Origin: Shigella phage ESH35
DNA: 64,000 nucleotides
Direction: 5' to 3' (one strand)
Sequence record: ON528745
Numbering within the stretch: the stretch's first letter is position 1; the number at the start of each line of letters is the position of its first letter. Made by a program: the position numbers and the translations under genes. Under the pieces are notes generated by a model. It ran no database searches. It had not been told where the DNA came from and saw only the letters and a list, made by a program, of their open reading frames with translations. This document shows, piece by piece, positions 1 to 64,000 of this stretch.

Positions 1-1
1 G

Positions 2-475
2 AAGTTATCAGAAAAATATAAATTAAAGGAACTTGCTTTAATCTTTATAAGCAATTTGGTTGCTAACCAAGATGCTTGGATTGGTGACATCTCTGACGCT
101 GATGCACTTGTGTTTTATCGTGAATATATCGGACGCTTAAAACAAATTAAATTTAAGTTTGAAGAAGATATTCGCAATATTTACTATTTTAGTAAAAAAG
201 TTGAAGTTTCTGCTTTTAAAGAAATCTTTGAGTATAATCCAAAAGTTCAATCAAGTTATATTTTTAAACTACTTCAATCGAATATAATTTCGTTTGAGAC
301 GTTTATCTTGCTTGATTCGTTTTTAAATATAATCGATAAACATGATGAACAGACTGATAATTTAGTCTGGAATAATTATTCTATAAAGTTAAAGGCTTAT
401 AGAAAAATTTTAAATATTGATTCACAGAAAGCTAAAAGTGTTTTTATTGAAACTGTGAAATCTTGTAAGTATTAA
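2..475 (+). CDS. 59: Helicase-loading protein gp59, C-terminal part (5' end outside window)
   Basis: Reading frame open to window edge with no upstream stop; product ...KLKELALIFISNLVANQDAW...ETVKSCKY; sits directly upstream of gene 32 as in T-even phages. Confidence 0.8.
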   Translation, partial: KLSEKYKLKELALIFISNLVANQDAWIGDISDADALVFYREYIGRLKQIKFKFEEDIRNIYYFSKKVEVSAFKEIFEYNPKVQSSYIFKLLQSNIISFETFILLDSFLNIIDKHDEQTDNLVWNNYSIKLKAYRKILNIDSQKAKSVFIETVKSCKY

Positions 476-500
476 TTGCTTATTATAAATAGATTATAAT
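476..500 (+). promoter_or_regulatory. Gene 32 promoter cluster: MotA-box-like TTGCTTAT (476-483), late motif TATAAATA (484-491), -10 TATAAT (495-500)
   Basis: Motifs read directly from sequence upstream of gene 32. Confidence 0.5.
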
Positions 501-508
501 TATCTCAC

Positions 509-574
509 TGACCAGCTATGAGGTCATACATCGTCATAGCACCAACTGTTAATTAAATTAAAAAGGAAATAAAA
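509..574 (+). promoter_or_regulatory. Gene 32 autoregulatory translational operator (pseudoknot plus AU-rich gp32 binding site)
   Basis: Stems TGACC/GGTCA and GCTATGA/TCATAGC, then unstructured TTAATTAAATTAAAAAGGAAATAAAAATG. Confidence 0.7.
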
Positions 575-1483
575 ATGTTTAAACGTAAATCTACTGCTGA
601 ACTCGCTGCACAAATGGCTAAACTGGCTGGAAATAAAGGTGGTTTTTCTTCTGAAGATAAAGGCGAGTGGAAACTGAAACTCGACAATGCGGGTAACGGT
701 CAAGCAGTAATTCGTTTTCTTCCGTCTAAAAATGATGAACAAGCACCATTCGCAATTCTTGTAAATCACGGTTTCAAGAAAAATGGTAAATGGTATATCG
801 AAAATTGCTCATCTACCCACGGTGATTACGATTCTTGTCCAGTATGTCAGTACATCAGTAAAAATGATTTGTACAACACTGATAATAAAGAGTACAGTCT
901 TGTTAAACGCAAAACTTCTTACTGGGCTAACATTCTTGTTGTAAAAGACCCAGCTGCTCCAGAAAACGAAGGTAAAGTATTTAAATATCGTTTCGGTAAG
1001 AAAATCTGGGATAAAATCAATGCAATGATTGCAGTTGATGTTGAAATGGGTGAAACTCCAGTTGATGTAACTTGTCCGTGGGAAGGTGCTAACTTTGTAC
1101 TGAAAGTTAAACAGGTTTCTGGATTTAGTAACTACGATGAATCTAAATTCCTGAATCAATCTGCGATTCCAAACATTGACGATGAATCTTTCCAGAAAGA
1201 ACTGTTCGAACAAATGGTTGACCTTTCTGAAATGACTTCTAAAGATAAATTCAAATCGTTTGAAGAACTGAGCACTAAATTCGGTCAAGTTATGGGAACT
1301 GCTGTGATGGGCGGTGCCGCTGCAACTGCTGCTAAGAAAGCTGATAAAGTTGCTGATGATTTGGATGCATTCAATGTTGATGACTTCAATACAAAAACTG
1401 AAGATGATTTTATGAGCTCAAGCTCTGGCAGTTCATCTAGTGCTGATGACACGGACCTGGATGACCTTTTGAATGACCTTTAA
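575..1483 (+). CDS. 32: Single-stranded DNA-binding protein gp32
   Basis: 302-aa product [17 protein letters not shown]...[22 protein letters not shown] with acidic Ser/Asp C-tail and Cys/His zinc site typical of T4 gp32; AU-rich operator upstream. Confidence 0.95.
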
Positions 1484-1505
1484 TAGATTATATTACTAAT
1501 TAATT

Positions 1506-1531
1506 GGGGACCCTAGAGGTCCCCTTTTTTA
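1506..1531 (+). terminator. Rho-independent terminator after gene 32
   Basis: GGGGACC-CTAGA-GGTCCCC followed by TTTTTT. Confidence 0.75.
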
Positions 1532-1556
1532 TTTCAAAAAATTTTTTCACAAAACG

Positions 1557-1586
1557 GTTTACATCCTTGTCCTTCCATGGTACTAT
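1557..1586 (+). promoter_or_regulatory. T4 early-type sigma70 promoter
   Basis: GTTTACA -35, 17-nt spacer, TACTAT -10. Confidence 0.6.
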
Positions 1587-1629
1587 ACAACTATCGGCAA
1601 TACTGCTGATGATCAAAGAGGAAAATAAT

Positions 1630-1860
1630 ATGGCTAAAGTTGATATTGACATCGTTGATTTTGAATATATTGAAGAGATTATTCGTAATCGTTATCCTGA
1701 ACTTAGTATCACAAGTATTCATGATGATCCCAATTATTGCAATTTTTCTATTGTCATTGAAGGTCCTCTTGAAGACCTTACCCGCTTTATGGCTAATGAA
1801 TATTGCGATGGCATGGATTCTGAAGACGCAGAATTTTACATGGGACTGATTGAACAATAA
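1630..1860 (+). CDS. Hypothetical small protein (76 aa)
   Basis: ATG at 1630 preceded by AGAGGA; the longer ORF-track start at 1504 would span a terminator and promoter. Confidence 0.55.
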
Positions 1861-1906
1861 TTATCAAGGGGCTATTTGATAGCCCCGTTAAAATGAGGAA
1901 ATCAAA

Positions 1907-2293
1907 GTGGAAGTTGGAAAAACTTATATCATTAACCCTTTATTTAAAAATGACTTTGCTAACGAGTGCCGTTGCAATGTAATGATGCTAAATTTAATAG
2001 AGAAGCACGGACCTAGTTTTGTTGTAGATGAAATGGAAAGTGATGATTGTGCTGGTGAATGTGTGGTACGTGTAACTATGGAAGATGGTACTGAATACAT
2101 GGCGGGTGGCCCACTTGAGACGTATTTTGAGATTTACTCTGAAGAATTCAAATACTTTACTGAGGTAACTTTAGAAAAGCCTCAATCCGCTAATGAAGGT
2201 ATAGTTTCTGGCGTAACAAAAATTCACTGCATTGTTGACGAAAACAATGTAGATGAAATCATTGAACTTTTGCGAAAAACTTTCAAAAAGTAG
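1907..2293 (+). CDS. Hypothetical protein (128 aa), paralog of the 2352-2726 ORF
   Basis: GTG start 6 nt after GAGGA; shares GKxY...HGxSFxVxxM...DGT...YFE pattern with the next ORF. Confidence 0.55.
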   Translation: MEVGKTYIINPLFKNDFANECRCNVMMLNLIEKHGPSFVVDEMESDDCAGECVVRVTMEDGTEYMAGGPLETYFEIYSEEFKYFTEVTLEKPQSANEGIVSGVTKIHCIVDENNVDEIIELLRKTFKK

Positions 2294-2322
2294 TTTACAA
2301 CGGGCTATGGTAATGATACTAT
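2293..2322 (+). promoter_or_regulatory. T4 early-type sigma70 promoter
   Basis: GTTTACA, 17-nt spacer, TACTAT; spacer contains inverted repeat GGCTAT...ATAGCC. Confidence 0.6.
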
Positions 2323-2351
2323 AGCCTTATCAACTACATGAGGAAATTAAA

Positions 2352-2726
2352 ATGATGGAAACTGGTAAATTTTACGTATTAGACCCTGCTGCAAAAAAAC
2401 GATTCATCGCTGGTAATCCTGATGCTAATTCGTGCATGGTCAAGTTGATGGAACAACATGGCAGTTCCTTCAAAGTCCTGGATATGTGTTATATTGAAGG
2501 TGATTATTTTGTTGAAAAAGTTGAAATGAAAGATGGCACCATCCTGAATAGTATGAGTGATGATGAGTACTTTGAACTCGCTGAATGGGAATTCTGTCAC
2601 TTCCTGGAAGTTGATAGCGATGCTTCTGATGATGTTGATGATACTCAAACCATTCATGTACAGGTAAATCATAAAAATGCGGCAGAAGTCATTGCACTGA
2701 TTAAAGCAACTTTTGATATTCAGTAA
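2352..2726 (+). CDS. Hypothetical protein (124 aa), paralog of the 1907-2293 ORF
   Basis: ATG after GAGGA; own early-type promoter upstream; acidic C-terminal half. Confidence 0.6.
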   Translation: MMETGKFYVLDPAAKKRFIAGNPDANSCMVKLMEQHGSSFKVLDMCYIEGDYFVEKVEMKDGTILNSMSDDEYFELAEWEFCHFLEVDSDASDDVDDTQTIHVQVNHKNAAEVIALIKATFDIQ

Positions 2727-2732
2727 AAAGTA

Positions 2733-2762
2733 GTGTACAACTAAATGGGGCTATGATATAAT
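2733..2762 (+). promoter_or_regulatory. T4 early-type sigma70 promoter
   Basis: GTGTACA, 17-nt spacer, TATAAT. Confidence 0.6.
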
Positions 2763-2799
2763 GGTCCCATACTGAGTTACCAAATAACTGGAGAATAAA

Positions 2800-3042
2800 A
2801 TGAGATTACAACGTCAGAGCATCAAAGATTCAGAAGTTAGAGGTAAATGGTATTTTAATATCATCGGTAAAGATTCTGAGCTCGTTGAAAAAGCTGAACA
2901 TCTTTTACGTGATATGGGGTGGGAAGATGAATGCGATGGATGTCCTCTTTATGAAGATGGAGAAAGCGCAGGATTCTGGATTTATCATTCTGACGTCGAT
3001 CAGTTTAAAACTGATTGGAAAATTGTGAAAAAGTCTGTTTGA
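2800..3042 (+). CDS. Hypothetical small protein (80 aa)
   Basis: ORF with RBS GGAG upstream; downstream of an early-type promoter. Confidence 0.55.
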   Translation: MRLQRQSIKDSEVRGKWYFNIIGKDSELVEKAEHLLRDMGWEDECDGCPLYEDGESAGFWIYHSDVDQFKTDWKIVKKSV

Positions 3043-3052
3043 GGAAAATATT

Positions 3053-3408
3053 ATGTCTGACATTCGTGTAGCTGGAATTGCTCGAGTAAGTATTCGTTGC
3101 CAACTTAAAACTGCGCCCGGGACGGCTTATATTAATTTATCACACGACCTATGTTCTAGTGAAAGACCATTAACTGGTGTAATTACGTTTTACGCTGGAG
3201 TTGGCGGAAACGAATTTACTGTAGGCGAATTTGTTGGTTGTAAATTAAAAGTTCAGAAGAATGTGTTAGAACTTTTTAGCGATCTTTATGGTGATAGTGA
3301 TGAAGTTTTTGATGAAATCGCGCAAGCAGTTAACAGAGGAATGGTAACTTTAGTTAAAATGATTAAAGATAGCGGATTTGCTTCTGGCCCCTTTCAGTGG
3401 GAGGTAAT

Positions 3409-3412
<4 letters not shown>
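3053..3412 (+). CDS. Hypothetical protein (119 aa)
   Basis: ORF tightly packed after the previous gene with GAGGA RBS. Confidence 0.55.
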
Positions 3413-4235
<823 letters not shown>

Positions 4236-4254
4236 AATAACGCGCGGCGGAAAT

Positions 4255-4602
4255 ATGAATTTTAATTATTACCCTATTCTATTAGAAAAAGATGAGAAAC
4301 AGCCAAAGTGGCAGGGTCCTCAGTTTATTAAAGGTGTCTATCAATTAGTAGTTCCTAAAGACAAGATTTATAGCAGTTGTTTCACTGAATCCGCTTGTAG
4401 TATTTTCGGTAATAGTTCTCCGTATTGGAATTTTGACATAAAGCTGGATAGAAATATCGATATTTGGTTGAAAGCTATGGATATTGGTAATATCACGTTT
4501 GATGAGAATAATTATCATATTATTGGTCGCTTTTCCAAACGCGGTAAAGAATTATATTTCACGCCTGAAATTGAGAGAAAATTTGATGCTAAACCGTATT
4601 GA
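4255..4602 (+). CDS. Hypothetical protein (115 aa) in an insertion between frd and td
   Basis: ORF with upstream GGCGGAAAT-ATG; no family recognised; lies inside a 416-bp segment flanked by duplicated TAAATGAAA. Confidence 0.55.
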   Translation: MNFNYYPILLEKDEKQPKWQGPQFIKGVYQLVVPKDKIYSSCFTESACSIFGNSSPYWNFDIKLDRNIDIWLKAMDIGNITFDENNYHIIGRFSKRGKELYFTPEIERKFDAKPY

Positions 4603-4647
4603 TTATTTAGCTTCATAAAATGTATTATAATTTATATAAGGTACTAA

Positions 4648-5508
4648 ATGAAACAATACCAAGATTTAATTAAAGACATTTTTGAAAATGGCTATGAAAC
4701 CGATGACCGAACGGGCACAGGAACAATTGCTTTGTTCGGTACTAAATTGCGTTGGGATTTAACCAAAGGTTTTCCTGCAGTAACAACTAAAAAGCTCGCC
4801 TGGAATGCATGCATTGCTGAGCTAATATGGTTTTTATCAGGAAGCACAAATGTCAATGATTTGCGATTAATTCAACATGATTCATTAATTCAAGGCAAAA
4901 CAGTCTGGGATGAAAATTACGAAAATCAAGCAAAAGATTTAGGATACCATAGCGGTGAACTTGGTCCAATTTATGGAAAACAGTGGCGTGATTTTGGCGG
5001 TGTAGATCAAATTATAGAAGTTATTGATCGTATTAAAAAACTGCCAAATGATAGGCGTCAAATTGTTTCTGCGTGGAATCCAGCTGAACTTAAATATATG
5101 GCATTACCGCCTTGTCATATGTTCTATCAGTTTAATGTGCGTAATGGATACCTTGACCTTCAGTGGTATCAACGTTCGGTAGATGTTTTCCTCGGTCTTC
5201 CATTTAATATTGCATCATATGCTACGTTAGTTCATATTGTAGCTAAGATGTGTAATCTTATTCCGGGAGATTTGATATTTTCTGGTGGTAATACTCATAT
5301 CTATATGAATCACGTAGAACAATGTAAAGAAATTTTATGTCGTGAACCTATGGATTTATGCGAATTACAATTAAAATTTCCAGATGAATTTGATGAATGG
5401 GACACAGAATCGCAGGTATTTTGGTTGAGTCAATTTGCAAAGCCTCATAATTTTGTTCTTAACAACTATGAATCACATCCTCCTATTAAAGGAAAGATGG
5501 CGGTGTAA
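4648..5508 (+). CDS. td: Thymidylate synthase, uninterrupted (no group I intron)
   Basis: 286-aa continuous [29 protein letters not shown]...[11 protein letters not shown]...PIKGKMAV; TS active-site Cys motif present. Confidence 0.95.
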
Positions 5509-5528
5509 TTTTATTATTGCGAGGATAT

Positions 5529-5792
5529 ATGATTTTACGATTTAAAGATACTTCTGGTGTAGTTCTTTTTACACTTCCTAATCCAAGTGAGTTAGAAGTT
5601 CCAGGACCAAATCAGCCTATTATCATTTATGGTAAAAAGTATTATACTCATAAAATGACTCGTGAGTATTTTGATAATAAAATTTCCACAGTTAAAACTT
5701 CTTCTGATTGCTACTATGATATTACTGTTTTAACGGAACAACAATATGAAGAATTATTACCGCGCGGGCCGTCTATGCCAGGTAGTGAATAA
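5529..5792 (+). CDS. Hypothetical small protein (87 aa; start uncertain, TTG at 5517 possible)
   Basis: ATG at 5529 after GAGGA; overlaps the next ORF. Confidence 0.45.
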
Positions 5793-6072
5793 ATATAAAT
5801 CCGACTTTGATGTTAATATTCACCGCGGTACATTTTGGGGAAATTACGTCGGTAAAGATGCTGGCAGCCGGGAGGCTGCCATTGAATTATTCAAAAAAGA
5901 TTTTATACGTCGAATTAAATCCGGAGAAATAACTAAAGCACATTTAGAGCCTTTACGTGGAATGAGGCTAGGATGCACATGTAAACCAAAGCCGTGTCAT
6001 GGTGATATAATAGCTCATATAGTTAACCGATTGTTTAAAGACGATTTTCAAGTTGAGGACTTATGCAATTAA
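5746..6072 (+). CDS. Hypothetical protein with DUF4326-like Cys/His motif (108 aa)
   Basis: Product contains ...[22 protein letters not shown]... resembling the CxC...CHGD signature of DUF4326 proteins (recalled from memory); stop overlaps the nrdA start. Confidence 0.5.
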
Positions 6073-8327
6073 TTAATGTTATCAAAAGTAGTGGTGTTTC
6101 TCAGAGCTTTGACCCGCAAAAAATTATTAAAGTTTTATCTTGGGCAGCCGAAGGAACATCTGTAGATCCTTATGAATTATATGAAAATATTAAATCATAT
6201 CTCCGTGATGGAATGACCACTGATGACATTCAAACCATTGTAATTAAGGCTGCTGCGAATTCTATTTCAGTTGAAGAGCCTGATTATCAATACGTAGCCG
6301 CTCGCTGTTTAATGTTTGCTCTTCGTAAGCATGTTTACGGACAATATGAACCACGTTCATTTATTGACCATATTTCTTACTGTGTAAATGAAGGTAAATA
6401 TGACCCTGAACTGCTGTCAAAATATTCAGCAGAAGAAATTACATTTTTAGAATCAAAAATTAAGCACGAGCGGGATATGGAATTTACTTATTCCGGTGCG
6501 ATGCAATTAAAAGAAAAATATCTAGTTAAAGATAAAACCACTGGTCAAATTTATGAAACTCCGCAGTTTGCATTTATGACTATTGGAATGGCACTGCATC
6601 AAGATGAACCTGTTGATAGATTAAAACATGTTATTCGTTTTTATGAAGCAGTATCTACTCGACAGATTTCATTACCAACTCCTATTATGGCTGGTTGTCG
6701 TACTCCGACTCGACAGTTTAGTTCATGTGTTGTTATTGAGGCAGGTGATTCGCTGAAGTCTATTAATAAGGCTTCAGCTTCAATTGTTGAATATATCTCT
6801 AAACGCGCTGGAATTGGTATTAACGTTGGTATGATTCGTGCCGAAGGTTCTAAGATTGGCATGGGTGAAGTCCGCCATACTGGTGTTATTCCTTTTTGGA
6901 AACATTTTCAGACTGCTGTTAAATCATGCTCACAGGGTGGAATTCGTGGCGGCGCTGCTACTGCTTATTATCCTATTTGGCATTTGGAAGTTGAAAATCT
7001 TCTCGTTCTAAAAAATAACAAAGGTGTTGAAGAAAACCGTATTCGTCATATGGATTATGGTGTTCAGCTGAATGATTTGATGATGGAACGATTCGGAAAG
7101 AACGATTACATTACTTTGTTCAGTCCGCATGAAATGGGTGGCGAGCTTTATTATTCTTATTTTAAAGACCAAGACCGTTTCCGTGAATTATACGAAGCAG
7201 CAGAAAAAGACCCTAATATTCGTAAAAAACGTATTAAAGCCCGTGAACTATTTGAATTGCTCATGACTGAACGTTCAGGAACAGCAAGGATTTATGTACA
7301 GTTCATTGATAATACGAATAACTATACTCCGTTTATTCGTGAAAAAGCACCTATTCGTCAGAGTAACTTGTGCTGTGAAATTGCTATTCCAACAAATGAT
7401 GTGAATAGCCCCGATGCTGAAATTGGATTGTGTACTCTCTCTGCATTCGTACTGGATAATTTTGACTGGCAAGACCAAGATAAAATTAATGAATTGGCAG
7501 AAGTCCAAGTTCGTGCTCTTGATAATCTTTTGGATTACCAAGGATATCCAGTTCCTGAAGCAGAAAAAGCTAAAAAGCGTCGTAACCTCGGTGTAGGTGT
7601 TACCAACTATGCAGCTTGGCTGGCAAGTAACTTTGCTTCTTATGAAGATGCTAACGATTTAACACATGAACTATTTGAGAGATTACAGTATGGACTCATT
7701 AAAGCATCCATTAAGCTCGCCAAAGAAAAAGGACCTTGCGAATATTATTCAGACACTCGTTGGTCTCGAGGCGAATTACCTATCGACTGGTACAATAAAA
7801 AGATTGACCAAATCGCAGCTCCAAAATACGTTTGTGACTGGTCGTCGCTGCGGGAAGACCTTAAGCTCTTTGGCATCCGTAATAGCACATTATCAGCACT
7901 TATGCCATGTGAGTCATCTTCCCAAGTTTCTAACAGTACAAACGGTATCGAGCCTCCACGTGGACCAGTCTCTGTTAAAGAATCAAAAGAGGGCTCCTTT
8001 AATCAAGTCGTGCCCAATATTGAGCATAACATAGACCTCTATGATTATACATGGAAATTAGCTAAGAAAGGTAATAAACCTTATCTCACGCAGGTAGCTA
8101 TTATGCTGAAATGGGTTTGTCAATCAGCTTCGGCGAATACATATTATGACCCGCAGATTTTTCCAAAAGGAAAGGTTCCAATGTCAATAATGATTGATGA
8201 CATGCTATACGGATGGTATTATGGCATTAAAAACTTCTATTATCATAATACTCGTGATGGTTCCGGTACTGATGATTACGAAATAGAAACTCCAAAAGCC
8301 GATGATTGCGCAGCGTGTAAATTGTAA
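6063..8327 (+). CDS. nrdA: Aerobic ribonucleotide reductase large subunit
   Basis: 754-aa product with ATP-cone N-terminus and class I RNR catalytic core (NLCCEI, C-terminal CAACKL); T4 NrdA length. Confidence 0.95.
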   Translation: MQLINVIKSSGVSQSFDPQKIIKVLSWAAEGTSVDPYELYENIKSYLRDGMTTDDIQTIVIKAAANSISVEEPDYQYVAARCLMFALRKHVYGQYEPRSFIDHISYCVNEGKYDPELLSKYSAEEITFLESKIKHERDMEFTYSGAMQLKEKYLVKDKTTGQIYETPQFAFMTIGMALHQDEPVDRLKHVIRFYEAVSTRQISLPTPIMAGCRTPTRQFSSCVVIEAGDSLKSINKASASIVEYISKRAGIGINVGMIRAEGSKIGMGEVRHTGVIPFWKHFQTAVKSCSQGGIRGGAATAYYPIWHLEVENLLVLKNNKGVEENRIRHMDYGVQLNDLMMERFGKNDYITLFSPHEMGGELYYSYFKDQDRFRELYEAAEKDPNIRKKRIKARELFELLMTERSGTARIYVQFIDNTNNYTPFIREKAPIRQSNLCCEIAIPTNDVNSPDAEIGLCTLSAFVLDNFDWQDQDKINELAEVQVRALDNLLDYQGYPVPEAEKAKKRRNLGVGVTNYAAWLASNFASYEDANDLTHELFERLQYGLIKASIKLAKEKGPCEYYSDTRWSRGELPIDWYNKKIDQIAAPKYVCDWSSLREDLKLFGIRNSTLSALMPCESSSQVSNSTNGIEPPRGPVSVKESKEGSFNQVVPNIEHNIDLYDYTWKLAKKGNKPYLTQVAIMLKWVCQSASANTYYDPQIFPKGKVPMSIMIDDMLYGWYYGIKNFYYHNTRDGSGTDDYEIETPKADDCAACKL

Positions 8328-9058
8328 TGAATTATCAAAAAATCTATAATGACCTAATTTCCCGAGCTCAGGCTCGGGAATCTTTATCAGAATATAAAGA
8401 GACACATCATATAATCCCTAGATGTATGGGAGGTTCTGATGATAAGGAAAATTTAGTTGAATTAACAGCCAGAGAACATTTTATAGCTCATTTACTACTA
8501 TGTAAGATAAATGAAGGCCATTTTGGGCTTGCTTCTGCGTTAACGTTAATGGCAACAGATAAAGCTGGCAATAGAATTAATAACAGATTGTACAGCTTAC
8601 ACAGAAAATTATTTGCTAAAGCTAATTCTGAGTTCTTTAAGAAATATTGGAAAAATAATCCTCATCCTAAAGGAATGTTAGGCAAGCACCATAAAAACGA
8701 AACTAAACAGCATGTATCAAACGTGAATAGATATGCATGCCCATCTATAGAAATACATAAATTCTCATTAGATGGGGATTTCATAGAAACCTTTCACTCT
8801 ATTGCGGCAGCGTCCCGGTCAGTTAATGGAAACGGGTCAAATATCAAATATTGTGCCGAGGGTAAATTTCAATATGCTTATGGATTTAGATGGTCATATC
8901 AACTTGATGCAAAGTTTGACAAAATAAAACCAAGAGATTATAAAGGAATCCGCGGTAAGAAATGGATTAATAATGGAAGTGAATGCACGCTTATAGGTAA
9001 AGATGATATTATACCGCCAGGTTGGAAACACGGCAGAATTTTAAAGAGGAAAAATTAA
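8327..9058 (+). CDS. mobE: Freestanding HNH homing endonuclease (MobE-like)
   Basis: HNH motif ...THHIIPRCMGGSDDKENLVELTAREH... plus C-terminal IPPGWKHG module; inserted between nrdA and nrdB with ATGA/TAATG overlaps. Confidence 0.8.
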   Translation: MNYQKIYNDLISRAQARESLSEYKETHHIIPRCMGGSDDKENLVELTAREHFIAHLLLCKINEGHFGLASALTLMATDKAGNRINNRLYSLHRKLFAKANSEFFKKYWKNNPHPKGMLGKHHKNETKQHVSNVNRYACPSIEIHKFSLDGDFIETFHSIAAASRSVNGNGSNIKYCAEGKFQYAYGFRWSYQLDAKFDKIKPRDYKGIRGKKWINNGSECTLIGKDDIIPPGWKHGRILKRKN

Positions 9059-10236
9059 TGTCTACAGTTTTTAATACAAATCCAGTTGATGTTTTAAAAG
9101 AACCTATGTTCTTCGGTTCAGGTCTTGGTATTGCGCGTTACGATATTCAACGTCATAAAGTTTTTGAAGATTTAACTGAAAAGCAGTTGTCATTTTTCTG
9201 GCGTCCTGAAGAAGTAAACTTGATGATGGATGCTGCACAATTTAACAAGCTTCCTCAGTATCAGCAAGATATTTTTACTAATAACCTGAAGTATCAATCA
9301 CTTCTAGATAGCATTCAGGGTCGTGCACCGTCTGCAGTACTTATGTCATTAATTTCAGATCCAAGTCTTGATACATGGGTTGCTACATGGACTTTTAGTG
9401 AAACTATTCACAGCCGTTCATATACTCATATCATGCGAAATCTTTATACTGATCCATCAAAGGTATTTGATGAGATTGTATTAGATGAAGATATTATGAA
9501 ACGTGCTGAGTCCATTGGTCGCTATTACGATGATGTTCTTAAAAAGACCCGTGAATGGGAAAATGCTAAAGAATTTGTAGAACTAGCTAAAGAATCTCCT
9601 GATGCTGATTTTCGTTTAAATCGAGCTATTAAACAAGAAGCCGAAGCTAAACGAGCACTAATGAAATCTCTTTATCTTTGCCTCCATGTAATCAATGCAT
9701 TGGAAGCTATTCGTTTTTACGTATCTTTCGCATGTACCTTTAACTTCCATAAGAACATGGAAATCATGGAAGGTAATGCTAAGATTATGAAGTTCATTGC
9801 GCGTGATGAGCAACTTCATCTTAAAGGCACTCAATATATTATTCGTCAACTTCAACTTGGCACTGACGGTGATGAATGGGTTAAAATTGCTCAAGAGTGT
9901 GAACAAGAAGCAGTTGATATTTTCATGGAAGTTAACCGTCAAGAAAAAGACTGGGCAGTTCATTTATTTAAAGATGGCGATGTTCCCGGATTAAATACAA
10001 ATAGCATGTGGAGCTTTATTGATTACTTAACTGTATCTCGTATGAAACAGTGTGGTCTTCCATGCCCAATTACCGATGCTCCGGTTAAACATCCATATCC
10101 TTGGATTCGTGAATACCTTAATTCTGATAATGTTCAATCCGCGCCACAAGAAGTAGAACTGTCATCTTACCTTGTAGCACAGATTGATAATGATGTTGAT
10201 GATAAAGTTATGATGAGTTTTAAAAAATATTTTTAA
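9058..10236 (+). CDS. nrdB: Aerobic ribonucleotide reductase small subunit, uninterrupted
   Basis: 392-aa product from ATG at 9058 (AGAGGA RBS); di-iron/tyrosyl radical RNR R2 family; no intron. Confidence 0.9.
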   Translation: MSTVFNTNPVDVLKEPMFFGSGLGIARYDIQRHKVFEDLTEKQLSFFWRPEEVNLMMDAAQFNKLPQYQQDIFTNNLKYQSLLDSIQGRAPSAVLMSLISDPSLDTWVATWTFSETIHSRSYTHIMRNLYTDPSKVFDEIVLDEDIMKRAESIGRYYDDVLKKTREWENAKEFVELAKESPDADFRLNRAIKQEAEAKRALMKSLYLCLHVINALEAIRFYVSFACTFNFHKNMEIMEGNAKIMKFIARDEQLHLKGTQYIIRQLQLGTDGDEWVKIAQECEQEAVDIFMEVNRQEKDWAVHLFKDGDVPGLNTNSMWSFIDYLTVSRMKQCGLPCPITDAPVKHPYPWIREYLNSDNVQSAPQEVELSSYLVAQIDNDVDDKVMMSFKKYF

Positions 10237-10241
10237 GGAGT

Positions 10242-10263
10242 GGGCCGCAAGGCCCATTTTATT
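10242..10263 (+). terminator. Hairpin / probable terminator between nrdB and denA
   Basis: GGGCC-GCAA-GGCCC (GNRA-type loop) followed by ATTTTATT, abutting the denA start. Confidence 0.5.
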
Positions 10264-11851
<1,588 letters not shown>

Positions 11852-11854
11852 GTT

Positions 11855-11884
11855 GTTTACAAGTCCCTCGTGTTGTGTTATAGT
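11855..11884 (+). promoter_or_regulatory. T4 early-type promoter upstream of alc
   Basis: GTTTACA, 17-nt spacer, TATAGT. Confidence 0.6.
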
Positions 11885-11908
11885 AGTCTTACTGACATAA
11901 CATGAGGA
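11855..11908 (+). repeat. 54-bp promoter/SD-sequestering hairpin module, copy A
   Basis: Identical to 27142-27195 except one base (C/T in the loop). Confidence 0.85.
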
Positions 11909-11912
11909 CTTT

Positions 11913-12419
11913 ATGATGGATTTGCAGCTTATTACTACTGAAATGGTCGTTGAAGCATACGGTGATACTACAGATGGGATTTCTGTATTCAAAGGAAATC
12001 GTCGAGTTGGATATATCACCGATCTTAAGAAAGATTTAGCTAAGCAAGTCAAGCGGAAAACGACCATTAAAGAATATCGAAATCGTCGTCTTGAGCAAGC
12101 CCGTGATATGCTTCCTGATGCGGTTGAGGAGATGAAAGTCTTTTTAGAAAATCAACTCGCTAAGTATGATTGTGAAGTGTTTATTAATCAGACTCAACCT
12201 AATGTTCATATCAATAGCTGCAAATGCTATATCATCGTTAATCCTTTGACAGGAAAGCATCGTCTTGGAATTAGTAATCCAAATCGTAGCGCATCGGATA
12301 TGGCAGAAGATGTTGCGGCGTGCTTTAAAATTTCTAAATCTCCGGCTGAACATCATATTTTAATTAACGGGCTTGCTCAAGACGATATTATAGAGGTTAT
12401 TAAAACTTTATGCATGTAA
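11913..12419 (+). CDS. alc: Alc (host transcription shutoff on cytosine DNA)
   Basis: 168-aa ORF between rnlA and the spanin pair, position and size of T4 alc. Confidence 0.7.
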   Translation: MMDLQLITTEMVVEAYGDTTDGISVFKGNRRVGYITDLKKDLAKQVKRKTTIKEYRNRRLEQARDMLPDAVEEMKVFLENQLAKYDCEVFINQTQPNVHINSCKCYIIVNPLTGKHRLGISNPNRSASDMAEDVAACFKISKSPAEHHILINGLAQDDIIEVIKTLCM

Positions 12420-12763
12420 GTAATTTTACAGCTGGATTGCTATTACTTGTAATAGCATTTGGCGGAACATCTATTATTTTAAAAAATAAGGTAGAAAGAT
12501 TAGAAACGTCTGTTGTAGAAATTACAAAAACGGCCAATGAAAACGCCTTAGCATTAAATAATTTGCGAATTCAGTATAATTATATTGATGCGATGAATAA
12601 TAAAAATCGTGAGGCGATTGCTGCTATTGAGCGTGAAAATGAAAAACTGCGCAAAGATGCAAAGAAGGCGGATGTGGTGGCTCGTAAGCCAGGATTGGTT
12701 GAAAAACAAATCAACAACTCCTTCAACAAGTTCGCAGAAGACATCCAGGACCTTTCTAAATGA
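12410..12763 (+). CDS. pseT.3: i-spanin (Rz-like; pseT.3-like)
   Basis: N-terminal transmembrane helix (FTAGLLLLVIAFGGTSIIL) followed by coiled-coil periplasmic region; overlaps the o-spanin gene. Confidence 0.7.
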   Translation: MHVSNFTAGLLLLVIAFGGTSIILKNKVERLETSVVEITKTANENALALNNLRIQYNYIDAMNNKNREAIAAIERENEKLRKDAKKADVVARKPGLVEKQINNSFNKFAEDIQDLSK

Positions 12764-13059
12764 TTAAATTATCTGCAGTAATATTATCTATTGGTCTTCT
12801 AGTTGGTTGTTCGACAAAGCCTCTAGAAGTAAAGAAAGAAACAGTTCATCCTAATTGGCCTGTGCAAATAAAGTCATATGACGAAGCTAAACTATCTTGG
12901 CAAGTTAAAGTTATTGATGGTAAAGCTTGGGTCGGTATGCCATTTGAAGATTCCCAGGAATTTCGCATTTGGCTTAATGATGTAAAACGATATGTACATG
13001 ATCAGAAAACTATGATATGTTATTATCGTCAAGAGTTAAAAGAGGATAAATGCAAATGA
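12760..13059 (+). CDS. pseT.2: o-spanin lipoprotein (Rz1-like; pseT.2-like)
   Basis: Lipoprotein signal peptide with lipobox LLVGC at the N-terminus (MIKLSAVILSIGLLVGCSTKP). Confidence 0.75.
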   Translation: MIKLSAVILSIGLLVGCSTKPLEVKKETVHPNWPVQIKSYDEAKLSWQVKVIDGKAWVGMPFEDSQEFRIWLNDVKRYVHDQKTMICYYRQELKEDKCK

Positions 13060-13282
13060 TTTCATGGCATCAATTTGAACATCTCAAAGGATTGATTTAT
13101 GAATCCGAGATGGCTGCAATGATTTACGGACGCCAGATTCAGCGGTTAGAATCTTTACCTCCAACTAATGATGTTTTATTAGCTCAATCACGCGCTAATC
13201 TCAAAAATGAATATCAAAATAAGTGGGGTAAAGCATCTAAAGACCTGCATGATTATATTCAATCATTGGTTGAGAAAAATAA

Positions 13283-13286
<4 letters not shown>
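13050..13286 (+). CDS. Hypothetical small protein (78 aa)
   Basis: ORF in operon-like array upstream of pseT. Confidence 0.5.
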
Positions 13287-14486
<1,200 letters not shown>

Positions 14487-14487
<1 letters not shown>

Positions 14488-14684
14488 TGGCGTGGCATCA
14501 TGAAACTTGGGCTATTATTATTGTAAATAGTGGTTTAGTCGGTACTAGTAATGGGCAATTTTGTGTATTCACTAGTGAAATCAGAGCTTGGGAGGAATGC
14601 CTTAAATTAAGAGAAAAGAATCCTGATGTTGAACTAACAGTAAAGAAAACTAAACTGCCTTTACCATGGAAAACTTATGAATAA
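14487..14684 (+). CDS. Hypothetical small protein (65 aa)
   Basis: ORF in the pseT-cd small-gene array (one of five, as in T4 cd.1-cd.5). Confidence 0.5.
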
Positions 14685-14877
14685 CATAGAAAAGATTTAT
14701 CGTCTTTGTGATAAAATTGAAAAAGAAAAGAAATATCTATTTTGTTTATGGCCTATTGTTGATGGAAGAGTAGGTTTAGATGTTCTTGATTATGAAACAG
14801 AAGACAAAGTAGATGGTTCAACTTTTGATAATGCGTTGGATGTTATTGATTGGCTCGAAGAAAATTACGTGAGGTAA
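14677..14877 (+). CDS. Hypothetical small protein (66 aa)
   Basis: ORF in the pseT-cd small-gene array. Confidence 0.5.
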   Translation: MNNIEKIYRLCDKIEKEKKYLFCLWPIVDGRVGLDVLDYETEDKVDGSTFDNALDVIDWLEENYVR

Positions 14878-14879
14878 AT

Positions 14880-15155
14880 ATGTTTCCGACTTATTCTAAA
14901 ATTGTAGAAGTAGTGTTTAGTCAAATTATCGCTAATAATATGTTTGAAAAGCTTGATAACGCAGCCGAGCTTCGAATTCATGCTCAAGTGACTCATGTAT
15001 TGAACACTTTGCTTCCAGACCAGGTGGATTCTGTTGCCATTACGCTGTATCCAGGTTCCGCGCATATCATTGTCGTATTCGGTCTTGATGCTGAGTTAGT
15101 TATTAAAGGCGATATTCGTTTTGAATCGCAGACAGCAGAATTCAAAGCAATTTAA
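14880..15155 (+). CDS. Hypothetical protein (91 aa)
   Basis: ATG 14880 preceded by GAGGT; alternative upstream ATG 14850 lies inside the previous ORF. Confidence 0.5.
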   Translation: MFPTYSKIVEVVFSQIIANNMFEKLDNAAELRIHAQVTHVLNTLLPDQVDSVAITLYPGSAHIIVVFGLDAELVIKGDIRFESQTAEFKAI

Positions 15156-15157
15156 TA

Positions 15158-15187
15158 GTTTACTTTACGGTAGAGTTGTGATATTAT
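15158..15187 (+). promoter_or_regulatory. T4 early-type sigma70 promoter
   Basis: GTTTACT, 17-nt spacer, TATTAT. Confidence 0.55.
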
Positions 15188-15216
15188 AGCTCTACCAAAC
15201 AAATGAGGAAAACAAA

Positions 15217-15456
15217 ATGCTGCTAAGTGAAAAACCGATTACTGTTAAAGAATTCCAAGAAAAAGTTAAGCTATTTGCACAGGAATTGATAAATAAGGTT
15301 TCTGAACGATTTCCTGAAACATCGGTTCGTGTTATTACTGAAACTCCTCGTTCAGTATTAGTAATTGTGAATCCAGGTGATGGCGATCAAATATCGCATC
15401 TTAAATTAGATTTTGATGGATTAGTTGAAGCACAAAGGGTGTATGGCGTACTATGA
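15217..15456 (+). CDS. Hypothetical small protein (79 aa)
   Basis: ORF downstream of an early-type promoter, RBS GAGGA. Confidence 0.5.
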   Translation: MLLSEKPITVKEFQEKVKLFAQELINKVSERFPETSVRVITETPRSVLVIVNPGDGDQISHLKLDFDGLVEAQRVYGVL

Positions 15457-15791
15457 TGAATTTAACTGATATAATTGATAATTGTCTTGAAAATGATACT
15501 GGCGATCATAGAGCGCTTGACTCTGAAACAGCACAGTTCATTAGAATAACTTTAATGAATGACACTCTAGTAAATAGTATTCATCCTTCCGTATATGATG
15601 CTATTATTGTGACGAAGTATCCAGTTGAGCTTCACAAAAAGATGGTTGGCGCAATTTTTATTGATAAGAAAAACCGCTTTAAAGATGGGCAGAATATAAT
15701 TAGTTCTGTTATTAAAAGTATAACTAAACTTCGTCACGAAATTTATCGTGTTGAAACTGCTAAATCTGCTTATCTGGTGATTATGAAATGA
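15453..15791 (+). CDS. Hypothetical protein (112 aa)
   Basis: ORF overlapping neighbours by 4 nt. Confidence 0.5.
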   Translation: MMNLTDIIDNCLENDTGDHRALDSETAQFIRITLMNDTLVNSIHPSVYDAIIVTKYPVELHKKMVGAIFIDKKNRFKDGQNIISSVIKSITKLRHEIYRVETAKSAYLVIMK

Positions 15792-16369
15792 AAGCGAGTA
15801 CAGTACTTCAAATTGCATATTTAGTATCGCAGGAATCAAAATGTTGCTCCTGGAAGGTAGGAGCAGTAATTGAAAAGAATGGACGTATTATTTCTACCGG
15901 ATATAATGGTTCACCTGCTGGTGGTGTGAACTGTTGTGATTATGCTGCTGAGCAAGGTTGGTTGTTGAATAAGCCTAAACACACTATCATTCAAGGCCAT
16001 AAACCTGAATGCGTATCATTTGGTTCAACTGATCGTTTTGTCTTGGCGAAAGAACATCGTAGCGCTCACTCTGAATGGTCGTCTAAAAATGAAATTCATG
16101 CTGAACTAAATGCAATTTTGTTTGCTGCACGAAATGGTTCTTCTATTGAAGGTGCTACTATGTATGTAACACTTTCTCCTTGTCCAGATTGTGCAAAAGC
16201 GATAGCTCAATCTGGTATTAAAAAACTGGTTTATTGCGAAACATACGATAAAAATAAACCTGGCTGGGATGATATTCTGCGAAATGCAGGTATTGAAGTG
16301 TTTAATGTTCCTAAGAAAAACTTGAATAAGTTAAACTGGGAAAATATCAACGAATTCTGCGGTGAATAA
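15788..16369 (+). CDS. cd: dCMP deaminase
   Basis: 193-aa product with cytidine/deoxycytidylate deaminase zinc motifs (HAE ... PCPDC). Confidence 0.9.
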   Translation: MKASTVLQIAYLVSQESKCCSWKVGAVIEKNGRIISTGYNGSPAGGVNCCDYAAEQGWLLNKPKHTIIQGHKPECVSFGSTDRFVLAKEHRSAHSEWSSKNEIHAELNAILFAARNGSSIEGATMYVTLSPCPDCAKAIAQSGIKKLVYCETYDKNKPGWDDILRNAGIEVFNVPKKNLNKLNWENINEFCGE

Positions 16370-16605
16370 TGAAATTTCGTTTGGTAAAGCTTACAGCAAT
16401 TAGTTCTTATTCTAACGAGAACATCTCGTTTGCTGTAGAGTATAAGAAATATTTTTTCTCTAAATGGAAACAGTATTATAAAACTGATTGGACTAGTATT
16501 GATAGACCATATAGTTGGAAATCTGATTTAGAAAAATGCCAAAAATTACTTTCCACCCTTAAAGAACGTGGAACAACTCATATTAAAACTGTAATAGGTA
16601 AATAA
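16369..16605 (+). CDS. Hypothetical small protein (78 aa)
   Basis: ORF between cd and gene 31. Confidence 0.5.
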   Translation: MKFRLVKLTAISSYSNENISFAVEYKKYFFSKWKQYYKTDWTSIDRPYSWKSDLEKCQKLLSTLKERGTTHIKTVIGK

Positions 16606-16914
16606 ATGAAACTGACAACTGAGCAGAAAGTAGCAATTCGCGAAATTTTGAAAACCAAATTGTCCATGGGTGTTTCAAACGTAGTTTTTGAAAAGTCTGA
16701 TGGTACTATTCGTACTATGAAAGGTACTCGTGATGCAGACTTTATGCCAACCATGCAAATTGGTAAATTGACTGAATCTACTCGGAAAGAATCTACTGAC
16801 ATGATTCCAGTATTTGATGTTGAACTTGGCGCATGGCGAGGTTTTTCTATTGACAAATTGATTTCTGTTAATGGTATGAAAGTTGAGCATTTGCTTCAAT
16901 TTATTGGTAAATAA
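16606..16914 (+). CDS. Hypothetical protein (102 aa)
   Basis: ORF between cd and gene 31. Confidence 0.5.
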   Translation: MKLTTEQKVAIREILKTKLSMGVSNVVFEKSDGTIRTMKGTRDADFMPTMQIGKLTESTRKESTDMIPVFDVELGAWRGFSIDKLISVNGMKVEHLLQFIGK

Positions 16915-16970
16915 ATGCTTTAAGAATTATTTGTTATTATTAATTCATCTGTTAACAAAAAGGAAAAACG

Positions 16971-17306
16971 ATGTCTGAAGTACAACAGCTACCAATTCGT
17001 GCTGTCGGTGAATATGTTATTTTAGTTTCTGAACCTGCACAGGCTGGTGATGAAGAAGTTACAGAATCAGGACTTATTATCGGTAAACGTGTTCAAGGTG
17101 AAGTTCCTGAACTGTGTGTAGTTCACTCTGTTGGTCCTGATGTTCCTGAAGGTTTCTGCGAAGTTGGTGATTTGACTTCTCTTCCAGTTGGTCAAATTCG
17201 AAATGTTCCGCATCCTTTTGTAGCTCTGGGTCTTAAGCAGCCAAAAGAAATTAAACAAAAATTCGTCACTTGCCACTATAAAGCTATTCCATGTCTTTAT
17301 AAGTGA
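16971..17306 (+). CDS. 31: Co-chaperonin gp31 (GroES-like, capsid folding)
   Basis: 111-aa product [19 protein letters not shown]...; size and position of T4 gp31. Confidence 0.85.
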
Positions 17307-17453
17307 TATAAATAATAATATGAATTGGGTGTCGGAATAATAAGTTAACCGAACAATTCTATGTGGTAGTCTACAACTGAGAGATCTGTCGAAAGAAGAT
17401 GAAATTCAGAAGAACGTGACTACCGAGTTTTAATCTCTAACGAGAATTTTTAA

Positions 17454-17702
17454 ATGATTAAACAATTACAACACGCTCTTGAACTGCAACGAAACGCATG
17501 GAATAATGGTCACGAAAACTATGGCGCATCTATTGATGTTGAAGCCGAAGCTCTTGAAATCCTGCGTTATTTCAAACATCTAAATCCTGCTCAAACTGCA
17601 TTAGCTGCTGAGCTTCAGGAAAAAGATGAACTTAAGTATGCTAAGCCTCTGGCTTCTGCTGCACGAAAAGCAGTTCGTCACTTTGTGGTAACATTGAAGT
17701 AA
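17454..17702 (+). CDS. rIII: Lysis inhibition accessory protein rIII
   Basis: 82-aa ORF MIKQLQHALELQRNAWNN...; size and position of T4 rIII. Confidence 0.8.
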   Translation: MIKQLQHALELQRNAWNNGHENYGASIDVEAEALEILRYFKHLNPAQTALAAELQEKDELKYAKPLASAARKAVRHFVVTLK

Positions 17703-17947
17703 TTTATTGGAGATTCACTGCCTTAGTGTGAGCTAAAATCGAGGAGCCATCGAACTGTCTGATTAATGATTTGCGAATCATTATAGTTTTAAGACCCCGG
17801 CAGTTTTATGGTGTACCTCTTGAATGTGAATGATGACGGGTTTATGGTTATCCTGGTCGTTAAATACCCAAAAACCTATGTTCCCCTTGAGGGCTTGCGC
17901 AGGCAATGCCAATAAGTCCTGCATTTTCATTTAAAAGAGAATTTATA

Positions 17948-18124
17948 ATGGCAAAACAAGCTAAAGCAAAGAAAGCAGTTGAAAAGAAAGTTGGTGATTC
18001 TAAACGCGCTGGTTACAAGCGTGGGTCGAACTCTCGTATCAATCAAACTGTTGAGAAGATCATGCGCCGAGCACGTGCGGTTCTTCGAGATGATGCTTCT
18101 CGTTTTGGTAAGCAGAAAGCATAA
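17948..18124 (+). CDS. Hypothetical small lysine/arginine-rich protein (58 aa; start uncertain)
   Basis: ORF MAKQAKAKKAVEKK...; followed immediately by a strong terminator hairpin. Confidence 0.45.
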   Translation: MAKQAKAKKAVEKKVGDSKRAGYKRGSNSRINQTVEKIMRRARAVLRDDASRFGKQKA

Positions 18125-18128
18125 GTTG

Positions 18129-18158
18129 AGGACTCCTTCGGGAGTCCTTTTTTATTTT
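18129..18158 (+). terminator. Rho-independent terminator
   Basis: AGGACTCC-TTCG-GGAGTCCT followed by TTTTTTATTTT. Confidence 0.8.
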
Positions 18159-18177
18159 CCAAAGATTGCATAAAGTT

Positions 18178-18207
18178 GTTTACAGTATGGTTCCTTTGTG
18201 ATAGTAT
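18178..18207 (+). promoter_or_regulatory. T4 early-type sigma70 promoter
   Basis: GTTTACA, 17-nt spacer, TAGTAT. Confidence 0.6.
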
Positions 18208-18234
18208 TATCTTACACAAACAAAGGAGAATAAA

Positions 18235-18567
18235 ATGAAAACGATTAATCTGAACGCTGCAGTTAAAGCTAAATGCTTCAATGGTGAATATAACGAAACT
18301 ATGTGGTTCTTAATGGCAGTTGAAGGTGATATTATTGAAGTAGAAACAACAGAAGGTATGGGAACAGATTTCACCTTTACAATTCAAGTTCATAATTTCT
18401 TTACTGGTTGGATTTATGAATTGAATACAGTAATCGTTGGAAAAATTGAACAAAATGAATTAGGTGAATGGTATTATGTTACAGCTCGCCAACGTGCCGA
18501 ACGCTTAATTGAGAAGATGAAAAAAGTCGGTAAGCTTGACATGAAGCACTGGAAAGTAGTAAAATAA
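18235..18567 (+). CDS. Hypothetical protein (110 aa)
   Basis: ORF with AAAGGAG RBS downstream of an early-type promoter. Confidence 0.55.
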   Translation: MKTINLNAAVKAKCFNGEYNETMWFLMAVEGDIIEVETTEGMGTDFTFTIQVHNFFTGWIYELNTVIVGKIEQNELGEWYYVTARQRAERLIEKMKKVGKLDMKHWKVVK

Positions 18568-18569
18568 TT

Positions 18570-18599
18570 GTTTACTTTGGTACAGGATATGATATTATA
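18570..18599 (+). promoter_or_regulatory. T4 early-type sigma70 promoter
   Basis: GTTTACT, ~17-nt spacer, TATTAT; spacer inverted repeat GGTACAGG...CCTGTACC. Confidence 0.55.
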
Positions 18600-18635
18600 T
18601 ACCTGTACCGCAATTAAACATCTCGGAGAACAAAA

Positions 18636-19001
18636 ATGAACTACATCAACTTTGAACGTAAATATGTTTCTAATGGTATTGCAGGTTCTATTGATACTAT
18701 TTGCCTTTGGAAACATCAAAATGGATCAGTATGCGAAATTGAACAGTATATGACTCCTAACTACGTTTATATGCGATTTGAAAATGGCATCACGGTTTCA
18801 ATCACAATGGAAGGTTCAAATTTTAAAATCGCTTTAGATGATGATTTTCGTCAACGCGATTTAGGGACTCATCCTTGCTGGAATGGTGATAATCGCAAGC
18901 TTTTGGTTAAAACTTGGATTCGTCATATTCTGAGTAACAGAGCTAAACCTGAGCATCTTGAAGCAATCTTTGATGTAGTTCTTAACGAATTTGATATTTA
19001 A
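18636..19001 (+). CDS. Hypothetical protein (121 aa)
   Basis: ORF with GGAGAA RBS downstream of an early-type promoter. Confidence 0.55.
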   Translation: MNYINFERKYVSNGIAGSIDTICLWKHQNGSVCEIEQYMTPNYVYMRFENGITVSITMEGSNFKIALDDDFRQRDLGTHPCWNGDNRKLLVKTWIRHILSNRAKPEHLEAIFDVVLNEFDI

Positions 19002-19042
19002 AATAAAATGAGGGGCTTCGGCCCCTTACTGAGGAAAATATT

Positions 19043-19330
19043 ATGTTTATGACTACTTATTTTGACACCCGCAAAAATTTTTGTGAAGTGGTTTTCTCAA
19101 AGGCACCTAAAGACCTTCCTGCTCATTTGCAGCCTACCAGTGAATCGATTAAAAATTACGTTGATGTGGTTTGTCCTTTAGAATTCCGTACAGTAAATGG
19201 GCGTGATACTTTAGCTATCGCTAAACTTAATCGTGAAATTGACATTGACCCTTCAATTGCGCGTGAAATTAATATTTCTGATATTGGCGGCGGTAATGTT
19301 AAATCGCATGGTTTTCAGATGAGGTTCTAA
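19043..19330 (+). CDS. Hypothetical protein (95 aa)
   Basis: ORF with GAGGAAA RBS. Confidence 0.5.
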   Translation: MFMTTYFDTRKNFCEVVFSKAPKDLPAHLQPTSESIKNYVDVVCPLEFRTVNGRDTLAIAKLNREIDIDPSIAREINISDIGGGNVKSHGFQMRF

Positions 19331-19527
19331 TGAAATTCTTTTTAGGTCAAACTGTTGAATTAAAGGGAGTTGGTATACCTGGATTAATTTCTAAGGTTCT
19401 ACCTCCATTTAAATGGAGTGGTGTTCAAATAAAAGAGGCTTATATTGTTTCCTGGGTAGATGGAAATGAAGACCTTCGTATGGGTGATGAATTGTCTCCT
19501 ATTTACGGATTAAAGGAATTAGTATGA
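19330..19527 (+). CDS. Hypothetical small protein (65 aa)
   Basis: ORF overlapping neighbours (TAATG). Confidence 0.45.
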   Translation: MKFFLGQTVELKGVGIPGLISKVLPPFKWSGVQIKEAYIVSWVDGNEDLRMGDELSPIYGLKELV

Positions 19528-19730
19528 ATATAATTAATAAGATTTTTGGAATTCAGTACATTAAGGTCACATATAAAGTAACAGATAAAAATCCATATAC
19601 TGATGAACATGAAGAACCACAAGTTGAGTCTATTATATTAGAAAAGGACCCTAACTGGCCAGTTGAATTTCGTCTTCCTTGCTATGGTCATTGGGCTGAT
19701 GTTGAAATTATAAGTATTGAAAATGTCTGA
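19524..19730 (+). CDS. Hypothetical small protein (68 aa)
   Basis: ORF overlapping neighbours. Confidence 0.45.
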   Translation: MNIINKIFGIQYIKVTYKVTDKNPYTDEHEEPQVESIILEKDPNWPVEFRLPCYGHWADVEIISIENV

Positions 19731-20181
19731 GTTAGAGATTAGAAGCAATTTTAGATGGCCATCGTGTGCATTAAGTAATTTCGCCCAATGGCCTTTCGTC
19801 ATGGATGGTATTCAATTCGGAGGTCTTGAAGGATTCCTCCAAGGATGCAAGGTGAAAAATGTTGAACAACAAAAACGTATATTTGGGCTCTCCGGCTTGG
19901 CCGCCCAGCAAAGTGGAAGAGCTTATGCAAGAGCTGCGGACCGTGGGACGCTTTTCTGGCTTGGAATTCCCTTTTCAAGATACTCTGCAGCATGGAAAGA
20001 GTTGTATACAAATGCATATTTTGAAGCAGCGATTCAAAACAAGGGGTTTCGTGATGCCTTACAAGCCTCTAAAGGAAAAATTTTGAAGCATAGCATGGCT
20101 AGTGGTCTAACAAAAGATGATACAATACTAACCGAAGCTGAATTTATTGATGTGTTAAACCTATTAAGAGACTCTCTATGA
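19717..20181 (+). CDS. NADAR/YbiA-like (DUF1768-like) protein, divergent
   Basis: Motif LSNFAQWPFVMDGIQFGGLEGFLQGCK parallels the FSNFAxWP..DG...SEHYFQAxK signature of YbiA/NADAR proteins (pattern recalled from memory). Confidence 0.5.
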   Translation: MKMSELEIRSNFRWPSCALSNFAQWPFVMDGIQFGGLEGFLQGCKVKNVEQQKRIFGLSGLAAQQSGRAYARAADRGTLFWLGIPFSRYSAAWKELYTNAYFEAAIQNKGFRDALQASKGKILKHSMASGLTKDDTILTEAEFIDVLNLLRDSL

Positions 20182-21020
20182 AGCCTACTATTTTGACTGA
20201 TATTGACGGGGTGTGTTTAAGCTGGCAATCGGGCCTTCCTTATTTTGCCCAAAAATATAATCTTCCGTTGGAACATATTTTAAAAATGATTCAGGACGAA
20301 AAATTTATTTCTCCTGGTAAGCTCTTTAATTGCGATGAAGAACTTGGTGTTAAATTAATCGAAAAGTATAATCGTTCAGATTTTATTCGCTATTTGTCTC
20401 CATATAAAGATGCCCTGTGTGTAATTAACAAATTAAAAGAAGATTATAATTTTGTAGCTGTTACAGCACTGGGTGATTCTATTGACGCTCTGCTGAATCG
20501 TCAATTTAATTTGAATGCTCTTTTTCCTGGTGCCTTCTTAGAAGTATTGATGTGTGGTCATGATTCTTCAAAAGAAGAGTTGTTCAAAAAGGCAAAAGAG
20601 AAATATAACGTAATTTGTTATATTGACGATCTCGCTCACCACTGCGATCATGCGAGTGAAATATTAAATGTTCCTGTTTATTGGATGGCTCGAGGGGAGC
20701 GTGACAGTATTCCAAAAACTGCACAGCGAGTTTATACATGGAATGATGTAGAGAATAAGCTTTTTCCATCGAATGAAAATAAAGAAAGTTTTGATAGTGA
20801 AAAAGCTATAAAAGATGTAATTGAAAAGATGATTAAAAACGATTCTTTTCGTTGGAATACTACCTGGAGAACTCCTGGATTAAATCCATACCATCCATAT
20901 TATACACATCCATATCATGTGCATCCATTTCATACATGGAACTATATTAAACCTGGTGGCATAGAGTATTTGTATAATAGACCTACTAGTGGTGATAATA
21001 TTTTACAAGGAGCATTCTAA
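20178..21020 (+). CDS. HAD-superfamily hydrolase, 5'(3')-deoxyribonucleotidase-like, with His/Pro/Tyr-rich C-terminal tail
   Basis: N-terminal HAD motif I ILTDIDGVCLSW; C-terminal repeat NPYHPYYTHPYHVHPFHTW. Confidence 0.55.
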   Translation: MKPTILTDIDGVCLSWQSGLPYFAQKYNLPLEHILKMIQDEKFISPGKLFNCDEELGVKLIEKYNRSDFIRYLSPYKDALCVINKLKEDYNFVAVTALGDSIDALLNRQFNLNALFPGAFLEVLMCGHDSSKEELFKKAKEKYNVICYIDDLAHHCDHASEILNVPVYWMARGERDSIPKTAQRVYTWNDVENKLFPSNENKESFDSEKAIKDVIEKMIKNDSFRWNTTWRTPGLNPYHPYYTHPYHVHPFHTWNYIKPGGIEYLYNRPTSGDNILQGAF

Positions 21021-21289
21021 TGTTTGTTGTTCATACTATTTATGAAAATGAAGGTAATACTACACGTGATTACGGTCACGTAAATCAATTTTTTAGATGC
21101 AATCCAGAATTCCGAGCTCAAAAAGACGAACGAATTTTTAAAAAATGTGTAGAGCAAGGTTTCATTTACGTCAAGCACTGGATGCAAGGAAATAAAGTTA
21201 GAACCACGTACCACAGGTCTTTGACTGAGCTTAATGATGAATTGATTTATAATAGAGCTGTAAACCAAACTCTAAAGGATGAACAATGA
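21020..21289 (+). CDS. Hypothetical protein (89 aa)
   Basis: ORF immediately upstream of the DNA ligase gene. Confidence 0.45.
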   Translation: MFVVHTIYENEGNTTRDYGHVNQFFRCNPEFRAQKDERIFKKCVEQGFIYVKHWMQGNKVRTTYHRSLTELNDELIYNRAVNQTLKDEQ

Positions 21290-22749
21290 TTCTTAAAATT
21301 CTGAATGAAATAGCATCTATTGGTTCAACTAAGCAAAAGCAAGCAATTCTTGAAAAGAATAAAGATAATGAATTGCTCAAACGAGTATATCGTCTGACTT
21401 ATTCTCGTGGGTTACAGTATTATATCAAGAAATGGCCTAAACCTGGTATTGCTACCCAGAGTTTTGGAATGTTGACTCTTACCGATATGCTTGACTTCAT
21501 TGAATTCACATTAGCTACTCGGAAATTGACTGGAAATGCGGCAATTGAGGAATTAACTGGATATATTACTGACGGTAAAAAAGATGATGTTGAAGTTTTG
21601 CGTCGGGTGATGATGCGAGACCTTGAATGCGGTGCATCAGTATCTATTGCAAACAAAGTTTGGCCAGGTTTAATTCCTGAACAACCTCAAATGCTGGCAA
21701 GTTCTTATGATGAAAAAGGCATTAATAAGAATATCAAATTTCCAGCCTTTGCCCAATTAAAAGCTGATGGAGCTCGGTGCTTTGCTGAAGTCAGAGGTGA
21801 TGAATTAGATGATGTTCGTCTTTTATCACGAGCTGGTAATGAATATCTAGGATTAGATCTTCTCAAGGAAGAGTTAATCAAAATGACTGCAGAAGCTCGC
21901 CAGATTCATCCAGAAGGTGTGTTAATTGATGGCGAATTGGTATACCATGAGCAAGTTGAAAAGGAGCCAGAAGGCCTAGATTTTCTTTTTGATGCTTATC
22001 CTGAAATTAGTAAAGCTAAAGAATTCGCCGAAGTAGCTGAATCACGTACTACTTCTAATGGAATCGCTAATAAATCTTTAAAGGGAACTATTTCAGAAAA
22101 AGAAGCTCAATGCATGAAGTTTCAGGTCTGGGATTATGTTCCGTTGGTAGAAATATACGGTCTTCCGGCGTTTCGTTTAAAATATGATGTACGTTTTTCT
22201 AAACTAGAACAAATGACATCAGGCTATGATAAAGTAATTTTAATTGAAAACCAGATAGTAAATAACCTAGATGAAGCTAAGGTAATTTATAAAAAGTATA
22301 TTGACCAAGGTCTTGAAGGTATTATTCTTAAAAATATCGATGGATTATGGGAAAATGCTCGTTCAAAAAATCTTTATAAATTTAAAGAAGTAATTGATGT
22401 TGATTTAAAAATTGTAGGAATTTATCCTCACCGTAAAGACCCTACTAAAGCAGGTGGTTTCATTCTTGAATCAGAGTGTGGAAAAATTAAAGTAAATGCT
22501 GGTTCAGGCTTAAAAGATAAAGCCGGCGTAAAATCACATGAACTTGACCGTACTCGCATTATGGAAAACCAAAATTATTATATTGGAAAAATTCTAGAGT
22601 GCGAATGCAACGGCTGGGTAAAATTAGATGGACGTACTGATTACGTTAAGCTATTTCTTCCAATTGCAATTCGTTTACGTGAAGATAAAACTAAAGCTAA
22701 TACGTTCGAAGATGTATTTGGCGATTTTCATGAGGTAACTGGTTTATGA
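21286..22749 (+). CDS. 30: ATP-dependent DNA ligase
   Basis: 487-aa product with ligase adenylation motif KADGARC; same length as T4 gp30. Confidence 0.95.
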   Translation: MILKILNEIASIGSTKQKQAILEKNKDNELLKRVYRLTYSRGLQYYIKKWPKPGIATQSFGMLTLTDMLDFIEFTLATRKLTGNAAIEELTGYITDGKKDDVEVLRRVMMRDLECGASVSIANKVWPGLIPEQPQMLASSYDEKGINKNIKFPAFAQLKADGARCFAEVRGDELDDVRLLSRAGNEYLGLDLLKEELIKMTAEARQIHPEGVLIDGELVYHEQVEKEPEGLDFLFDAYPEISKAKEFAEVAESRTTSNGIANKSLKGTISEKEAQCMKFQVWDYVPLVEIYGLPAFRLKYDVRFSKLEQMTSGYDKVILIENQIVNNLDEAKVIYKKYIDQGLEGIILKNIDGLWENARSKNLYKFKEVIDVDLKIVGIYPHRKDPTKAGGFILESECGKIKVNAGSGLKDKAGVKSHELDRTRIMENQNYYIGKILECECNGWVKLDGRTDYVKLFLPIAIRLREDKTKANTFEDVFGDFHEVTGL

Positions 22750-22931
22750 AAGCTTACTTAGAAACAATTGTCGTGGCTCAAAAAGAAGGTGGAGATGTTT
22801 CCACTGCGGTATCGCAGGTTATTCTTGAATTCCCAGATAAACTAGCATATGATGAATTCACGGAAAGATTTGATCCATATGAAAAAGGTCCAAAGTTTGA
22901 AGTATATCGTACTCTTTTAGCTCTCTATTAA
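22746..22931 (+). CDS. Hypothetical small protein (61 aa)
   Basis: ORF overlapping the ligase stop; followed by a terminator hairpin. Confidence 0.45.
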   Translation: MKAYLETIVVAQKEGGDVSTAVSQVILEFPDKLAYDEFTERFDPYEKGPKFEVYRTLLALY

Positions 22932-22933
22932 TT

Positions 22934-22956
22934 AAAGGCCTTCGGGCCTTTAATTT
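22934..22956 (+). terminator. Terminator hairpin between ligase operon and alt
   Basis: AAAGGCC-TTCG-GGCCTTT followed by AATTTT. Confidence 0.6.
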
Positions 22957-22964
22957 TATAAATA
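22957..22964 (+). promoter_or_regulatory. T4 late promoter (TATAAATA) for alt
   Basis: Exact TATAAATA 24 nt upstream of the alt start. Confidence 0.6.
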
Positions 22965-22987
22965 GAATAAACACTAGAGAGGATAAC

Positions 22988-25081
22988 ATGGAACTTATTA
23001 CAGAATTATTTGACGAAGATACTACTCTTCCGATTACAAACTTAAATCCAAAGAAGAAAATACCACAAATTTTTTCAGTTCATGTTGATGATGCAATTGA
23101 ACAACCAGGCTTTCGTTTATGTACCTATACATCTGGAGGTGATACTAATCGCGATTTAAAGATGGGCGATAAAATGATGCATATTGTTCCTTTTACATTA
23201 ACTGCTAAAGGCTCAATTGCTAAATTAAAAGGTCTTGGTCCAAGCCCAATTAATTATATCAATTCAGTTTTTACTGTTGCAATGCAAACGATGCGTCAAT
23301 ATAAAATTGATGCCTGCATGCTTCGTATTCTTAAGTCTAAAACTGCTGGCCAAGCTCGACAAATTCAAGTTATTGCTGATAGACTTATCCGTAGTCGTTC
23401 AGGTGGCAGATACGTCCTTCTTAAGGAACTCTGGGATTACGATAAAAAGTATGCATATATTCTTATACATCGCAAAAATGTATCATTAGAAGACATTCCA
23501 GGAGTTCCAGAAATTAGCACTGAACTCTTTACTAAAGTTGAATCGAAGGTCGGTGATGTTTATATCAATAAAGATACTGGAGCTCAAGTAACTAAAAATG
23601 AAGCAATTGCAGCATCTATTGCGCAAGAAAATGATAAACGTTCTGACCAAGCCGTAATCGTTAAAGTTAAAATTTCCCGTAGAGCAATTGCACAAAGTCA
23701 GTCATTGGAATCTTCTAGATTTGAAAGTGAATTATTCCAGAAGTATGAATCTACAGCAGCTAATTTTAATAAACCAGCTACTGCACCTTTAATTCCCGAA
23801 GCAGAAGAAATGAAAATTGGAATTAATTCATTAGCTTCTAAAACAAAGGCAGCAAAAATTATTGCTGAAGGAACGGCAGATGAACTTCACTATGATTATA
23901 AATTCTTTCCAATGAGTCAAGTCGGTGAAGTTTCAGAAAAAATTAAAGAAGTAATTTTTAATGCAATTAAAAATGAACCAACTACTTCAATAAAATGTTT
24001 AGAGAAATACGCAGCAGCTGTAAATCAATTCTTTGAAGATTATAAAGATAAATGGCTTGCTAATCATAATAAAAATCGTAAAGGACAACCAGATGAAGTC
24101 TGGGAAGAAATAACTAAAAATTCCTGGAACGCAGCAAAAACTAAATTCCTCAAACGAATGATTTACAGTTTTTCTGGAATTGGTGCTGGTCCAATGATTG
24201 ATATTACTATTGCCCGCGATGGTTCTAAATATACTCCATCACAAAAGCGTGGCATTAGAGAATATTGCGGTTCAGGATATACTGACATCAATAATCTTCT
24301 TTTAGGTCGTTACAATCCAGAACGATATGATGTAATGAGTGAAAAAGAAATTGAATCTGCTATAAATAACTTAGATTCAGCTTTTGAAAATGGTGACCGT
24401 ATACCAGAAGGCATTACAGTTTATCGTGCTCAAAGTATGACTGCTCCTATATATGAAGCGTTAGTTAAAAATAAAGTGTTCTACTTCAGAAATTTTGTAT
24501 CTACTTCTTTAACTCCTATCATTTTTGGACGTTTTGGAATCACACATGCTGGTATTGGTCTTTTAGAACCAGAAGCTCGCAATGAATTAACAGTTGATAA
24601 AAATGAAGAAGGAATAACTATTAATCCAAACGAAATAAGAGCGTATAAAGAAAATCCTGAATACGTTAAAGTTCAAATAGGATGGGCAATTGATGGAGCT
24701 CATAAAGTTAATGTTGTATATCCAGGAAGTCTCGGAATAGCAACAGAAGCTGAAGTTATTCTACCGCGTGGATTGATGGTCAAAGTTAATAAAATAACTG
24801 ATGCTTCTAATAATGACGGAACAACATCTAATAATACAAAACTCATTCAAGCTGAAGTTATGACCACGGAAGAGCTCACCGAATCGGTAATCTATGACGG
24901 AGACCATTTAATGGAAACCGGTGAAGTAGTTGCAATGACAGGTGATACTGAAATAGAAGACAGAGTTGACTTTGCATCATTTGTTTCATCAAACGTTAAA
25001 CAGAAAGTAGAATCATCTCTTGGAATTATTGCGTCTTGCATAGATATTACAAACATGCCTTACAAGTTCGTTCAAGGATAA
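22988..25081 (+). CDS. alt: Alt-like NAD-protein ADP-ribosyltransferase (virion-packaged type), copy 1
   Basis: 697-aa product starting MELITELFD; ART R/STS/ExE motifs (VYRAQ, FVSTSLTP, ATEAEVILPRG); late promoter TATAAATA just upstream. Confidence 0.85.
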   Translation: MELITELFDEDTTLPITNLNPKKKIPQIFSVHVDDAIEQPGFRLCTYTSGGDTNRDLKMGDKMMHIVPFTLTAKGSIAKLKGLGPSPINYINSVFTVAMQTMRQYKIDACMLRILKSKTAGQARQIQVIADRLIRSRSGGRYVLLKELWDYDKKYAYILIHRKNVSLEDIPGVPEISTELFTKVESKVGDVYINKDTGAQVTKNEAIAASIAQENDKRSDQAVIVKVKISRRAIAQSQSLESSRFESELFQKYESTAANFNKPATAPLIPEAEEMKIGINSLASKTKAAKIIAEGTADELHYDYKFFPMSQVGEVSEKIKEVIFNAIKNEPTTSIKCLEKYAAAVNQFFEDYKDKWLANHNKNRKGQPDEVWEEITKNSWNAAKTKFLKRMIYSFSGIGAGPMIDITIARDGSKYTPSQKRGIREYCGSGYTDINNLLLGRYNPERYDVMSEKEIESAINNLDSAFENGDRIPEGITVYRAQSMTAPIYEALVKNKVFYFRNFVSTSLTPIIFGRFGITHAGIGLLEPEARNELTVDKNEEGITINPNEIRAYKENPEYVKVQIGWAIDGAHKVNVVYPGSLGIATEAEVILPRGLMVKVNKITDASNNDGTTSNNTKLIQAEVMTTEELTESVIYDGDHLMETGEVVAMTGDTEIEDRVDFASFVSSNVKQKVESSLGIIASCIDITNMPYKFVQG

Positions 25082-25084
25082 ATC

Positions 25085-27142
25085 ATGGAACTTATTACAG
25101 AATTATTTGACGGCGCTTCGGCGCCGGTTGTTAACTTAAATCCTAAGCATAAAATACCACAAATTTTTGCTATTCAAGCCGGTGAAGAAAGCGTGCTTCC
25201 TGGATTTAGATTTTGTACATACACCTCTGGCGGTGATACGAATAAAAACGTTAAGCCAGGCGACAAAATGATGCATATCGTAATGATAGGCGTCAACGAG
25301 AAATTATCGTTAGTTAAGCTTAAAAACTTGGGTGGAAATCCAATTGGCGTCATTAATGCGGTTTTTGATACTGCTCTTCAAACAATGAAACAGTATAAAA
25401 TTGATGCATGCCTATTCCGCGTACTAAAAAGTAAAACAAATGGCGCTGCTCGTCAAATGCAAGTTATTGCTGACCGTTTAGTACGTACTAAAGGAGCAGG
25501 TCGATATGTTCTTTTAAAGGAAATCTGGGACTATGATAAGAAATACGCATATATTATGGTTTACCGTAAAAATGCCAATTTAGAAGACATTCCAGGTGTA
25601 CCTCCTATTTCAACTGAGTTATTCACAAAAGTTGAATCAAAGGTTGGTGATGTTTATGTAGACGTTAAAACAGGTAATGCTGTTCCTAAAGCTGTCGCAG
25701 TTGCTGCTTCTATTGCTTTAGAAAATGATAAGCGTACGGATCAAGCTGTTATTCAGAAAACTAAAATTAGTCGTCGATTAGCAGCACAAGCTCAATATTC
25801 TACTGTTGATGCTTCACTTCAGGGTGATAGCTTCGCTGCTAAGAAATATCAAGAGTTTGAATCTAAAGTTCCGGTATATAAAGCAGAAGGACCAATGAAC
25901 TCTGGCGTTATTCAGATTGGTTCAAACTTCAGCAAAGGAGCTATCGGTGGTATGAGAAGTGCTTCTCGTTTTAAATCTAACGATTATGAACTAGAAAGCT
26001 TCCGAAATCATATTGCATTAGCCCATGCACGTTTACGTGATCCATCTATCAAGTTGCAGAGCGATATAACATATCAAAGTTCTCAAGAATATTTAAAGAA
26101 TAAAGAATTTTTTGATTATAAAACTGATAAAATTTTAAGCGATCTTGCTGACATTAATATTTCTAATAGCTTTGATGTTATTAAGAAAATTGTCAATGAT
26201 TTAGTTAAAGGTTCTAAAGCTACGCCAGATGAAAAGACAGCTATTATTCAATTTGTCATGAATGGCATTTATAAATTAATTGATGAATCCGCTGCTCAGG
26301 CGTATGAATATGCAAGCACTGAAGTAACTCCAAAAGGATTGACTCAGGCTGAGTCTGATGTAATTGAAGATTATTGCGCAGATTCGTATGTTGAAATGAA
26401 CTCATTCCTTTTAGGTAAACCTGATTCTACACGTGAAGAATACATGGAGCGCGCTATTAAGCACATCGAGACTATGGATTCTGCGTTTGCTAAAGGTTCA
26501 GTTCTTCCTCCGGGAACTACACTTTACCGTGGCCAAGAAGTTACTTTTAAAACTTTACGTCATAATATAGAAAATAAAATGTTCTATTTCAAGAACTTTG
26601 TATCTACTTCACTCAAGCCAAATATCTTCGGTGAATATGGTAAAAATTATATGGCTTTAGATGACGCTGGAACAGTATTTTCTGGTGAAGGAGAAGGTTC
26701 AGTTGATGCTGAAGATTTAATGCATATGGGTAGTCATTCTACATATGCGAATGAAGACGCTGAAACTAATGTAGGTATGGTAATTAAAGGAGCTGAACGA
26801 GTTAAAGTTATCGTTCCAGGTCATTTATCAGGATTTCCATCCGAAGCTGAAGTTATTTTGCCGCGTGGAATTTTACTGAAGATTAATAAAGTAAGTACGT
26901 ACATGATGAAAGAAACCGCTTATAATAAGTATCTAATTGAAGGCACGATTGTTCCTCCTTCTGAACAATTAGAGGAATCGGTATATGATGGTGACCATTT
27001 GATGGAAACCGGAGAAGTTCGTCCAATGGCTGGATTTAATCAATTCCTTGTAGAAGAATCAAAAGAAGAGGAAAGCGAAGTTTCTCAAATCTTAGCTTCT
27101 TTGGTTAACATCAACGGAATGTCTAAAAAGTTCAAAATGTAG
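25085..27142 (+). CDS. Alt-like ADP-ribosyltransferase paralog, copy 2
   Basis: 685-aa product also starting MELITELFD; ART motifs (LYRGQ, FVSTSLKP, PSEAEVILPRG); N- and C-terminal regions similar to copy 1, central region divergent. Confidence 0.8.
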   Translation: MELITELFDGASAPVVNLNPKHKIPQIFAIQAGEESVLPGFRFCTYTSGGDTNKNVKPGDKMMHIVMIGVNEKLSLVKLKNLGGNPIGVINAVFDTALQTMKQYKIDACLFRVLKSKTNGAARQMQVIADRLVRTKGAGRYVLLKEIWDYDKKYAYIMVYRKNANLEDIPGVPPISTELFTKVESKVGDVYVDVKTGNAVPKAVAVAASIALENDKRTDQAVIQKTKISRRLAAQAQYSTVDASLQGDSFAAKKYQEFESKVPVYKAEGPMNSGVIQIGSNFSKGAIGGMRSASRFKSNDYELESFRNHIALAHARLRDPSIKLQSDITYQSSQEYLKNKEFFDYKTDKILSDLADINISNSFDVIKKIVNDLVKGSKATPDEKTAIIQFVMNGIYKLIDESAAQAYEYASTEVTPKGLTQAESDVIEDYCADSYVEMNSFLLGKPDSTREEYMERAIKHIETMDSAFAKGSVLPPGTTLYRGQEVTFKTLRHNIENKMFYFKNFVSTSLKPNIFGEYGKNYMALDDAGTVFSGEGEGSVDAEDLMHMGSHSTYANEDAETNVGMVIKGAERVKVIVPGHLSGFPSEAEVILPRGILLKINKVSTYMMKETAYNKYLIEGTIVPPSEQLEESVYDGDHLMETGEVRPMAGFNQFLVEESKEEESEVSQILASLVNINGMSKKFKM

Positions 27143-27171
27143 TTTACAAGTCCCTCGTGTTGTGTTATAGT
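27142..27171 (+). promoter_or_regulatory. T4 early-type promoter (repeat copy B)
   Basis: GTTTACA, 17-nt spacer, TATAGT. Confidence 0.6.
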
Positions 27172-27195
27172 AGTTTTACTGACATAACATGAGGA
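27142..27195 (+). repeat. 54-bp promoter/SD-sequestering hairpin module, copy B
   Basis: Near-identical to 11855-11908. Confidence 0.85.
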
Positions 27196-27202
27196 ACACA
27201 AA

Positions 27203-27493
27203 ATGAAATCTTCTTTGCGCTTTTTAGGTCAAGAACTCGTCGTTGAGGGCGTTATTCCCGCTGATAACGCTTTCAATGAAGCAGTTTATGATGAATTTAT
27301 TAAAATTTTCGGAACCGATAAAAAGTTTGGAATTTTTCCTTCTGAAAATTTTTCAAAGCCAGAACAGACTGAAAGTATTTTCCAAGGTGTAGTAACAGGT
27401 AAATTTGAGTCAGAAGCTCCGGTAAAAATTGAGGTTTATATTGAAGAAACCTCTGTTGCTTCAGTTGCTGCTTTTATTTCATTTCGTAAATAA
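27203..27493 (+). CDS. Hypothetical protein (96 aa)
   Basis: ORF with GAGGAA RBS downstream of the repeated early promoter/hairpin module. Confidence 0.5.
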   Translation: MKSSLRFLGQELVVEGVIPADNAFNEAVYDEFIKIFGTDKKFGIFPSENFSKPEQTESIFQGVVTGKFESEAPVKIEVYIEETSVASVAAFISFRK

Positions 27494-27499
27494 AAATAT

Positions 27500-27517
27500 G
27501 GGGACCTTTCGGTCCCC
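27500..27517. terminator. Bidirectional terminator hairpin between convergent operons
   Basis: GGGGACC-TTTC-GGTCCCC flanked by A-rich and T-rich tracts. Confidence 0.65.
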
Positions 27518-27521
27518 ATTG

Positions 27522-28487
27522 TTATATTGCTCCTAATATTTTACTTTGCGAATTGACAATTCCTGTCATAGTATTAATATTTGAAATGCTTCCTGCAGTT
27601 CCCCCTAATCTACTAAGTCGTGAAAGCGAATTAGATAGTCCAGTAACACCTCCACTATTTCCGAGAACGCTTTGAATACCATTTATAGTAGCAGATTCAA
27701 GCCATTCAAGGGCAGCTTGTCTATCAACTGCTCCAGCCTGCATCACTCTATACGCAAAAGTAACGTCAAATGTAGTTATTTGGTTATCTCCATCATATGA
27801 TAACTCAGGAGCGCTCACTGATATTGGAATGCATCCAGTGAACATCACCGCAGTATGAGGTAATCCATTGCGAGAATGAAGATTAACCTGAATATCTGCC
27901 TCGACATCTTGCGGCAAAGCACGCAATCCAGTTACTGGGTCTTGAACAGCGTTAACCCAGTCTTGCATTGCACGATAGTTACAAGCTTCTGAATCCATTC
28001 TGAATGAAATAACCAAAGGGTCTAATTCTCTTCCAGTTATACGAATATTAGGAGAATTATAGTTCCAGTCAGTTTCATAGGATAATCTATTCTCTGGCAT
28101 TTTTACAGAATATATCATCAATCCAGATGAGTTATATGCCATGTTAAAGAAGTCAATTAAATATGTACCAACTGTAAATGAGCCTAATAAACTCTGAACA
28201 GTACGCTGACTCATAGCGCCAATAAGATATTTACTGACTCCCGATTTTCTTATTAGTTTTTGTGTGCCAGCGGTAATTAGCGTGGTAATTCCCTGATTAA
28301 TATCACCTTGAGTTAATCCCAACCAATCTGAATTTAGACCCAAGTTATTATAAGCAAAGTTACTAATTGAGCTTATTAACGATGAGCTTTTAGTTGATGG
28401 AGTTGTAGCAAAAACACAGCTGAACATATTATTACGTTGGAAGTCTGCGTTTATTGCTTGATTATTAAATTCCTCTAAAGAATACAT
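27522..28487 (-). CDS. 54: Baseplate tail tube initiator gp54
   Basis: 321-aa product MYSLEEFNNQAINADFQRNNMF...; matches T4 gp54 in sequence and length. Confidence 0.9.
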   Translation of the reverse strand: MYSLEEFNNQAINADFQRNNMFSCVFATTPSTKSSSLISSISNFAYNNLGLNSDWLGLTQGDINQGITTLITAGTQKLIRKSGVSKYLIGAMSQRTVQSLLGSFTVGTYLIDFFNMAYNSSGLMIYSVKMPENRLSYETDWNYNSPNIRITGRELDPLVISFRMDSEACNYRAMQDWVNAVQDPVTGLRALPQDVEADIQVNLHSRNGLPHTAVMFTGCIPISVSAPELSYDGDNQITTFDVTFAYRVMQAGAVDRQAALEWLESATINGIQSVLGNSGGVTGLSNSLSRLSRLGGTAGSISNINTMTGIVNSQSKILGAI

Positions 28488-29581
28488 TAGAAAGTCCCCG
28501 TATATAAAGAAGCACGGTTTAACGTAATAATCTCTCTCATAGTAATCTCGAGTGTAAAAGAACTTGGAAGGTTAGGAGCAATAGCTAATCCATTAAAGTT
28601 ACCATTTGGTGTTTTATCAAATCTAATACTCTGTATTTGGCATGGACCGAATACTTCAGTCTTTCCATCAAATTTAGAAGTTGCACCAAAGTTTTTCACC
28701 ATCCAAATTGTCGGGTTTGAAACTACAAGAACGTTCGTTAAACTCGATGTCATTTTTTCAAATAACGTCTTGTTTTTAATCGCGTCTTCTGGCGTTAATG
28801 GTTCAATAAATGTAGAACGATACCACTCATCTAAATATCCTTTTATTTCAGCAGCATATTGAGATTTACCAGTTTCACCGTAAGAAAAATAGTTAAAATA
28901 CTGATAGATATTAATAATAGCCATTAAATCTTCTGTTGAGCGCGGAGTTAAATCCCAAGTGAACACTTTAGTTCTATTTTCAGCACCGCCGTACATGCTT
29001 CTGGCTGTTGTATAGATCTGTTCATTATTATCAGCCATTATACCTTGTGTTATACTTTCCAACGCTCCAAATACTGCGGTTGAAGCCATATTGCTTAGAA
29101 CACCAGTAGCAGTACCTCCGCCTTTTGTAATAAGACTATCTTGAACATCATTAAATCTATGTGATGACGTATCGACGTCAGATTTAGATCTAGGTAAAAG
29201 AATATTTGCAACAGGAACTTTACTTATTGTTCCTGAATTATTATCTGATATTAGTCCATTTGATAGTTTTGATACTGTATTACTGATAGTGTTTCTGGCT
29301 GTACGTAAAATACTCGAAGATGAAGAAGAGTAGTTAGATCTCATCGTTCTAAGACTTCCAGAATCCCTAGATGACATATTGTATGCAGTAAATAATAATC
29401 CATTCTTATATAGATCTGTTACCTGGAAGTCCCCTGTAGTGTCATTACCACTAGCACGCCCAGTTGGAAACTGGGCTGTGTATGTTTTAGTTCCTACTTC
29501 TGATTTAGTACTCTGTCCGGCTGAAATTGTTTCACCGGACTTTTTAATTAAATCAGCAGTTATTTCTTTAACAATTGCCAT
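28487..29581 (-). CDS. 48: Baseplate tail tube cap gp48
   Basis: 364-aa product MAIVKEITADLIKKSGE...; T4 gp48 length and synteny. Confidence 0.9.
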   Translation of the reverse strand: MAIVKEITADLIKKSGETISAGQSTKSEVGTKTYTAQFPTGRASGNDTTGDFQVTDLYKNGLLFTAYNMSSRDSGSLRTMRSNYSSSSSSILRTARNTISNTVSKLSNGLISDNNSGTISKVPVANILLPRSKSDVDTSSHRFNDVQDSLITKGGGTATGVLSNMASTAVFGALESITQGIMADNNEQIYTTARSMYGGAENRTKVFTWDLTPRSTEDLMAIINIYQYFNYFSYGETGKSQYAAEIKGYLDEWYRSTFIEPLTPEDAIKNKTLFEKMTSSLTNVLVVSNPTIWMVKNFGATSKFDGKTEVFGPCQIQSIRFDKTPNGNFNGLAIAPNLPSSFTLEITMREIITLNRASLYTGTF

Positions 29582-29589
29582 ATTATTCC

Positions 29590-31362
29590 TTAATTAACTC
29601 CCGTCGCACCAAATACACCAGGAGCAGTTGTGCTTGTGACAGGTGTCATATTATGAACGACAGTATTTTTCTTAATAACATTATTAGTATTATTGATTGA
29701 AGGAGATGCTTGTTGAACAGGAGCTTGTTGCGCTTTGTTCTTTTCAATCACCTGGACCTGTTTTGCTTCTGGTGATTTAGCAGAAGTTTCAGGTTTTGCT
29801 TCAGGTTGATTTTTCTTGAGCTCTTGATAAGTGGCATCAATTTTAGCAAATCTAGAAGCAAGTTCTTTTTTAACCGCTGGTGAATTATTTAAATCCGGAT
29901 CATTCATTCGTTTTTTAAGGTCTTCATGAGCGGCTTCAATTGATTTAACTGTCGAGTCTTTGCTCATATCAGCTGAATCAGCGTATTTTTCAAAACGAAT
30001 CATCGCAGCACGAGCTTCATTAGCTTTCATTAAAGCATTTTTTCTTTCTTCCGGTGAAAGTTGTTTTAATTTTTCTTCTTCTGCTGCACGTTCTTCGTCA
30101 GTAGTCAATGCTTCTTTATTATCTACACCACGAATCCAGTTAGATGCACGAGTTTTCCAATTCGCAATTTTGTCTAATCCTTTTGCTATTGGGCCAAGAT
30201 CATCATTCATTCGTTTATCTTGATAATTTGCTACTTTTTCTTGGTCTTCTTTATTAAGAGATGCTCCAGTAGAATTTTGAAAATTTTCTAATGCTCTTCC
30301 TTCTACTTCATCAGCAGTATCCTTCATGCCAGGAATAACTCGAAGAATTGCTGCAGATAATTTAGCCATACCTAATTGAATAAGCTCTCCTAAATTATAA
30401 AGAACACTTCCAAGCCCTTCAACAATAGCTGCTGTTAATCCGCCCCAATCTCCAGCTTCCCAAAGTTGTTTAATTTTATCAATAGAATCAAAGATGCTCT
30501 GTAATAAAGGACCCCATGTTCCGGTTTCGCTAGAGAATTTAGTAAAATCAGTACCAAATAAATCCCAGGCTTTTGAAAATTTATCTGACCAGTATTTAAA
30601 ATGAACCATCAGCAGGTCTATTCCAATAACAACAGCCATTATCAATGCAACCATTTTAGCAGCTTCAATAGCAGCACTGACGGTATACTTAAATAGCATA
30701 CTAGATATTTTATCAGTAATTGAAATAGATTTCTTAAATCCGAAATCAACTGTCTTTGTTAATTTATCTAATGCATTAGATATTTTTAAGTTAAATGCGT
30801 CTCTTTTTTGCTTCTCTTCTGGAGACTCTTGTTTTGGTTCAATTGGCTGAGGAGTAGGGAAAAAATCAGCATCAGGATCATTATTAACTGCTTCAGGAGC
30901 CGGTAATAAAGGACCCACAGATTCAGCTGTATCATCCTCGACGACTTTAACAGGAATAGCATTTTCGACTACTGCTAAACTCGTTCCAGTTTGCTGAATT
31001 CCAGCTGTCTGAATTTTTTGTTCCAGTAAACTTGTTAATTTATCTAATTTGCTTCCGAGCGATTCACCGATTTCTTTATTAATATTGTTGCCAATTTCAA
31101 CAGTTTCAGCAATTAACTCAGAACCGGCAGTAGTATCACTTACTGCGCTTTCAACGTTATCAATTGCTCCAACTATTTCATTCGATTTTTCTTCGACAGT
31201 TTGAGCTATTAATTCAGAGGCAGCTTGAGCATCATCCAATTTCGTAGATATGTCATTAAGTCCAGATAAAGTGTTAGAAGCGGATTTAGCCGCTTCCTGT
31301 GTTGGTTTATTATCTGAAATAACTTTTCTACGCATCGTTTGCATTTCTTGTGGCTTTTTCAT
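29590..31362 (-). CDS. 29: Tail length tape-measure / baseplate hub protein gp29
   Basis: 590-aa product, Ala/Gln-rich with central hydrophobic segment; T4 gp29 length and synteny. Confidence 0.9.
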   Translation of the reverse strand: MKKPQEMQTMRRKVISDNKPTQEAAKSASNTLSGLNDISTKLDDAQAASELIAQTVEEKSNEIVGAIDNVESAVSDTTAGSELIAETVEIGNNINKEIGESLGSKLDKLTSLLEQKIQTAGIQQTGTSLAVVENAIPVKVVEDDTAESVGPLLPAPEAVNNDPDADFFPTPQPIEPKQESPEEKQKRDAFNLKISNALDKLTKTVDFGFKKSISITDKISSMLFKYTVSAAIEAAKMVALIMAVVIGIDLLMVHFKYWSDKFSKAWDLFGTDFTKFSSETGTWGPLLQSIFDSIDKIKQLWEAGDWGGLTAAIVEGLGSVLYNLGELIQLGMAKLSAAILRVIPGMKDTADEVEGRALENFQNSTGASLNKEDQEKVANYQDKRMNDDLGPIAKGLDKIANWKTRASNWIRGVDNKEALTTDEERAAEEEKLKQLSPEERKNALMKANEARAAMIRFEKYADSADMSKDSTVKSIEAAHEDLKKRMNDPDLNNSPAVKKELASRFAKIDATYQELKKNQPEAKPETSAKSPEAKQVQVIEKNKAQQAPVQQASPSINNTNNVIKKNTVVHNMTPVTSTTAPGVFGATGVN

Positions 31363-31892
31363 TCAAATAATCCAATAATATTGCCAATTCCGGTTATTGG
31401 ACCATTAGGGCCAGGAATTGCTAAAGTTGTAGAAATATCATTTGCCCATTTTAAAACAAATGCTGGCATCTCAAGAAAATTAATTTCTTTAACTTCATCA
31501 TTGACCTTAAGCAAGCATTTGGATAACATATCGCTTACAGTTAAAAATTGTTCAAATTTTCCAGGAGGTCTAAAATAAAATGTATTTCCTTGGTATTGAA
31601 ATTCCAATCTTTGGCATACATAAACGTCATTAATATCATAAGTATAACCATCTATTTCTTTACGAGATTTAATCTTTCCATTAAATTCTAGCAAATGAAT
31701 AGAAACGAAATCAACTTCTGCCGGTGATAAATTTGGACAAATAGAATCAATAAGAAGCTTTAAATTTTCATCAGGACCTTTAACATCTTTTAAAATGTTA
31801 TAATGTTTAAGACCCATCTTAGGAATAGAAACTTCTTTATTACTTATCGGAAGAACTACTTTCTTCAGTGGTAGTATCAGTTTTAAATTCAT
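31359..31892 (-). CDS. 28: Baseplate hub distal subunit gp28
   Basis: 177 aa from internal Met (MNLKLILPL...), chosen to match T4 gp28 length; overlaps the 3' end of gene 27. Confidence 0.75.
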
Positions 31893-33012
31893 TTTTAACC
31901 TTAACTGGGTCGATTGTTTCCAGTTTCGTTGCATTAGTGAACATATAAAGATGAGTTACGGAATTATTATTTGATAATTCGTGAATAACTTCATCAACGT
32001 AAAATTCTGTTTTAAATTGGTTTTTACTATCATTAAAAATAATTTTAACGCCGGGAGTCAAGTTAAAATTACCGACAGTAGAACATTTAGCGTAACCATC
32101 ATACTGCGCCATAGTCTGAAGACGAATAGCTTCTTCATATCCATTTCTATAAGTCATTTCAGAATAAGCACCTGACCTTGACACTACAATAGAGTTTTCA
32201 CCCTTTCCTGTAGTAATCATTGGTAATGAAGAATCTAAAAATGAATGAGCATAGATAGTAGCATTTTTCATTGGATCGCGTTTATGCGGGTTTGATTTAG
32301 TCAACCAAACAAAATCATATGCTAATGGATATTTCAATTCTTGGACGAATTGACCTATTAAAGTTGGCTCACCTACAATCATTGGATATGGTTCTTGATT
32401 TATCATCATATCATAGTCCATCATGTTAACTCCCATGATGTCTTGCCATACAAATACGAACTTATCGCTTCCTACCGCTAGAGCAACTTCTCTTACATAT
32501 GACAAATAGTTTTCAAATGTGCTAGTCCATGGAATATCAGGAACATAAGCATTAATAGCATTTATCGCTGGAGTTAATAATGTACGATCTTGATAAATTA
32601 CGCCAAGCATTTCCTTTATAGATTCACCGGCATCAGGGAAAAATGGTCTACCAAATTTAAGATTTTCTATAGAATGAATAGTTCCCAATTCAATAGCAAT
32701 GATGTTATCGCCTTTTGAATCTACTGACACGGAAAAATGCTTGCATCCATAAATTCGTGTTTTAACATTATTAATATCGTTTGCATTAGCTACAGAAATC
32801 TGAATTATTTCATTTCCATCCATTTTTGTATGGATGTTTTTAGAATCATAAAACTGCAGCATTCCTTCATTTCGACCATAAAGAGAGTCACGCATAGTTA
32901 ATGTGGTAATAGTAGCAGCTAATTCAACAAATCTATTATTACTCCAAGCGTCATAACTCTCAAATAATTTAACGCTGAGATTTGGATATCCAGGACGTTG
33001 TAACATACTCAT
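31840..33012 (-). CDS. 27: Baseplate hub subunit gp27
   Basis: 390-aa product [18 protein letters not shown]...; T4 gp27. Confidence 0.9.
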
Positions 33013-33761
33013 TGATGTTTATCCTTCTCAATCAGTTTTAATACGAATCCGCGCTCGGCAGGAATCATTTTCATTATTGAATTTAAGCTATAATTACTTT
33101 TTACAAGCGTGTGATTAATTTGATAAAAAGTAAATATCTCATCTGGATTAACTAATAGCTTAAACACATCTACTATATCAGTGTATTTTTTAATGTACTT
33201 ATCACAACACGACATGTGCAATGTTAAATTAATAGGATTCATTGCATCGAGAATTTTTTCTAATGTTTCTATCTCGATGGCGTCAACAAGTTCTATTTGA
33301 CTTGATTCACTAATTTCCTTCCAATCATACCACATTTCATCTACTTGAACAGAATGAATATTTTCAGTAATCATCTTTGCTTTATTTTCATAAAACTCAG
33401 AAGGAAAATTTAATTTAATTTTAACATTAGCTACATCAAAAATAGGTTCCTTTAATTCTTTTTGATATATTTCAAATGGAACTGTCTTTTCTTTTTTACA
33501 TTTTGGACATACAAATGTGACTGGTACTTTAGTTTTACCTATTGAACCTACAAATACCTGCAAAAATATAAATGGTTGCCAAGTCTTTGGATAGTCTCCA
33601 AAATAATCAGCAATTAAATCAGCAATTACTTCTTTTTGTTCTTGTGGTGACCGATGTTCTATATCGTTTCGAACTAACAAAAAATCTCGATAATCTTCTA
33701 CCGTAAATGGTTTAAAACGATGAACACCATCTGGTAATTTACAACGAATAATGTTTGCCAT
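33009..33761 (-). CDS. 51: Baseplate hub assembly catalyst gp51
   Basis: 250-aa product with CPKCKK zinc-ribbon-like motif; position between 27 and 26. Confidence 0.85.
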
Positions 33762-33811
33762 AGATGCTCCTTTTATTCTATTTATAAATATGATAAATAA
33801 AGGAGCTAAAT

Positions 33812-34438
33812 ATGTATGAATACAAATTTGATGTGAGAGTTGGTTCTAAAATAATCAATTGTCGCGCATTCACGCTTAAAGAATATCTAGAACTTATTAC
33901 TGCCAAAAATAATGGTTCCGTAGAAGTAATTGTTAAAAAGCTAATCAAAGACTGCACAAATGCAAAAGATTTAAATCGTCAAGAATCAGAACTATTGTTG
34001 ATTCATTTATGGGCACATTCTCTTGGCGAAGTTAATCACGAAAACTCCTGGAAGTGCACCTGCGGAACTGAAATACCAACCCATATAAATCTATTACATA
34101 CACAAATAGATGCACCAGAAGACCTCTGGTATACACTGGGTGACATTAAAATTAAATTCCATTACCCTAAAATTTTTGATGATAAAAATATAGCCCACAT
34201 GATAGTATCATGTATAGAAACGATTCACGCTAACGGGGAAAGCATTCCAGTTGAAGACTTAAATGAAAAAGAATTGGAAGATTTATATTCTATCATCACA
34301 GAGTCAGATATTGTAGCTATAAAAGATATGCTTTTAAAGCCTACTGTTTATTTGGCTGTTCCAATTAAATGTCCAGAGTGTGGAAAAACTCACGCTCATG
34401 TAATAAGAGGACTCAAAGAATTCTTTGAGCTATTGTAA
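33812..34438 (+). CDS. 26: Baseplate hub subunit gp26
   Basis: 208-aa ORF divergent from gene 51; T4 gp26 length. Confidence 0.85.
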
Positions 34439-34836
34439 TGGCAAATATTAATAAGCTTTATTCTGATATTGACCCAGAGATGAAAATGGATTGGAACAAA
34501 GACGTTTCAAGATCACTTGGATTAAGGTCAATTAAAAATAGTCTTTTAGGAATTATTACAACAAGAAAAGGTTCAAGACCGTTTGACCCTGAATTTGGAT
34601 GTGATTTATCTGACCAACTTTTTGAGAATATGACTCCTCTTACTGCTGACACGGTTGAGCGTAATATCGAAAGCGCAGTAAGAAACTATGAGCCACGTAT
34701 TGATAAATTAGCAGTTAATGTAATACCGGTTTATGATGATTATACTCTGATAGTAGAAATACGCTTTTCGGTCATCGATAATCCTGATGATATTGAGCAG
34801 ATAAAACTGCAACTGGCTTCCAGTAATAGGGTATAA
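34438..34836 (+). CDS. 25: Baseplate wedge subunit gp25
   Basis: 132-aa product [20 protein letters not shown]...; GPW/gp25 family. Confidence 0.9.
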   Translation: MANINKLYSDIDPEMKMDWNKDVSRSLGLRSIKNSLLGIITTRKGSRPFDPEFGCDLSDQLFENMTPLTADTVERNIESAVRNYEPRIDKLAVNVIPVYDDYTLIVEIRFSVIDNPDDIEQIKLQLASSNRV

Positions 34837-34862
34837 TGCTTCACGTTAAAACGTGGTATAAT
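34834..34862 (+). promoter_or_regulatory. MotA-dependent middle promoter of uvsY
   Basis: MotA box TAATGCTTCA, 13-nt spacer, -10 TATAAT. Confidence 0.6.
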
Positions 34863-35000
34863 GAATCTAAGTCCATCCAATAACAATTGAATAGAGAACA
34901 ATATGAGATTAGAAGATCTTCAAGAAGAATTGAAGAAAGATGTGTTTATAGATTCGACTAAATTACAGTATGAAGCAGCTAATAATGTGATGTTATATAG
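34834..35000 (+). other. Candidate replication origin oriF (uvsY middle promoter plus downstream region)
   Basis: Established knowledge that T4 oriF coincides with the uvsY middle promoter; extent approximate. Confidence 0.4.
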
Positions 35001-35316
35001 TAAATGGCTTAATAAGCATTCAAGTATTAAAAAGGAAATGCTTAGAATTGAAGCACAGAAAAAAGTTGCTCTTAAAGCTAAATTAGATTACTACTCGGGA
35101 CGAGGAGATGGTGATGAATTTAGTATGGATCGTTACGAGAAATCAGAAATGAAAACAGTTCTATCAGCTGATAAGGATGTTTTAAAGGTTGATACCTCGT
35201 TACAATATTGGGGGATTTTATTGGATTTCTGTAGCGGAGCTCTTGATGCTATTAAATCACGTGGATTTGCTATTAAGCATATTCAAGACATGCGAGCATT
35301 TGAGGCTGGAAAATAA
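34903..35316 (+). CDS. uvsY: Recombination mediator UvsY
   Basis: 137-aa product MRLEDLQEELKKDVFIDSTKLQYEAANN...; MotA-type middle promoter upstream. Confidence 0.9.
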   Translation: MRLEDLQEELKKDVFIDSTKLQYEAANNVMLYSKWLNKHSSIKKEMLRIEAQKKVALKAKLDYYSGRGDGDEFSMDRYEKSEMKTVLSADKDVLKVDTSLQYWGILLDFCSGALDAIKSRGFAIKHIQDMRAFEAGK

Positions 35317-35543
35317 TGAGATATAGCATTGATGATGCTTTTAATTATGAAGAAGAATTTGAAACGGAAATTCAATTCTTAATGAAAAAGCATAATCTTA
35401 AGCGTCAGGATATTCGTATCCTGGCCGACCACCCATGTGGTGAAGATGTCCTTTATATTAAAGGAAAATTTGCCGGATATCTTGATGAATATTTTTATTC
35501 TAAAGATATGGGCATTGATATGCATATGAGAGATATGGGGTAA
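35316..35543 (+). CDS. Hypothetical small protein (75 aa; uvsY.-1 position)
   Basis: ORF overlapping the uvsY stop (TAATG). Confidence 0.55.
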   Translation: MRYSIDDAFNYEEEFETEIQFLMKKHNLKRQDIRILADHPCGEDVLYIKGKFAGYLDEYFYSKDMGIDMHMRDMG

Positions 35544-35666
35544 ATATGACAGATTATAAAGAAGTATTTCGACTATTAGCAGAGATGGAAGCTTGCTTAA
35601 TCCGTGTACAAAAAATGCGGATTAAAATGGGTTTATAAATATTACTATATTCAAAAGGAGACAATC

Positions 35667-35834
35667 ATGTCAGATAAGATTTGTGTTGTCTGTAAAACTC
35701 CAATCGATTCTGCATTGGTTGTTGAAACAGACAAAGGTCCTGTACATCCTGGGCCTTGCTATAATTACATTAAAGAACTACCAGTTTCAGAAAGTTCGGA
35801 AGAACAATTAAATGAAACACAACTTTTGCTATAG
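35667..35834 (+). CDS. Hypothetical small Cys-containing protein (55 aa; uvsY.-2 position)
   Basis: ATG 35667 preceded by AAAGGAGA; product MSDKICVVCKTPIDS...HPGPC. Confidence 0.5.
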   Translation: MSDKICVVCKTPIDSALVVETDKGPVHPGPCYNYIKELPVSESSEEQLNETQLLL

Positions 35835-35857
35835 TGTGACCTTTAGTCTATAGTTTT

Positions 35858-35888
35858 GGCCCTTCCTTTTTTGGTTGGGCCTTTTTTT
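35858..35888. terminator. Possible bidirectional terminator between convergent uvsY and uvsW operons
   Basis: GGCCC...GGGCC stem with T-rich loop followed by TTTTTTT. Confidence 0.4.
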
Positions 35889-35891
35889 AAT

Positions 35892-36134
35892 TTAAAAGCT
35901 TTCTTCTACTTCATCGTCTGAATCTTCTAATTCAGCTCTTTTTCCTGCCAAAGCATCTCTGACTGAGATGTCATCAGTATCTTTTAATTCAGTTTCTTTG
36001 ACTCTTTTCTTATAATAAGCTTCAAGTTCTTCTAAACCTTCTAATGTTTGACAAGAGGCAATTTTACTCATAAATTCATCAATAGAAGCTTCATAAAGAA
36101 ATTGTTTAAATTCTAGTAACATCTTTTTCTCCAA
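35892..36134 (-). CDS. uvsW.1: UvsW.1 small acidic protein
   Basis: 80-aa ORF immediately downstream of uvsW on the same strand. Confidence 0.6.
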   Translation of the reverse strand: MEKKMLLEFKQFLYEASIDEFMSKIASCQTLEGLEELEAYYKKRVKETELKDTDDISVRDALAGKRAELEDSDDEVEESF

Positions 36135-36147
36135 AGGGCCGAAGCCC

Positions 36148-37656
36148 TTATAAATTAACTGTTTTCATTACGTAATTAAATTTTTCATCTGCGTAGCGCT
36201 GAATACGATCAATGCCGTGTTTTAAAAGATAGTTCAAATGAACATATTTCTTTTTCGTATTAGCAGATTTTGGCTTAACGCCACAATCATCTATGAGGTC
36301 CCAGACGGTTGCTATTGTCTTAGAACCATGCTTACGTAATACACGACCGATTGTTTGTAATACAATGATTTTTGATTTAACACCGTGCGCTAAAACAACG
36401 TGATGCAGATTTTTAACTGAAATACCAGTAGAAAATACACCATAACTAGCTACTATAATTATTCCTTTACCATTTTCAGCTAAGGTTTTCATTATATTGC
36501 GGGTTTCGGTATCAACTTCCCCTGATACGTAATAAACTTTATCGTATTCATTTTTAATTAAATCGAAAATAGCTTTACCATGTGATACATGTTTAAACAT
36601 GACAAAAGCGTTTTCATCTTTTTGCGCAAGCTTAATAGCTAATTTAGCGATCCATTTATTTCTTTTACTAAGCCCCGTAATAATTTTTATTTCTTCTTGA
36701 TAAGTTTTTCCCTTTAATTTAGTAGTGAACTCATCGGGATAGCGAAGAAAAATACTATTAATTTTTAGCTCAGTTACTTGTCCATCTTCCATTAACTTAG
36801 AAGTCGTTACTGGCTTAAATATTTCACCAAACATTCCAACATACTGCATGATATTGGCTTTGCCATCACGTAATGAACCAGATAGACCAAATTTGAACAT
36901 GCAGTTATTTAAACCTGATATGATAGATGAAATACTTTTTCCTGTAGCAAGATGACATTCATCATTCATCATCATTCCAAACTGTGAGAACCATTCTTTT
37001 GGTTGTTTAACTACAGTTTGCCATGTACCAACAACGACTGGTGCATCATTTTTATATTTATCATCTTTTGATGCTCCGCCACCAATTTTCTTTATCATTG
37101 CATGACTGAATAAACGATAGTCAACGAAGTCATCAGCCATCTGAGTTGTTAGAGCAGTTGTTGGAACAATGATAAGAATTTTACCTTCGTAATTTTCCAA
37201 ATAATACCGAGCGAGCAGAGCCTGAATTAAAGATTTACCAGCGGATGTTGGAAGATTAAGAATTCTACGACGATTAACTAATCCTTCGAACACTGCATCT
37301 TTTTGATACCAGTGTGGTTCAATTCTTTTATTTCCTGAATAGATTTCTAATTTAGAAAGCCATTCATCAAAATCTTTTCTTGATAATTCTTCTTTTTCGT
37401 TAATTTGTGGGTCAATCCAGGCTTTATAGCCAAAGTTATCACAGAACTTTTTAATTTGCCCGACTAAGCCGAATGGAAGAAGACGATTATAATCTAAAAG
37501 ACGGATTCGTCCATCCCAGTTGCCATATCTGAAGCGAGGATTAAACCTATATCCATCGGCCTCAAACGAAAAGAAATCTCTTAATTCGTGGAACGTGCTC
37601 TCTTCACAATCGATGCGTACATGGCTGAAGTCGTGAAAATGTACTTTAATATCCAT
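36148..37656 (-). CDS. uvsW: RNA-DNA / DNA-DNA helicase UvsW
   Basis: 502-aa product with SF2 helicase motifs (LPTSAGKS Walker A, DECH box); T4 UvsW length. Confidence 0.9.
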   Translation of the reverse strand: MDIKVHFHDFSHVRIDCEESTFHELRDFFSFEADGYRFNPRFRYGNWDGRIRLLDYNRLLPFGLVGQIKKFCDNFGYKAWIDPQINEKEELSRKDFDEWLSKLEIYSGNKRIEPHWYQKDAVFEGLVNRRRILNLPTSAGKSLIQALLARYYLENYEGKILIIVPTTALTTQMADDFVDYRLFSHAMIKKIGGGASKDDKYKNDAPVVVGTWQTVVKQPKEWFSQFGMMMNDECHLATGKSISSIISGLNNCMFKFGLSGSLRDGKANIMQYVGMFGEIFKPVTTSKLMEDGQVTELKINSIFLRYPDEFTTKLKGKTYQEEIKIITGLSKRNKWIAKLAIKLAQKDENAFVMFKHVSHGKAIFDLIKNEYDKVYYVSGEVDTETRNIMKTLAENGKGIIIVASYGVFSTGISVKNLHHVVLAHGVKSKIIVLQTIGRVLRKHGSKTIATVWDLIDDCGVKPKSANTKKKYVHLNYLLKHGIDRIQRYADEKFNYVMKTVNL

Positions 37657-37658
37657 AA

Positions 37659-38276
37659 TTATGCCTTACTAAATTTGCCTTTAGAATCTCTTTTCATGAG
37701 ACGACCTTTAATAAATCCGTCGGGAATAATACCGTCTGGTTGTATTAATTTATTTATTGCACCATTATTGACCCAAAAAGTTCCTGTGGTAGTCGGTTTG
37801 ACTTTACATCCTTTTCTGGACTTTCTATTAGGATGAACCATCCCTTTTACAAATCCTTCTGGAACAAGTTCTCCAGGTTTAATAAAAATATTTTTAGTTC
37901 CATTAGTGTAACAAGTTGTACCTAATACCGTGCCCGGTGAGTTTTCAAATCTCTTAGCGGAAGATTCTTTCATCTTTGCTATAACCTCTGTAGTCATAAC
38001 AATTCCACCAATTCCACCAGGTTTCATATTATAATAATTTTTGCTTTTTATTATTTCAGGAGTTATAATTTCTTCTTCATACATGTACGCTTCTTCGGAA
38101 GTTTTAAACTCTTTTAGTATTGTTCTAGAGAAATTGTTTTCACCATATTTCTTTATAGCCTGCTGAATTGCCTTACCGGAACCAAGGTAACCATCATTCA
38201 AGTCATCAGTAGAGTGTTTTCCTATATACTTTTTACCATTTATTAGATTTGTTGTTTCATATACAAAGTGGTACAT
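37659..38276 (-). CDS. GIY-YIG homing endonuclease, Seg-like
   Basis: N-terminal GIY-YIG module MYHFVYETTNLINGKKYIGKH; C-terminal repeated IPxGFxKG DNA-binding motifs; freestanding upstream of uvsW; late promoter motif upstream. Confidence 0.8.
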   Translation of the reverse strand: MYHFVYETTNLINGKKYIGKHSTDDLNDGYLGSGKAIQQAIKKYGENNFSRTILKEFKTSEEAYMYEEEIITPEIIKSKNYYNMKPGGIGGIVMTTEVIAKMKESSAKRFENSPGTVLGTTCYTNGTKNIFIKPGELVPEGFVKGMVHPNRKSRKGCKVKPTTTGTFWVNNGAINKLIQPDGIIPDGFIKGRLMKRDSKGKFSKA

Positions 38277-38325
38277 ACTATTTTCCGAGTAATAAATATA
38301 TCTATATTTATACTGAGGAAATATT

Positions 38326-39006
38326 ATGATAGATAAAGATTATATTGCAGAGTTAAAGGCTCTTGATGATAATAAAGAAGCTAAAGCTAAATTAGCTGAA
38401 TATGCTGAGCAATTTGGTATAAAGGTCAAAAAGAATAAATCTTTTGATAATATCGTTGTTGATATTGAAGAAGCCCTCCAGAAGCTCGCTAGTGAACCTA
38501 TGCCAGAGACTGATGGGTTATCTATTAAAGACTTAATTGATGCTGCTGATGCTGCAGAGGGATTAAAATATGACGATGAAGAAGTTAATCCAGAAGCAGC
38601 ACTTCTGATTGATTCTCCAGTTAAATCTGATATTAAAATTGAAGTGGTAGAAACGGATAAAATTCCTGAAAATACTGATGTTTTGATTGAAGACACTCCT
38701 TTTGTTGAAGAAAAGTTTGAACAAGCTGTAGATAAGATTATTGAATCTGAAAAGCCGTCTGTATTTACTCTTCCGGAAAACTTTAGCCCGAATCTTCAGC
38801 TGATTGGAAAAAATCCAGGATTCTGCACTGTTCCTTGGTGGATTTACCAATGGATTGCTGAAACTCCGGATTGGAAATCTCACCCAACTAGTTTTGAGCA
38901 TGCTTCTGCACACCAAACATTATTTAGCTTAATTTATTACATTAACCGTGACGGATCAGTTCTAATTCGTGAAACACGCAATTCTTCTTTCGTAACATTA
39001 AAATAA
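38326..39006 (+). CDS. inh: Inh-like protein (inhibitor of prohead protease; assignment by position)
   Basis: 226-aa acidic ORF immediately upstream of hoc, as T4 inh. Confidence 0.6.
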   Translation: MIDKDYIAELKALDDNKEAKAKLAEYAEQFGIKVKKNKSFDNIVVDIEEALQKLASEPMPETDGLSIKDLIDAADAAEGLKYDDEEVNPEAALLIDSPVKSDIKIEVVETDKIPENTDVLIEDTPFVEEKFEQAVDKIIESEKPSVFTLPENFSPNLQLIGKNPGFCTVPWWIYQWIAETPDWKSHPTSFEHASAHQTLFSLIYYINRDGSVLIRETRNSSFVTLK

Positions 39007-39015
39007 GGATAACTT

Positions 39016-40146
39016 ATGGCTTTTACAGTTGATATAACTCCTAAAACACCTACTGAAGTTATAGATCAGACTCAGCAGTTTACTGCTACACCCAGTGGTC
39101 AAACTGGAGATGGACCTATTACATATGCTTGGACTGTAGATGATGTTCCACAAGATGGAGCTGAAGCAACTTTTAGTTATGTACTAAAAGGACCTGCCGG
39201 TCAAAAGACTATTAAGGTGGTTGCAACCAATCAAGTTGCAGAATCTGAACCTGAAACAGCAGAAACTACTACAACTATCACAGTTCAAAATAAGACACAG
39301 ACAACTACATTAGCCGTAACTCCTGGTAGCCCCGCTGCTGGAGTAATCGGAACCCCCGTTGAATTTACTGCTGCCTTAGCTTCTCAACCAGTTGGAGCGT
39401 CTGCTACGTATCAGTGGTATGTAGATGATTCACAAGTTGGTGGAGAAACTAACGCTACATTTAGCTATACTCCAACTACAAGTGGAGTAAAAAGAATTAA
39501 ATGTGTAGCCCAAGTAACCGCGGCAGATTATGATGCAAAGGAAGTTACTTCTAATGAAGTATCACTGACTGTTAATAAGAAGACAATGAATCCACAGGTT
39601 ACATTGACTCCTCCTTCTATTAACGTTCAGCAAGATGCTTCGGCTACATTTACGGCTAATGTTACGGATGCTCCAGAAGAAGCGCAAATTGAATATTCAT
39701 GGAAGAAAGATTCTTCTCCTGTAGAAGGGTCAACTAATGTATATACCGTTGATACCTCATCTATTGGAAGTCAAACTATTGAAGTTACTGCAATTGTTAC
39801 TGCTACTGATTATGATAGCAAAACTATTACAGCAGAAGGTCAAGTTCAGGTAACTGATAAAGTTGCTCCAGAACCAGAAGGTGAATTACCTTATGTTCAT
39901 CCTCTTCCACATCGTACTTCAGCTTACATCTGGTGCGGTTGGTGGGTTATGGATGAAATCCAAAAAATGACCGAAGAAGGTAAAGATTGGAAAACTGACG
40001 ATCCAGATAGTAAGTACTACTTGCATCGTTACACTCTCCAGAAGATGATGAAAGATTATCCAGAAGTTGATGTTCAAGAATCGCGTAATGGATACATCAT
40101 TCATAAAACTGCTTTAGAAACTGGTATCATCTATACCTATCCATAA
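39016..40146 (+). CDS. hoc: Highly immunogenic outer capsid protein Hoc
   Basis: 376-aa product with repeated Ig-like segments (TATPSGQTGDGPITYAW..., SATYQWYVDD..., IEYSWKKD...). Confidence 0.9.
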   Translation: MAFTVDITPKTPTEVIDQTQQFTATPSGQTGDGPITYAWTVDDVPQDGAEATFSYVLKGPAGQKTIKVVATNQVAESEPETAETTTTITVQNKTQTTTLAVTPGSPAAGVIGTPVEFTAALASQPVGASATYQWYVDDSQVGGETNATFSYTPTTSGVKRIKCVAQVTAADYDAKEVTSNEVSLTVNKKTMNPQVTLTPPSINVQQDASATFTANVTDAPEEAQIEYSWKKDSSPVEGSTNVYTVDTSSIGSQTIEVTAIVTATDYDSKTITAEGQVQVTDKVAPEPEGELPYVHPLPHRTSAYIWCGWWVMDEIQKMTEEGKDWKTDDPDSKYYLHRYTLQKMMKDYPEVDVQESRNGYIIHKTALETGIIYTYP

Positions 40147-40150
40147 TCGT

Positions 40151-40176
40151 AGGGGCTTCGGCCCCTTTCTTCATTT
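40151..40176 (+). terminator. Rho-independent terminator after hoc
   Basis: AGGGGC-TTCG-GCCCCT followed by TTCTTCATTTT. Confidence 0.7.
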
Positions 40177-40234
40177 TGAAAGCACACAAAACACAATCAG
40201 AAAATGATGTATATAATGGCACCAACTCGATAAC

Positions 40235-40450
40235 ATGAGATTAATTATGAGAACTGAGGTTGTGGTGTTTACGCTTCATGAGTCTGGAAAGTCATTCATT
40301 GAAATTGCTCGTGAATTAAACTTACAGGCAAAGGAAGTGGCTGTATTATGGGCTCGAGCTATGACTGCTAAGAATAAATTTGAAACTCGAGAAAAAGTTG
40401 TCTATAGAAAAAGACATATCAATAAAAAGGTGAAAAATGGAACAGTATGA
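40235..40450 (+). CDS. Hypothetical small protein (71 aa), possible helix-turn-helix
   Basis: ORF after the hoc terminator; segment SGKSFIEIARELNLQAKEVAVLW looks HTH-like. Confidence 0.45.
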   Translation: MRLIMRTEVVVFTLHESGKSFIEIARELNLQAKEVAVLWARAMTAKNKFETREKVVYRKRHINKKVKNGTV

Positions 40451-40715
40451 TCTTTATGAAAATGAATCTTTTGCTAATCAATTACGTGAAAAAGCATTAA
40501 AAAGTAAACAGTTTAAGCTAGAGTGTTTTATTAAAGATTTTTCAGAACTTGCTAATAAAGCAGCTGAACAAGGTAAAACATATTTTAGTTATTATTGTAC
40601 TGCTCGTGATAAATTGATTACTGAAGAAATTGGTGATTGGCTGAGAAAAGAAGGATTTAATTTTAAAGTCAATAGTGATCAGCGTGATGGTGATTGGTTA
40701 GAAATTACATTTTGA
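40437..40715 (+). CDS. Hypothetical protein (92 aa)
   Basis: ORF overlapping neighbours, upstream of rnlB. Confidence 0.5.
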   Translation: MEQYDLYENESFANQLREKALKSKQFKLECFIKDFSELANKAAEQGKTYFSYYCTARDKLITEEIGDWLRKEGFNFKVNSDQRDGDWLEITF

Positions 40716-40724
40716 GGATTAATT

Positions 40725-41729
40725 ATGTTTAAAAAGTATAGCAGTCTTGAAAATCATTACAACTCTAAATTTATTGAAAAACTTTATAGCTTGGGATTGA
40801 CTGGCGGCGAATGGGTAGCTCGTGAAAAGATTCACGGCACAAATTTCTCATTGATTATTGAGCGTGATAAAGTAACTTGCGCTAAACGTACTGGACCGAT
40901 TCTTCCTGCTGAAGATTTCTTTGGGTATGAAATTATTCTAAAGAATTACGCTGATTCCATTAAAGCAGTACAAGATATTATGGAAACTTCAGCTGTTGTG
41001 ACTTATCAAGTTTTTGGCGAATTCGCTGGACCTGGCATTCAGAAGAATGTTGATTATGGTGATAAAGATTTCTATGTATTTGACATTATTGTCACTACAG
41101 AAAGTGGTGACGTGACTTATGTCGATGATTATATGATGGAATCATTCTGCAATACATTTAAATTTAAAATGGCTCCACTTTTAGGTCGCGGTAAATTTGA
41201 AGAGCTTATTAAATTGCCAAATGATTTAGATTCTGTCGTCCAAGATTATAATTTTACAGTAGACCATGCTGGATTAGTTGATGCAAATAAATGCGTTTGG
41301 AATGCCGAAGCCAAAGGCGAAGTATTTACCGCTGAAGGATATGTATTGAAACCTTGTTATCCTTCTTGGCTGCCTAATCGCAATCGTGTAGCCATCAAAT
41401 GCAAGAATTCTAAATTTAGTGAAAAGAAAAAGTCTGATAAGCCTATTAAAGCTAAAGTTGAATTGTCAGAAGCTGATAACAAATTGGTGGGAATTTTAGC
41501 TTGTTACGTTACACTGAACCGAGTAAATAACGTTATTTCTAAAATTGGCGAAATTGGTCCAAAGGATTTTGGAAAGGTGATGGGGCTAACTGTCCAAGAT
41601 ATTTTGGAAGAAACTTCTCGTGAAGGTATTACTCTAACTCAAGCAGATAATCCTTCTTTGATTAAAAAGGAATTAGTTAAAATGGTGCAAGATGTACTTC
41701 GTCCGGCTTGGATTGAATTGGTGAGCTAA
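40725..41729 (+). CDS. rnlB: RNA ligase 2
   Basis: 334-aa product [23 protein letters not shown]... with nucleotidyltransferase lysine in REKIHGTNF; matches T4 Rnl2. Confidence 0.9.
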
Positions 41730-41736
41730 ATAAAAA

Positions 41737-41760
41737 GGGACCGAAAGGTCCCTTTGTTTT
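41737..41760. terminator. Bidirectional terminator between rnlB (+) and gene 24 (-)
   Basis: GGGACC-GAAA-GGTCCC flanked by AAAAA / TTTGTTTT. Confidence 0.75.
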
Positions 41761-43042
41761 ATTCATCAACAATAATTTTTGGTAATTTAACACCTAATAA
41801 AACAGACAAATCTGAACGACCCGCCATTTTATCCATGTCTCCACCATCAATTACTCTTGCTTCTTTTTCATCTTTTGCTACAGTGTAAGGATTTGCAGAT
41901 AAAGCATATCTAACTAATAAACCGATAGATGGCTGCAAACTTTCTGGGTCAACTACAACTTTAAATGCACCTACATGTTCAGGGTCATCTAAGTCGAGAC
42001 CTTCTGTATACGGAGCATAGAAAATTGATCCAACAATTTCTTTTTCACCGATATTTTCTACTACGCCAACGATTACATAATCTAATGGGCTGTTAGTATC
42101 GCAATAAAGCGGTAAACCATTAGCTAAGAACCCGTAGGCATTTTGTGAAAGATATTTATCATCTTCTGGTTTATGTTTTAACCAACCTGATGCAGCAAGA
42201 ATCGCAGCGGCACGAGCTGAAGCAACACAGAACGTTGCTGTATAAGTTGATTCTTTTTGGATATGCGAAACCATTTCACATACCATTCGGTATAATGAAC
42301 GACCAGCTTCAGGAGCAGATGCATAACTCAAATCAATGAATCCAGTATCAGTAATTCCTGTAACTTTATAGCGTTTTGACACTGTAATCAAAGACTGCAG
42401 AATATCTTTATTGATTTCATCTGCCATTTCAGTTGCAAGCAAATCTTCCAAGAAATTAGGAGCATCGAATCCATTTGCTTCTAAATCTTGCGCTAATTCA
42501 ACTGTGATGCCAGTTTTAAGTTTACGAGATTTAACCGCGGTTTGCCATTTATTAATCTGAAATCTAGCATCCGCAATTTCGCTATCAGAGCTTTCAAATT
42601 TGCTTGTTGACGCTGCGTCAGAAAATAGACGAACCTTTAAAAGAACAATTGCAATCTGAAGAGCTAACTCTAAGTCGCTTTCTTCAATATCAGCGAATGG
42701 AGTATCTTCTAATACTTTATAAACGATGTTATTATATTTGAATAAATCGCCTTTATTGAGAGTTAATTTAGACTCTTCTGTTAATTCTGTGATTTGTTCT
42801 CGGTCTACATATCCAGCTTCGCCAGCGTAAGTAGCACCAGTTTTAAATGTAAATTCATTGTCTGGGTTAAGGTATTTGATACCATAAAAAGCAGCAACAG
42901 GTTGATTAGTTCTTTGCGTTGCTACAATGTCAGAATATATTAATTTAGTGGTAGCGCGAGTCAAAGCAACGAGATTTGGGCGACCGATTGAGTTGCTATT
43001 CGTTGTGGTTGATTCGCGCAGAAGTTCGTTGATTTTAGCCAT
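41759..43042 (-). CDS. 24: Head vertex protein gp24
   Basis: 427-aa product, paralog of the major capsid protein; T4 gp24 length. Confidence 0.9.
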   Translation of the reverse strand: MAKINELLRESTTTNSNSIGRPNLVALTRATTKLIYSDIVATQRTNQPVAAFYGIKYLNPDNEFTFKTGATYAGEAGYVDREQITELTEESKLTLNKGDLFKYNNIVYKVLEDTPFADIEESDLELALQIAIVLLKVRLFSDAASTSKFESSDSEIADARFQINKWQTAVKSRKLKTGITVELAQDLEANGFDAPNFLEDLLATEMADEINKDILQSLITVSKRYKVTGITDTGFIDLSYASAPEAGRSLYRMVCEMVSHIQKESTYTATFCVASARAAAILAASGWLKHKPEDDKYLSQNAYGFLANGLPLYCDTNSPLDYVIVGVVENIGEKEIVGSIFYAPYTEGLDLDDPEHVGAFKVVVDPESLQPSIGLLVRYALSANPYTVAKDEKEARVIDGGDMDKMAGRSDLSVLLGVKLPKIIVDE

Positions 43043-43069
43043 TGCGCTTTCCTTTTGGTTTATATGATT

Positions 43070-43077
43070 TATTTATA
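43070..43077 (-). promoter_or_regulatory. T4 late promoter (TATAAATA on minus strand) for gene 24
   Basis: TATTTATA on + strand about 28 nt upstream of the gene 24 start. Confidence 0.6.
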
Positions 43078-43092
43078 CCATAAAAACAACTA

Positions 43093-43112
43093 AAGGGACC
43101 CGAAGGTCCCTT
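43093..43112 (-). terminator. Terminator hairpin downstream of gene 23
   Basis: AAGGGACC-CGAA-GGTCCCTT. Confidence 0.75.
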
Positions 43113-43125
43113 AAATCGTCAAAGA

Positions 43126-44691
43126 TTAGATACCTTTAACATATACACGTCTAAAGTAAGCGTTTTTACCAAGGCTATTCAGAATAGAAGGCATACCGCT
43201 CTGGATGCGAGAAGCCGGAGCCTGAGCAGCGGATTCTGCAAATGGGTTGATACCGATACCGTAACGAGTTTTGAATCCCATTACCGGTTGGAAGTTCTTC
43301 GGATCGGAACCACGCAGCGGAGTCAGAGCTACATATGGAGCATAGTAAATACCAGCATCCATTTCGTTCGGACCTTTATAACCTACAGTGAAATAATCCT
43401 GCTTAGCATACTGGTCGATATATACACGGTATTTACCACCCAGAACACCAGCAAATACTGACTTGGTAGTATCAGTGTTAAAGCCGGTAGCCAGACCCTG
43501 TGCAGCATAAGAAATGCCAGTATCAACTGAAGCCAGAACGTTAACTACGTTACGGGAAGCGATAATGAAGTTACCTTCACCACGACCGGTCTGACGAGCA
43601 ATTTCAACTGCTTCTTTGTCAATCTGGAACAGCAGAGCTTTAAAGGATTCACCCGCCCAGCGAGCACCACGAATATCAATTGGATCCTGGAAGTCAAACA
43701 CACCAGCTTTAGAACCCGGAGTCAGGGTCATACCAGATTTACCAACCTGAGCTGAGTAGTTAATCCAATCAACAACTTCACGGTTGATTTCCAGCATGAT
43801 TTCGGTAGCCAGAATACCAGACAGTTCAGCATCAGCATCCATACCGTGAACAGCGCGGAGGTCTTGTGCTAATTCGATAGAGTAAGCAGCTTTCAGCTGA
43901 CGAGATTTAGCTTCGATAACTTGTTTATCGATACGGAAGCCCATTTCATTCCATGGGTTATCGGTAGAACCGTTGAAACCTTCCTGAAGTTCAGCGATAG
44001 AAGTAGCCATGCCTTCAGCGATTTCTACCAGTACACCAGCTTCCATTTGTTTCTTAACTTCGGCATCTAATTTAGCAGCATCAGTCGCACTAGCATCGAT
44101 TGTTACTACAGCGGAAGCTTGCAGATACACAGTACCAGTTTCCTGGAAGAAGTGAGTATAGATATCACCTACAACGGTTTGTGTGCTAGCAGCCAGAGCT
44201 GGGAATTTCTTAGCAGCACCCTGACCAGAGAACATTGCATCTGGACCATACATTGGGTGGAATGCTTCTTTAGCATCGGCAGCGATTGGGTCTTTACCAT
44301 ATACTGCGCGGAGTGCGAATACCTGACCGGTTGGGCTGTTCATCGGCTGAACACCGCAAATATCGAAAGCAATCAGGTTAGGAATAGCACGACGTACCAT
44401 ACCCATAACAGCTGGGCCAATCTGAGTTACTGCGCCAGAAGTCTGACCTGCAGCGATGTTAGTAGCGTTGTAACCGTGGTCACCACCGATTTCAGCTTCT
44501 GTTAAGAAAGAACCAAATGCCTGAGCAATTTTTTCGTCTTTATATTCCGGAGCTGTCTGGAAATCTTTTTCCTGGTTTTCAAAGATTTTAGCGATAATCG
44601 CTTGTTTGCTATTAGCAATTTCCGGTAAACCTTCACCTTCCAGTAATGGCTTCCATTTGTTCAAAAGTTCAGCTTTAGTTTTGATAGTCAT
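43126..44691 (-). CDS. 23: Major capsid protein gp23
   Basis: 521-aa product MTIKTKAELLNKWKPLLEGEGLPEIANSKQAI...; T4 gp23. Confidence 0.95.
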   Translation of the reverse strand: MTIKTKAELLNKWKPLLEGEGLPEIANSKQAIIAKIFENQEKDFQTAPEYKDEKIAQAFGSFLTEAEIGGDHGYNATNIAAGQTSGAVTQIGPAVMGMVRRAIPNLIAFDICGVQPMNSPTGQVFALRAVYGKDPIAADAKEAFHPMYGPDAMFSGQGAAKKFPALAASTQTVVGDIYTHFFQETGTVYLQASAVVTIDASATDAAKLDAEVKKQMEAGVLVEIAEGMATSIAELQEGFNGSTDNPWNEMGFRIDKQVIEAKSRQLKAAYSIELAQDLRAVHGMDADAELSGILATEIMLEINREVVDWINYSAQVGKSGMTLTPGSKAGVFDFQDPIDIRGARWAGESFKALLFQIDKEAVEIARQTGRGEGNFIIASRNVVNVLASVDTGISYAAQGLATGFNTDTTKSVFAGVLGGKYRVYIDQYAKQDYFTVGYKGPNEMDAGIYYAPYVALTPLRGSDPKNFQPVMGFKTRYGIGINPFAESAAQAPASRIQSGMPSILNSLGKNAYFRRVYVKGI

Positions 44692-44709
44692 TTGTGTTAA
44701 CCTTTAAAA

Positions 44710-45519
44710 TTAGAAACGAGATGCGACTTTCGCATATACACTTACAATATCTTCTGCACCTTGTGCAGATTTATCTTCTACAGCTTCAGTGACGAAATTC
44801 AGTCCGGCTGCTTCAGTATCAGGAGTATTTATACTCTCAGTAATAGTGCTTTCATCTTTATTAGATTTCTTCACCATTTCTACGATTGCACTCAATTTAC
44901 TTGAGAATGCATCTGAATAATCCATACCTTCGACCAGAGCAGAGACTTTTTCTTTTTGAGACTCAGTCAGATCTTTAGTACTTTCGCTCAATGCCACTTC
45001 ACGCTGCACATAATTGATATATGCGTCACGCTTATTGAGTTCTTCGAACAGACGAGCTGATTCTTCTTTATGTTCTTGCAGTTCTTCTTCCATTTCAGCT
45101 ACAACATCAACTGATTCTTCTGGAATAACAACGTTGTGTTCAACGAAGAGCTCTTTCAATCCACCAAGCATGGATTCAAACAGTTCGGCTTTGATACCTT
45201 TATCAACTGCTAATTTATTTTCAGCGAGCCATTCTTTCGCAAGATGGTCAATGAATTTAGAAGCTTGCTCAGCGATTTTCTTCTCAGCTTTTTCTTCGGC
45301 TTCTTCTTTATTTTTTTCTACTTCTTCTTCTGCTTTTTCAGCAATTTTAGCGATATGAGATTCAGCTAATTTAACGGCGTGCTGCTTGACGGTAGCTTCG
45401 AATACAGTGCCGAAAGTTTCTTTTGCTTCCGGAGAAATATTAACTGATTCGAAAATACTATCAAGAGCAACGGAAGCATCAATTTTCTGCGCTTCGGCAA
45501 TCAGTTGTTCTTTAAGCAT
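44710..45519 (-). CDS. 22: Prohead core scaffold protein gp22
   Basis: 269-aa highly charged coiled-coil protein MLKEQLIAEAQKIDASVALD... Confidence 0.9.
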   Translation of the reverse strand: MLKEQLIAEAQKIDASVALDSIFESVNISPEAKETFGTVFEATVKQHAVKLAESHIAKIAEKAEEEVEKNKEEAEEKAEKKIAEQASKFIDHLAKEWLAENKLAVDKGIKAELFESMLGGLKELFVEHNVVIPEESVDVVAEMEEELQEHKEESARLFEELNKRDAYINYVQREVALSESTKDLTESQKEKVSALVEGMDYSDAFSSKLSAIVEMVKKSNKDESTITESINTPDTEAAGLNFVTEAVEDKSAQGAEDIVSVYAKVASRF

Positions 45520-45549
45520 TTTGTAGTCCTGTTGTTTAGATAATAATAT

Positions 45550-46188
45550 TTATAACGCTTTTTTCATGGCCTCTGCGAGAGCCATATAGGCGTCATCGGC
45601 ACTTGTATCGGCTTCCGCCGTCTGTGATTCGGTAATTTCCTTAGGAGTTACCCATGCATCTGGAGCACTTGGACCCCATACTGCATCAACACCTACAGTT
45701 AATTTGAATCCTTCGTTTACGATACGATAACCTTTATTTGTGTCAGTCAATGAACCTAATCCACGAGAAGAAACTCCTGGAATCCATCCGGCACGAATAT
45801 TAGCTGCTAATTTATCTCCAGGACCATGGTCACCTTCAATAACACGAGCTCGTCCGTATACGTCATTTCCTTTCCACCACATATCTTCTATAATGATAGC
45901 GGCTTGCATCGGGTCAACATTAGCGCGTGGAGGATGATTTAATTCTCCGAGAGCTTGTTTAGTTAAAACTTGCTCATTAATATAGTCTTTTACCGCTTTT
46001 TCTAATATACGTTTTGGATAAAGACGTTTATTTCTATTGACGACTTCCGCTTGCATGAATATTCCTTCGATGTATAAACCCGGTTTTAAACCTAAGTCTT
46101 TTCCATCATGAGATTCAAGCATTGGTACGCCATCAATAATTTCGCCAGGTTGACCCCAAGTTTCAATTAGTAATTGGGGTTCATTCAT
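45550..46188 (-). CDS. 21: Prohead core protease gp21
   Basis: 212-aa product [20 protein letters not shown]...; T4 gp21 length. Confidence 0.9.
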   Translation of the reverse strand: MNEPQLLIETWGQPGEIIDGVPMLESHDGKDLGLKPGLYIEGIFMQAEVVNRNKRLYPKRILEKAVKDYINEQVLTKQALGELNHPPRANVDPMQAAIIIEDMWWKGNDVYGRARVIEGDHGPGDKLAANIRAGWIPGVSSRGLGSLTDTNKGYRIVNEGFKLTVGVDAVWGPSAPDAWVTPKEITESQTAEADTSADDAYMALAEAMKKAL

Positions 46189-46613
46189 TAGCTTAATCCT
46201 AATGCTTTACGGCGTTTAAGAGCTTTTTTACGCTTACGCTGAGCACGAGATTGACCTGCTGGATTGGCAATCTTCGTTTTGGTAGCTTTACGAGCAATTT
46301 GTCTACGTTTTGCTTTAGACAGCCCAGTGGTTTGAAATGCATTACGTTCACGCGTTTTGCGGTCTTTAGTGCGAGTAATTTCACCACGGGCGGAAACATG
46401 TTTAACGATGAATTCATTTAACGGCATATTTTCATTAATAGAAGCTAATGCAACCGCTAAATCAGTTTCATCATCAAGCATATTCTCGACAATTGTATTT
46501 ATATCGTCTTTATTTAAAGCAGAAGACAATTCGTCAAAGCGACCCTGTGCTTCAGGAATAAGTGCTTCGACATTCTCGAGAACTAATTCATGAGTTTCAG
46601 GGATCAGAAGCAT
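46188..46613 (-). CDS. 68: Prohead core protein gp68
   Basis: 141-aa product with basic C-terminus; T4 gp68 length and position. Confidence 0.8.
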
Positions 46614-46857
46614 TATTCATCATCCTCGTCTTCGTCAGAGTCTTTGTCTTTTTTGTCGTCTTTATCATCGCTATCTTCGTCATCATCTTCATCTTCATCC
46701 TCGTCTTCAGGTTCTTCACCTTCGATTAAGAAATTACGAGCGATAGCGATTTTTTCTTCTTTAATTAAATCAATCGTTCTTGCAGCCATGGCTTCAGCAA
46801 ATAATTTACGAGCGGCTACGAGGTCGTTTGATTTAATAGCTTCAATTAAACCTTCCA

Positions 46858-46858
<1 letters not shown>
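46613..46858 (-). CDS. 67: Prohead core protein gp67
   Basis: 81-aa product with poly-acidic C-tail ([15 protein letters not shown]...). Confidence 0.8.
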
Positions 46859-48483
<1,625 letters not shown>

Positions 48484-48515
48484 TTAAGCAGGATGGGGAT
48501 TTCTCCCCATTCATT

Positions 48516-49007
48516 TTATTCCCAATAATCGAGAGCAAGAGTTACTTCAAAGGTTTGAATTTCATTGTTTGAATCCCAATCTAATTGAAGTTCACCCACG
48601 TTAGTAGGCCATAGACCTTTAATTTCAATTTCTTTTGTTACTGTTTTAGCGTCACGAGCATATTGACGAACGATAGCGCTCTTTTTATACTCTGCAGGTT
48701 TTCCACCAGTAATTTCGTTTCCTTGACCAGCAGCAATGCTTTGCCAATCAACAAACTTCTGACGAGCATCATGAGCTTCATCATTCATCACTGTAACAGT
48801 CCAATCATCGAATGTACGGTCTCCTGCTACATTAATTTTACGGTTCATAAATCCGACTGGAATTTTTTCTACAATACCAGCTGGTAAAGCAGTAGCTTTA
48901 CATTGGAACGTAAAATTTTGGCCAAGATAAGAAATCTCTACTTGGAATAAGTTAGGTCGCGCAAAATCACCAGATTCAAACGCTCGTGTTACATCATCTA
49001 CAAACAT
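48516..49007 (-). CDS. 19: Tail tube protein gp19
   Basis: 163-aa product MFVDDVTRAFESGDFARPNLF... Confidence 0.9.
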   Translation of the reverse strand: MFVDDVTRAFESGDFARPNLFQVEISYLGQNFTFQCKATALPAGIVEKIPVGFMNRKINVAGDRTFDDWTVTVMNDEAHDARQKFVDWQSIAAGQGNEITGGKPAEYKKSAIVRQYARDAKTVTKEIEIKGLWPTNVGELQLDWDSNNEIQTFEVTLALDYWE

Positions 49008-49022
49008 ATTAGCCTCTGTAGT

Positions 49023-49030
49023 ATTTATAT
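49023..49030 (-). promoter_or_regulatory. T4 late promoter for gene 19 (second copy at 49082-49089)
   Basis: TATAAATA on minus strand upstream of gene 19. Confidence 0.5.
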
Positions 49031-49123
49031 CCCTATGTTTAACCTAGGGCATATAGAATTAAAGAATTAAGGATATAGTGTATTTATATGGCCTGTCGAA
49101 ACAGGCCTTTAGAATGCACCGTA

Positions 49124-51103
49124 TTAACCAGCAAGACCAGTTAACTCATCGAAATCTGCACCAGTAGCAGTCGCAACGAAGTTAAGCTGGATATAATTTA
49201 TACTGCGCGCCGGTTGGATGTAGAATGTTGCAACAAACTCATTTCTATCAATTACTGACGGAGTGTTATTTGTTGTATCGCAAACTACACGATATTCATA
49301 AATTCCGCCAAGAGCTTTAATTCCTTGCAAGTACTGAGCAGTTTCTGTACGGAATGAAGAACGAGTAAACGCGTTGTTTAATTCGAACAAACGATATTTT
49401 GAACTACGTCCGATATTCGTTTTCAACATATTAAACAGACGACGAACGTTAATACGATCAAATGGAGAAGGAACAGAAGTAGCTGTTTTATCACCATACA
49501 ATACGTAACCATCACCACCTGTACCAGTTACTGGGTTGATAGCTTCTTGATATAAGCGGTCACGTTGTGCCTGGCGAGTTTCAATAGCAAGTTTAATAAC
49601 GTTAAGAATCTGGCCACGATTATAACCAGCTGGTGACATCCAAGTCTGAGATACGTTATCAGTTCTTGCGCATAAACCAGCAATATCAGCTGCTAATGGA
49701 ACCCAACGATTCACATCATTATATTTGTCATACTGATATTTGTAGTTACCATCAATTGCTGCGTAGGTTGAACTAATATTAAAGTTATTATCAGTATATG
49801 AACCTGCGGCAGTTCTCCAATTGACTAAGTTGTCAACAGCACGGGTTACAGGAATTCCAACTACAGTTTCACGCGGTGGTGAGCACAATACTAAGCAATC
49901 CTGGCGAGCATCACCAATTGAAACGACGTGTTTTTGGACAGTAGATGCTGTTTCAAGAGATTCACCGGCACAAGAACCCGCAATAAACAGTTGAACATCA
50001 ACGGATTCACGGTCAGCAAAGAAGTCCCAAGCTTCCATCAAATCTCCTGCTGTTACTTCAGCATTTGATGATAATCCACCAGACAGAGTTAAAATTCCAG
50101 AGAAGCCTTCTGGCCAGTTTTGTGCAGTTGCAAAAATATATTCTGAACCACCTTTTGCGAAAAAGTCATCGATATAGATGTTACTATCGTAAATATCTTT
50201 TTCACCACGCTTAGTTGAAAGAACAACGCTTTGAACAATAGCATCATTACGACGAACTATAATAGCGTACTGTGAATCAGTTTGTGGTCCATATCCAAAC
50301 ACTGCTTTAGCAGTAGATGCACGAGTACCACCACCTGGATAAATTGGCAGTAATGCAGAAGCTCCTTTTGCGTAGTCAGCTTTAGATACGATTTCAATTT
50401 CAATTTTATCGCCTAATTCGCCTGGATAAAGAGCTACTACTCCTGGAATTCCGTATTTTTCGAGACTTGCTTGAAAGTCAACCGCTGTCATAGCAGCTTC
50501 AGCATTTTCAATTTCAGCTAATAAAATACCAGAATCAGTAATAATTTTTCCAAGAGTTATTACTGCAGCTAAACCAGAGGAAGACGAAGAAATTTCCGCA
50601 GTCCAGTTAGAACCTAATTCCGGATATTCACCGACTTCTTTCGCTTTAGCGATAATTTTTGCAGTAGGAATATTAATTTTCTTAATTTTTCCATCTGCGT
50701 CTACTTCAGTAATTTTACCTTCAGTTTCAATATCATCCGAAACATATTTGACCGTGATTTTATCTCCAACCGCGTAGTTACTACCTGGGGTAGAAATAGT
50801 GTATTCAATATTACCAGCAATCGGAGATGAGTTTTTAGCGGTATCTCTATCGACAGCGCGCACAACTCGCAAATCATTTCCATATTGTAAGAAATTCATT
50901 GCAGACATAAAATAATCAGCAGTTTCAGCTGTAGGTTGACCAAAAGTATTAACTAAATCTACCTCATTTGTAACCTGTTTAATCTGAAAAGCAGGACCCC
51001 ACTGGAATTTACCGGCCAAAGCTGCTGTACCAGTAGAGTTATTAACTACGGTGCTTTGAACCGTAGTTTCTTTGAGCTCAATGCCCGGAGATAATAAAGT
51101 CAT
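49124..51103 (-). CDS. 18: Tail sheath protein gp18
   Basis: 659-aa product MTLLSPGIELKETTVQSTVVNNSTG... Confidence 0.95.
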   Translation of the reverse strand: MTLLSPGIELKETTVQSTVVNNSTGTAALAGKFQWGPAFQIKQVTNEVDLVNTFGQPTAETADYFMSAMNFLQYGNDLRVVRAVDRDTAKNSSPIAGNIEYTISTPGSNYAVGDKITVKYVSDDIETEGKITEVDADGKIKKINIPTAKIIAKAKEVGEYPELGSNWTAEISSSSSGLAAVITLGKIITDSGILLAEIENAEAAMTAVDFQASLEKYGIPGVVALYPGELGDKIEIEIVSKADYAKGASALLPIYPGGGTRASTAKAVFGYGPQTDSQYAIIVRRNDAIVQSVVLSTKRGEKDIYDSNIYIDDFFAKGGSEYIFATAQNWPEGFSGILTLSGGLSSNAEVTAGDLMEAWDFFADRESVDVQLFIAGSCAGESLETASTVQKHVVSIGDARQDCLVLCSPPRETVVGIPVTRAVDNLVNWRTAAGSYTDNNFNISSTYAAIDGNYKYQYDKYNDVNRWVPLAADIAGLCARTDNVSQTWMSPAGYNRGQILNVIKLAIETRQAQRDRLYQEAINPVTGTGGDGYVLYGDKTATSVPSPFDRINVRRLFNMLKTNIGRSSKYRLFELNNAFTRSSFRTETAQYLQGIKALGGIYEYRVVCDTTNNTPSVIDRNEFVATFYIQPARSINYIQLNFVATATGADFDELTGLAG

Positions 51104-51134
51104 TTTTAATCCTCTTTAATATGCTTTAATATAT

Positions 51135-54272
<3,138 letters not shown>

Positions 54273-54313
54273 GATTTCTCCTAATCTGGGCTTTAATTAG
54301 TTTATAATATTTA

Positions 54314-56015
<1,702 letters not shown>

Positions 56016-56046
56016 TTAAAATCCTTTGGGGCCTTGCGGCCCCATG

Positions 56047-57504
56047 TTATGCTGGTGATAAAAAGGTAGAAAGTAATACCCATTCGCCGTCTTTACGAAC
56101 GTAAGCTTGACCATCTTTTGGAGCTTCAGGAATATAACCTGCTTCCTGCAAAGTCTGAACATCCCCCTGTAATGAAGATACATTACTTTTAATACTACGC
56201 ATTTCTTGATTAATTGAAGCAATGTTAGTCTCATTAGCTTTTATTGAATTAGTCAATCCGCGTTCTTCGACAGTTGAACCATTTGGATTTGTTCCATTTA
56301 CTAATTTATTTAATGCTACAACTTGTCCTTTAATTCCGGAATTGTTATTACCAATTTCAACTTGTAAGTTTTGAACATCATTGTTCAATCTATTAACGGA
56401 AGTTTCAATAGTTGAAACCCTATTTAAAAGAGACCCAGGAGGAGAAGGCTGACCTCCACTAGAATCAGTTCCAACGATTTGGTTTAGCCATGAAACATTT
56501 GCTCGTAGTCCAGATGAAGTGTTTTCACCAACAATTCCATTTAAAAACTCAATTGATGTGGTATTATCTTTAATTTGACCTTTAATACTAGAAGGAATAT
56601 CATCTGAGCCAATTGATGTTTCAATGACAGTCAATCGTTGTTTAATACCTCCGCTTTTATTTAGTTCATCATTTAAAGCTGAAATTTCTCGTGTATTAGT
56701 GTTAACATCTGTGATTATTGAAGTATTTCCTGGATATCCAATAGAAGTTTTGATAGATTTAATTTCGGAACTAAGATTAATCTGTGATTGATCTAAATTA
56801 TGCACACGTGAATATATGCTTTCACTAAATGAAGATGGTCTTTGTCCAAGTTCTTGTCTAAGATTTCCGACTTCAATTGTCAGTGAACCTACATCAGATT
56901 CAATAAATTTTTCTTCCAAATCACTTAGACGTATTCCTTGGGAAGTTATAGCATCTGTATTATTAATGATACGGTGCTTCATACCCGTGCTGCTATTTCC
57001 TACAACAGGAAGACCGTTAATGTCTTGCCCAGCATATTGTCCTAATTCCCTTTTAATCCATAACAAATCATTTCTAATCGTTCTATAAACTGAATTTGCT
57101 TGCGAATTAAATGGACCAATGTCAGCAAGAATGCTATCGACAGTATTATTAGTTCCATTTAATATATCAGTATGTTCACTCGTAAGCGTTTTTAAATTTG
57201 ATATGTCATTTTTATTAACGCTGATCTGTGATAGCGCTTCTATATCTCCTGATACATCTAAGATACCCTGAATGGTTTTAATATCTTCCTGGGATGTTTC
57301 TAATGCTGTTTTAAGAATTCCTATATTTTCGTCAAGAACCTCAACATTTTTAAACACGGAAACAGTTGGTCTATTCATTGATCCATCGTTTCCATACTTA
57401 GTACTAGCTCCTAATATTTCTTCACCATTTTTAATCCATGAAATACGCTCCTGACCTTCGCCAGGAACGCTATCAACAAAAGGTAAATCTTTTAATTCAA
57501 TCAT
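56047..57504 (-). CDS. wac: Fibritin (whisker protein)
   Basis: 485-aa coiled-coil protein ending with foldon [30 protein letters not shown]. Confidence 0.95.
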
Positions 57505-57513
57505 TTGTAATCC

Positions 57514-59064
57514 TTAGTAATGAATTTTAATAATATAGTTTAATGATATATTCCATGGTCTAGTTTCATAACCAATTAATCCTTCACGATTAAGTGTACC
57601 AAGGGCATCTCTCGGTCCACCCAATTCAAATCCATCATTAGTGAAGTATGAAGCATTATCCCAGTCGGAATATTTTCTAGTTCCAAGATATCCTTGATAA
57701 ACGGACGCGCCAAATGGACCTTCACTTCTGTTATATTCCCCCCAACCACCAGCGTGTTTATGGTATGACATTTGTTGTGCTTGAACGCCACCAACATGCA
57801 TTCCGTCACATCCTACACCAAGTCTATCCTTCCCATAACCATCTTGTCCACGTTGATTTAAAATATGACCGCCCGTGCCAGCTCCTCTAACAAAAAGACC
57901 TCTCATATCAGGAATGCCAGGGTTATTCCAATCACCACCAAATCTTGTTCCAACTGTGTTTCTATAATCAGGATATTGATCTCCTGACACTGTTCCACCG
58001 TGGCACATAATCCAACCCGGAGGTGCTGAATCACCCGCAAACATCATAATAGTTCCAACTGGAACTCTTTCGGACGCATATCTTTCAGTGGCAACAGGTT
58101 GATCGCCATTTTTCCACATTCCGCCGCGCGACCAAATTCCGTTTGCTGTAAGATGGTCTAAATTTAAAGAACCATTAATAGTTTGTCCACCACGAGTATT
58201 AATTACATCTGCGTTCCATGCTAATGCTCCAGAGCTATCACCTTCAGGGGCAATACCGGCTTGCGTCGTTAATTTTACTACCCCACGCATAGAACCGGTA
58301 GCTCCTCGACCATTTAGTGTTTCACCTGTTACTGCAACATCTCCTAAATTACTGTTAATTTCCGATTGTGTTCCTAAACGTATAACGCCCTTATATTCTT
58401 GTGTTGCAACAGAATTCATAAATGTATACGGAGAAATTGCATATCCTTCGCGGAGAGTTCCTTGACGTGTTTGCGCAACAGTAGATAATTGAACTACACC
58501 TCTCACAGATTCTGATGCAGTATCTTCGGAAGGAGCTATTTGTGAAATTAATTTTATTGCAAGTTTTTGTGTTTTCAGTGGAGTCATTGCCGTAGTATCA
58601 TCAACTCCAGCTAAAGCTGCAGGCGTAGATGATATTTTAATAACCCCGTTTGATGACTCAGACGAATATCTATTTTGGAACACATCGTCAGTATGGTATT
58701 TCAGTTTTTGCGGCGTTATTGATGAATTATTATCTGAGCCTTCTAATGTTTCTTCATTTGTTGAATAGCGCGTTAAACCATACTTAGTTTCAGTAGCATT
58801 TGGATACAATAATCTTGTTGCTAATGTAGCTGGTGTAACGATTTTAGAATTATTAGTTCCATCTAAAACCTCTTGCTCTGACGCAATCATTGCTATTCCT
58901 TTAACTTCCATAGTTGCATCAGGAATACCATTTACGCCGATATTACTTATTTTTGATAATGCAGACTGCACTGTCGTGACAGTGTCAGGAAAATTCGATC
59001 CTACTGGATCGAATTTAACATATTTTGATTCATTTGATACGTGCTGATATGTATTGTTACTCAT
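57514..59064 (-). CDS. 12: Short tail fibre protein gp12
   Basis: 516-aa product [39 protein letters not shown]... Confidence 0.9.
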
Positions 59065-59720
59065 GCTATTCTCTCAAAATAATAAAATACCGTAGGTTGT
59101 GTGTGACTATCTAGCGTGACAGTTTGCGCACCTAATAATTGCCAAGTTCCGTATCCAGGTTTAGAAGGAGAAATTATTTCTTGTTTGAAAGTAATTCCTT
59201 TATCAGAGTATTGTTCTAAGATATGTTCTTGGTTATCTAAATACTTAACTTGTATTTTATTTCCTATGGTAGGATGGTCTTCAAATGAATCAATTGCAAT
59301 AAATTTTGCAACCATTTCCTGCAGAGCTGTTCTAACGGCACTGGTAAATTCGATTGAAGTCATTCCATTAGTAGCTTTAACTGGAATACCAAACATGTTA
59401 ACAATAACTGTGTCACCTGGTTTGGCTGAAGTATCATTGACAGTTCCTTCAAATGACCAGTAGTCTGTTTGTTGCACTCCAGTAGGAGATACGCCGCTTA
59501 TATTAACTAATACAGCTCCAACCTGTTGCTCTGCCATATTTCTAACATCATTAATAGCAGATTCTACATTTGGGTCATAAAAACCTTTTGCTATTTGTGA
59601 AATTGTTACAGCACCTACTGGCTGATTATTCATAACCGAAATATCATTTTTCTTAGTTCTAAAACCAAGAAAATCTGCTAAGCGGGAAATAACTCCCGCT
59701 TTATTATTAAGTAAACTCAT
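59061..59720 (-). CDS. 11: Baseplate wedge protein gp11 (short tail fibre attachment)
   Basis: 219 aa from Met of [20 protein letters not shown], chosen to match T4 gp11; start overlaps the gene 10 stop. Confidence 0.85.
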
Positions 59721-61525
59721 TATGCAATCCTTATCCAACGGTATACAGTAATAGACGGTTGAATATTACTAATATTAGCAGGAGGAGTATGTGAAGAGTT
59801 TGTTGTTGCGTAGTCTTCACGATATTTTGTATATATAGGACCAGTTTCATCTGGGTCATATTGACATCCTCCAATAATAACTGATCCATTTTCGTCTTCA
59901 ATTAAAACTCTTTCATCAGTTTTAGTCGCAGGAAGATTTGCGTTTTCAAGCGTTACTGATGTTGTTCCAACTGTTCCACCGGCAGTATGTGAAGGATTTC
60001 CGCTAGAATCTAAATCATTATTGTTTAAAGCAAAGTTTGGATCCGTAACATCATCATTCCATCCTACTAAAACTTGTCCTTTACCAAATAATTTCCATGA
60101 ACCAAATCCCATATAAGTCACCGGATTATTTGGATTTATAGCATTTTCATAAATTGAACCTACAGGATAAATGCTATCGAAAATAGATGATATTGAATTA
60201 TACGTTCTAGTATAAGAATCAACTTTTTCAACATTTGGCCAACCGATTTTATCAAAATCTGTTAAGGCCACATCACCAGTAACTTCAGTAGATGATCCTT
60301 TACTAACATAACGGTCATCAGTCAATTCAATGATGTCATCTTTTTCTAAAAGAGTTCCTAAATCATTATTGAACCACGTTATAACGATTATATCGCCTGA
60401 TTCAAATTTTCTATCAAATAAAAGACTGGTAGGTTTTCCATCTTCATATTCTATAGAATAATCTGTGTTTGATTCTTTCCATTCGCCACCAAGAGATATA
60501 CATCCTTCTTGCGTATCTGAATTAGCGCCTTCACACAAAAACAGAGGATATCCAGCTGTTCCAGCCTGCTGCTGTAAAATTCCATTAAAACGAACCTCAA
60601 GAGAGTTAGGATTAATAGGTTCACCAGGAATTAATCCAAATGCAGAAAATGGAATTGATTTCATCGCCGATAAATCAGTAACATAAATGCTTCCTTCTAA
60701 AGAAGTCTTTGATGTTAGTTTTGAATCTAGTACTTTTATTTGGCGTCTTGTATATGAACTTCTCCATTGTGATACACCATCCATAAATGTTTCAATTTGA
60801 ACGGTGTCACCAATATTACAAGGCTGTCTTAATCGAATATTAAATCCATCAAGAGGAACTAATTCGCCTTCATTTTCGCCCGGAGAGCCAAAGTCACTGT
60901 TTTCGCTAAATACATCGCCGTAATACAATTCGTTACCACGATGTTTTACTCTGATGTTATTGACATTATAACTAGTTCCATTGAAAACATCTAAAAAGTC
61001 AGTTTGTCCTTGAACTTCAACTAAAAATTCTTTGCGAGCTACATTACTAATATCTGAACTAACAATTTTGTCAATTTGTTTGTTTTTGACATATTCCCAA
61101 CGTCCTGGAGCGCAATAAACGAGCTCTAAATCACTAAATTGAATATTAATTTCAACTGACGATGACGACCCTTTAATTGTATCTCCGGAAGCAGCTACTA
61201 AAGTAACTGGATTGATGTTCCATGTAGCGAATACGTCTCTAGCTCTAATTACCTTGTTGTAATCATTAACAGTTCCTTTAGGAAGTTGTAGAGTTACTCT
61301 TCCAGACGAAGTATTAATGGCATATGATTTTCCCCATTCTGCCGTTAGTGTTTGTCCAGATGAAGCATCATAAGTTTTCCAGGCACCGGCTGAATATGGA
61401 ACATCTCCATCACCAAGTTCATAATAAAGTTCATCAAAGTTTTCATTTATTTTTATACCACCTTTACGCAGGTAGTCACCGGTACCATCATCAACAACAT
61501 TACCGATATTAATATTTTGTTTCAT
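59720..61525 (-). CDS. 10: Baseplate wedge protein gp10
   Basis: 601-aa ORF; T4 gp10 length and synteny. Confidence 0.9.
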
Positions 61526-62391
61526 TATTGAGCCACCCCGATTTTCTGCGTAGCGATAACTTTAACTGCTGCTCTCATACCGACAGTTGAAGAACTTATA
61601 GTCGCCGTTACGTAATTTTCTTTAATACTAAATGCAATATTAGCGATTTCGTCTTCTTCGGTTTCATTCCCAACTCGCATGACAGCATATTCAGAAGAAA
61701 TTACCTCTGAATTGACAGTATCCACAAGAATATTTATTTCTGCTGTTTTAATTTTTCTTCCATCTACCGATTGGCATGTAACTAGTAATTTAGCCATATT
61801 GTATTCAGTGCGATGAAATAGTGGAATATCAACTGATCCAGATGTAGAAATATTCCATGTACCTTCAGCTGGTGATTCCTTTTGTCCAAACATACTTTCA
61901 ATAGAATAATTCCAAACCGACGTAGAATTATCAGATGAAATACAGCGTAAAGTAACTTTACTATATGGGCTAGTTACTACTAAATTACCTGAAACACCTT
62001 TAATTGAATCAATAGCTTGAATTGTCAAAGGATTAGTAACTGATATTGATCCATTAGAGTTAATGAATTCAACACAATCGCCGAGTTCGCCTCTTTCAAT
62101 GATAACTTTAACACCTACAGTAGAGGTATCAATATCATGCCTAGTGCCAACTTTTACTGGAGTTGCATACTCTGCAATAGAGTGTTTTTGATAATACCCA
62201 GTAGCATGGATAATTTGACCATCTGCTCCGGTGCCATTTGCTACTGCCATTTTACGTTGATCGCCAAACGCATTATAAATTGCGTTAAAATCACTATTAA
62301 TTTTATTACCACCGTCGAATAAGATATCACCAGTAGAAGCGTTACCAATTTCGCCGGTATCAATCAATTTCTTTGGTTCTTGAATGAACAT
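61525..62391 (-). CDS. 9: Baseplate wedge protein gp9 (long tail fibre socket)
   Basis: 288-aa ORF; T4 gp9 length and synteny. Confidence 0.9.
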   Translation of the reverse strand: MFIQEPKKLIDTGEIGNASTGDILFDGGNKINSDFNAIYNAFGDQRKMAVANGTGADGQIIHATGYYQKHSIAEYATPVKVGTRHDIDTSTVGVKVIIERGELGDCVEFINSNGSISVTNPLTIQAIDSIKGVSGNLVVTSPYSKVTLRCISSDNSTSVWNYSIESMFGQKESPAEGTWNISTSGSVDIPLFHRTEYNMAKLLVTCQSVDGRKIKTAEINILVDTVNSEVISSEYAVMRVGNETEEDEIANIAFSIKENYVTATISSSTVGMRAAVKVIATQKIGVAQ

Positions 62392-62415
62392 AGCGGTTTC
62401 CTTATGAGTTTATAG

Positions 62416-62423
62416 TATTTATA
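62416..62423 (-). promoter_or_regulatory. T4 late promoter for gene 9
   Basis: TATAAATA on minus strand 25 nt upstream of the gene 9 start. Confidence 0.6.
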
Positions 62424-62431
62424 AAGAAAAA

Positions 62432-62449
62432 GGGAGCCCATGGGCTCCC
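62432..62449 (-). terminator. Terminator hairpin after gene 8
   Basis: Palindrome GGGAGCCCATGGGCTCCC followed on the minus strand by TTTTTCTT. Confidence 0.65.
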
Positions 62450-62454
62450 TTAAT

Positions 62455-63459
62455 TTAAAATGTAAACAGAATATTGATTTCTTCTGTCTGATCCATTGCC
62501 ATAATAATAGGTGGCCTATTTTCCATATAAATCATTTCACCCGAATGCCTCATTAAATCTTCTGGGTCATAATAATCCTTTTCAGCTTTAACGTTTGGGT
62601 CATTTGGATGAGCTTTAGCTTCAAGAGGATTTGTAATTATCGATATTTGTCTAAATCCTTTATTTCCCGGCAATGCAGCTTCAGGAAAATAAACTGAATC
62701 TAAATATGCTTTAAAACGAATTGTATTAGCTTTAACACGATAAATTAACCCAAAATCATCTTGCTGCCAAGTGAGATTATCTTCATACCCCCATCTAGTC
62801 GGGTCTTCTTTTAATTCCTCAGGCCAAGGAACCACGATATATTCATTCGTGCATCTATTTATAGATACATCAGGCGGAATCTCAAAAAGATATTCCCATA
62901 CATATCCATCGCCGGGTTCAATTGTTCCTTCAGCATCTCCTCGGCCTTCAGGAGGAGTCATTGACCTAGCAGAAGGAGTCCATTTTCCACCTAATTTGAG
63001 GCATTCATCCTTATCAGTTAAAGATGTTATTGAACACATTCCAGTATCAGGAACATCTAAACAACGATATACTAACCAGCCTGCGCCTGATTCAGTAGCA
63101 TTGTAAGGAGCTGAGTTACACACTACAATATCGTTAATTCTAAATGTGTATGGATCCGGATATCTAGTATCTCCCCAATCTCGACGAGGAATAACAGCAT
63201 CAAGCATTGATGGAAGAACCTTTACTGTTCCCATCATATGAGTCCACATGTCAGTTACACCTAATACAGAATCGGTAGGATAAGGTGGGGCAAAGCCCAC
63301 CTCATTTTCATTTGATGACCACGGTTCTGATCTTCCAAATGTGATAAAGATAGTGTTTTTATCCGGACCACTTCCAATTGAATTATAAAAATTCAACATT
63401 TTTTCTGTTCTAAATTTTGAAGTAACTATCGCACGATAGATAACACTTGAATCATTCAT
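62455..63459 (-). CDS. 8: Baseplate wedge protein gp8
   Basis: 334-aa ORF; T4 gp8 length and synteny. Confidence 0.9.
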   Translation of the reverse strand: MNDSSVIYRAIVTSKFRTEKMLNFYNSIGSGPDKNTIFITFGRSEPWSSNENEVGFAPPYPTDSVLGVTDMWTHMMGTVKVLPSMLDAVIPRRDWGDTRYPDPYTFRINDIVVCNSAPYNATESGAGWLVYRCLDVPDTGMCSITSLTDKDECLKLGGKWTPSARSMTPPEGRGDAEGTIEPGDGYVWEYLFEIPPDVSINRCTNEYIVVPWPEELKEDPTRWGYEDNLTWQQDDFGLIYRVKANTIRFKAYLDSVYFPEAALPGNKGFRQISIITNPLEAKAHPNDPNVKAEKDYYDPEDLMRHSGEMIYMENRPPIIMAMDQTEEINILFTF

Positions 63460-64000
63460 CTATTTTAACCTGTATTGGATTTTCAGGGTCTCTTGGATTT
63501 CCTATATTATCTTTTAGACGTTTATTAACTAAATCTCTAAATTGCGCAAATGTTGTTCCAGATGCATCAAATAAAGGACTCATTAATTTACGTCGTTCAG
63601 ACGGCAATTGACCTTGAAATATTGAATTATTATTTTCAGCATTATAGTCATCAGGAAGAGGATATTCTACACCAGCCATTGGGCCAGGCTCATAAATTGC
63701 TTCGCCTGTTACTGAATCATGCTCAATTTCACCGGTTGGAGTTAATTTAGCTACTCTATCAGCATATTCAGTAGGCAATCCAGAATCCCATTTATAGTTT
63801 TTGTATTTATTAATTATAGTCTCTGTGTGTTTAAGAGTTAAACCAACATTAATAAACATCGTTAAAAGGGTAATTGCTATAAATCCAAATCCTACTGGAT
63901 GAACAAAACGAATAACGTCAGATTTCCAACGGGAAGAAGGTAAATTGGATTTAATTTTCATTACATAGTATGATCTACTTCTATTAATATAGTCTATATT
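63452..64000 (-). CDS. 7: Baseplate wedge initiator gp7, C-terminal part (5' end outside window)
   Basis: Minus-strand frame stays open to the window edge; synteny upstream of gene 8. Confidence 0.7.
   Translation of the reverse strand, partial: NIDYINRSRSYYVMKIKSNLPSSRWKSDVIRFVHPVGFGFIAITLLTMFINVGLTLKHTETIINKYKNYKWDSGLPTEYADRVAKLTPTGEIEHDSVTGEAIYEPGPMAGVEYPLPDDYNAENNNSIFQGQLPSERRKLMSPLFDASGTTFAQFRDLVNKRLKDNIGNPRDPENPIQVKIDE

Follow-up and report, generated by a model that had tools for sequence, protein, structure and literature searches.

Tandem Alt-family ADP-ribosyltransferase genes in Shigella phage ESH35: alt and a probable ancient full-length paralogue

Introduction

Two Alt-like genes lying head-to-tail in one phage raise the question of what the second copy is, and whether its product would do anything that the first does not. 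The pair is found in a stretch of 64,000 nucleotides from Shigella phage ESH35 (record ON528745; hereafter the window, with positions counted from its first letter), and the stretch holding both ORFs is that of a Tequatrovirus, a T4-like phage. Duplications of alt have appeared in the literature since 2006 (PMC1524935, PMC4177764), and the tandem pair in this phage is normal for its group and already known; it is the majority state in Tequatrovirus, with two Alt-like enzymes annotated in hundreds of records. The initial annotation proposed two injected enzymes with distinct host targets, a proposal that would fall if the second copy proved to be an Alt whose characterisation had already shown it to act on the first one's target. 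We found no paper in the literature characterising the second copy, and the proposal stands on that point. Considering the whole of the evidence, we put the probability at roughly 0.8 that the pair consists of alt and an ancient full-length paralogue, both expressed late, processed by the protease gp21, packaged and injected.

Results

Both frames are present as first described, 697 and 685 aa long and 3 nt apart. Both begin MELITELFD and hold VYRAQ or LYRGQ, FVSTSL, EAEVILPRG and the segment YDGDHLMETGEV. The gene order in the window is 30 - alt.1 - ORF1 - ORF2 - alt.-3 - 54, which matches T4, RB14 and JS10, with the following features:

22746..22931, + strand: alt.1 homologue, 61 aa, overlapping the end of ligase gene 30; upstream neighbour of the pair
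22930..22955, + strand: hairpin with a UUCG loop, then a T-rich tail; terminator-like, after alt.1
22957..22964, + strand: T4-type late promoter TATAAATA, exact match, 24 nt before the ORF1 ATG
22977..22983, + strand: ORF1 ribosome-binding site GAGAGGA, read from sequence
22988..25081, + strand: ORF1, alt, T2/T6/RB14-type allele; 697 aa precursor, 77.9 kDa
25074..25078, + strand: ORF2 ribosome-binding site AAGGA, within the last ORF1 codons, read from sequence
25085..27142, + strand: ORF2, intact alt paralogue (alt.-2 in RB14); 685 aa precursor, 76.0 kDa
27203..27493, + strand: alt.-3 homologue, 96 aa, downstream neighbour, in the position of T4 alt.-3
27498..27519, either strand: hairpin, a bidirectional terminator, separating alt.-3 from gene 54, which runs towards it

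The alt.1 homologue matches Pfam PF24647 (7e-28) and PHROG 1976 and is placed as alt.1 is in T4, while the alt.-3 homologue matches PF17602 DUF5498 at 3e-62. The pair occupies the genomic position of the Alt family, flanked by ligase gene 30 and baseplate gene 54 and behind a late promoter. The terminator and exact late promoter that had been noted ahead of the pair hold up: the hairpin at about 22930-22955 has a computed folding energy of -14.8 kcal/mol (z -4.2), and TATAAATA is matched exactly at 22957-22964, the window having 19 such matches where 9.4 would be expected. The OE5505 record has terminators annotated at the places of both hairpins. The promoter probably serves ORF1 and ORF2 alike. 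The ORF1 TAA stop (25079-25081) is followed by ATC (25082-25084) and then the ORF2 ATG at 25085, and this 3-nt gap suggests translational coupling.

ORF1 and ORF2 are 41% identical over their full length (E 7e-162), and both lie above the 23.4-bit gathering cut-off of Pfam PF03496 (ADPrib_exo_Tox), ORF1 at 1e-37 (129.9 bits) and ORF2 at 5e-20 (72.2 bits). Each is homologous to T4 Alt along its whole length, N-terminal domain included, and each matches positions 2-674 of 674 in PHROG 802 (4e-273 for ORF1, 6e-256 for ORF2). The catalytic signature read in both ORFs from the outset is borne out by alignment of the Arg, Ser-Thr-Ser and Glu-x-Glu positions: in both, the Arg and Glu-x-Glu fall on those of CdtA / iota toxin Ia, and an alignment of the ORFs and T4 Alt with ModA and ModB leaves Arg, Ser and Glu-x-Glu unchanged throughout. 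A second ORF without the catalytic Arg, Ser or Glu would have spoken against two enzymes; R482, S507, E587 and E589 (ORF2 numbering) are all present in it and are invariant in 64 family representatives. In T4 Alt, mutation of a Glu in the Glu-x-Glu motif (reported as E577A) abolishes activity (PMC11404850). At the level of sequence, therefore, both ORFs are full-length Alt-family ADP-ribosyltransferases with their catalytic residues intact.

Structural and family comparisons place this catalytic domain among known ADP-ribosyltransferases. The predicted catalytic domain of ORF2 is matched by Vis, Certhrax, C3, CDTa and VIP2 (Foldseek, probability 1.00), and the PF03496 toxins C3bot, Vis, Certhrax, iota toxin Ia, CDTa and VIP2 have the catalytic fold in common with ORF1 and ORF2. 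However, the C3-like and binary toxins are only 15-21% identical to the Alt proteins and are secreted, bacterial and equipped with other delivery domains, whereas the Alt proteins have a putative phage head-incorporation N-domain and propeptides removed by a protease. T4 ModA and ModB share the Arg, Ser and Glu-x-Glu and are likewise encoded by a phage, their substrates being proteins of host transcription and translation. They differ from the Alt pair in being 16-19% identical to it, about 200 aa long, single-domain, early, made after infection and unpackaged. The N-terminal domain was also considered as a GNAT acetyltransferase and, judged by the GNAT fold with its acetyl-CoA-binding motif A (Q/R-x-x-G-x-G/A) and by family membership at the sequence level, was rejected as one.

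ORF1 is the positional orthologue of T4 Alt (alt, NP_049811), the packaged NAD+:arginine ADP-ribosyltransferase. Its parts are as follows, a slash marking the gp21 cut:

22988..23005, + strand: N-terminal propeptide MELITE, with the gp21 motif I-T-E6 at its end
23699..24232, + strand: central module, aa 238-415
24233..24883, + strand: ADP-ribosyltransferase domain (PF03496), aa 416-632
24884..25078, + strand: C-terminal propeptide, aa 633-697, after L-T-E632/S; holds YDGDHLMETGEV

The catalytic residues are R480 (24425-24427), S505-T-S507 (24500-24508) and E587-A-E589 (24746-24754). ORF1 and T4 Alt are alike in late promoter context, gp21 sites (ITE-6 and L-T-E/S) and catalytic residues, and are 71% identical end to end, in a mosaic pattern: the N-domain is 100% identical, the central module 33%, the catalytic domain 63% and the C-terminal propeptide 92%. 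DNA similarity to T4 is absent across 23795-24223, and in the central region DNA identity is 100% with RB14/RB51 and 92% with T2/T6, identifying a T2/T6/RB14 allele. We infer that ORF1 encodes an Alt of the RNA-polymerase-alpha type.

ORF2 has the whole architecture of T4 Alt and is 41% identical to it end to end, but its catalytic domain is 35% identical and its central module has no detectable homology to that of T4 Alt. Its parts are:

25085..25102, + strand: N-terminal propeptide MELITE (gp21 motif I-T-E6)
25103..25795, + strand: conserved N-terminal alpha/beta domain, aa 7-237, a proposed head-incorporation "carrier" domain
25796..26338, + strand: central all-helical module, aa 238-418 (AlphaFold helices predicted over 250-414)
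26339..26977, + strand: ADP-ribosyltransferase domain, aa 419-631 (PF03496 at 5e-20)
26978..27139, + strand: C-terminal propeptide, aa 632-685, after L-E-E631/S; holds YDGDHLMETGEV

Its catalytic residues are R482 (26528-26530), S507-T-S509 (26603-26611) and E587-A-E589 (26843-26851). The same gene is found, at 94-98% DNA identity, in the same slot and with the same 3-nt spacing, as RB14 alt.-2 (YP_002854530) and as "alt_2" or the second "Alt-like RNA polymerase ADP-ribosyltransferase" of wV7, AR1, UFV-AREG1, T2 and others. There is no difference of substance between ORF2 and the RB14 alt.-2-type genes, and the window represents a further isolate of the same kind. The body of ORF2 occurs, intact, in about 400 phage records at 90% identity or more.

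The initial annotation had left undecided whether the second copy corresponds to a T4 alt.-x ORF; it does, as the intact form of T4 alt.-1 plus alt.-2 (NP_049810, NP_049809). Translated, T4 alt.-1 corresponds to the N-terminal part of ORF2, the PHROGs of alt.-1 and alt.-2 match ORF2 at 2e-40 and 3e-38, and DNA identity is about 95% over the first ~113 codons, pointing to the same ancestral gene. DNA alignment against ORF2 shows that the T4 frame is split by a 1-nt deletion and that 1699 bp are gone between two 9-nt CTAAAAAGT repeats, both of which are present in the window:

25424..25432, + strand: CTAAAAAGT direct repeat, left copy; left edge of the T4 deletion
27123..27131, + strand: CTAAAAAGT direct repeat, right copy; right edge of the 1699 bp T4 deletion

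On this sequence evidence T4 alt.-1/alt.-2 is the remnant of an ORF2-type full-length paralogue. The T4-type deletion is found in about 91 public phage records, and the Elenatom isolate has a frameshifted copy of ORF2.

Mass spectrometry of T4 Alt has located gp21 cleavage at ITE-6 and LTE-619, giving a 68.2 kDa product (PMC5694885), and counting along the T4 sequence reproduces both positions. The corresponding motifs are ITE-6 and LTE-632 in ORF1, where I-T-E6 and L-T-E632/S are identical to the T4 Alt sites, and ITE-6 and LEE-631 in ORF2. Of 64 family members, 62 have E6 and 63 have E631 (ORF2 numbering), with L or I at -2 in 57. The ORF2 model has pLDDT below 50 at 630-636, so that the C-terminal site is predicted to be disordered. 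By these motifs YDGDHLMETGEV lies in the C-terminal propeptide, outside the mature enzyme; the C-terminal segment first described as shared is indeed present in both proteins, but as part of what would be removed. Because both products keep the N- and C-terminal gp21 motifs of T4 Alt, we reasonably infer that both are packaged and injected. We found no virion proteome reporting the second copy.

Comparison of the two proteins part by part confirms the divergent middle that had been described, although it is narrower than the ~300 aa first given, covering about 180 aa (residues ~238-418). Across it the two central modules are 21% identical, and hhalign gave a probability of 0.3% between the ORF2 module and the ORF1/T4-type module, with no profile-profile homology. 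The catalytic domains are 35% identical. Dhakavirus JS10/JS98 has the same layout (30 - alt.1 - alt - alt - alt.-3 - 54), the 3-nt spacing being kept in JS10, and its slot-2 gene carries an ORF2-type central module at 44-46% identity. JS10 slot 1 is 46% identical to ORF1 in the N-domain, 68% in the central module, 93% in the catalytic domain and 49% in the C-terminal propeptide. JS10 is of another genus, and its DNA is 80% identical to the window across 23668-24924 and 65-69% in the flanking genes; since the slot-1 catalytic domain is nonetheless 93% identical to that of ORF1, exchange of a payload cassette is indicated. Thus sequence comparison shows the N-domain and C-terminal propeptide tracking phage lineage, and the central module and catalytic domain behaving as a payload, wholly different between the two copies, which for the first gene appears to have been exchanged between phage genera. 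We propose that the N-domain serves head incorporation, given its co-variation with phage lineage and predicted fold matches to other large phage proteins.

Discussion

These comparisons enable us to propose a model for the pair. Both genes would be transcribed late, most likely as a single message from the TATAAATA promoter at 22957, with ORF2 translation coupled to that of ORF1 over the 3-nt gap. Each product would be a 76-78 kDa precursor comprising a 6-residue N-propeptide, an alpha/beta N-domain, a helical central module, an ADP-ribosyltransferase domain of the Arg-Ser-Glu-x-Glu type and a C-propeptide of 54-65 residues. In this model, both precursors become part of the prohead core, where gp21 would cut after I-T-E6 and L-(T/E)-E/S, resulting in enzymes of about 70 and 69 kDa that are kept in the head and enter the cell with the DNA. 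There they would carry out NAD+-dependent mono-ADP-ribosylation of host-protein arginines, ahead of all phage gene expression.

The most serious alternative, although we regard it as unlikely, is that ORF2 supplies a redundant second dose of injected Alt acting on whatever the first copy modifies (Arg265 of RNA polymerase alpha, along with the remaining Alt substrates), the gain being enzyme copy number or robustness alone. The two products are indeed alike in architecture, processing motifs and arginine-type Glu-x-Glu; T4 also thrives without ORF2, and T4 Alt is itself non-essential (PMC9026906). Yet the catalytic domains share only 35% identity, and homology between the central modules is undetectable. 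Moreover, strong purifying selection has maintained each gene in its own right from a time before Tequatrovirus and Dhakavirus parted, gene conversion has left no trace (DNA identity between their 5' parts is just 68%), and simple redundancy seldom lasts so long. It is more doubtful still that the ORF2 product is made late but not injected, acting in the producing cell or serving mainly as a structural protein of the prohead core with secondary transferase activity. Earlier papers assign Alt to the prohead core proteins besides treating it as an enzyme (PMC11404850, PMC9026906), and the N-domain and C-propeptide are the parts best conserved within the phage lineage. Against this reading, the catalytic Arg, Ser and Glu-x-Glu do not vary among the 64 representatives, dN/dS is 0.03 in the catalytic domain (0.07 in the central module), and ORF2 has both of the gp21 sites that in T4 Alt lead to the retained, injected form.

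Decay of a duplicate towards a pseudogene, the course taken in T4, can be virtually dismissed for this phage. T4 and about 90 other records hold the deleted remnant alone, and the Elenatom copy is frameshifted, but in the window ORF2 is an uninterrupted 685-codon frame, which contradicts such a reading here and rules out a remnant of the alt.-1/alt.-2 kind. Among orthologues dN/dS is 0.03-0.05 with dS up to 0.29, denoting strong purifying selection. Protein-level conservation of the central module reaches 95-99% across about 400 records from Tequatrovirus, against about 46% for Dhakavirus.

Under the favoured reading of alt plus an ancient injected paralogue, the remaining issue is whether the two enzymes have one set of substrates or two. 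Different substrates are plausible, because the central modules are non-homologous and the catalytic domains only 35% identical; conversely, the targets could overlap through the arginine-type Glu-x-Glu motif common to both. To our knowledge, no sequence feature predicts the substrate of an Alt protein. We tentatively suggest, at somewhat short of even odds, that the Alt locus is a two-slot delivery system of conserved chassis and swappable payloads, in which slot 2 has its own set of host proteins. The chassis, fitted to the head of each phage, may comprise the N-domain and both of the propeptides that the protease removes, and the payload the central module and ADP-ribosyltransferase domain. 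The slot-2 targets may be other than those of classical Alt, possibly defence or translation factors, and host pressure may drive the swapping of cassettes between phage genera. The slot-2 enzyme is absent from T4 and for that reason is not known to have been studied.

The paralogue has been lost from the laboratory model T4 through the frameshift and a microhomology deletion. Since the T4 lineage (about 91 records) and Elenatom do without it, ORF2 is dispensable at least under some conditions. In the T4 record alt.-1/alt.-2 are described as arising by duplication of the initial portion of alt; our comparison shows them to be the remnant of a full-length paralogue instead.

Organization of the alt locus

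The phage from which the window derives is T4-like and belongs to the genus Tequatrovirus; many genomes of Escherichia, Shigella and Yersinia phages match the 4.9-kb region considered here at 97-99% identity. Its gene order runs from ligase (30) through alt.1, ORF1, ORF2 and alt.-3 to the convergent genes 54 and 48, as against 30, alt.1, alt (682 aa), alt.-1 (61 aa), alt.-2 (67 aa), alt.-3 and 54 in T4. The initial annotation had placed two tandem Alt-like genes here, behind a terminator and a late promoter. As both ORFs, every motif it quoted from them and the upstream signals were found, the observation is confirmed, with two corrections; the pair is a real finding and was rightly read.

22988..25081, + strand: ORF1, 697 aa
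25085..27142, + strand: ORF2, 685 aa

ORF1 closes with a TAA stop at 25081 and three bases (ATC) separate it from the ORF2 start at 25085, the ribosome-binding site of ORF2 (AAGGA) lying within the last codons of ORF1. Upstream of ORF1, a UUCG loop caps a strong hairpin, and an exact TATAAATA follows directly at 22957-22964.

The best-supported reading is that ORF1 and ORF2 are two arginine ADP-ribosyltransferases carrying different payloads (central module plus catalytic domain), both of which would be made late, packaged in the head, processed by the prohead protease gp21 and injected. The comparisons show the identity of the genes, their catalytic residues and processing motifs, purifying selection and a mosaic history, whereas we infer that ORF2 is packaged, injected and enzymatically active and that the substrates of the two proteins differ.

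Identity of the two genes and the T4 remnant

Both proteins score above the Pfam threshold for the ADP-ribosyltransferase exoenzyme family, and an NCBIfam search gave no match for either. ORF1 is the positional orthologue of T4 alt (71% identity to T4 Alt), whereas ORF2 shares only 41% identity with T4 Alt, and 41% with ORF1 over the full length. The translation of T4 alt.-1 is a nearly exact match to the first residues of ORF2, and the PHROGs built on T4 alt.-1 and alt.-2 score 2e-40 and 3e-38 with ORF2, compared with 1e-21 and 2e-19 with ORF1. Base-by-base alignment further shows that T4 has lost one A from an A-run near 25244 of the window, as well as 1699 bp between two copies of the 9-nt repeat CTAAAAAGT (25424-25432 and 27123-27131; counterpart at about 5105-5113 in the T4 sequence, L001). 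T4 alt.-1 and alt.-2 are therefore what is left of a full-length gene of the ORF2 type, which disagrees with the note in the T4 record that they duplicate only the first part of alt. This answers the question, left open initially, of whether the second copy corresponds to an annotated T4 alt.-x ORF: in T4 it survives as that remnant, and RB14 labels the intact gene alt.-2.

Domain anatomy and catalytic residues

An AlphaFold model of ORF2, built on an alignment of 64 diverse family members, was confident (mean pLDDT 79.9, pTM 0.73) and delimits the following regions:

aa about 7-195: alpha/beta N-domain, with linker helices to about 237
aa about 250-414: central module, all-helical
aa about 420-625: catalytic domain
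aa 630-636: disordered stretch, followed by a short C-terminal tail

The modelled catalytic domain resembles Vis, Certhrax, C3, CDTa and VIP2, and the catalytic Arg and Glu-x-Glu of CdtA and iota toxin Ia align with those of the Alt-like enzymes studied here. The ART catalytic signature reported for both ORFs is intact: R482, S507, E587 and E589 (ORF2 numbering) are invariant both across the 64 sequences and in an alignment with T4 Alt, ModA and ModB. Within this enzyme class, Glu-x-Glu is the arginine-specific variant of the motif (C3-type versus iota-type). No Alt relative was found among the solved structures in the PDB, and a profile of the N-terminal and central regions likewise retrieved nothing from them.

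Regional protein identity of ORF1
Versus ORF2: N-domain 68%, central 21%, catalytic 35%, C-propeptide 37%
Versus T4 Alt: N-domain 100%, central 33%, catalytic 63%, C-propeptide 92%
Versus slot 1 (the first alt position) of JS10: N-domain 46%, central 68%, catalytic 93%, C-propeptide 49%

The strongly differing middle proposed for the pair holds as a divergence of the central modules (21% identity), and its extent is corrected from about 300 aa to about 180 aa. We considered these modules as diverged homologues, but profile-profile comparison (hhalign) returned a probability of 0.3%, so that homology is undetectable; a common fold is possible because both are helical. With BLAST, the central regions of 64 family representatives separate into more than 40 groups with no link between them, and many distant relatives align to ORF2 in the N-domain and catalytic domain only. 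The central module is thus the variable part family-wide.

A resemblance of the N-domain to GNAT proteins is taken as one of fold only, as the GNAT cofactor motif occurs in just 23 of the 64 family members and the N-domain has no GNAT match at the sequence level. Among predicted viral structures, the fold of this domain also opens large uncharacterised phage proteins beyond the Alt relatives, some of them named for zeta-toxin or deaminase domains, a spread that is consistent with a carrier role and may serve as a lead.

Propeptides and gp21 processing motifs

Mass spectrometry of T4 virions has shown that gp21 cuts Alt after ITE-6 and LTE-619, taking off 6 and 63 residues to leave a 68.2 kDa protein (PMC5694885; reviewed in PMC9026906). 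Counting along the T4 Alt sequence places LTE at 617-619 and reproduces the 68.2 kDa. Corresponding motifs are present in ORF1 (ITE-6, LTE-632) and ORF2 (ITE-6, LEE-631), giving predicted mature masses of 70.1 and 69.2 kDa, respectively. Of the 64 family sequences, 62 retain the cut-site Glu near the N-terminus and 63 the one near the C-terminus; Leu or Ile precedes it by two residues. The YDGDHLMETGEV segment noted as shared between the C-termini is indeed present, but it starts three residues past the C-terminal cut motif and therefore belongs to the removed propeptide, outside the working enzyme. That ORF2 has a structural role only, or is not injected, is unlikely.

Selection, cassette exchange and the case against redundancy

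Across ORF2 orthologues from seven phages dN/dS is 0.03-0.05 overall and 0.07 in the central module, which rules out a pseudogene in this window. ORF2 is kept by selection, and its centre is not fast-evolving within the lineage. The main rival to two enzymes with different payloads is that ORF2 simply duplicates the function of ORF1. Two things weaken this redundancy: how deeply the two proteins have diverged, and how long both copies have been kept independently. Dhakavirus JS10 has this tandem pair as well, again 3 nt apart and with slot 2 occupied by an ORF2-type gene, and the duplication is therefore older than the split between Tequatrovirus and Dhakavirus.

The slot-1 gene comes in two discrete allelic forms: the T4 type, 682-684 aa long, and the form shared by T2, T6, RB14 and the window, with 697 aa. 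Each is under purifying selection, and a dN of 0.21 separates them. The T4-type allele accompanies an intact ORF2 in OE5505 and SHFML-26 and a frameshifted one in Elenatom. In the latter (L006, 2836-4879) the second alt has been inactivated independently, the frameshift yielding two annotated CDSs. ORF1 is itself a mosaic: its N-domain and C-propeptide are closest to T4 Alt and its centre and catalytic domain to JS10, and window positions 23668-24924 share 80% DNA identity with JS10 (L009, 2325-3581), compared with 65-69% in the flanking ligase gene and gene 54. This indicates that the central-plus-catalytic block passed horizontally from one genus to another as a payload cassette, while the N-domain and C-propeptide remained with the phage. 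Such a pattern fits a division of labour in which a head-specific carrier bears an exchangeable payload. Within ORF2, mean dS in the catalytic domain (26339-26977) among orthologues from the comparison phages L002-L008 is 0.34, as against 0.13-0.16 in the other regions, a more than twofold difference that hints at recombination inside this gene too.

Prevalence and significance

The interior of ORF2 is found in about 400 phage records (at least 90% DNA identity over at least 80% coverage), and in about 380 of them, phage T2 included, the central module retains 95-99% protein identity. In 91 records the sequence runs uninterrupted across the T4 deletion junction; two copies are thus the majority state and T4 the exception. 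Many records name both genes, as alt_1 and alt_2 or as "Alt-like RNA polymerase ADP-ribosyltransferase" twice. Comparative papers have mentioned paralogous alt duplications since 2006, describing alt.-1, alt.-2 and other phage ORFs as such (PMC1524935) and listing alt as duplicated in Ac42, JS98 and Bp7 (PMC4177764). The tandem pair is therefore no surprise, being the ordinary, already annotated state of Tequatrovirus. Our literature search for a characterised second Alt found no paper or functional data on the second copy, and no virion proteome of a two-copy Tequatrovirus.

Nearly all knowledge of Alt comes from T4, which carries a minority alt allele and has deleted the second gene, while most of its natural relatives, T2 among them, would inject two different ADP-ribosyltransferases. 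The substrates of the second enzyme would complete the picture of T-even reprogramming in the first seconds of infection, and could account for differences in host range or defence evasion among therapeutic Tequatrovirus isolates.

Neighbouring genes and signals

A second exact TATAAATA lies inside ORF1 at 24361-24368, about 720 nt 5' of ORF2, where it encodes Ala-Ile-Asn. As a promoter of ORF2's own it was rejected for lack of conservation; it is probably incidental, because RB7 has GATAAATA there, a synonymous change, and T4-type alleles are without it. A sigma-70 promoter scan gave hits at chance level only, and Rfam had no match anywhere in the window.

Pfam PF24647 ("Phage blade protein") gives a full-length match to the small ORF alt.1 (22746-22931), and there is a 4-nt overlap between this ORF and the end of the ligase gene. 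Just 3' of ORF2 lies an alt.-3 homologue (27203-27493; 96 aa, DUF5498) of wild-type length; C-terminal extension mutants of T4 Alt.-3 evade the CmdTAC defence system (PMC11618068). A perfect hairpin with a 9-bp stem (27498-27519), located where alt.-3 (+) and gene 54 (-) converge, scores as a terminator on both strands, and so forms a bidirectional terminator for convergent transcription.

Follow-up and report, generated by a model that had tools for sequence, protein, structure and literature searches.

T4-type phages carry promoter-early stem-loop (PeSL) cassettes (Arbiol et al. 2010, PMC2839356; Comeau et al. 2014, PMC4122927), for which the promoter consensus in phages PST and T4 is TTTACW-N17-TAYWAT (PMC4122927). 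In the T4 genes e, soc, 49, and I-TevI, hairpins sequester the Shine-Dalgarno (SD) sequence and are relieved by an internal promoter (reviewed in PMC3014915). The early promoters of T4 form the "uber" class, composed of UP, -35, TGn, and -10 elements (Hinton 2010, PMC2988021). We analyzed a promoter/hairpin module upstream of alt.-3 in a 64,000-nt stretch of DNA from Shigella phage ESH35 (sequence record ON528745; the window) and compared it with these systems. The module is a known kind of element that T4 itself carries, and it is not a trace left by recent assembly of the genome. It is the ordinary resident early promoter of alt.-3, a strong one of the sigma-70 type, in a Tequatrovirus (T4-like) genome. 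The features of the locus and of the second module copy are as follows (window positions).

10691-11851 and 11913/11916-12419: rnlA and alc, the genes on either side of copy A
11852-11908, + strand: copy A of the module
11856-11861, 11879-11884, and 11904-11908, + strand: -35, -10, and SD of copy A
22957-22964, + strand: sequence match to the late-promoter motif TATAAATA, ahead of alt
22988-25081, + strand: alt, the first Alt gene
25085-27142, + strand: second Alt-like ADP-ribosyltransferase gene (PF03496, phrog_802), the intact form of T4 alt.-1/alt.-2
27139-27195, + strand: copy B of the module, before alt.-3
27143-27148, + strand: -35 hexamer TTTACA (extended GTTTACA from 27142)
27163-27165 and 27166-27171, + strand: TGn and TATAGT, together the extended -10 (promoter scan)
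27153-27194, + strand: predicted RNA hairpin of 18 bp (lower stem 14 bp, upper stem 4 bp, 3 G.U pairs)
27178, + strand: predicted transcription start (A), 7 nt past the -10 and within the hairpin top, placed by sigma-70 geometry
27191-27195, + strand: SD of alt.-3, GAGGA, of which GAGG (27191-27194) is predicted to pair with CCUC (27153-27156)
27203-27493, + strand: alt.-3, 96 aa (PF17602/DUF5498, 3e-62; phrog_1739), ATG at 27203
27498-27519, both strands: bidirectional intrinsic terminator between alt.-3 (+) and gene 54 (-)

A repeat search of the window paired copy B with copy A as a 57-nt direct repeat that is identical at 55 positions (96%) over a distance of 15.3 kb. Chance matches to a 58-nt pattern of the module were expected zero times (100 shuffles), which confirms the repeat as real and far beyond chance. 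The initial annotation had placed a second copy of the promoter/hairpin module at 27142-27195, and its coordinates were right within 3 nt. It had also put this copy directly after the second Alt-like gene, whose stop codon indeed ends 1 nt before the -35 hexamer and abuts the module. No third copy was detected in the window at up to 14 substitutions, including the frd-td insert (4255-4602), which was also inspected. The layout of copy A before alc is that of copy B before alt.-3, and the neighbors of copy A were recognized by their domains (PF17527 ALC in alc; T4 RNA ligase 1 domains in rnlA).

The copy B promoter matches the sigma-70 consensus at 10 of 12 positions, with a 17-nt spacer and an extended -10 (promoter scan), and it fits the PeSL consensus except at one -10 position, where TATAGT has G for W. 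As a T4 early promoter, with its excellent -35, TGn, and -10 and its position before T4 early genes, it differs in nothing; what is special is the pair of nearly identical copies and their embedding in a hairpin. The last codons of the second Alt-like gene make up the A-rich stretch that precedes the -35, and the segment 27120-27142 (TGTCTAAAAAGTTCAAAATGTAG), which ends in the TAG stop codon of that gene, contains 17 A/T among 23 nt, only modestly above the A/T background of the genome. No promoter is annotated at the alt.-3 site in the T4 records AF158101, NC_000866, and KJ477684 or in phage Ac3, and the literature on T4 start-site mapping and on a promoter hairpin at alc/rnlA yielded nothing specific. 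Other early promoters in the window share the PeSL build of the module promoter.

The module resembles PeSL cassettes in its sigma-70 early promoter, the A/T-rich stretch upstream, the stem-loop in or over the promoter, its intergenic position, its repetition in the genome, and the SD and ATG of a small downstream gene at its 3' end. It differs in that the stem runs from the spacer through the -10 and the start site to the SD and lacks a U-tract. It is also fixed in place across the genus and unlinked to insertions and deletions of the Alt paralog, whereas PeSL cassettes are tied to insertions, deletions, and replacements that distinguish close relatives. The text of the PST study of PeSL cassettes (PMC4122927) names neither alc nor alt.-3.

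In the predicted fold of copy B, positions 27153-27166 pair with 27181-27194 (core) and 27169-27172 with 27177-27180 (upper stem), so that the hairpin spans the promoter spacer, the -10, and the predicted start site and takes the spacer as its 5' arm. Its stability of -23.2 kcal/mol (z, -5.7) was equaled by none of 200 shuffles, and hairpin A is predicted to be similar (-22.5 kcal/mol; z, -5.8). The 5' arm lies upstream of the -10 and is therefore absent from the promoter's own transcript, wherever the exact start falls. RNA beginning at 27178 was predicted to be unstructured (centroid, 0 kcal/mol; z, +1.4), as was the copy A equivalent from its predicted +1 (z, +1.3). An Rfam covariance search of both regions returned nothing on the hairpin and only subthreshold chance matches elsewhere. 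We consider it probable that the module is an early-promoter cassette of the PeSL type whose spacer-to-SD hairpin hides the alt.-3 ribosome-binding site on read-through RNA. The start at ~27178 and the translational block are both predicted, from promoter geometry and from the modeled folds.

The strand on which the hairpin is stable bears on the level at which it acts. Two unlinked promoters that share 55 of 57 nt suggest co-regulation, and the inverted repeat extends over both the -10 and the start site, as would be fitting for a DNA operator at which a dimeric protein, of phage or host origin, turns the alc and alt.-3 promoters on or off together. However, 3 of the 18 pairs are G.U and would be mismatches in duplex DNA. 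Because of these pairs, the antisense strand folds about 7 kcal/mol worse than the sense strand (about -16 kcal/mol; z, -3.3), a bias that points to a probable RNA-level role on the sense strand. The substitutions seen in related phages add further G.U pairs, and in other genera the SD remains paired although the sequence differs, all of which makes an operator very improbable.

The hairpin could also serve chiefly to terminate or attenuate transcription arriving from upstream and so shield alt.-3 and alc from it. The authors of the PeSL study assign such a role to their stem-loops, one of which matched the rrnB T1 terminator in lowering lacZ expression (PMC2839356), and the stem described here is likewise long and stable. 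Against this, no U-tract follows the stem in copy B (AACACAAAAUG) or copy A (CUUUAUG), and the terminator scan reported no site at 27150-27200 or 11860-11915, yet it found the canonical terminator 300 nt farther on at 27498-27519 (9-bp stem with 6 GC pairs, detected on both strands). Moreover, the 3' arm coincides exactly with the SD in three genera with differing sequences, a match that termination would not require. We regard termination as an unlikely main function; a stem that reaches the SD without a U-tract indicates that its likely job is translational occlusion.

RNA processing or stability offers another explanation, in which the helix is an RNase III site or protects the 3' ends of the alt and rnlA messages and the occlusion of the SD is incidental. 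At 18 bp, the helix is nearly perfect, but it is short, since typical RNase III substrates have longer helices. T4 mRNAs are extensively processed (PMC3014915). A role in processing leaves unexplained the constant presence of the SD at the end of the 3' arm, and we find this explanation quite unlikely.

Under the favored reading of an SD-occluding early-promoter cassette, host RNA polymerase would initiate at ~27178, within the hairpin top, and the early transcripts would carry only the 3' arm, leave their ribosome-binding site free, and be translated. Transcripts entering from upstream would contain both arms and fold, hiding GAGG; because such read-through transcripts carry the whole hairpin, their ribosome-binding site should be blocked. 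The RNAs silenced in this manner would be the late alt/alt-paralog mRNA at copy B and the rnlA mRNA at copy A, and Alt.-3 and Alc would be made solely from their own early promoters.

The transcriptional context in the window and the expression classes of T4 are compatible with this scheme. Both alt genes stand behind a terminator and the late-promoter motif TATAAATA, and late transcripts that run on through alt and its paralog as far as the module probably start from the motif at 22957-22964. The scan found no + strand terminator-like site inside the Alt paralog or between the paralog and the module, and within alt it reported a single one, a weak 5-bp stem with GTTGTCCTTTA after it. The T4 classes are early RNA and early protein for alc and alt.-3, middle RNA and late protein for alt, and late protein for rnlA, the upstream neighbor of alc (PMC9697503 supplements). 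The proposal that the module drives the 96-aa ORF is thus most likely correct, given the early RNA and early protein of T4 alt.-3 and the late protein of the upstream alt. The boundary between early + strand genes and - strand baseplate genes that had been drawn here holds for the switch of strand, with gene 54 on the minus strand, but "early" does not fit the two alt genes in view of the late motif and the T4 classes.

The comparison with e, soc, 49, and I-TevI shows both the same architecture and a different timing. As in those genes, the SD of the module is sequestered in a predicted helix, the promoter is located within the sequence coding for the 5' strand of this helix, and the promoter's own transcripts, which lack that strand, are proposed to be translated while read-through RNA is silent. 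In those genes, however, the internal promoter is late (TATAAATA) or middle and early RNA is silenced, whereas the module has an early promoter and late or long RNA would be silenced. With the timing reversed, the module is a variant of the group and no strict member. Neither alc nor alt.-3 appears in the list of genes with sequestered ribosome-binding sites in the review (PMC3014915).

The pairing of the alc spacer with the SD is predicted to be kept in Karamvirus and Jiaodavirus despite different stem sequences. In Karamvirus CkP1, the alc spacer UCUCCGUUUUUG pairs with CAAAAACGGAGA, which contains the SD GGAG (-20 kcal/mol; z, -6.7), and in Jiaodavirus K65PH164, UCCUCAUCAG pairs with CUGAUGAGGA (-23.2 kcal/mol; z, -5.5). 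The alc leader hairpin of phage Roth19 had a z of -3.1. Across genera, the helices occupy different registers relative to the promoter. A different design, with a small hairpin within the spacer and an unpaired SD, is found at alc in Mosigvirus and at alt.-3 in four other genera, so SD occlusion is not universal. We tentatively suggest, at slightly less than an even chance, that alc and alt.-3 share an early-only gate that is ancestral at alc, given the compensatory change among Tequatrovirus, Karamvirus, and Jiaodavirus, and that alt.-3 acquired by copying in the ancestor of Tequatrovirus; ectopic conversion may still be homogenizing the two copies.

Within Tequatrovirus, 97.9% of the stem cells are paired across 13 distinct copies, a value in which 3'-arm variation is censored because half of the copies were gathered by anchoring on the 3' arm. 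Four stem pairs change yet stay paired (C-G to U.G twice, G.U to A-U, and U.G to U-A), and pairing is lost at three substitutions (C12A, G16U, and G29A), of which G29A improves the -10 to TATAAT. No two-sided compensatory change was present among the Tequatrovirus copies compared, and the shuffle control was uninformative; the covariation in this genus fits the hairpin weakly. In the copy B form of T2, T6, and PST (GUUCCUUAUG), a C.A mismatch at the stem base gives way to a perfect helix with its own flank GGAAC (-24.1 kcal/mol; z, -7.6).

The position of the module is stable across phages. A total of 507 phage (Tequatrovirus) records hold 1005 module places, or about 2 copies per genome, and T4, T2, T6, and PST each carry copies A and B at corresponding sites. 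A scan of IMG/VR anchored on the 3' arm gave only 10 loci, all Tequatrovirus-like, and in these the position is fixed as well. The initial annotation had suggested recombination through the repeat, with the module as the joint, as the way in which the boundary region and its extra Alt-like gene came together. The repeat itself is real, PeSL cassettes are documented recombination substrates in T4-type phages (PMC2839356, PMC4122927), and the deletion of the paralog in T4 ends ~10 nt upstream of the -35. However, the module stays at its site whether there are two alt genes (the window, T2, T6), one (Yersinia phage PST, in which the single alt gene is followed directly by the module and then alt.-3), or one with remnants (T4, whose paralog is reduced to alt.-1/alt.-2). 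Furthermore, frd (145109-145690) and td (143235-145112) abut in T4 without an insert. The comparison across T4-like genomes, which had been set beforehand as the test that could refute the suggestion, thus found the module without an intact Alt paralog or a frd-td insert, and the suggestion did not survive it.

Other evidence from the alt genes agrees. An early promoter stands at the same exact place before alt.-3 in other genera, and VR7 and CkP1 have one alt gene (their annotation shows the whole interval). The junction of alt and its paralog (25081-25085) contains no module, and the two genes are tandem duplicates with 41% amino acid identity, which on sequence grounds marks the duplication as an old tandem event. 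The T4 paralog was reduced by a 1.69-kb deletion between 9-nt direct repeats (CTAAAAAGT), a microhomology outside the module, which was left intact; this is the only rearrangement we reconstructed. Since the copies are direct repeats 15.3 kb apart, a crossover joining the two would cause loss or duplication of ligase, gene 31, cd, and pseT, and not of the alt genes. We accordingly find the joint barely credible, and the module carries no information on the origin of the extra Alt gene. In PST, the alt gene was considered as a clean crossover chimera of alt1 and alt2 and rejected as such; its identity to alt2 is ~90% along the whole gene, and only the 5' end is alt1-like. Copy B is a paralog of the alc promoter cassette and did not arise from the Alt duplication; in the ancestor of Tequatrovirus, it was probably created by an ectopic copying or conversion event. 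The direction, from alc to alt.-3, is one that we infer, and copying between the two sites has possibly been repeated since.

Specialists in T4 would find little surprise in the module, because PeSL cassettes and hairpins that sequester ribosome-binding sites are both established. The alt.-3 gene is non-essential and uncharacterized in T4, and it is already of interest because mutations that extend the C terminus of Alt.-3 allow T4 to escape the CmdTAC defense (PMC11618068). The module offers a neat case, open to experiment, of the way in which a T4-type phage gene can be held strictly early although late genes precede it on the same strand, and it suggests shared regulation of alt.-3 and alc, the inhibitor of host transcription. 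If the early-only gate is true, Alt.-3 would be tied to the strict early host-takeover program of Alc, and a timing-reversed class would be added to the paradigm of e, soc, 49, and I-TevI.

The window belongs to a Tequatrovirus (T4-like) genome, and a 2.8-kb query across the module matched 503 phage records at 90 to 98% identity, T2, T6, RB51, and wV7 among them. The plus-strand gene order, supported by the annotations of T4, T2, and PST, runs nrdA, nrdB, denA, rnlA, alc, and pseT, and further on 30 (ligase), alt.1, alt, the second Alt-like gene, and alt.-3, after which the strand switches and baseplate genes 54, 48, and 29 lie on the minus strand. The window also carries a homing-endonuclease ORF (phrog_655) between nrdA and nrdB (8327-9058), a 115-aa ORF of unknown function (phrog_1928) between frd and td (4255-4602), where T4 has none, and a td gene (286 aa) that is apparently one continuous ORF. 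The features surrounding the two copies of the module are as follows.

10691-11851, plus strand: rnlA, the 5′ neighbor of copy A
11852-11908, plus strand: copy A, with alc (PF17527) on its 3′ side
22957-22964: late-promoter motif TATAAATA, upstream of the alt genes, which also follow a terminator
25085-27142, plus strand: second Alt-like gene (PF03496, phrog_802), whose TAG stop ends one base before the -35 box
27139-27195, plus strand: copy B
27143-27148, plus strand: -35 box TTTACA of copy B, followed by a 17-nt spacer and TGn
27166-27171, plus strand: -10 box TATAGT of copy B, from the promoter scan
27203-27493, plus strand: alt.-3, a 96-aa ORF (PF17602/DUF5498)
27498-27519, both strands: bidirectional terminator separating alt.-3 from gene 54

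The initial annotation described a repeated promoter/hairpin module driving the 96-aa ORF; the repeat is confirmed, and the functional label is supported. Copies A and B are identical at 55 of 57 nt, and no third copy was found in the window either with the 58-nt string at ≤3 mismatches (0 matches expected by chance) or in a looser search allowing ≤14 substitutions. The RNA of copy B (27150-27200) folds into an 18-bp hairpin (-23.2 kcal/mol, z = -5.7), and copy A, laid out in the same way between rnlA and alc, into one of -22.5 kcal/mol (z = -5.8). In the predicted lower stem of copy B, 27153-27166 pairs with 27181-27194. The promoter spacer supplies the 5′ strand of this stem, and its 3′ strand closes with the Shine-Dalgarno sequence (SD) GAGG (27191-27194), 8 nt ahead of the ATG. 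Both the -10 box and the expected start, an A at 27178 that lies 7 nt past that box, fall in the hairpin top, so transcripts from copy B's own promoter must be without the 5′ strand. Folding of RNA that begins at 27178 gave no significant structure (z +1.4; +1.3 for the copy A equivalent), and a transcript coming from upstream contains both strands. G.U pairs make up three of the 18, and the antisense fold is 7 kcal/mol less stable (-16 kcal/mol, z -3.3); the hairpin is thus better understood as sense-strand RNA than as a DNA palindrome. No U-run follows the copy B stem, and the terminator scan made no call there. A mini-ORF of 5 codons, probably incidental, can be made out at 27189-27206 (AUGAGGAACACAAAAUGA); it lacks its own SD, and its stop overlaps the initiation codon of alt.-3.

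The build of the module matches the published definition of the promoter-early stem-loop (PeSL) cassette, namely, a sigma-70 early promoter, an A/T-rich upstream stretch, a stem-loop in or over the promoter, and an SD with ATG (PMC2839356); the PeSL promoter consensus in PST and T4 is TTTACW-N17-TAYWAT (PMC4122927). Further GTTTAC-type early promoters with a hairpin over the -10 box occur on the plus strand of the window at 2294, 2734, 15159, and 18571. The hairpin of the plus-strand promoter at 18179 likewise spans the -10 box; there the SD of a 110-aa ORF (18235-18567), ACAAAGGAG, is taken up in pairing with the spacer, UUCCUUUGU (-12 kcal/mol). The promoter-in-hairpin design is thus common in the ESH35 genome. 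A promoter inside the 5′ strand of a ribosome-binding-site-sequestering helix is an established T4 mechanism in e, soc, 49, and I-TevI (PMC3014915), a list from which alc and alt.-3 are absent. Those genes have a late or middle internal promoter, and it is their early RNA that is silenced, whereas in copies A and B the timing would be reversed. Rfam returned no family matches, and neither an annotated promoter nor a mapped start for the copy B site was found in phage records or the literature.

The initial annotation also took the position of copy B beside the extra Alt-like gene as a sign that the boundary had been assembled by recombination involving the repeat. By the annotation's own standard, this tie is refuted by the relatives, in which the module keeps its positions irrespective of the paralog and the frd-td insert. 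Both copies occupy the same two sites in T4, T2, T6, PST, and ten IMG/VR Tequatrovirus loci, and a 67-nt module query hit 1,005 places in 507 records (∼2 per genome). The alt content beside copy B differs among genomes, and the module is constant. The window, T2, and T6 have alt (697 aa) and an intact paralog (685 aa), and PST has one alt gene (686 aa; 14947-17007 in the PST sequence L009) with 92% amino acid identity to the paralog and an alt-like N-terminus, which implies that one tandem copy was lost or merged. T4, without the frd-td insert (frd 145109-145690, td 143235-145112), has alt and the remnants alt.-1/alt.-2, already called an old duplication by its annotators. In our reconstruction these remnants result from a 1.69-kb deletion within the paralog that had 9-nt direct repeats at its ends (CTAAAAAGT; window 25423-25431 and 27125-27133; T4 sequence L001 about 4975-5020) and spared the module and the final codons of the paralog. 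The two genes are tandem duplicates, 41% identical, and no module lies at their 3-nt junction. Their first 29 nt are 100% identical (22987-23015 and 25084-25112; CATGGAACTTATTACAGAATTATTTGACG, encoding MELITELFD) against 41% for the proteins overall, which could reflect local gene conversion or a strong constraint on the N-terminal peptide.

Variation within Tequatrovirus is consistent with the hairpin, if thin. Among 13 distinct copies, 97.9% of cells are paired, four stem pairs vary by one-sided, pair-preserving changes, and three pair-breaking substitutions occur, one giving an improved -10 box, TATAAT; no two-sided compensatory change was seen. Copy B of T2, T6, and PST (GUUCCUUAUG) forms a perfect helix with its own flank GGAAC (-24.1 kcal/mol, z -7.6), and that of the window and T4 has copy A's arm, leaving a C.A mismatch, a pattern compatible with, though not proof of, A-to-B conversion.

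Outside Tequatrovirus, alt.-3 still follows alt, with a GTTTACA-type early promoter and a ACAUGAGGA leader, as compared in Dhakavirus LHE83, Gaprivervirus VR7, Mosigvirus HX01 and mar005P1, and Karamvirus CkP1. In these four genera the alt.-3 spacer forms only a small local hairpin, unpaired with the SD, of 4 to 6 bp with the loop A/UGGA(A) (e.g., CCACAAGGAUGUGG); the Mosigvirus alc spacer also forms one. Such hairpins lie in the alt.-3 and alc upstream regions of comparison-phage sequences L003 (about 1660-1722), L004 (about 2955-3016), L005 (about 2955-3017), L022 (about 780-841), L025, and L026, and their stems covary between phages. They may resemble the high-affinity hairpin of CsrA, RUACARGGAUGU, with a second GGA in the SD. 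The alc promoter spacer is complementary to the SD in three genera, Tequatrovirus among them, with three different stem sequences. In Karamvirus CkP1 UCUCCGUUUUUG pairs with CAAAAACGGAGA, which contains the SD GGAG (-20 kcal/mol, z -6.7); in Jiaodavirus K65PH164 UCCUCAUCAG pairs with CUGAUGAGGA (-23.2 kcal/mol, z -5.5), and Roth19 has the same arms (-19.1 kcal/mol, z -3.1). This three-genus pairing is the strongest argument for SD occlusion as the property preserved by selection. The alc comparison suggests, too, that the cassette first resided at alc and that the Tequatrovirus alt.-3 copy is secondary. The 3′ half of copy B, TATAGTAGTCTTACTGA-ACATGAGGAACACAAAATG, stands before an unrelated 66-aa ORF in the ndd region of Mosigvirus LF82-41 (L006 about 2480-2541), a partial copy hinting that the leader cassette moves between genes.

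The upstream genes had been described as early. This does not hold, as the alt genes follow a terminator and the late motif, and in time-resolved T4 transcriptomics and proteomics alt falls in the middle class by RNA and in the late class by protein (PMC9697503 supplements). The same data class rnlA as early by RNA and late by protein, and alt.-3 and alc as early on both counts, consistent with each module having an early expression unit of its own. The alt.-3 gene is nonessential and uncharacterized, and mutations extending its C-terminus let T4 escape CmdTAC (PMC11618068). Copy B is an early-promoter cassette of a known type, fixed in position, and very probably the resident one of alt.-3. 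The most likely role of its hairpin, which we favor with moderate confidence, would be to ensure that alt.-3 and alc are translated only from RNA started at their own early promoters.

Follow-up and report, generated by a model that had tools for sequence, protein, structure and literature searches.

Between inh (hoc.1) and uvsW, the stretch of Shigella phage ESH35 DNA analysed here (64,000 nt of sequence record ON528745; hereafter the window) carries an open reading frame for a homing endonuclease, preceded on its own strand by a motif of the T4 late promoter type. The locus raises the question of whether such a gene brings a promoter with it and is expressed independently of its neighbours, as an initial annotation of this DNA proposed, or occupies a place behind a promoter that already served its target gene. 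We consider it highly probable that the ORF is a homing segE, inserted behind the ancestral uvsW promoter and linked to a recoded block at the start of uvsW, its activity being extrapolated from that of T4 SegE. The gene itself is already known: it has been described since the 1990s, with its activity, target and homing, and is routinely annotated, so the discovery value of the locus is small. The reading of the promoter is corrected, in that the endonuclease would parasitise the late promoter of its target gene and bring none of its own. Modest additions are the population-scale linkage between segE and the uvsW block, an Arg-less active-site signature of the Seg type and an uncatalogued repeat module. 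The features of the locus are collected in Table 1.

Table 1 Features of the segE locus and its neighbours in the window
Feature	Position	Strand	Description	Basis
segE CDS	37659..38276	-	205 aa and stop; free-standing GIY-YIG homing endonuclease	ORF list, SegE identity, Pfam
GIY-YIG catalytic domain	38001..38276	-	approximately aa 1-92	alignment, hhalign, AlphaFold2, Foldseek
Repeat module 1	37842..37913	-	aa 122-145, CYTNGTKNIFIKPGELVPEGFVKG; predicted beta-hairpin and loop	
Repeat module 2	37701..37778	-	aa 167-192, FWVNNGAINKLIQPDGIIPDGFIKGR; the copy conserved across the SegE family	
T4-type late promoter box TATAAATA	38305..38312	-	28 nt before the segE ATG; exact match	
Weak Shine-Dalgarno-like GGAA	38283..38286	-	6 nt ahead of the segE ATG	sequence
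Candidate embedded uvsW promoter AATAAATA	37751..37758	-	~95 nt before uvsW; sole near-consensus candidate within segE	
uvsW ribosome-binding site AAGG	37664..37667	-	within the last segE codons	
uvsW helicase gene	36148..37656	-	502 aa; ATG 2 nt past the segE stop, junction TAATTATG	
segE-linked uvsW 5' block	37521..37656	-	first ~136 nt of uvsW; mostly synonymous divergence	
Putative mobile cassette	37521..38288	-	~770 bp: 12-nt leader, segE, 2-nt spacer, ~136 nt of uvsW	
Candidate inh late promoter AATAAATA	38291..38298	+	27 nt upstream of inh	
inh, prohead protease inhibitor	38326..39006	+	226 aa; divergent from segE; a 376-aa ORF is next	

Identity of segE and its catalytic domain

The ORF list of the window gives an ATG-initiated frame of 205 codons, and a full-length protein comparison finds 202 of its 205 residues shared with T4 SegE (NP_049795 / UniProt P18060; E=2e-154), the three substitutions relative to T4 being I75L, E97D and T120K. 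It matches Pfam family PF19835 (SegE_GIY-YIG) at 37.6 bits, the gathering cut-off being 25, and its top PHROG is PHROG 314, homing endonuclease (8.7e-44). The ORF is oriented as uvsW, and the order hoc-inh / segE-uvsW is that of T4; protein length, locus, upstream TATAAATA and junction sequences are likewise those of T4, whereas the window belongs to another Tequatrovirus isolate. Aplg8, ESh17/18 and slur07 match it best at the DNA level (99.2-100% identity); over a 1.2-kb junction they and PhiZZ30 are the best matches, at 99.2-99.4%, and many of the phage records matched in a megablast search with the junction carry the annotation segE or "homing endonuclease". The initial annotation had described a Seg-like GIY-YIG endonuclease ahead of uvsW; the gene is segE itself, at the inh/uvsW site that comparison of the ORF map with the T4 annotation shows to be canonical for it, and all the peptides quoted for it are found, YHFVYETTNLINGKKYIGKH as residues 2-21, VPEGFVKG as residues 138-145 and IPDGFIKG as residues 184-191.

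T4 SegE is listed as an active free-standing GIY-YIG endonuclease; its gene lies between inh and uvsW, the latter being the target (PMC2988022, PMC2330249). It cuts the DNA of the segE-less phages RB30 and RB52 at the inh(hoc.1)/uvsW junction, and in crosses of T4 with RB30 the homing of segE is nearly 100% efficient and flanking markers are co-converted (PMC2330249, PMC2988022; the source on T4 SegE is Kadyrov et al. 1997, as cited in these two papers).

Homologues were compared in an alignment of 52 full-length sequences that are 31-67% identical to SegE. Invariant among them are Y6, Y17, G19, D28, Y30, G32-S33-G34, K43, G45, N83 and G87-G88-x-G90, while H21 and E67 are conserved in at least 90%; within this set H21, D28, Y30, G32-S33-G34 and K43 are specific to the family. 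The GIY/YIG motif of the first two beta-strands is represented by F-V-Y6 and Y17-I-G19, both invariant in the 52 homologues, which align with Y6 and Y17-V-G19 of I-TevI. In an hhalign comparison of the SegE profile with I-TevI (E=6.9e-6), Y6, Y17, G19, E67 and N83 correspond to I-TevI Y6, Y17, G19, E75 and N90, the metal-binding Glu (E75) and N90 thus both being matched. An AlphaFold2 model (mean pLDDT 85.8, and 93-97 over residues 1-80) has a beta-beta-alpha-beta-alpha core, a linker helix at 96-112 and two small beta-hairpin modules. The I-TevI catalytic domain (1mk0/1ln0) provides the top three Foldseek matches in the PDB, with a probability of 1.00 and target-normalised TM scores of 0.61-0.65, and beyond that domain nothing in the PDB rose above chance; a single-sequence phmmer search of SegE against the PDB gave chance matches only, whereas the profile and fold searches reached I-TevI. 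I-TevI (PDB 1LN0, 1MK0) is the best structural match to the SegE catalytic fold, but it is intron-encoded and SegE is free-standing, and the zinc finger, NUMOD3 and helix-turn-helix of I-TevI are unmatched in SegE, which has two W-x-x-N-G...IP-x-G-F-x-K-G modules instead.

The one canonical element that could not be placed is the catalytic Arg. Residues D23-H31 of I-TevI, R27 included, fall in a nine-residue gap in both the HMM and the profile alignments, and no conserved Arg stands between Y17 and E67 in the 52-homologue alignment. Such a gap would be expected of a decaying or domesticated remnant that has no nuclease activity and is retained for the ribosome-binding site of uvsW, an essential late gene, which does lie inside the last segE codons, and possibly for an internal promoter, since embedded promoters favour the retention of endonuclease genes (PMC2988022). 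A remnant of this kind is nevertheless most improbable: the ORF is not truncated and has 99% identity to T4 SegE, which is listed as active and as driving homing, Y6, Y17, G19, E67 and N83 are conserved over the 52 homologues down to ~31% identity, SegE protein has been detected in T4 infection (PMC9697503 supplement), and the Arg-less signature YIGxHSxxxLNDGYxGSG is common to SegA and SegB, which like SegE are listed as active (PMC2988022).

The comparison with the T4 Seg proteins, which the initial annotation had suggested, identified SegE as the orthologue, and SegA, SegB and SegD as sharing its N-terminal signature, Y-x-[IV]TN-x-[IV]N-x-K-x-Y-[IY]-G-x-H-[SA]-T-x-[DE]-x-[ND]-D-G-Y-[LM]-G-S-G...KYG...E...YN...GG-x-G. 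All three have the same shortened YIGxHSTxxLNDGYxGSG segment, with the Arg27 region likewise absent and the 9-aa deletion relative to I-TevI in common with SegE, to which they are 32-38% identical overall; their C-terminal regions, insertion sites and targets differ. The proposal to judge the gene by its catalytic Arg and Glu had a divided outcome: the Glu is E67, but the Arg is not alignable, and the Arg criterion cannot refute activity because SegA and SegB are without it and are listed as active, so the check does not discriminate. Another basic residue, such as K20/H21, K43 or R51, may replace the Arg in space. T4 SegG is uninformative on SegE because it is too divergent (hhalign of the SegE family profile against SegG, E=0.12, not significant).

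The late promoter box ahead of segE and a probable shared transcript

A late motif on the minus strand had been reported about 25 nt upstream of the gene. The motif is an exact TATAAATA, but its distance is 28 nt, and it lies outside the interval, ending at 38300, that had been assigned to the gene. It agrees with T4 late (gp55-dependent) promoters, which require no -35 element, in its exact -10 sequence and in its typical spacing from the start codon. A search for alternatives upstream of segE found neither a MotA box (the sole TGCTT lies far upstream, at 38598) nor a convincing sigma-70 site; an early or middle promoter for segE was rejected on these grounds.

In intergenic DNA rich in AT, short boxes of this kind also arise by chance, at an expected ~9 per 64 kb, and TATAAATA upstream of segE might accordingly have no promoter function at all. 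We give this very little credence. The window holds twice the expected number, 19 exact matches against 9.4 +/- 3.2, of which ten lie 14-28 nt ahead of a long same-strand ORF. Five are at 27-28 nt, ahead of segE (28 nt) and of genes for proteins of 427, 269, 524 and 659 aa, structural late genes included, so that the distance at segE fits the spacing of four other window genes. The box is also conserved in phages with segE, in phages without it and in the Gelderlandvirus STP4-a, and segE and uvsW are late in T4, with MotA or a convincing sigma-70 alternative absent from the locus.

Expression data from T4 agree with a late promoter. Time-resolved omics place segE, uvsW and inh in the late class at both the RNA and the protein level, and one sampling time marks the onset of abundance for both the SegE and the UvsW protein (PMC9697503 supplement). 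It is also established that a late promoter serves the expression of UvsW (PMC3016281). The late expression of segE that had been proposed from the motif is borne out by these T4 classes.

The box does not, however, belong to segE alone. The window, T4 and RB30 (Y13611) do not differ anywhere in the intergenic stretch between the inh start and the end of TATAAATATAGATATATTTATTAC, and in RB30, which is without segE, 29 nt separate the same TATAAATA from the uvsW ATG downstream. Box and context are also identical in fPS-90 and SA21RB, two further segE-less phages whose records label these 8 nt as a predicted late promoter for the helicase gene. Alleles with and without segE diverge only from 16 nt downstream of TATAAATA, and STP4-a has the same layout of TATAAATA, a segE-like ORF, 2 nt and uvsW. 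Because box and context are identical in segE-less phages, and precede uvsW by 29 nt in RB30, TATAAATA is not segE's own; it is probably the ancestral late promoter of uvsW, behind which segE has come to lie, and would now drive segE and probably uvsW as well.

The "own late promoter" of the initial annotation is therefore not supported, nor is the independence from neighbouring genes that went with it. An autonomous promoter that arrived with the endonuclease cassette would suit an exact box that lies in non-coding DNA 28 nt upstream of the ATG, and segE has been placed among the endonuclease genes that are transcribed from a promoter in their upstream non-coding region (PMC2988022). Such an origin is very unlikely all the same, given that phages which lost segE, or never carried it, have the same box and the same sequence on its whole inh side, that the alleles differ only beyond the 16th nucleotide past the box, that just 2 nt and no terminator separate the segE stop from the uvsW start, and that the SegE and UvsW proteins rise together in T4.

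As far as can be read from the sequence, then, segE is inserted exactly between the putative uvsW late promoter and uvsW. Because segE lies between promoter and uvsW, with a gap of 2 nt, the two genes are most likely on one late transcript, and a shared late segE-uvsW mRNA would be the most economical reading; no convincing sigma-70 site or terminator was found between them. Transcription directed by gp55 would begin a few nucleotides downstream of TATAAATA and yield this mRNA. segE is counted among the endonuclease genes with a recognisable translation initiation region (PMC2988022). According to the same source, segE also contains an embedded promoter that serves the downstream gene (PMC2988022), so uvsW may not rely solely on the upstream TATAAATA. 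The embedded candidate listed in Table 1 falls on the codons of A-I-N-K, a conserved stretch in repeat module 2, and coding constraint confounds its conservation.

On the other strand, the 49-nt spacer between inh and segE holds two divergent late-promoter-like boxes, AATAAATA (+) and TATAAATA (-), within 38291..38312, and both are also found in segE-less RB30. Each box lies beyond the predicted start of the other, so the predicted inh and segE transcripts would overlap by a few nucleotides at their 5' ends. A late promoter upstream of inh has been mentioned (PMC2988022), and the T4 record X14869 annotates putative promoters directed towards inh in the inh/segE stretch.

Distribution of segE and the linked uvsW block

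Megablast with the 1.2-kb inh/uvsW junction as query matched 508 phage records, nearly all of them Tequatrovirus. Of these, 166 carry segE (158 records with the ORF at 95% identity or more, and eight, from Salmonella Gelderlandviruses, at ~69%) and ~342 do not, both counts being swollen by RefSeq/GenBank duplicates. The segE-less records align in two pieces over a span of 585 bp, as against 1201 bp of the query, which amounts to a clean absence of ~616 bp. The gene is accordingly polymorphic in presence and absence at a fixed site, as the initial annotation had expected of a mobile endonuclease, and universal conservation is ruled out. A homologue of 243 aa, ~48% identical to SegE by BLASTP (61% in the MAFFT alignment) and representing 22 member sequences, bears the NCBI label "GIY-YIG nuclease family protein [Escherichia coli]"; the underlying DNA in these bacterial assemblies presumably comes from phages or prophages.

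The difference between the two alleles extends past segE into the helicase gene. Over nt 1-136 uvsW is 72.8% identical to that of RB30, a figure that rises to 98.2% over nt 136-300, and the 36 nucleotide differences in the block amount to only 5 amino acid differences. A sliding comparison with three segE-less genomes limits the dip in identity to the very start of uvsW. When eight phages were aligned, two with segE and six without, the differences per 50-column bin of uvsW were 16, 13 and 11, then 0-3, and all those in the block split the phages with segE from those without it perfectly. The same linkage is seen among the junction records, where the segE-linked uvsW haplotype occurs at 95% identity or more in 157 records, against 158 with segE at that level, and the RB30-type junction haplotype at 95% identity or more in 332, against the ~342 segE-less junctions. 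Since the counts of the uvsW block track those of segE, the polymorphic unit is taken to be ~770 bp long (38288..37521, minus strand). Its left edge falls directly after TTATTAC and its right edge where divergence drops from 27% to 2%. The clean co-travel of segE with a short recoded piece of uvsW is in this way documented across ~500 genomes.

The block probably represents target-site immunity or a co-converted flank. It would be expected if the SegE recognition site spans the junction and the start of uvsW and the carrier is immune, and equally expected if it is the fossil of a co-conversion tract from a distant donor; a sharply bounded block linked to segE is consistent with non-reciprocal transfer with co-conversion. 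The locus of the Gelderlandvirus STP4-a was tried as a donor and rejected, being only 67.6% identical over the block, and no clear donor was found; at 37 diagnostic sites in the block, STP4-a shares 16 with the window and 9 with RB30.

If the enzyme behaves as reported for T4, then in a mixed infection with a segE-less relative SegE would cut the segE-less inh(hoc.1)/uvsW allele, and recombinational repair from the segE-bearing genome would copy segE and flanking markers into the recipient. The carrier genome would be protected, the insertion of segE and the recoded uvsW block together destroying the recognition site.

The C-terminal modules and other endonucleases of the window

The tandem IPxGFxKG repeats that had been pointed out as DNA-binding elements are both present, but they are only the ends of a longer module of ~25 aa, at aa 122-145 and 167-192, with the consensus [WY]-x-[TN]-N-G-x2-N-x2-I-x4/5-[IV]-P-[DE]-G-F-x-K-G. 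In the 52 homologues G165, W168, G172, G191 and R192 are invariant or nearly so, and the number of module copies in homologues ranges from 0 to 4, in tandem. No Pfam family matched the C-terminal 104 aa of SegE, even at E<=10. With residues 118-205 as query, an exhaustive phmmer search matched 634 cluster representatives at E<=0.001, and single proteins contained as many as seven matched stretches. Among the best 100 of these 634 matches, Pfam at E<=0.001 assigned SegE_GIY-YIG to 19, GIY-YIG to 13, NUMOD3 to 19 and HNH or HNH_3 to four, and many were without any Pfam family at that threshold.

The module also occurs in other phage endonucleases. T4 SegB likewise ends in it (W...IPEGWFKGR), as does MobE of the window (W-I-N-N-G...IPPGWKHGR, KKWINNGSECTLIGKDDIIPPGWKHGR), which has the free-standing intergenic lifestyle of SegE in common with it but differs in its catalytic domain, an HNH domain with a NUMOD1 motif in addition, where SegE has GIY-YIG. 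Because of the company that the module keeps and the modular design of such enzymes, it is reasonable to suppose, by analogy, that the C-terminal modules bind DNA and would supply this function in SegE. An uncatalogued repeat module common to GIY-YIG and HNH phage endonucleases could be of interest for the engineering of DNA-targeting domains.

These observations can be joined in a single reading, which we put forward tentatively and at somewhat less than even likelihood. The ~770-bp cassette would be the unit that moves, with the 136-nt recoded arm of uvsW (73% identity, approximately genus-level divergence) acting as its immunity determinant and marking the recognition sequence; the two modules (W-x-x-N-G...IP-x-G-[FW]-x-K-G-R) would bind DNA, and the Seg-type GIY-YIG domain would work without the Arg helix.

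Within the 64 kb, segE and mobE were the only homing-endonuclease genes found. MobE is a full-length HNH endonuclease of 243 aa encoded at 8327..9058 on the plus strand, between nrdA and nrdB; across its initial 104 aa it is only 64% identical to T4 MobE, and T4 RefSeq has a mobE of 141 aa and a separate nrdB.1 of 83 aa. By tblastn the window has no homologues of T4 SegD, SegG, I-TevI or I-TevIII, all of which the corresponding T4 region has. At the gene 23/24 gap, where T4 has segD, the window ORFs of 521 aa (44691..43126) and 427 aa (43042..41759) are 83 nt apart, at ~43043..43125.

Downstream of segE, uvsW and uvsW.1 (35892..36134) are separate ORFs in the window, both on the minus strand. 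The T4 records NC_000866 and AF158101 keep a fused uvsW of 587 aa (5678..7441 of the compared T4 stretch), a known discrepancy that was corrected by resequencing (PMC1524935). In STP4-a, the uvsW homologue (2119..3099 onwards of the compared locus) reads ...MMNDEC|FDGDTLIKTPNGDVKIKDIKPGDKIYSY..., compared with DECH in T4-type UvsW. The interruption looks like an intein of the Hint type in helicase motif II, as far as the sequence alone can tell, and the STP4-a record divides uvsW into several CDSs. The segE-like ORF of the same phage is annotated from an internal ATG (136 aa), whereas a start at the GTG at 1481 gives an ORF of 211 aa.
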